From IMG/VR virus record IMGVR_UViG_3300050821_000498: a stretch of 20,000 bases of DNA; one strand, written 5' to 3'. The stretch comes from an uncultured virus (IMG/VR IMGVR_UViG_3300050821_000498) (Duplodnaviria; Heunggongvirae; Uroviricota; Caudoviricetes). Made by a program: the position numbers and the translations under genes. Under the pieces are notes generated by a model. It saw only the letters and a program-made list of their open reading frames with translations, did not search any database and was not told the DNA's origin. This document shows, piece by piece, positions 1 to 20,000 of the stretch. The first letter of the stretch is position 1. Each line of letters opens with the position of its first letter.

Positions 1-88
1 GTAGTAAACGCCTTCCATGTACACATATTATCACATCCAAAAGATAATACAAGCTTTATTTCTACTAAGTGTAGAAATATTTTATACA

Positions 89-463
89 TCAAGTTTTCAA
101 TGTCGCTTGCATAATCTCTTGCAACTCCTTCGCAATTTTCGTCTGTTCTGCCATCAACTCTTTGACTCGCTTGATTGTATCCTTGCCAGCCTTTGCTTTA
201 GGCTTGATAGGTGTTACACTATTACGTGGCAGACGTTGGCGCAATACAATCTCCTTGCCTCCAAATGTCTCCTTGTAATCTGTTACCATACTTTCAATTT
301 GCTTAGCTGTAGGAGTCTTGGTTGATTGGTAGTATTCCAGGCTTACCATAACTGGCTCTGAGCCTTTGCCATTCCATACCATCAGTTTATTACCCTTGAA
401 GCTATCAGACAAGAAGATTGCAGGCTTACCCATCAGATCAGTGCGGCAAATAATGTTTTCCAT
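89..463 (-). CDS. hypothetical phage protein, 124 aa, basic with C-terminal coiled coil
   Basis: ORF with AAGGGGG SD-like sequence upstream of the ATG on the minus strand; promoter at 552-580. Confidence 0.8.
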   Translation of the reverse strand: MENIICRTDLMGKPAIFLSDSFKGNKLMVWNGKGSEPVMVSLEYYQSTKTPTAKQIESMVTDYKETFGGKEIVLRQRLPRNSVTPIKPKAKAGKDTIKRVKELMAEQTKIAKELQEIMQATLKT

Positions 464-551
464 GATTGTCCCCCTTAAAAAGAATTATAAATAAGTGTTT
501 TAAAATAAATCATTTTGTGTTAGAGAAAATTAGGCTTGTCGCCTGATTCGT

Positions 552-580
552 AATGTAGAACAAGTCATTAGCATAGTCAA
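552..580 (-). promoter_or_regulatory. sigma70-type promoter TTGACT-17-TACATT driving 89..463
   Basis: Reverse complement of 552-580 reads TTGACT atgctaatgacttgttc TACATT. Confidence 0.65.
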
Positions 581-682
581 GGAAAAATTAAAAGGGCAAA
601 CGTAAAACAATGTAACAATTAATTTGTTATATAGGGAATTGAAATAAAGGTATTGTGCATATACAACAAATTTAAAATAAAT

Positions 683-711
683 TTGACAGATGATTAAATA
701 TGTCTTATAGT
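683..711 (+). promoter_or_regulatory. sigma70-type promoter TTGACA-17-TATAGT with AT-rich upstream region
   Basis: TTGACA 683-688, TATAGT 706-711; no substantial plus-strand ORF follows. Confidence 0.7.
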
Positions 712-777
712 GGATTCATTAGCGCTGCTTCAGCGGTTAATTAAGTAGAGGTATTGTCTATCGCTTATGCTCAAAAC

Positions 778-803
778 AATAAATAAAAGCCGCTTTCGCG
801 GCT
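778..803 (-). terminator. Rho-independent terminator for the 809-1632 minus-strand operon
   Basis: Minus strand reads AGCCGC-GAAA-GCGGCT followed by TTTATTTATT, 5 nt after the stop of 809..1015. Confidence 0.85.
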
Positions 804-808
804 CTATA

Positions 809-1015
809 TTAGTATTGCTTTCTTAAGAATTTATCCGTATCATATCCAAAAATAGTTAATGGTTTTCCGGTAGCATAGTTTATTCCATTGTTGTATTTAG
901 GATGATTAGGGTCACCGTCATCAAATATACCGGCTTTATGATGAGTACAAATTAACATATTTGATTCACGCATAGCTTGCTGGGCATACTTGTTTGGCAG
1001 ATCGTAGGTTTTCAT
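809..1015 (-). CDS. hypothetical protein, 68 aa
   Basis: Start overlaps upstream stop (ATGA); AAGGGG SD; followed by terminator. Confidence 0.8.
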   Translation of the reverse strand: MKTYDLPNKYAQQAMRESNMLICTHHKAGIFDDGDPNHPKYNNGINYATGKPLTIFGYDTDKFLRKQY

Positions 1016-1257
1016 TTAACATACCCCTTCAATTGTTCATTAGTCAAACTGCGAGCAATGGTAGTGTCACACATCAACTCAGTTAAACTACCCTGGCCCA
1101 TGAAAGAATGACTAACTAGATATTGCAAGTCTACAACTTCGCCAGCGTTATTTCGTGTAGTGTAAATGTCCAGGATAATATAATCTGTCAACTCTTTAGC
1201 CTTTGCATACCGCTTGCGTGAGAATGTCAGGCCGATTGGGAAACGTGGTGTATTCAT
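1012..1257 (-). CDS. hypothetical protein, 81 aa
   Basis: 4-nt overlaps with both neighbours; AAGGA SD. Confidence 0.8.
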   Translation of the reverse strand: MNTPRFPIGLTFSRKRYAKAKELTDYIILDIYTTRNNAGEVVDLQYLVSHSFMGQGSLTELMCDTTIARSLTNEQLKGYVK

Positions 1258-1421
1258 TTTGAAATCCTTGGTTTATTTACAGATAGTTTAAATTCTATGT
1301 GCGGCTCATCTTTACTGAATACATCTAGCCATTGTTTAGCAGTCTCAGAACAGCATTCCCGTTCTATGTGCCAGCGCCAGCCATATGCACTATCAAAACG
1401 TTTTGACCATAGTTTAATCAT
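1254..1421 (-). CDS. hypothetical protein, 55 aa (start revised to ATG at 1421, MIKLWSKRF)
   Basis: GAGGAG SD at 1431-1436 on minus strand; avoids overlap with 1435..1632. Confidence 0.7.
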   Translation of the reverse strand: MIKLWSKRFDSAYGWRWHIERECCSETAKQWLDVFSKDEPHIEFKLSVNKPRISK

Positions 1422-1434
1422 TTTTGAAAGCTCC

Positions 1435-1632
1435 TCAATTACGCGGTAGGATTGTATGAAGTTTTCCAGATGCATCATATATAGCGGTGAAATTATATTT
1501 GTCTTGAATAATCTTGCCCCATTTAACGGCATCTACAATACTATAGAATCCACCAGCGCAAGGATTTAGAGTAGTGTTGATATCCTGAATTATGCCAGAT
1601 GTACGGTGTACAAAGAATTGAAAATTATGCAT
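1435..1632 (-). CDS. hypothetical protein, 65 aa
   Basis: AGGGGA SD upstream of ATG; promoter at 1659-1687. Confidence 0.75.
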   Translation of the reverse strand: MHNFQFFVHRTSGIIQDINTTLNPCAGGFYSIVDAVKWGKIIQDKYNFTAIYDASGKLHTILPRN

Positions 1633-1658
1633 CTTGATTCCCCTATGTAAGAGCCTCC

Positions 1659-1687
1659 ATTATTACACTTAATACCCATATTTGCAA
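1659..1687 (-). promoter_or_regulatory. sigma70-type promoter TTGCAA-17-AATAAT
   Basis: Reverse complement TTGCAA atatgggtattaagtgt AATAAT directly upstream of the 1632 operon. Confidence 0.5.
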
Positions 1688-2162
1688 GCCTATCTTGTAA
1701 AAATATATTTTCTTAATCTTATTGCTCACCATCCGGCATTATGCTAGTCTGAAAGATGGAAGCAATCCGCTTTGGCATTGCTGCATCTGTTCGCCTGAGA
1801 CATTCTCAGAGCGGATAAGGAGACTTATTGCTTGAACATTTATTCTATATACCTATCAGTAATAAAGGAGTGTAAATTAAATACATAATTATATGTAGGA
1901 TGCCCCACATCAAATTTCTATTCATAATCGGATAGAGAGTAGGTATTCTATTGTCAGACACATATATGTTAGCACTCCCTTACAGACAAATGGATACATT
2001 TCTATGCAAATGCGTATAGTGTATCTGTGTAGCAACATTCTGAGAGGGGATGAGAAATTGACCTCTTGGCATTCCAAGCCCCTCCCTAGTGATTCAACAG
2101 GAATTGAAAAGTGATTGGGGAATTTTCATAAATATGTTACAGCTTTCTTTGGGACTTTTAGT

Positions 2163-2480
2163 TTAGAATTTAATCCGCAATCCTCCGTTAACAAAATCTA
2201 TCTGTTTTGCATTAGGATATTTTAAAGCAGCCTCACCAATAATTTTAGAGTGACCAAATTTTAACTCACCTTCTACTTTCAGACGCATGGCATATTCTTC
2301 ATCAGATTCATAATCTTGCCAACAAACATCAAATTCTCCAACTGTGTCAGTATCAAAATTCATATACGCTTGAGGATACTTATCATAAAGCATCTGTAAT
2401 GTTTCTAGTGCCTCTTTAAGAGTCATATTCGATATATCGTGATAGCCTTCAGACCATTTAGTAATAATTTTCTTTGTCAT
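2163..2480 (-). CDS. hypothetical protein, 105 aa
   Basis: AAGGAG SD; ATGA overlap with upstream gene. Confidence 0.8.
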   Translation of the reverse strand: MTKKIITKWSEGYHDISNMTLKEALETLQMLYDKYPQAYMNFDTDTVGEFDVCWQDYESDEEYAMRLKVEGELKFGHSKIIGEAALKYPNAKQIDFVNGGLRIKF

Positions 2481-2656
2481 TTCTTTTCTCCTTTAGGGTA
2501 GCATTCTGCGAACACTACAAAATCATTACCATTGAATTGTTTTCTATAATTATCTCTAGCACTAAGACAAGAATTCCTATCATCAAAGTATATAGTAGTA
2601 GTTGTCATATGACTAGAGTGCCGTACATATATTGTTAGAATAAGAATATATGGCAT
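2477..2656 (-). CDS. hypothetical protein, about 59 aa (start revised to MPYILIL)
   Basis: ATG 4 nt after the stop of 2661..2903; hydrophobic N-terminus and two Cys. Confidence 0.65.
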   Translation of the reverse strand: MPYILILTIYVRHSSHMTTTTIYFDDRNSCLSARDNYRKQFNGNDFVVFAECYPKGEKK

Positions 2657-2660
2657 ACGT

Positions 2661-2903
2661 TTACGTATGATACCAGTTTGGCACAACAAACGAAGGCTTA
2701 GACGGCTGCAACATCATGCAGAAGCCTTTTAGGTCAGCTTTATAAGTTTCATAGTCATCTGAATATTCTACATACCTCTGAAGCTTTCCACATAAATCAG
2801 CCCAAGTACAAATACCTTTAATTAGTATAATACTACCATCCCTACGAGTAAGCATCTTGTTTGATCTGTAAGCCTCACAAACAAACTCATATTTATCTTG
2901 CAT
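2661..2903 (-). CDS. hypothetical protein, 80 aa
   Basis: AAGGA SD upstream of ATG; operon packing. Confidence 0.75.
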   Translation of the reverse strand: MQDKYEFVCEAYRSNKMLTRRDGSIILIKGICTWADLCGKLQRYVEYSDDYETYKADLKGFCMMLQPSKPSFVVPNWYHT

Positions 2904-2996
2904 ATTTATTTCCTTCCCTTTAAAAATCGGATGACTTGAAAATTATGGATAAAGTCATCTGAAAAACCAAAGTATATAAAATCCCTAAAATATCTC

Positions 2997-3176
2997 CTAC
3001 AAGTATTGTACTAAAGTATCTTTTCTCTCGTAGCGTTTCATTATTTCAATAGCCTCTTTAGCATATTCTGCACTTATACACCTTATATTCATAACACTCC
3101 AGAAAAAGAAGAACCTACGTTCCCATATATAATAGACATTATTCCTTTTAGTGATTTTATATTTTGGTGTAAACAT
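2997..3176 (-). CDS. hypothetical protein, 59 aa (MFTPKYKITK...DTLVQYL), not in ORF track
   Basis: Manually translated; AGGAG SD at 3186-3190; starts 1 nt after upstream stop. Confidence 0.7.
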   Translation of the reverse strand: MFTPKYKITKRNNVYYIWERRFFFFWSVMNIRCISAEYAKEAIEIMKRYERKDTLVQYL

Positions 3177-3177
3177 A

Positions 3178-3351
3178 CTAGTTATCTCCTACAATAATTA
3201 CATCAGCCCAAGCAGCAAAATGTACAACATCTCCTGCTTCATTTTTACAATAGCTATACATGCCGTCTATATGACAGAATTTATAAGGCTGCTTAGACTC
3301 GTCAGAGGATAAGTATATCATCGTATTTCTTGGTACATCGTATAATTTCAT
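3178..3351 (-). CDS. hypothetical phage protein, 57 aa (MKLYDVPRN...HIDGMYSYC...VHFAAW), not in ORF track
   Basis: Manually translated; AAGGAG SD; HIDGMYSYC motif resembles a recurring small phage family (recall). Confidence 0.8.
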   Translation of the reverse strand: MKLYDVPRNTMIYLSSDESKQPYKFCHIDGMYSYCKNEAGDVVHFAAWADVIIVGDN

Positions 3352-3360
3352 CACATCTCC

Positions 3361-3522
3361 TTAATATAAATATTCAGTACAAACTTCTTCATTCATCATA
3401 ACCATCACTAGCAATGCAAATATGCTAAAGAATATTCCTCCTCCAATATCTCCTAATCCGAATAGATACATAGAAGAGAATAGTAGAGCATGTGATGATA
3501 GCAGTAGGTAAAAGTCTTTCAT
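3361..3522 (-). CDS. small membrane protein, 53 aa, not in ORF track
   Basis: MKDFYLLLSSHALLFSSMYLFGLGDIGGGIFFSIFALLVMVMM...; two hydrophobic segments; AAGGA SD; ATGA overlap. Confidence 0.7.
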   Translation of the reverse strand: MKDFYLLLSSHALLFSSMYLFGLGDIGGGIFFSIFALLVMVMMNEEVCTEYLY

Positions 3523-3839
3523 TTGATTTCCTTACATAGAGCGCAAGCTTGTGTTAGACAATCTGCACAGACATTCGCTGTCATACTTTCGTAATCAGGT
3601 TCTTGGCCTAGCTGAACAACTACATCACAATCTTCACAGCATTCGTGACATAACAAAGATGTCCATGAGTTATTTCCAATAATATCATTAACGTCTTCCT
3701 TTGCGCATGTCTCAGGATCAAGAGTGGATAATTTATTTGCTACATCTAGCCACTTATTTTGATATTTGCTCGATGAATAATTTTTTATAAATGACCTTAT
3801 ACCATTCCTTATGACATCTCTTCGCGTAATTAGTACCAT
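3519..3839 (-). CDS. hypothetical protein with CxxC...CxxC putative Zn ribbon (start revised to MVLITRRD)
   Basis: AGGAG SD at 3848-3852; CHEC and CADC motifs. Confidence 0.8.
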   Translation of the reverse strand: MVLITRRDVIRNGIRSFIKNYSSSKYQNKWLDVANKLSTLDPETCAKEDVNDIIGNNSWTSLLCHECCEDCDVVVQLGQEPDYESMTANVCADCLTQACALCKEIK

Positions 3840-3872
3840 CAAATTCTCTCCTAAATTATTAACGACAACAGG

Positions 3873-3900
3873 ATGATAACACAAATTTAAAATCGTGCAA
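3873..3900 (-). promoter_or_regulatory. sigma70-type promoter TTGCAC-16-TATCAT with extended -10 (TG)
   Basis: Reverse complement TTGCAC gattttaaatttgtgt TATCAT; heads the leftward operon. Confidence 0.55.
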
Positions 3901-3923
3901 GAGAAATGTTTAAAAATATTTTA

Positions 3924-3951
3924 TTGACTTTTATTTTAATCAGAGTAGTAT
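3924..3951 (+). promoter_or_regulatory. sigma70-type promoter TTGACT-16-TAGTAT
   Basis: Divergent partner of 3873-3900, upstream of the 3995 gene. Confidence 0.55.
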
Positions 3952-3994
3952 AGGTAATACAGCTATGTGGCTGACTAACGTTTAGGAGAATAAC

Positions 3995-4204
3995 ATGGAT
4001 ATTTTTGTACTTGTACTATATTTAGGACTTGCAGCGGTGACTACGCCACCTAGCCATTCCTTTGCCTTTGTGTCTGAACATAAAACATTAGTTAGCTGTG
4101 CAACGGCTATAGAGAAAGTTAAAGCTGACCCAGATGTGAGTGATAAAATCAAAGCTAATATTGGGTGTTTTAGGCTTCATATCGAAGCTACGAAAGATGC
4201 TTAA
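3995..4204 (+). CDS. hypothetical exported or membrane-anchored protein, 69 aa
   Basis: AGGAG SD; hydrophobic N-terminus; two Cys. Confidence 0.75.
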   Translation: MDIFVLVLYLGLAAVTTPPSHSFAFVSEHKTLVSCATAIEKVKADPDVSDKIKANIGCFRLHIEATKDA

Positions 4205-4210
4205 TTGTGC

Positions 4211-4239
4211 TTGACAAATCAAAATAATCTGTATATGAT
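4211..4239 (+). promoter_or_regulatory. strong sigma70-type promoter TTGACA-17-TATGAT
   Basis: TTGACA 4211-4216, TATGAT 4234-4239, upstream of the 4271 gene. Confidence 0.75.
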
Positions 4240-4270
4240 GATTACAAACTAAATTTTAAAGGAATTTTAA

Positions 4271-4924
4271 ATGAAAATCATTGGAAAACATAAAGATTAT
4301 TTTGATCATCTTGTTTATCAATATGGCGTTGATGAGAAACTTATTCTTGATAGAAGAGGTATAGGTGAGTTTAAAGAAGATTATATTAATAAAGTTGTAG
4401 GTTATTATACAGGTACAACAATAAAACGAGACAATGCTCATGAATTTCCAAGGTCAGGTTTGTACACTGAAGGAATTACATCTAGAGAAGTTACAGAATA
4501 TCTTGTTGTGAATGGAAGAGGGTATCCTCTCATTAGCAAATATTTTGGACTAAATGCGTTTGGTGGATATTTACTAGCTACTGAGTTTAATTGTGTTGTC
4601 CACAAAAAGTATGTTTATCGTACTATCTATCAACATGGAACATTGTTGGAAGAGTTTATTAATATTTCTAAACAGCTAAACAGGCATGCGTTTATTATAG
4701 GGTACAGGCATGGAGATTATTGGGCTGTAGTGGGGGATTATAAAAACCTTGCAGAAATTGGATTGTCTTCTATAATAAGTCCACAAGAAATGTATCTACA
4801 AACTGTGGACTTCGTTTCTGAACATCTGACAAAGAAGGTTGAAGTGGAAGTGATACAGGATAATAAGCAGAAAATAGTGAGTCATGGGTTTGACTTGAAA
4901 ACATCTTTTAGGGGAAGTAAATGA
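4271..4924 (+). CDS. conserved hypothetical phage protein, 217 aa
   Basis: AAAGGA SD; termini MKIIGKHKDYFD and KIVSHGFDLKTSFR resemble a recurring phage family (recall). Confidence 0.85.
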   Translation: MKIIGKHKDYFDHLVYQYGVDEKLILDRRGIGEFKEDYINKVVGYYTGTTIKRDNAHEFPRSGLYTEGITSREVTEYLVVNGRGYPLISKYFGLNAFGGYLLATEFNCVVHKKYVYRTIYQHGTLLEEFINISKQLNRHAFIIGYRHGDYWAVVGDYKNLAEIGLSSIISPQEMYLQTVDFVSEHLTKKVEVEVIQDNKQKIVSHGFDLKTSFRGSK

Positions 4925-6159
4925 CACCAGACCAACAAGCCAAGCATGATGAAATATTGAGATTAATTAGGCGGTATGGAGAATACAGGCATTCACAGAG
5001 TGACAAAAATGCAGCATCAGCGTATCTAGAATTGCGAGATTATCTCTCAGCCGCCATCGTCCAGCTATGCGCAAAGCCTGATAGCGCTCTCGACAAAATT
5101 TCAATCCAGAATATCGAAACGGCGAAGATGAAATTCTTCCGAGACTTGTCAGAGGCAGACCGAAAGCACATGTTTAGTATTTTCGGTATTGCCGATAATG
5201 TCCTGATGGAAGCGCGAAACCGTTCTGATGAAAGACGATTATTCGATCATCTTTTTGTAAAGCCTGATAGCGCGGAGCAGGTACGCAATACGGCTTTAGA
5301 AGATGCAGCTACAATTTGTAATAGGCATGCTCAAAATCAACAAAGAATGCACCAGCATGCCGAAATGTATGTTGCTGATTTTCTTGCTAGAGAAATTAGA
5401 GGTCATAAAACTATTATGGATTCTGAGAAAAATATATCAAATAACCCAGTCTTAACCGATCAAGATATACGTGCTATTGCTGAAAAATATGATACGAGCA
5501 TGGATGCTACAAAACGCTGGGTTTTAAAGGATGTAATTCCATTTGCTAGGGAATTGATTGCTCAGTATAGCCGCCCTGCTGATGATGAGTTATGGGATAA
5601 GACTTTGAAAGATCGAGATGACGCAGAGGAAATGGCTGACAATCTTGCTGATTTAATTTCACGTATGACTGATGTTGAAATAGGGGAACATAGTAATTTA
5701 AATTGTCCGTGGTTAAACGCTATTTCAGCGGCAGACCAATTTATTCGCTCCGCCCCTCTCAATATCGCGCAGCAAGCGCCTGAAGCATCTCCAGAAATCG
5801 AATCGCAGTTATATGATGCAATCGCCGAGCAATTAGCAGACCTATACGCATGTATTCGCGTTTGGTCAGCATGGTCATATGGGACAATGACAGAATATGA
5901 TTTTCATATTGCCGGTGAAGATGAAGACTGCGTTACTAATGTTCTCAATGCTGTGTTGCCATTTGTCGCCGCCCTCCAAACCCAGCTAACCCAGGCGCAA
6001 GAAGAGAATGCAAGGCTGAAGAAGGATAGTGTACGTTTGTCATGGGTTATCGACTGTGGCTATCTTGATGATTTTAAAATAGATGAAGGTGGAGAAAATG
6101 AACAAGAAAATATTCGTGAATCTATAGATGATTCTATTTCTCAAGGAGATTACGAATGA
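4921..6159 (+). CDS. mosaic Ead/Ea22-like multi-module phage protein, 412 aa
   Basis: Chain of modules typical of modular accessory phage proteins: RNTALEDAA, LTDQDI...FAREL, GEHSNLNCPW, CIRVWSAWSYGTM, KDSVRLSW...IRESID; locally higher GC. Confidence 0.7.
   Translation: MTPDQQAKHDEILRLIRRYGEYRHSQSDKNAASAYLELRDYLSAAIVQLCAKPDSALDKISIQNIETAKMKFFRDLSEADRKHMFSIFGIADNVLMEARNRSDERRLFDHLFVKPDSAEQVRNTALEDAATICNRHAQNQQRMHQHAEMYVADFLAREIRGHKTIMDSEKNISNNPVLTDQDIRAIAEKYDTSMDATKRWVLKDVIPFARELIAQYSRPADDELWDKTLKDRDDAEEMADNLADLISRMTDVEIGEHSNLNCPWLNAISAADQFIRSAPLNIAQQAPEASPEIESQLYDAIAEQLADLYACIRVWSAWSYGTMTEYDFHIAGEDEDCVTNVLNAVLPFVAALQTQLTQAQEENARLKKDSVRLSWVIDCGYLDDFKIDEGGENEQENIRESIDDSISQGDYE
5073..5273 (+). 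repeat. 15-bp direct repeat AAAGCCTGATAGCGC (5073-5087 and 5259-5273), in frame, 186 nt apart
   Basis: Both copies encode KPDSA. Confidence 0.85.
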
Positions 6160-6479
6160 AAACATCAGAAATCCTTAAAGCTGGAAAAGCTCTGATAGAA
6201 AAGCCTGAGAATTGGATGAAATCAACGATGGCTAGAAACTCTAACGGAGAGCCTGTGTATTCAGCAAATTGTGAAACTGCTGTTAGTTGGTGTTCTGCTG
6301 GAGCGCTACGAAAAGCCAGTCCTTACGATACCTGCACACAAGAGTACAAAAAAGCTGTGAGTAAATTGCAGTATGCTTGTGAGGGCGGGATTATAACTTT
6401 TAATGATACTTATAACCATAGTGAAATAATGGAAGCATGGGATAAAGCTATTCAATTAGCGGAGGCGGAGAATGACTAA
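6156..6479 (+). CDS. DUF6197-like phage protein, 107 aa
   Basis: Pattern IL..A..LI..P.NW...AR..NG...WCSAGAL...FND...H.E...DKAI; AAGGAG SD. Confidence 0.7.
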   Translation: MKTSEILKAGKALIEKPENWMKSTMARNSNGEPVYSANCETAVSWCSAGALRKASPYDTCTQEYKKAVSKLQYACEGGIITFNDTYNHSEIMEAWDKAIQLAEAEND

Positions 6480-6747
6480 CCCAAGAATAGTATGTGCAGC
6501 AAATAGAACTAGGTTTACTGGTGAAGTTATTATAGGAGTTAGGCATTGGGATGCATTCATGCACATACAATACAATTCAAGGCCGTTCCATGGTGATCCA
6601 GTCGATGAAGGTTTTATTGACCAATTTGGTAAATTCTATAATAGGCAAGAGGCTTGGATTATAGCTAAACAAGAGAATCAGATACTAAGACGTTGTGGAG
6701 GTGATACTACTGATGGTGGAACACTCTACAGTGAAAATTTATATTAA
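6472..6747 (+). CDS. conserved hypothetical phage protein, 91 aa
   Basis: IVCAANR...GVRH...GFIDQFGKFYNRQEAW...LYSENLY pattern; GGAGG SD. Confidence 0.85.
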   Translation: MTNPRIVCAANRTRFTGEVIIGVRHWDAFMHIQYNSRPFHGDPVDEGFIDQFGKFYNRQEAWIIAKQENQILRRCGGDTTDGGTLYSENLY

Positions 6748-6756
6748 GGACAAACG

Positions 6757-7056
6757 ATGAGCACACTAGATATGAGCCAGGAAGAACTAAACGAATGGAA
6801 GGAAATCGGATTCGATGTTGTCAACATTGGTAAATTTGATTATGAGAAAGCTTTAGAGGAAATTGCTTATGAGGATTTCTATCCATTGGAAGTTAACGAT
6901 AGTAACGATGATGTAATGGAAATTGGGGAATTTATTAACCGAGCAGATAACCATGGATTGCTTGCAGAATGTATTTACACATTGTTGACAAATACGTCTA
7001 ATAGTGATAGTATTTGTGCTAGGCTTAATGAAGCACTATACGAATGGGATATTTAA
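6757..7056 (+). CDS. acidic hypothetical protein, 99 aa
   Basis: AAGGA SD; operon packing. Confidence 0.8.
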   Translation: MSTLDMSQEELNEWKEIGFDVVNIGKFDYEKALEEIAYEDFYPLEVNDSNDDVMEIGEFINRADNHGLLAECIYTLLTNTSNSDSICARLNEALYEWDI

Positions 7057-7057
7057 T

Positions 7058-7321
7058 ATGACTGATCTTTCTAAACTGGTGTGGACACCTATTGAAGATA
7101 TTACAGATATGAGCACGGCATCAAATTTAATTACTGAGCATTCTTGTCAAGATATTCATATGTGGCCCTATATGTGCTCTAACAGACATCAGTGTTTTGA
7201 GCCTTGTGGAGAGCTTGGACATGATGCTAAACACGCTGTAAGGGCTTCTAAAGAGGTTGAAAAGGTTATTAATAAAACACTGGAAGGTAACATGATTCAA
7301 TATAAGGAGCAATTATGCTAA
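7058..7321 (+). CDS. hypothetical Cys/His-rich protein (start revised to MTDLSK)
   Basis: ATG 1 nt after upstream stop; CSNRHQCFEPCGELGH. Confidence 0.7.
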   Translation: MTDLSKLVWTPIEDITDMSTASNLITEHSCQDIHMWPYMCSNRHQCFEPCGELGHDAKHAVRASKEVEKVINKTLEGNMIQYKEQLC

Positions 7322-7440
7322 AATGTTTTATATTTCATAAATGGTCTGAGTGGTCTGTTGCTAATAAAGACGCTAGACTTTACGAGTATCAATATAAACA
7401 TTGCATACACTGTAATAAGATAATTAGAAGGTATTTGTAA
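7315..7440 (+). CDS. small putative Zn-binding protein, 41 aa (DUF1660-like C..HKW...CxxC), not in ORF track
   Basis: MLKCFIFHKWSEWSVANKDARLYEYQYKHCIHCNKIIRRYL; AAGGAG SD; stop overlaps next ATG. Confidence 0.7.
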   Translation: MLKCFIFHKWSEWSVANKDARLYEYQYKHCIHCNKIIRRYL

Positions 7441-7628
7441 TGCTAGGATTAACAATATACAGCATCTTCGGAGAACCTGAAGAGGAGGATGATGAGCAAA
7501 TTATCATTCATTCTCCTAAGCCACGTAACGTTGTCCCTATTCCGCATAAGGATAATTTTAAAGAAATTAGTAGACAAATGGGCAGAACATTGATTGAGAG
7601 TGCTCGTAAATTAACTAGGAGGAAATAA
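7440..7628 (+). CDS. hypothetical protein, 62 aa
   Basis: TAATG coupling; AAGGT SD. Confidence 0.7.
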   Translation: MLGLTIYSIFGEPEEEDDEQIIIHSPKPRNVVPIPHKDNFKEISRQMGRTLIESARKLTRRK

Positions 7629-7629
7629 G

Positions 7630-7785
7630 ATGATACTTATAAAATTATTGCTGCTAATATCACTAATAGCTTCATCATTTCAAATTTATAAGACTAAAGA
7701 CCACACTGAAGTTCCACTAACAGAAATATTCACATTCTTTCCGTTGGTTTTCATATTTATTTACATACTCTCTACAGGACAATAA
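7630..7785 (+). CDS. small membrane protein, 51 aa, not in ORF track
   Basis: AGGAGG SD; two hydrophobic segments; TAATG coupling to next gene. Confidence 0.7.
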   Translation: MILIKLLLLISLIASSFQIYKTKDHTEVPLTEIFTFFPLVFIFIYILSTGQ

Positions 7786-8036
7786 TGACATCAAACACAA
7801 AACATAATATATTTCAATTTATCTGCTGGATAGGATTTGCAATAGCTAATAGGGTGTTTGATACCCCTCTAGAATACGTAGTTATTCTCACTATCCTTAT
7901 GTTTGGTATGCAAATTAGTAGTTATAAGCAGGGGATTGACTTTGGCGAGGAAGAGGCTAATAAGAGATATAATAAGTTTCTAGAACGATGGACTGAAAGA
8001 TTTCAAACAGAGTATGCAAAGTCTGTTGAGGATTAA
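7785..8036 (+). CDS. putative membrane protein, 83 aa
   Basis: Two hydrophobic stretches in N-terminal half; translational coupling. Confidence 0.75.
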   Translation: MTSNTKHNIFQFICWIGFAIANRVFDTPLEYVVILTILMFGMQISSYKQGIDFGEEEANKRYNKFLERWTERFQTEYAKSVED

Positions 8037-8082
8037 ACTAAAGAATTTACAATATTTGGATTAAAAGTGAAGGAAGTTAAAG

Positions 8083-8256
8083 ATGGATCATAAGATAACT
8101 TTTAGTAGGAATATGGACGGCAATCCTTTAGTGTTAGTAAATGGACTAGTAGCCGCTATAGCTCAGGACTGCAAAGGATGGGAATATCTTAAAGCGTATT
8201 GTCAAAACTTACCAGCTAGTGAATTTGTAGAGCGGCGAGGAAAGGATAGTAAATGA
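8083..8256 (+). CDS. hypothetical protein, 57 aa (MDHKITFSRN...), not in ORF track
   Basis: AAGGA SD; ATGA overlap with 8253. Confidence 0.65.
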   Translation: MDHKITFSRNMDGNPLVLVNGLVAAIAQDCKGWEYLKAYCQNLPASEFVERRGKDSK

Positions 8257-8552
8257 TTAATTTTATTAAGAGGTTATTTTATAATAAACCTACAGCGCCA
8301 ACTGTAAATAAAAAGGCTGTATTTACTGTAGAATACTACCCATTATCCAAAAAATATTTCCCCTTAATTAATAATCATTATTTACAAGAGTGTGATTTAA
8401 CTGGAAATGTTACTTTTACAGTATTTAATAATATAATATATGCATGGTCAACAAAATGTAACACAGAAAGGGAAGCTTGGAATATAGTAAATAGGTACAA
8501 AGAACAGCACTATAAAACAAATGTTGTAGTAATACAAGAGGACAACAGTTGA
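8253..8552 (+). CDS. hypothetical protein, 99 aa
   Basis: AAGGA SD; coupled to neighbours. Confidence 0.75.
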   Translation: MINFIKRLFYNKPTAPTVNKKAVFTVEYYPLSKKYFPLINNHYLQECDLTGNVTFTVFNNIIYAWSTKCNTEREAWNIVNRYKEQHYKTNVVVIQEDNS

Positions 8553-8950
8553 AGTGGTTAGTAAGTTTTCTACTGATATTATCTTTTAATTGTTATGCTA
8601 CTTCTGACTCTACTTGTCTTTCAGCTATGCTTAAGCATGAAGCTCAGACCGAATCTAAGGTAGCTACAAGAGCCGTTCTCGATGTAACCCTTAATAGAGT
8701 AGCCAAAAGTCGTAAAACAGCTTGTAGAGTTATTAAAGAGCCTGGAGCATATTCTTGGCACCATAAGAATTATAAGTTCAAAGTTATTGAAAAAGACTTG
8801 ACAAGGCTATCAGAGATAGGTAATATGTCCCCTGTTCTGGATGAAGATTATTTGTGGTTCTTTAATAAGAGGTTACATCCAATATGGGCTAAGAAATTAA
8901 AGTGTGATAGAATAATAGGAATGCATAAGTTCTGTAAGGAGAAGAAATGA
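8549..8950 (+). CDS. cell wall hydrolase, SleB/Hydrolase_2 family, with N-terminal signal peptide
   Basis: CLSAMLKHEAQTE (catalytic Glu), AVLDVTLNRV, C.VI.EPGAYSW, PIWA, IGMHKF; TTG start with GAGGA SD. Confidence 0.8.
   Translation: MKWLVSFLLILSFNCYATSDSTCLSAMLKHEAQTESKVATRAVLDVTLNRVAKSRKTACRVIKEPGAYSWHHKNYKFKVIEKDLTRLSEIGNMSPVLDEDYLWFFNKRLHPIWAKKLKCDRIIGMHKFCKEKK
8798..8826 (+). promoter_or_regulatory. intragenic sigma70-type promoter TTGACA-17-TAATAT
   Basis: Perfect -35 with 17-nt spacer inside the hydrolase gene. Confidence 0.5.
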
Positions 8951-9198
8951 TACTATGTAAATCAGATAAAGAAAAGAGTGAAGAATACCAAACTTATCTT
9001 TCAGAACTTAAAGATAAGAAAGTTAAAGTATTTACTTGGTTTCCTACCAGAATTAATAATGGGAAACACACAGGCAAAGTTGTATGGCTTGAATATGTCT
9101 GGAAAGAGTGGTATGTAGGTGAAAAGTATAGAAATCTTAGTACGCTAGAACTCCGAGATATTTACTATTCGTTGATAGAGGATGAAGATGAAATTTAA
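8947..9198 (+). CDS. hypothetical protein, 83 aa
   Basis: AAGGAG SD; FTWFPTR...VWLEYV motif. Confidence 0.8.
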   Translation: MILCKSDKEKSEEYQTYLSELKDKKVKVFTWFPTRINNGKHTGKVVWLEYVWKEWYVGEKYRNLSTLELRDIYYSLIEDEDEI

Positions 9199-9439
9199 TA
9201 TGAACAACACTGTATCTGTCGTTCTTACAGACTCAGGAGCTAAAGTTTGGAATGCTCGCTGGAGTGATACCAAGCTTCTATACAGATATCTTCCAAGGTA
9301 CTTCCAAGCTGGAGATACACTTACAGAACAATTCTGGGTTATTATGCAAGTATTTGGCCCACATATACATATGGGGATGCAGCCACTCTTTGAGGGAATG
9401 GATATAGAATTTGATATTAAACATTTTAGGGAGGGTTGA
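9188..9439 (+). CDS. hypothetical protein, about 83 aa
   Basis: GAGGA SD; FNMN..V.V.LT..G...QFW.IM..FG pattern. Confidence 0.8.
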   Translation: MKFNMNNTVSVVLTDSGAKVWNARWSDTKLLYRYLPRYFQAGDTLTEQFWVIMQVFGPHIHMGMQPLFEGMDIEFDIKHFREG

Positions 9440-9786
9440 TGAGTAAATTTAAAACAGGAGATATTGTTATTTGTGTAAATGCTCTAGATACAGCGGGTGA
9501 CTTAACTGTAGGGCAGCTTTATAAAATAAATAGTGTTACAGATGGTTATGTCATACTTGAAAACAGCCCGTATGATGGCTGTTGGCGAATGGCCTCTAGG
9601 TTTGAACTGTACAACCGTGCAAAAATTTCTGTAGGAGTGGAAGGCATACCAAAAGAACGTATAATCATTTTTACACAAACAGATGGTAGTATTAGCCAGA
9701 CAATCAAAATAGAGGGCCAGAATGTTATACCACTGTTGTCCAAGAAATTTTGCAAGGAGTTCCAGAAACTATGGCCACACATTTGA
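9436..9786 (+). CDS. hypothetical protein, 116 aa, with SH3-like N-terminus (FKTGDIVICV...LTVGQLY.I...RFEL)
   Basis: GGGAGG SD; coupled to upstream gene. Confidence 0.75.
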   Translation: MMSKFKTGDIVICVNALDTAGDLTVGQLYKINSVTDGYVILENSPYDGCWRMASRFELYNRAKISVGVEGIPKERIIIFTQTDGSISQTIKIEGQNVIPLLSKKFCKEFQKLWPHI

Positions 9787-9871
9787 AGATGGGAGAGTCT
9801 GTAGATAAAACTGTCTGGGATAGTAAACATTTGATTATCAGTGAAGTACCAACTTCTAAAAAGGATTAAGA

Positions 9872-10057
9872 ATGAACAAACAACAAGCAAACGAAGCTAT
9901 CGCTAATTATATTAACGAAGCATATAAACTCGTTAACGAAGCCCAGAAAATTGCCAGAGATTTTGAATTATCATTTGATTGGGATTTGGCGTATGGTATG
10001 GGCGGTTATTACGATGGACGTGATGAGTCTTGGAATCCGTCTAGTGAAAGCTGCTAA
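9872..10057 (+). CDS. small protein, 61 aa, paralog 1, C-terminus WNPSSESC
   Basis: AAGGA SD; amphipathic helix then SFDWDLAYGMGGYY and terminal Cys. Confidence 0.85.
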   Translation: MNKQQANEAIANYINEAYKLVNEAQKIARDFELSFDWDLAYGMGGYYDGRDESWNPSSESC

Positions 10058-10260
10058 TTAATTTAAGGGGAATAAAATGAGCCAACAAGATACAATAGAG
10101 GCAATTGCAACAATGATTAGTACAGCTAAAGATATTCTTAAGTCTGCAAAGAAAATGTCAGATGATAATGGGTTATGTTTTAATATACAAGATTTGTATG
10201 AATCTGTTACTAATGAATACGTTGATTGGTATAGCTCATCAATGGATTGCTAATTAATTT
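10052..10260 (+). repeat. 13-bp direct repeat TGCTAATTAATTT (10052-10064 and 10248-10260) spanning Cys codon, stop and downstream bases
   Basis: Identical sequence at the 3' ends of paralogs 1 and 2. Confidence 0.8.
10077..10253 (+). CDS. small protein, 58 aa, paralog 2, C-terminus WYSSSMDC, not in ORF track
   Basis: MSQQDTIEAIATMISTAKDILKSAKKMSDDNGLCFNIQDLYESVTNEYVDWYSSSMDC; AAGGGG SD. Confidence 0.85.
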   Translation: MSQQDTIEAIATMISTAKDILKSAKKMSDDNGLCFNIQDLYESVTNEYVDWYSSSMDC

Positions 10261-10285
10261 GATAATTTAAATGAAAGGAAGTATA

Positions 10286-10705
10286 ATGGATGATGTAATT
10301 ATTGAAGGAATCAGTATCAATGAATTGAAAGCCACAAAAGCTAAGATTCAACAAGGAGCTAACAAAGTTATTTCAGATAGTATTGAGCAAGCCACTAAAG
10401 TGTTTCATGAAATGATGGAAGCTGAGTCTTACGATGAAGCTGAAAAACTAGCACAACAAGCTTATGATTTGCTAGAGACAGCTAATGTCGTTTCAGGAGT
10501 TAGTGGTGTGAAATTCAGCTTGCCATATTACGAAGAATATGGTCAATACGAAAGTGATGAAGTTATGTCGCATATTCTTGAAAACAACGAAGAAAACGAG
10601 AATGTTGAATCTGATTGGCAAAATAAAAATAATATCTATCGCTTGCAATCGTTGTTGGAAAATATGGAGAGTCAAGCTTGCAATTGGTATTCGAGTAAAT
10701 GTTAA
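10286..10705 (+). CDS. acidic helical protein, about 139 aa, paralog 3, C-terminus WYSSKC
   Basis: AAAGGA SD fits ATG 10286 better than 10271; helical region aligns by eye with paralogs 1 and 2. Confidence 0.85.
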   Translation: MDDVIIEGISINELKATKAKIQQGANKVISDSIEQATKVFHEMMEAESYDEAEKLAQQAYDLLETANVVSGVSGVKFSLPYYEEYGQYESDEVMSHILENNEENENVESDWQNKNNIYRLQSLLENMESQACNWYSSKC

Positions 10706-10722
10706 TATAAGAAAGGGATAAA

Positions 10723-11625
10723 ATGATTGTATTGATTGGAAGCGTAGCTACAAATTACCACATTAGAGGGTTTCGTAAAGAACCTGGAGATATGGATATT
10801 TTGTGTGATTATGATACAGCAATGAAGTTTAAAGAGGCTCATGATATTAAAATCTGCTATCCAATCAATTCAGGAAAAACCATTTACATGAAGAATTCTG
10901 ATGGCTTGATTATAGAGGCTTCAATCACTTGGCCTGATAGTATGGAAGAAAGGCTTTATAAGTTTATTGAGAGTCAATCTGATAATATTTGGGTGAATGG
11001 TTTTACTGTTCCTTCTTTAGATGTTTTGTATTTGCTGAAGATGAGTCACCGCTATAAAAAAGACAGTCCTGTGTTTAAAAAGACATTGGATGACATTCTC
11101 ACTTTGCGCAAGCATGGTGCTAAGATACGTGATGAGCATATGGAATTTTTCAAAGAGCGCGAGAAAGACACATACAATTACTCTTTGCCAAAACTTAATC
11201 AAAGCAAAGCTGATTTCTTTGATAATAGTAATAACATTTACACCCTGGATCACGATTGCATTCATGAAGCTATTGCTCTAGGAAATAGGCCAGCATATCT
11301 TGAATTTAAACCTGATGAAAATGAAGTATATACAAGTAAGGCTTTATTCTTTGCGCAGCCTAAACAAATACAATTGAATGCGGCTTATGAAGAAATCTGC
11401 GTATTGTCTCTAGAAAGATCAATCCATCCATTCCCTGATGTTGATCGTAAGTGGGCATTTGATAAAGCTCAGATGAAATTGAGTACAAGTATTAGTTCAG
11501 GATGGTTTCGTGAATTCTGTTGGGAACATTATTATGAAATACAAACCATGTATAATGTGGAATATGTTGACAGGTTTTACGAGGCTCTATATGATGGGCG
11601 TATTAAACCATTTAAAGGATACTAG
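10723..11625 (+). CDS. putative nucleotidyltransferase (Pol-beta superfamily N-terminus) with C-terminal HDxxH helical domain, 300 aa
   Basis: LIGS...PGDMDI (hGS-x-DxD) motif; HDCIHE, EEICVLSLER and SGWFREF motifs; AAGGGA SD. Confidence 0.7.
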   Translation: MIVLIGSVATNYHIRGFRKEPGDMDILCDYDTAMKFKEAHDIKICYPINSGKTIYMKNSDGLIIEASITWPDSMEERLYKFIESQSDNIWVNGFTVPSLDVLYLLKMSHRYKKDSPVFKKTLDDILTLRKHGAKIRDEHMEFFKEREKDTYNYSLPKLNQSKADFFDNSNNIYTLDHDCIHEAIALGNRPAYLEFKPDENEVYTSKALFFAQPKQIQLNAAYEEICVLSLERSIHPFPDVDRKWAFDKAQMKLSTSISSGWFREFCWEHYYEIQTMYNVEYVDRFYEALYDGRIKPFKGY

Positions 11626-11626
11626 A

Positions 11627-12067
11627 ATGATAGACATAAATGATTATCTCTCAGAAGAGACAAAAGAACAGCTTGCAAGAGATGTGTTTAAAGATTATGT
11701 AAAAGGTCAGCTACAATCTGAGACAGACCTAAAACGTTTCCTTTCAAATGTAGCTTATGAAACTGTCTATAAACTTGTAGATGATTGCCTTGATGGGAAC
11801 ATGAAAGAGCATCTTTATGATAAAATTTATAAAAAGCTAAACGACATCTCTTTGCATGAAATATTTAAAAGGCCTGATGCTTGGGATAAAACTTATAATG
11901 GGATGTACGATTATTTTCAACAGTGCCTAGAGGAACAAAGGCCCACTATCAAAGCTATTGTAGCGAATAATATTGAACCTGTTACAATAGCAGGATTGAA
12001 GGATAACATCCAAGAGATGATTATTGAGGCTGTGCAGAATATTTATAAGGGAGTTGATGATGTCTAA
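11627..12067 (+). CDS. hypothetical helical protein, about 146 aa (start revised to MIDINDY)
   Basis: AAAGGA SD; ATG 1 nt after upstream stop. Confidence 0.8.
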   Translation: MIDINDYLSEETKEQLARDVFKDYVKGQLQSETDLKRFLSNVAYETVYKLVDDCLDGNMKEHLYDKIYKKLNDISLHEIFKRPDAWDKTYNGMYDYFQQCLEEQRPTIKAIVANNIEPVTIAGLKDNIQEMIIEAVQNIYKGVDDV

Positions 12068-12296
12068 ACATTATAATGTTGTTGTGAATTTTAAGAAGAT
12101 TTATGTCGTTGAAGTTCCTGATGAGACACCTATAGATGTTGTCGAAGAGTTTGTTTATGAAGATGCTTTGATGGACGGTGACATAGACGAAGTTACAGCT
12201 ACAATGATTGAAAAAGATTACGTACAACTCCACTTGCATCACGCTAATGAGAGAATTGACCTTGATGAGTTTATGGGAGTAGGTGTTTATGAGTAA
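12060..12296 (+). CDS. acidic hypothetical protein, about 78 aa
   Basis: AAGGGAG SD; start revised from 12024. Confidence 0.75.
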   Translation: MSKHYNVVVNFKKIYVVEVPDETPIDVVEEFVYEDALMDGDIDEVTATMIEKDYVQLHLHHANERIDLDEFMGVGVYE

Positions 12297-12822
12297 TCTA
12301 GCATACCAAGCAATGCAATTTGCCATGTCAGAACATGACAGAATAGACCATAAGCGAAAATACACAGGAGATAATTATTGGCTACATTTATCTGAAGTTG
12401 CAGGTATTGTAAGCACTGTTATACAGCAGCCTGTAGTTATAGCCACTGCGTGGCTTCATGATTGGCTTGAGGATGTCTGTGAAGATAAGCAACTTGGTAT
12501 TGAGCTTCTATATACGAAATTTGGTGGTGCTGTAGCTACTGGTGTTGAAGAATTATCTGATCTAGAAATAGGCAATAGGGCATATAGAAAAGCAGCCTCT
12601 AGAGAGCGGCTTAGCCAAGCTCCTGATTGGATTCAAACTATTAAATGTGCTGATTTGATTTCTAACACATCGTCTATTGTTACGCATGACAAGAATTTTG
12701 CTATTACATATCTGAAAGAGAAACGTCTATTGCTTGATGTGCTGAGTAAAGCTGATAAAAGGCTTTGGAATGTTGCTGATGAGATGTGTAAGAAATACTG
12801 TAAAGAATTGGAGGTACTATGA
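12289..12822 (+). CDS. HD-domain phosphohydrolase, RelA/SpoT hydrolase or Mesh1-like (HD_4)
   Basis: A.QFA...H...RKYTG..Y..H..EVA, AWLHDWLED and IKCADLISN motifs. Confidence 0.85.
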   Translation: MSNLAYQAMQFAMSEHDRIDHKRKYTGDNYWLHLSEVAGIVSTVIQQPVVIATAWLHDWLEDVCEDKQLGIELLYTKFGGAVATGVEELSDLEIGNRAYRKAASRERLSQAPDWIQTIKCADLISNTSSIVTHDKNFAITYLKEKRLLLDVLSKADKRLWNVADEMCKKYCKELEVL

Positions 12823-13004
12823 GTAATAACATTAAAGATGCCAAACAAGACCTAAAAGAATTCTTCAAAATCTTAGACATACAAGAAGAGTCAGAAGAAG
12901 GGCGTATGTTTCATCCTACATTTATTTCTTGTTGCAGAAGCTTTACATTAGTAAAATTAAATGGTATATTATCTCGTCTTAAACAATATTCGGAGGAAGA
13001 ATGA
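12819..13004 (+). CDS. hypothetical protein, 61 aa
   Basis: GGAGG SD; ATGA coupling. Confidence 0.8.
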   Translation: MSNNIKDAKQDLKEFFKILDIQEESEEGRMFHPTFISCCRSFTLVKLNGILSRLKQYSEEE

Positions 13005-13156
13005 CCCTAGATATAACACTAATAACTCTAAACCTATTCTTTGCATGGGCACAATTGCAAGGAATGCCTAAATTAGACAATAAGCTTCTGGGAAGTTTTA
13101 ATATGTTTGCTGCTGGAGTTGTGTTTATGAGTATGATTATAGAGGGAGTTAAATAA
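13001..13156 (+). CDS. small membrane protein, 51 aa, not in ORF track
   Basis: GGAGG SD; two hydrophobic segments; coupled on both sides. Confidence 0.7.
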   Translation: MTLDITLITLNLFFAWAQLQGMPKLDNKLLGSFNMFAAGVVFMSMIIEGVK

Positions 13157-13518
13157 TGACTAGGAAGATTAAAATAAAAGATGCTTCAGAGCTTAATCAC
13201 ATAAGTGATCAAATATCTTTGGAAGTAGTTGACAAACAAATTATAGGTGTTACAATCTATATCAGCGGTGAAGAGATTACAATTCAACGTGGTGATCAAT
13301 ACGGTAATAACCTTAGTATCTTGAAAGATGAGCCTCAAAACCTTGGCACAGTTTATTTTGTAAAAGGTAAGCTACATGGTTACGATATCTGTAGTGAACA
13401 GTTTGATGATAAATTTGCTGCTGAAGAACATAAGAAGCAATTGGAATATGAGACAAGTTATTCTGATTTGTATATTCAAGAAATTGAACATTATAGTCCA
13501 CAGACTAAATTTGTATAG
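13156..13518 (+). CDS. hypothetical protein, 120 aa
   Basis: GGGAG SD; TAATG coupling. Confidence 0.8.
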   Translation: MTRKIKIKDASELNHISDQISLEVVDKQIIGVTIYISGEEITIQRGDQYGNNLSILKDEPQNLGTVYFVKGKLHGYDICSEQFDDKFAAEEHKKQLEYETSYSDLYIQEIEHYSPQTKFV

Positions 13519-13526
13519 GAGGTAGA

Positions 13527-14228
13527 TTGAAACTCGCAAATATAGAAGTTAAATATATTGATCATATGGGAACGGATTTGTCTGTAGTGAATGCTGCTAG
13601 GACATCTTTCGATAAAGCTAGTGAGTGGGATTGGCACGAGGATGCAAAGTTAAGTGATCCAGAAACTGGTTATATCCATCATGTACCTGTCTTGAGTCAT
13701 GCGGATACTAAACTTATCAATTACTTAGCAAAATATAAACATAAAAGTCCATTCAATCATACTTTTATTTCTTTGCACATTAAAGCACCTATTTATGTAG
13801 CTCGCCAACTTGTCAAACATAAATTTATGCCTTGGAATGAGGTAAGTCGTAGATATGTGGATAGTGAGCCTGAATTTTATATTCCAGAGATATATCGTCA
13901 AGCAGCAGAAAATGTAAAACAAGGAAGTTCATCAGAAGATTCCGGCTATGACAGGCATACTGCAATAGAACATTCTTGGATGTGTCTTGATGAATATAAT
14001 GCACGATTGGCTCATGGTGTTTGCGCTGAGCAAGCTCGTGAATGCTTGCCATTAAATACACATACGGAATGGTATTGGTCTGGAACTCTCGGGGCATTTG
14101 CAGACATGTTGATTCTCCGGCTAGACAATCACACACAATATGAGACACGTCTAGTTGCAGAACAAGCAAGAGATATTATTTTACCATTGTTTCCCGTTTC
14201 ACTAAAAGCATTGCTTGAACATAAATAA
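13527..14228 (+). CDS. thyX: FAD-dependent thymidylate synthase ThyX
   Basis: DHMGTDLSVVNAARTSF, HKSPFNH, APIYVARQLVKHK...NEVSRRY, EQARECLP, HTQYETR; TTG start with AGGAGG SD. Confidence 0.95.
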   Translation: MKLANIEVKYIDHMGTDLSVVNAARTSFDKASEWDWHEDAKLSDPETGYIHHVPVLSHADTKLINYLAKYKHKSPFNHTFISLHIKAPIYVARQLVKHKFMPWNEVSRRYVDSEPEFYIPEIYRQAAENVKQGSSSEDSGYDRHTAIEHSWMCLDEYNARLAHGVCAEQARECLPLNTHTEWYWSGTLGAFADMLILRLDNHTQYETRLVAEQARDIILPLFPVSLKALLEHK

Positions 14229-14368
14229 TACAACACATTTCAACAACAAAATAGCCTTGTAGCAAATTTCCAACATGAAACAAATATTTCACACAAATAA
14301 AGAAAATATGCTACGCTAATTGCTCATTGACAACAACTGGAATAATTACATAACGGAGGAAGCACAAC

Positions 14369-14698
14369 ATGAAATTTAAAAAAGGTGAAGTAGTAGAGTT
14401 TATAGGTATGGTAGAGTGGCCTGAGTTGAATGGTGAAGATGCTGTTATAGAGACTGCGCTAGGTTTGCAAACATTGAGGTCAATGAGAACTAAGAAAGAG
14501 CTTACTGGGATATTTTATTCAGTAGTGACAAAAGATGGAATAGGACATACTGTACTTGAAGCTAATCTTAAGCCTAAGAAGCCCCCTACACAATTTAAAG
14601 GAGAGCAGAGGATAGCTGAATTGTTTCTTCCTAATGGGGATAATTCTCTTGTTAAAAATGAGAAGCTTGTAGAAGAACGTGACACAGCTAAAGCTTAA
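14369..14698 (+). CDS. hypothetical protein, 109 aa, SH3-like N-terminus
   Basis: GGAGG SD; MKFKKGEVVEF. Confidence 0.8.
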   Translation: MKFKKGEVVEFIGMVEWPELNGEDAVIETALGLQTLRSMRTKKELTGIFYSVVTKDGIGHTVLEANLKPKKPPTQFKGEQRIAELFLPNGDNSLVKNEKLVEERDTAKA

Positions 14699-14704
14699 TA
14701 AATC

Positions 14705-14737
14705 TTGACATATTATATTTTATACGTATAATATGTC
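14705..14737 (+). promoter_or_regulatory. consensus sigma70 promoter TTGACA-16-TATAAT overlapped by an 11-bp perfect inverted repeat
   Basis: TTGACA 14705-14710, TATAAT 14727-14732; GACATATTATA and TATAATATGTC arms. Confidence 0.8.
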
Positions 14738-14763
14738 TATTAGTTTTTATAAAGGGGAATTAG

Positions 14764-15111
14764 ATGAAGAATTACAGTCTGTCTAAGCATATTGACAAGA
14801 AGGATGTACGTCAAGCTGAATGGAAGAAACAACGTAAAGAACGTGGATTTGATAACACAGAGTTATGGAATCTCGATGCAACTATTGCTAATTTCATTAT
14901 TCCAAGGCTGAAAGCATTTAAGGAAACTAAGGGATGTCACCCAGGCAACTTTAAAAACGAGAAAGCTTGGGATAAATGCATAGATGAGATGATATTTGCT
15001 TTTGAGTTTGCTAGTAATGAAGGGTTTGGAGTTGACTATGCGAGTAATAAGAAACGTGCAGATAAAGGGTTGAAATTATTTGCTAAATATTATTTTCATT
15101 TGTGGGATTGA
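14764..15111 (+). CDS. conserved hypothetical phage protein, 115 aa
   Basis: ELWNLD.TIA.FI.PRLK.FK...HP...W...DEMIFAF...GLKLF.KYY..LWD pattern; AAGGGG SD. Confidence 0.85.
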   Translation: MKNYSLSKHIDKKDVRQAEWKKQRKERGFDNTELWNLDATIANFIIPRLKAFKETKGCHPGNFKNEKAWDKCIDEMIFAFEFASNEGFGVDYASNKKRADKGLKLFAKYYFHLWD

Positions 15112-15112
15112 T

Positions 15113-15328
15113 ATGGATAAAGAACTTATAAAATTTTTGGCATCAATGTTTGGCTCAGTAATAGCTGCTATATTTATAGTTGGATGTGGAATTGTTCTCT
15201 ATAAAACCACTGTAGAACGCTCAGCTTGCGCAGCATTTGCACAGCAGAATCCAGACACTAAAGTATTTTTCAGTGTTGCTACAGGATGTCAATATAAGAT
15301 GCAGTATTATTGGAATAATTTACGATGA
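15113..15328 (+). CDS. membrane protein, about 71 aa (start revised to MDKELIK)
   Basis: Single N-terminal TM helix, two Cys downstream. Confidence 0.75.
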   Translation: MDKELIKFLASMFGSVIAAIFIVGCGIVLYKTTVERSACAAFAQQNPDTKVFFSVATGCQYKMQYYWNNLR

Positions 15329-15627
15329 ATCCACTGGCACAAATACAAGAGCTTGATATTAAATGGCATAGTGCCTCTAAGATTTGGATGGATTTTAGTG
15401 ATTATGTCAAACTTGATTTGCCTACGGGGTTTATACATAACATTATTTATGGCATGCACTGGAATGATATTCCTCTAGTTTATACAACTAAAAATGCAAG
15501 AGAAAACGTTTTAATTATTAGTGCTGCATGCTCTGACAAACAAGATGAACAAGATTTGGTAGACTGTATTAAGCGACAATTGAATAATTATTTGAGGAGG
15601 GCTTATGGGCTGGAGTACAGGAAGTGA
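15325..15627 (+). CDS. hypothetical protein, 100 aa
   Basis: ATGA coupling. Confidence 0.7.
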   Translation: MNPLAQIQELDIKWHSASKIWMDFSDYVKLDLPTGFIHNIIYGMHWNDIPLVYTTKNARENVLIISAACSDKQDEQDLVDCIKRQLNNYLRRAYGLEYRK

Positions 15628-15805
15628 AATAATGGACAAAGTGATCAGCCAAGCAGAAGATTTAGGCTATGAAGAATCTCTAGCATGGTTTTCAATACTA
15701 ATCAAGATTTTTGAAGATTATGATTGTGATACACTAGGAGAATGTCTTGGACAAGATGTAGCATTTGACGACGCTTATTTTTTAGTAAACCCTGGAGAAG
15801 CTTGA
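15605..15805 (+). CDS. hypothetical protein, 66 aa (MGWSTGSEI...FEDYDCDTL.EC)
   Basis: GAGGAGG SD. Confidence 0.8.
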   Translation: MGWSTGSEIMDKVISQAEDLGYEESLAWFSILIKIFEDYDCDTLGECLGQDVAFDDAYFLVNPGEA

Positions 15806-16005
15806 TGAAAATAACTGTTAGAAATAACTCAGGTTATAAAGATGTCTCTTTAGAAGAAGGTAACACTAAAATTGACCTAGGAATGCATGATACAGTTGAT
15901 TCTGAGTACCTTGCTGAAGAATTCCTTCGTGCTGTAGATGATTTGATGTCATCACAGTTTGACTCTAGGGATGAATTTATTGAGTGGATTAAGGGGATTG
16001 TATGA
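15802..16005 (+). CDS. hypothetical protein, 67 aa
   Basis: GGAG SD; coupled to neighbours. Confidence 0.75.
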   Translation: MMKITVRNNSGYKDVSLEEGNTKIDLGMHDTVDSEYLAEEFLRAVDDLMSSQFDSRDEFIEWIKGIV

Positions 16006-16208
16006 GCGAATCAAAACAACGTGGGACATATGAACAACGCAAAGCTGAAGGAATTTTAAAACGTAAGCAAGCTGAAGAAGATTTGGCGAAGGCTAAGGAG
16101 GAGTTTATGAAAGCTGTTGAAGAGAGCTTGCCTAGCTACAAACAGACGCAGAGACATAATATTAGAGTGCTGGCTGAGATTGCTAAGGGATTGAGTGAGG
16201 AGCTATAA
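16002..16208 (+). CDS. hypothetical helical protein, 68 aa (MSESKQRGTYEQRK)
   Basis: AAGGGG SD; coupled to neighbours. Confidence 0.8.
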   Translation: MSESKQRGTYEQRKAEGILKRKQAEEDLAKAKEEFMKAVEESLPSYKQTQRHNIRVLAEIAKGLSEEL

Positions 16209-17359
16209 TGCAAATTGAATGGGATAAAGAAGATAATATTATAAAAGTTGGAGAGGCTACATTCAATCGCTATGTCCAATATAAAGATTCTAAAGCATGG
16301 GCTTTATATATCCTCTCTAAGCATCAAATTTATCCAGCACCATATCCTAAGAAAACACAGAATAAAGAGATTGCAGATGCTTTGAAAGGCAGTCGTACAC
16401 AACTATTTGCACACTTTAATGCTTTGCAAAAGAAAGTGTTTATAGCGCCTGTCTATGAGATTATTAAGAAGATTGCATATAGTCGTAATATGTGGGCAGC
16501 TAATAATATTGCTAGAATTAATCAGAATAAAGATATTCTCTTGCAAGCTTACAAAGATAAGCAATACAATATCCTTCCTATTCTCAATTATACAGGTGAA
16601 TCTCCTAAAGATTTGAAAGCAAAATATAAGAATGTTTGGAAGAATGTAACAAGCAATAGTTTGAGAAAGAATATTGCTATTGCCAAGGTTATTTCTACTA
16701 GAAGTGAAGAGGAAACAATTAAAATATTCGCCTCTAATCTTCCTTCTACTTTGCTTAGGATGAAAGAGATAAATTATCTTAATGTAGATGCCATACAATA
16801 TTTAGCCAATAATTTCAAGGGTGAATGGAATAATAAACATAAGATGATAACTGAAGGACGTTATTTTCAAGAAATGGCTAAGATGGCTAAAGACCAAGGT
16901 AAGGATGTCTCTACCAAGTGGAGTGTTAGGCGCGTTAAAGAGGAGCATGATAAACTTGTTGTGACGGCTAATAAGAAGAAATATTCTACAGTTCCTTTTA
17001 TTCATCTTAAAGATTTTAAAGTGAAGCAAATTGAGCATGAAGGTTATGTGGCTACGTTGTTAGAGAGTCCTTATGATATTTATGCTGAAGGAAGTTATAT
17101 GGGGCATTGTGTAGGTATGTATTCTAGTTATGTTGCATCCGATAATTACTTAGTGTATAGTGTTACAAAGAATGGTGAACGTAGTAGCACTATTGGAATT
17201 AATATCACAAAACATGAAAGAGATGTAGAAACAGTAACAGGAACAGAAGCTATTAAAACTAATCACTACACATTGCAACAGCAATATGGTAGGTTTAATA
17301 AAACTGTCACAGATGTGCATGAGAAGGAAATTGCGAATTTGTTGGTTAGTCAACTATAG
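16208..17359 (+). CDS. PcfJ-like domain protein, 383 aa
   Basis: C-terminal EHDKL...EGSYMGHCVGMY...YSV...RSSTIGI...QQYGRFN matches the PcfJ pattern (EG..M.HCV..Y; Q..G..N); GAGGAG SD. Confidence 0.8.
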   Translation: MQIEWDKEDNIIKVGEATFNRYVQYKDSKAWALYILSKHQIYPAPYPKKTQNKEIADALKGSRTQLFAHFNALQKKVFIAPVYEIIKKIAYSRNMWAANNIARINQNKDILLQAYKDKQYNILPILNYTGESPKDLKAKYKNVWKNVTSNSLRKNIAIAKVISTRSEEETIKIFASNLPSTLLRMKEINYLNVDAIQYLANNFKGEWNNKHKMITEGRYFQEMAKMAKDQGKDVSTKWSVRRVKEEHDKLVVTANKKKYSTVPFIHLKDFKVKQIEHEGYVATLLESPYDIYAEGSYMGHCVGMYSSYVASDNYLVYSVTKNGERSSTIGINITKHERDVETVTGTEAIKTNHYTLQQQYGRFNKTVTDVHEKEIANLLVSQL

Positions 17360-17367
17360 GAGGTAAT

Positions 17368-19152
17368 TTGAATCTAGCTGAGAAATATAATATTGACCTC
17401 AGTAAAGACCATAAGACAGGCTGTCCAAGATGTATCAGAAATGGCAGAGATAAGTCTAGGAATAATCTTCATGTTTATTCTGATACGCAGTCGGCATATT
17501 GTTGGAGTTGTTCTTGGACAATTGCTAGTAAAGAGCACCGAGAGCTAATGGGATGGGATGATGAGGAAGATGACTTAGAGGAGGAAGAAGTGACAACTAG
17601 AGAAAAGATAACACCGGAAGAGAACGAACGTATTAAGAAAATTACCACACCAGACGGCAAAGGTTACAGGGGAATTCGTAAAGATATAAATATATTTTTT
17701 GGAGTCAGATATGAATGTGATCCTACTAATGGGGAACCAATAAAGCAATATGTACCTACAACAATTGGCGGGGAGTTGTGCGGCTACCGGACGAGACTTT
17801 TTCCAAAAGACTTCGGAAATCCTATAGGCCAAGTCGGTAAGGAGGTAGATTTCGTAGGGGAGTTCAGGTTTAAAAATCACACTCGCACATTGCTAATTGT
17901 TGGGGGTGAAATTAAGATGTTAGCAGCATATCAGATTTTGCTAGATGACCAAAAAGCTCGTGATAAAATGAATTTTGAAACAGTTGCAGTGGTATGCTCT
18001 ACACTAGGAGAAGCAGGAGCAGCTAAGCAAGCTCAATCAAGGTATGAATTTTGCAATCAATTTTCTAAAATTATAATCGCAATGGATTCAGACGAAGCTG
18101 GAGAGATTGCAGCAGAAAAATTAGCAAAAGTGCTTCCTAGAGGTAAAGTATTTATTATGAAGATGCGCTATAAAGACGCAGATACATATATAGATAAAGG
18201 CAAGGAAAAAGAATTTGTTCAAGATTATTGGAATTCTAAACCTTGGTCGCCAGCAGGTTTATACACAGCCGATCAACTATATGATGCAGCATTAGCACAT
18301 GTGAGCATGGAACGGCTACCTATGCCTAGCTTTCTTCCAAAATTAAATTACAAGCTTGGAGGGGGTATTCCTAAAGGTGGTTGTATTGTATTAATAGCGG
18401 CTGCGTCATCTATTGGTAAAACTACAGTGCTAAATCAATGCCTCGTAGAGTGGATTATGAATGATAATGAGAGATTCGGTGTAGTCTCTCTCGAAGCCAC
18501 AGCAGGCGACTATGCAGCTAATTTGATATCTTACTATACTAAGACACGCTATATGGGTATTGAAAGTAGAGATGAGCGAATTTCCATGATGTCTAGTGAG
18601 CAGACTAAAGAGGCCGCTAGAGAGCTTTTTACTCGTGAAGATGGCTCTCCAAGGTTTGTTTTGTGTGATGACCGTGGAGAAAAATTAGATGTGATGCAGA
18701 AGAAAATTGAAGAGATGGTTAAGGCTATGGGCTGTACAGCTATACTTATAGATGTTACAAGTGATCTTCTAAGTGGCCTTACAATTGCTGAACAAGAATT
18801 GCACATGGACTGGCAGAAGAAGTTCACTAAAGAGACAGGTGTAACGTTAATTAACGTAGTGCACATTAGAAAGGCTGCAAGCGGACAAAAAGAAGGTAGT
18901 AGGGGGGCTGCTGTAAGTGATGAATCTATCATGGGGACTTCCACTTTGTATAAAAGCGCATCCATAATTATCGGCCTTCAAAGAGATAAAATGGCAACAG
19001 AAGACTTTGTAAGAAATACTACAGATGTTATGCTACTTAAAAATCGAGCTAATGCCGATACAGGCCCAGCAGGCCAATTGTATTATGACAAAGCTACACA
19101 TAGGTTACATGACATGGACAAATGGCTACAAGATAACCCACAAACTTTTTAA
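17368..19152 (+). CDS. bifunctional DNA primase-helicase (T7 gp4-like: Zn finger, TOPRIM, SF4 helicase)
   Basis: CPRC...CWSC Zn finger; YRGIR; MDSDEAG (DxD); Walker A AASSIGKTT; VVSLE; ILID; VVHIRK; LKNR..DTG; TTG start with GGAGG SD. Confidence 0.93.
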   Translation: MNLAEKYNIDLSKDHKTGCPRCIRNGRDKSRNNLHVYSDTQSAYCWSCSWTIASKEHRELMGWDDEEDDLEEEEVTTREKITPEENERIKKITTPDGKGYRGIRKDINIFFGVRYECDPTNGEPIKQYVPTTIGGELCGYRTRLFPKDFGNPIGQVGKEVDFVGEFRFKNHTRTLLIVGGEIKMLAAYQILLDDQKARDKMNFETVAVVCSTLGEAGAAKQAQSRYEFCNQFSKIIIAMDSDEAGEIAAEKLAKVLPRGKVFIMKMRYKDADTYIDKGKEKEFVQDYWNSKPWSPAGLYTADQLYDAALAHVSMERLPMPSFLPKLNYKLGGGIPKGGCIVLIAAASSIGKTTVLNQCLVEWIMNDNERFGVVSLEATAGDYAANLISYYTKTRYMGIESRDERISMMSSEQTKEAARELFTREDGSPRFVLCDDRGEKLDVMQKKIEEMVKAMGCTAILIDVTSDLLSGLTIAEQELHMDWQKKFTKETGVTLINVVHIRKAASGQKEGSRGAAVSDESIMGTSTLYKSASIIIGLQRDKMATEDFVRNTTDVMLLKNRANADTGPAGQLYYDKATHRLHDMDKWLQDNPQTF

Positions 19153-19183
19153 TTTACCACTAATATAAAAGAGTAAATAACTA

Positions 19184-19222
19184 TTGACAGATAACTTTTA
19201 TTTCTATAAAATAGGAGTTATC
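19184..19222 (+). promoter_or_regulatory. sigma70 promoter TTGACA-17-TAAAAT with overlapping inverted repeat, upstream of acb2
   Basis: TTGACA 19184-19189, TAAAAT 19207-19212; arms GATAACTTTTATTT and AAATAGGAGTTATC. Confidence 0.75.
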
Positions 19223-19255
19223 AAATTTACTGATTCAAACATAAGGAGAACTACT

Positions 19256-19546
19256 TTGAAAGACCAACATACAAAAATTAAAGGTTATCGTGACTTGTCT
19301 CAAGAAGAGATTGACTTGATGAATCTTATTAAAGATACTGCAAATCTTGTTGAGACTGCGCTATATCAAATACAACAACATATTATTGAACAGAACAAAC
19401 GTGCATTCTCAATTACAAACAATGAAGATGAGCAACAACGAATATTTCAAGCAGAAGCCTACGAATGGTATGTAGACGCTAAAAAAGAATTACAAACTGG
19501 CTTTATGAAGCTTGTACGCTCAGTGGCACAACCTACTACATTTTAA
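19256..19546 (+). CDS. acb2: anti-CBASS protein Acb2 family cyclic-nucleotide sponge, 96 aa
   Basis: MKDQHTKIKGYRDLSQEEIDLMNLIK...W....K.ELQTGFMKLVRSVAQPTTF closely resembles recalled Acb2; TTG start at 19256 with AAGGAG SD at 19243-19248. Confidence 0.88.
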   Translation: MKDQHTKIKGYRDLSQEEIDLMNLIKDTANLVETALYQIQQHIIEQNKRAFSITNNEDEQQRIFQAEAYEWYVDAKKELQTGFMKLVRSVAQPTTF

Positions 19547-19555
19547 GGAGACTCT

Positions 19556-19834
19556 ATGAATTCCAGCCTAATTCAGTCGCAGCTTTCATTGAACCGCTCA
19601 GTAATCAACGAACTGCATAATCATGAAAAGCAGCATACATACGCTATTAAACATTATGCTTCGTTAAAACAACATGAAGCCAAACTTGAGTATAAAGTTC
19701 TTAGAACGCAAGCAAAAGCACGTATCAAAAAGTATGTAAAATTGCAAAAAGAATTGAAGAAAGCGCTACAAGACGCGTTGTACAGGCAGAATATTGATAA
19801 TCGTATTACTGAATTGTTTGAGGAGTATGTATGA
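19556..19834 (+). CDS. basic coiled-coil hypothetical protein, 92 aa
   Basis: AAGGAG SD; helical heptads. Confidence 0.8.
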   Translation: MNSSLIQSQLSLNRSVINELHNHEKQHTYAIKHYASLKQHEAKLEYKVLRTQAKARIKKYVKLQKELKKALQDALYRQNIDNRITELFEEYV

Positions 19835-20000
19835 ATGTAAATCCTAAAGAGGCAATAGGGCTTACTAATCTACCATTAACTCTTGTAAGCCCTCTTCTAA
19901 ACGCTTACGCTTGTATTGGGAAACTTAACGGCAAAGAGAAATATGGTATGAGTAACTACAATGCATCTCCTGTATTGATGTCTATATATCTAGATGCTAT
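19831..20000 (+). CDS. dATP/dGTP diphosphohydrolase domain protein (DUF5664-like), truncated by window end
   Basis: MNVNPKEAIGLTNLPLTLVSP...AYA..G..NGKEKYG.SNY...SIYLDA matches the family N-terminus; GAGGAG SD; ATGA overlap. Confidence 0.75.
   Translation, partial: MNVNPKEAIGLTNLPLTLVSPLLNAYACIGKLNGKEKYGMSNYNASPVLMSIYLDA

Follow-up and report, generated by a model that had tools for sequence, protein, structure and literature searches.

The Pol-beta-type nucleotidyltransferase (NTase) MntA adenylylates HepT, the product of its neighbouring gene, as reported for this type VII toxin-antitoxin (TA) system (PMC7641770). In a second pair, MenA1, a helical protein of 68 aa, blocks MenT1; as stated in the report on this pair, menA1 lies upstream of a menT-like ORF in 15 of the 21 menA1 genes identified, the function of MenA1 resides in the helix at its N-terminus, and the C-terminal 17 residues lack order in the crystal (PMC10435456). 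For phages, the available text of a jumbo-phage survey mentions as NTases only RlaP, which is assigned to RNA repair, and CCA-adding enzymes (PMC7824862).

Here we analysed a 20,000-nucleotide stretch (the window) of an uncultured Caudoviricetes virus (IMG/VR record IMGVR_UViG_3300050821_000498), in which three small genes, referred to as s1, s2 and s3, precede an enzyme gene (Table 1). The resulting module is a two-gene unit conserved among large lytic phages that infect Gram-negative hosts. The three adjacent Cys-ending small ORFs and the enzyme ORF described in the original prediction were all found on the + strand. The pattern W..S.{1,3}C$ was matched by exactly three of the 169 ORFs in the window (mechanical ORFs of at least 30 aa, both strands), all of them adjacent, compared to a mean of 0.025 such ORFs in the shuffled window (200 shuffles). 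For s3, a start at ATG 10286 is more likely than one at ATG 10271 because of a Shine-Dalgarno sequence (AAAGGAAG) 4 nt upstream and the agreement with the N-termini of homologs. A promoter scan yielded 33 promoter-like sites compared to 33.2 expected; the promoter/terminator scan found no terminators, which bears on operon structure only as an absence of terminators. When the region was compared with phage records by megablast, no near-identical phage was obtained. Three identical contigs covering 9698-10063 and 10974-11404 were present in a soil metatranscriptome of another study; since DNA carry-over is possible in a metatranscriptome, they are no proof of transcription.

Table 1: Genes, tails and catalytic motifs of the locus (positions in the window).
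Feature	Position (nt)	Strand	Description
s1, 61 aa	9872-10057	+	ORF, terminus WNPSSESC*
s2, 58 aa	10077-10253	+	ORF, terminus WYSSSMDC*
s3, 139 aa	10286-10705	+	ORF, terminus WYSSKC*; 144 aa if ATG 10271 (10271-10705)
Enzyme, 300 aa	10723-11625	+	DUF7277+DUF7275 protein; begins 17 nt past s3
s1 tail WNPSSESC	10031-10054	+	8 residues
s2 tail WYSSSMDC	10227-10250	+	s2 acidic
s3 tail WYSSKC	10685-10702	+	6 residues
Enzyme G6-S7	10738-10743	+	Pol-beta hG[GS] motif
Enzyme D23-x-D25	10789-10797	+	[DE]h[DE] metal-binding pair

The enzyme comprises an N-terminal Pol-beta-type NTase domain, DUF7277 (PF23942, residues 3-79; 38.0 bits, cut-off 27), and a helical domain, DUF7275 (PF23940, residues 101-280; 196.6 bits, cut-off 27). 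PF23940 was detected in all 120 listed homologs and PF23942 in nearly all of them. The Pol-beta hGS...DxD motif and the HDxxH/EE...ER helical domain that had been noticed in the single sequence are real, as between 111 and 120 of the 120 homologs retain the residues of G6-S7, D23-x-D25, H177-D178-x-x-H181, E223-E224 and E231-R232; G6 is found in 113, S7 in 111, and D23 and D25 in 117 each, the rest being gaps in N-terminally short sequences. Fold searches with the structure model revealed the alpha-beta-alpha-beta-alpha-beta core of NTases, and on the basis of this model we are confident that the enzyme has the Pol-beta NTase fold. Motif and fold thus both support the NTase-like character predicted for this gene, and, judged from the conservation of G6, S7, D23, D25 and the DUF7275 residues together with the supported fold, the enzyme looks active. 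E65, the candidate for a third catalytic carboxylate on a later strand, is shared by all 120 of the 120 tail-clade homologs; R, K, G and others align to it in 13 enzymes from loci lacking tail proteins, where the alignment is possibly unreliable. The helical domain, in which many His, Asp, Glu, Lys and Arg residues are invariant, matches no known fold; an HD phosphohydrolase domain (H...HD...D motif, HD helical fold) was considered for it and received no support from the fold searches. Comparison of the enzyme profile with PDB sequences gave nothing at E ≤ 10. Fused forms of the enzyme above 525 aa were not found, which is weak evidence.

The small proteins are acidic, with a pI of about 4.1-4.3 compared to 5.8 for the enzyme. 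In s1 (net charge -6), an N-terminal amphipathic helix is followed by an LSFDW strand, a YGMGGYY motif and the tail; s3 has a net charge of -16. The original prediction regarded the three genes as paralogs, and this paralogy is only partly shown by the sequence comparisons. All three match PHROG 899 (function unknown), s1 with E 3.1e-11, s2 with E 5e-3 and s3 with E 3.9e-3, the latter two matches being weak and all of them confined to the profile's C-terminal portion, and the profiles of the s1 and s3 types align across helix and strand (hhalign probability 61%, E 8e-5), but a pairwise BLASTP comparison of s1 with s2 shows no similarity. The s1-type profile recovered 1,097 cluster representatives (50% identity clusters). 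BLASTP with s2 recovered 17 ORFs from related loci, of which 16 carry the strict motif, and all 12 homologs picked by BLASTP for s3 end in W-x-x-S-x-C with W139, S142 and C144 invariant (144-aa numbering). Proteins with such a tail are 58-220 aa long, about 45 residues being structured in the s1 type, and are present in 1-5 copies where they occur; copy number ranges from 0 to 5 across phages.

Searches for relatives of the small proteins outside this family gave little. No HEPN or other Pfam family exceeded the cut-off for s1, s2 or s3; PADLOC returned nothing for s1 and s2 and only a weak below-threshold JetB match for s3 (E 0.035), and the only NCBIfam match among the module genes was CheX on s3, likewise weak and below threshold (E 0.032). 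With s1, PDB sequence profiles yielded only designed helices and a word-seeded search recovered only s1 itself; the ESM Atlas gave no named neighbours. One of 26 long tail proteins has a Pfam match above the curated cut-off (WYL_2, possibly through a mis-called start), and the matches to TolA_bind_tri and DegT_DnrJ_EryC1 on two others are below the cut-offs.

Conservation within these proteins is highest in the tail, the bodies being divergent. It had been described as W-x-[SP]-S-x(1-3)-Cys; the end exactly on Cys holds, but the motif is better written as W-x-x-S-x(1 or 3)-C-COOH. It is conserved in homologs: among the best 150 of the 1,097 s1-type representatives, 146 end in G-W-x-[SAP]-S-S-x-x-C, and a terminal Cys is present in 144 of 151 cluster members that were chosen without using the motif. 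Ser occupies position W+3 in 142 of these 144 Cys-ending members, and the distance from W to C takes two fixed values, 4 residues (46 members) or 6 residues (95 members). Across homologs, every possible codon for Ser (six), Cys (two) and stop (three) is in use, and the tail is therefore not an RNA element; selection on it, as judged from the coding sequences, operates at the protein level. The tail is flexible and attached to a helix-strand core in one to five small acidic proteins, and a W-x-x-S-x(1/3)-Cys tail that is strictly C-terminal and associated with a single enzyme matches no known signature.

Enzyme homologs co-occur with tail proteins; like the conserved terminal motif, this is an outcome that leaves the original prediction unrefuted by its own criteria. 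At least one upstream tail ORF was detected in 71 of 76 viral loci centred on enzyme homologs, and in these 76 loci strict tail ORFs accounted for 156 of 1,627 upstream ORFs on the same strand, 4 of 1,553 downstream ORFs and 0 of 4,043 ORFs on the opposite strand. Conversely, the enzyme was located downstream in 28/28 loci that had been seeded, from an 11-row alignment of small proteins, on the AYGMGG motif only; 16 contigs among them were new relative to the enzyme-seeded set. The pairing is not due to chance. Whole-genome scans gave the same picture, with neither family in T4 and both in JS10, ETEC-TG, REC1 and RsoM2USA, where the stronger PHROG 899 matches adjoin the enzyme gene. De novo clustering of 80 loci placed the enzyme in 80/80 and the small family in 70, the next cluster being present in only 20. 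The two gene families are thus linked in both directions, and a third conserved gene is absent. The DNA pattern W.PSS.SC-TAA gave seven matches, two true members with the enzyme nearby both times and five chance matches in short frames, a sample too small to count alone. Adjacency, order and strand are preserved in Straboviridae, Phapecoctavirus, Otagovirus and a 344-kb Ralstonia phage, while the other neighbours all differ.

The locus resembles HepT/MntA in that a Pol-beta-type NTase gene adjoins a partner gene and, putatively, in the modification of a hydroxyl side chain, as MntA modifies one of HepT (PMC7641770). Unlike in that system, neither the minimal NTase family (for the enzyme) nor HEPN (for the partners) was matched in Pfam at E ≤ 1, the partners are acidic proteins of 58-220 aa in one to five copies that carry a tail with a terminal Cys, and the module resides in lytic phages rather than in cellular TA loci. 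With MenA1-MenT1 it has in common that the gene of a small helical protein lies upstream of an NTase gene (PMC10435456). In contrast to the MenT/AbiEii (DUF1814) toxins, the enzyme shows no match to that sequence family at E ≤ 1; it carries a classical G-S...D-x-D motif, whereas T39, D41, K137 and D152 are listed as active-site residues for MenT1 (PMC10435456), and its much larger helical domain (DUF7275) has no fold match. Structural matches to ANT(2'')-Ia, LnuA and LinB are limited to the N-terminal half of the enzyme model (residues 1-151); these are resistance enzymes without protein partners, and nothing in the present data suggests an antibiotic substrate. Pfam contains an RlaP model, which was likewise unmatched at E ≤ 1, and an RNA ligase is not among the conserved neighbours, which sets the enzyme apart from RlaP RNA-repair NTases.

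Taken together, the enzyme and the Cys-tailed small proteins look like a new enzyme-and-client system. The original prediction is partly supported, through the fold and motif of the enzyme, the co-occurrence and the conserved tail; its proposals that the enzyme may nucleotidylate Ser or activate the Cys or carboxylate, possibly for anti-defence, stay hypothetical. As a tentative reading of the sequences, which we consider possible though short of probable, the tail may dock in the enzyme and its invariant Ser may be nucleotidylylated. The tail would serve as a handle recognised by the enzyme, its carboxylate, thiol and Trp being held by features invariant solely in the tail clade (R146, T150, Y151, R263 and the P47-G51 insertion), and the Ser at W+3 would be presented to the D23/D25 metal site and become O-nucleotidylylated, with an NTP as the NMP donor. 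The variable acidic bodies might then, as pure speculation, act on host functions as effectors armed or switched by the enzyme. Docking of the tail is favoured by four residues, R146, T150, Y151 and R263, which 118 tail-clade enzymes share without exception and which are replaced in the 13 enzymes from tail-less loci, and modification of the Ser by the invariance of a hydroxyl that a pseudosubstrate plug would not need. MntA, which modifies the product of the neighbouring gene, is a precedent (PMC7641770).

Several observations argue against the Ser being the substrate. The enzyme family also occurs without tail proteins, namely in a distant actinophage branch (0 of 12 loci with tail proteins) and in Vibrio phage RYC; structural relatives of the enzyme were found in giant eukaryotic viruses. 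Among solved structures, the closest belong to enzymes whose substrates are tRNA 3' ends (MenT) or small molecules (ANT, Lnu) and not proteins, modification of the Ser alone leaves the strict terminal Cys unexplained, and enzyme and small proteins are both acidic overall. The actinophage enzymes in particular weaken the case for the small proteins as the sole or ancestral substrate. The tail-less branch retains G6, D23 and D25, and since the catalytic and the HD..H/EE..ER residues are common to both branches, the conserved pocket might be kept for a different, universal substrate.

By analogy, the main rival to the tail-Ser substrate reading would be a role like that of MenA1 towards MenT1. 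The small proteins would be antitoxin-like inhibitors or regulators, the tail plugging or tuning the active site and thereby timing or restraining the enzyme during infection, and the real substrate would be RNA (e.g., tRNA 3' ends) or a small molecule. We regard this as rather unlikely, yet as an explanation to be taken seriously: MenA1 blocks MenT1 with the same gene order as here (PMC10435456), and the enzymes of other branches share the core pocket residues and manage without tail proteins. However, MenA1 works via its N-terminal helix (PMC10435456), whereas here the tail is most conserved. One to five diversified paralogs per genome would be odd for a stoichiometric inhibitor, a plug needs no Ser hydroxyl at W+3, and the missing AbiEii/DUF1814 match also speaks against this role.

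It is improbable, if conceivable, that the small proteins are specificity adaptors whose body binds a host target, whose constant tail recruits the enzyme and which thereby direct nucleotidylylation to that target. An invariant tail on divergent bodies, the copy number varying with the phage, and tail-clade-only enzyme residues that could form a docking site would agree with such a role, but the bodies are short, and the long members provide no informative domain fusions.

In RiPP biosynthesis one enzyme can serve several precursor peptides, as exemplified by a lanthipeptide synthetase. The likeness to RiPP and ubiquitin-like systems drawn in the original prediction is an analogy of layout only; with RiPP arrays the locus shares small genes in tandem ahead of one enzyme gene and a C-terminal segment containing Ser and Cys. 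A RiPP-like maturation, in which the tail Ser would be activated as an O-NMP leaving group and elimination and attack by the terminal Cys would give a thioether ring at the C-terminus, or a different cross-link among Ser, Cys and Trp would form, is very improbable. In its favour are the tandem array of precursor-like genes, the invariance of both Ser and Cys at two fixed spacings, and the DUF7275 domain, rich in invariant His, Asp, Glu, Lys and Arg and lacking a known fold. Unlike in RiPP arrays, however, the tail is constant and the body variable, the proteins carry no recognisable leaders and no visible signal or leader cleavage features, and a ring would not demand Cys as the last residue. 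No dehydratase, cyclase, protease or exporter/transporter was among the conserved neighbours in the clustered loci, and the scanned window genes had no LanB/C, LanM or LanKC/L-type Pfam matches. We know of no NTase that acts via an O-NMP leaving group for ring formation. Equally slight is the chance we give to a variant of the preferred tail-Ser reading, in which O-nucleotidylylation would be followed by attack of the terminal Cys, with NMP leaving or directly, so that a C-terminal thioether or nucleotide-linked warhead would arm the effectors against host functions or defences; if so, this would be a type of post-translational chemistry new to phages.

Finally, we consider it hardly credible that the families lack a functional link and that a mobile or expanding family of small genes merely occupies an insertion hot spot ahead of the enzyme gene. 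The module does sit in variable accessory regions of T4-like phages that are otherwise without conserved synteny, but the preserved arrangement across distinct phage groups, the 28/28 AYGMGG-seeded loci, the joint absence from T4 and the enzyme residues invariant solely in the tail clade argue against it.

The enzyme was matched in 700 of 50,697 phage records searched. Cultured coliphages that carry the module include JS10 and other Dhakavirus, Phapecoctavirus and BASEL-type T-even relatives, and it is also present in Acinetobacter, Klebsiella, Pseudomonas and Ralstonia phages. Literature searches by the Pfam and PHROG identifiers of the two families found no papers, and broader searching found no title or abstract on the module, which is thus common, yet without a described function in the literature searched. 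It is amenable to direct study in laboratory E. coli. Protein-modifying phage enzymes are of broad current interest, as illustrated by a report on the T7 kinase (PMC13645617). Should the tail prove to be a site of modification or a docking handle, the module would represent a new enzyme-client logic in phages together with a family of diversified small effectors, and a role would be assigned to two Pfam DUFs and two PHROGs.

Four consecutive plus-strand genes with Shine-Dalgarno sequences, separated by gaps of 19, 32 and 17 nt, make up the module: the small-protein genes s1, s2 and s3, followed directly by the gene of a nucleotidyltransferase (NTase)-like enzyme. Judging from AAAGGAAG upstream and from the N-termini of homologs, translation of s3 probably starts at ATG 10286, giving 139 aa. 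Three consecutive Cys-tailed ORFs in front of an NTase-like gene had been proposed in the original prediction, and they are present: W..S.{1,3}C$ was matched by 3 of 169 mechanical ORFs of the window, only s1, s2 and s3, with a mean of 0.025 such ORFs in shuffled windows. The small proteins are strongly acidic (net charge -6 for s1, -6 for s2 and -16 for s3; pI 4.1-4.3).

Module genes and annotated neighbours in the window
Feature	Position	Strand	Length	C-terminus or database match
Hydrolase_2 (cell-wall hydrolase) protein, hydrophobic N-terminus	8549-8950	+	133 aa	Pfam
s1	9872-10057	+	61 aa	WNPSSESC
s2	10077-10253	+	58 aa	WYSSSMDC
s3 (longest ORF)	10271-10705	+		WYSSKC
Enzyme	10723-11625	+	300 aa	
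HD_4 / RelA-SpoT-like phosphohydrolase	12283-12822	+	179 aa	Pfam E 2.5e-7; PHROG 990 E 6e-27
ThyX thymidylate synthase	13527-14228	+		
PcfJ-like protein	16208-17359	+		
Toprim+DnaB-type primase-helicase	17368-19152	+		
Acb2/Tad1 hairpin protein	19184-19546	+	120 aa	Pfam E 1.6e-8, above cut-off

Tail ORFs, two to four per genome, were found upstream of the enzyme gene in five very different phages (Ralstonia RsoM2USA with 344 kb, Phapecoctavirus ETEC-TG, Otagovirus REC1, Acinetobacter Lazarus and Dhakavirus JS10), and there were five in one Klebsiella phage and four in another Dhakavirus. In a census of viral loci around the best 80 of 213 enzyme relatives, the strict pattern W.{1,2}SS.{0,3}C$ was matched by 156 of 1,627 upstream same-strand ORFs, by 4 of 1,553 downstream ORFs and by 0 of 4,043 opposite-strand ORFs. 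At least one strict tail ORF was present in 71 of the 76 loci having at least 1.5 kb upstream, confirming that NTase homologs and such proteins co-occur, and 72 of 76 matched a looser pattern; two of the remaining four contain near variants (WNDSTC and WSSSNCY). Copy number ranged from none (5 loci) to five (1 locus). When 2,570 ORFs were clustered de novo, just two clusters proved widespread: that of the enzyme, in 80 loci, and that of the small family, with 171 ORFs (161 with tail) in 70 loci. The next cluster reached 20 loci, and the other neighbours in the window do not accompany the enzyme consistently (0-18 of 80 loci).

The converse test was seeded with AYGMGG[YTR][YF] alone, independently of enzyme and tail. 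In all 28 loci obtained, the enzyme was encoded on the same strand at most about 2.3 kb downstream; 27 of the seed ORFs end in the tail, and 16 of the contigs were absent from the enzyme-seeded set. Whole-genome scans detected both families in JS10, ETEC-TG, REC1 and RsoM2USA, with the stronger PHROG-899 matches close upstream of the enzyme gene, and neither family in T4. Among 185,579 cellular species genomes there were only seven enzyme loci, all on metagenome-bin contigs, six of them with tail ORFs upstream.

The small proteins had no named neighbour in Pfam, NCBIfam, PADLOC, PDB sequences or the ESM Atlas. Their predicted paralogy was upheld in part: s1, s2 and s3 all matched PHROG 899 (E 3e-11, 5e-3 and 4e-3), through the C-terminal part of the profile, and hhalign of s1-type against s3-type profiles aligned helix and strand (probability 61%, E 8e-5), but BLASTP of s1 against s2 revealed no similarity. 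The most fitting description is that of distant paralogs which, besides the tail, share a helix-strand core and a segment rich in Tyr, reading YGMGGxY in the s1 type and LPYYxxY in the s3 type.

The s1-type profile retrieved 1,097 representatives at E<=1e-3 (593 at E<=1e-10), and 146 of the best 150 end in G-W-x-[SAP]-S-S-x-x-C; three others carry one residue beyond the Cys and one has no terminal Cys. Since the rows of this profile had been selected by motif, the count was repeated on members from BLAST clustering alone. Here 144 of 151 unique members end in Cys, so that the terminal motif is indeed kept in homologs, and 142 of these 144 have Ser three residues after the Trp (W+3); Trp and Cys are separated by four residues in 46 members and by six in 95. 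In five of the seven members without terminal Cys, 1-3 additional residues come after the motif. All 12 s3-type homologs chosen by BLASTP end in W-x-x-S-x-C. As all six Ser codons, both Cys codons and all three stop codons are used in the tail, selection acts on the protein and not on an RNA element.

Some members carry a second, internal motif copy followed by YG (DW(L/Q)xSSCYGE, then terminal W(Y/H)xSSC; L006 1201-1425, L003 1871-2131, L124 835-1059, L066 3383-3622 and L058 3735-3980, numbered by viral locus); the motif may thus occur twice in a protein and is not strictly confined to the C-terminus. In locus L119 an s1-type homolog (small ORF ending at 4183) terminates in WSPSSESY, with Tyr replacing the Cys, and the enzyme still follows downstream. 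A 190-aa tail-bearing ORF in locus L064 (2458-3027) contains a WYL_2 Sm-like barrel (residues 30-101, E 3.9e-8), which reflects a genuine fusion or else the merging of an upstream gene during ORF calling.

Residues 3-79 of the enzyme matched Pfam DUF7277 (E 2.9e-9) and residues 101-280 DUF7275 (E 5e-58), both above cut-off, and the protein matched PHROG 2141 (E 2.8e-86); all three are catalogued as function unknown. Each of 381 homolog clusters in a large protein collection is unnamed or "hypothetical", and relatives from the viral predicted-structure library (BFVD) bear either no name or the label "DUF7275 domain-containing". By tblastn 700 phage records matched, all below 60% identity (Escherichia 260, Acinetobacter 68, Aeromonas 58, Pseudomonas 51, plus others). 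Conserved in 111-120 of 120 homologs were G6, S7, D23, D25, E65, K106, S108, H109, K120, T121, R146, H177, D178, H181, E223, E224, E231, R232, K252, S256 and R263, in agreement with the predicted Pol-beta-type motif and HDxxH/EE...ER helical domain. The AF2 model was confident (pLDDT 91.5, pTM 0.85), and Foldseek against the PDB returned MenT1 as top match (E 9e-5), followed by a fungal NTase-like protein, JHP933, CCA/A-adding enzymes, LinB, TglT and ANT(2''). With model m7e9c83e1c760 as query, BFVD also returned DUF7275 proteins of giant eukaryotic viruses (Sylvanvirus, 508 aa, TMq 0.75; Satyrvirus, 571 aa, TMq 0.71), together with one-domain split forms: a 168-aa protein with DUF7275 alone from Stenotrophomonas phage IME13 and a 117-aa protein with DUF7277 alone from Pseudomonas phage KIL2. 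In the public record of Escherichia phage vB_EcoM_005 (L125), enzyme and tail proteins are labelled 'prohead assembly scaffold protein', 'major capsid protein' and similar, evidently mis-transferred names.

No tail ORF was found upstream of the enzyme in Gordonia phage ClubL (27% identity) or Vibrio phage RYC (31% identity), and 12 of 12 viral loci from the ClubL branch likewise lacked one. Comparing 118 tail-clade with 13 tail-less sequences, G6, D23, D25, K106, S108, H109, K120, D124, H177, D178, H181, E223, E224, E231, R232 and S256 are common to both; these positions cover the DUF7275 core as well as the NTase motif and would represent the core chemistry. Invariant in the tail clade only are Y30, the P47-G51 insertion, S115, T121, R146, T150, Y151, P156, R263, Y277 and F285, a set including two Arg and several aromatic residues, which may form a docking site for a peptide with a free terminal carboxylate.

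As NTases act on hydroxyls, we tentatively favour, as a possible rather than a probable reading, that the small proteins are substrates: the flexible tail would dock in the enzyme, which would transfer an NMP to the invariant Ser at W+3. A mere plug would not need the invariant Ser hydroxyl, and one enzyme serves several diversified proteins having only the tail in common, both of which argue for a substrate. Precedent exists in the Pol-beta NTase MntA, reported to adenylylate the neighbour-encoded HepT (PMC7641770). However, the enzyme family has tail-less branches, the core pocket is common to both branches, the enzymes nearest in fold use tRNA or small molecules as substrates, and the terminal Cys is left unexplained. 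The main rival, rather unlikely in our judgement, is that the small proteins inhibit or regulate the enzyme, as MenA1 does MenT1. MenA1 is a 68-aa helical protein, with 15 of 21 identified menA1 genes lying upstream of a menT-like ORF (PMC10435456), and it obstructs two toxin protomers at their active sites (PMC10435456, PMC11375011), but it works via its N-terminal helix, its last 17 residues being unresolved in the crystal (PMC10435456, PMC11375011). A role as adaptors appears improbable and RiPP-like ring formation distinctly so, and mere synteny, set beside the linkage found with either seed, is scarcely credible.

The window derives from a 42-kb IMG/VR viral contig (completeness estimate 38%), and the phage-record search returned no near-identical record. 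The plus-strand genes around the module are of early or metabolic type, and the module lies within a nucleotide-metabolism and replication block (ThyX, PcfJ-like protein, primase-helicase). The Hydrolase_2 gene sits among these otherwise early-type genes and is present in 18 of 80 enzyme loci. The HD_4 phosphohydrolase gene, two genes downstream of the enzyme, accompanies it in only 4 of 80 loci and is therefore placed outside the module. The Acb2/Tad1-hairpin gene, 7.5 kb downstream of the module, likely encodes a cyclic-nucleotide sponge of anti-CBASS/anti-Thoeris type. Contigs identical to 9698-10063 (over s1) and 10974-11404 (part of the enzyme gene) in a soil metatranscriptome of another study give only a hint of module transcription, as DNA carry-over is possible.

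In databases, enzyme and small proteins appear solely under DUF or PHROG entries to which no function is assigned. No paper was found when the literature was searched by family name and accession, broader searches listed nothing on the module, and a jumbo-phage survey, in its available text, discusses other NTases only (PMC7824862). We regard the module as an NTase paired with a dedicated protein partner that is encoded beside it, an arrangement of known type, in which the partner family and its sequence signature are new.
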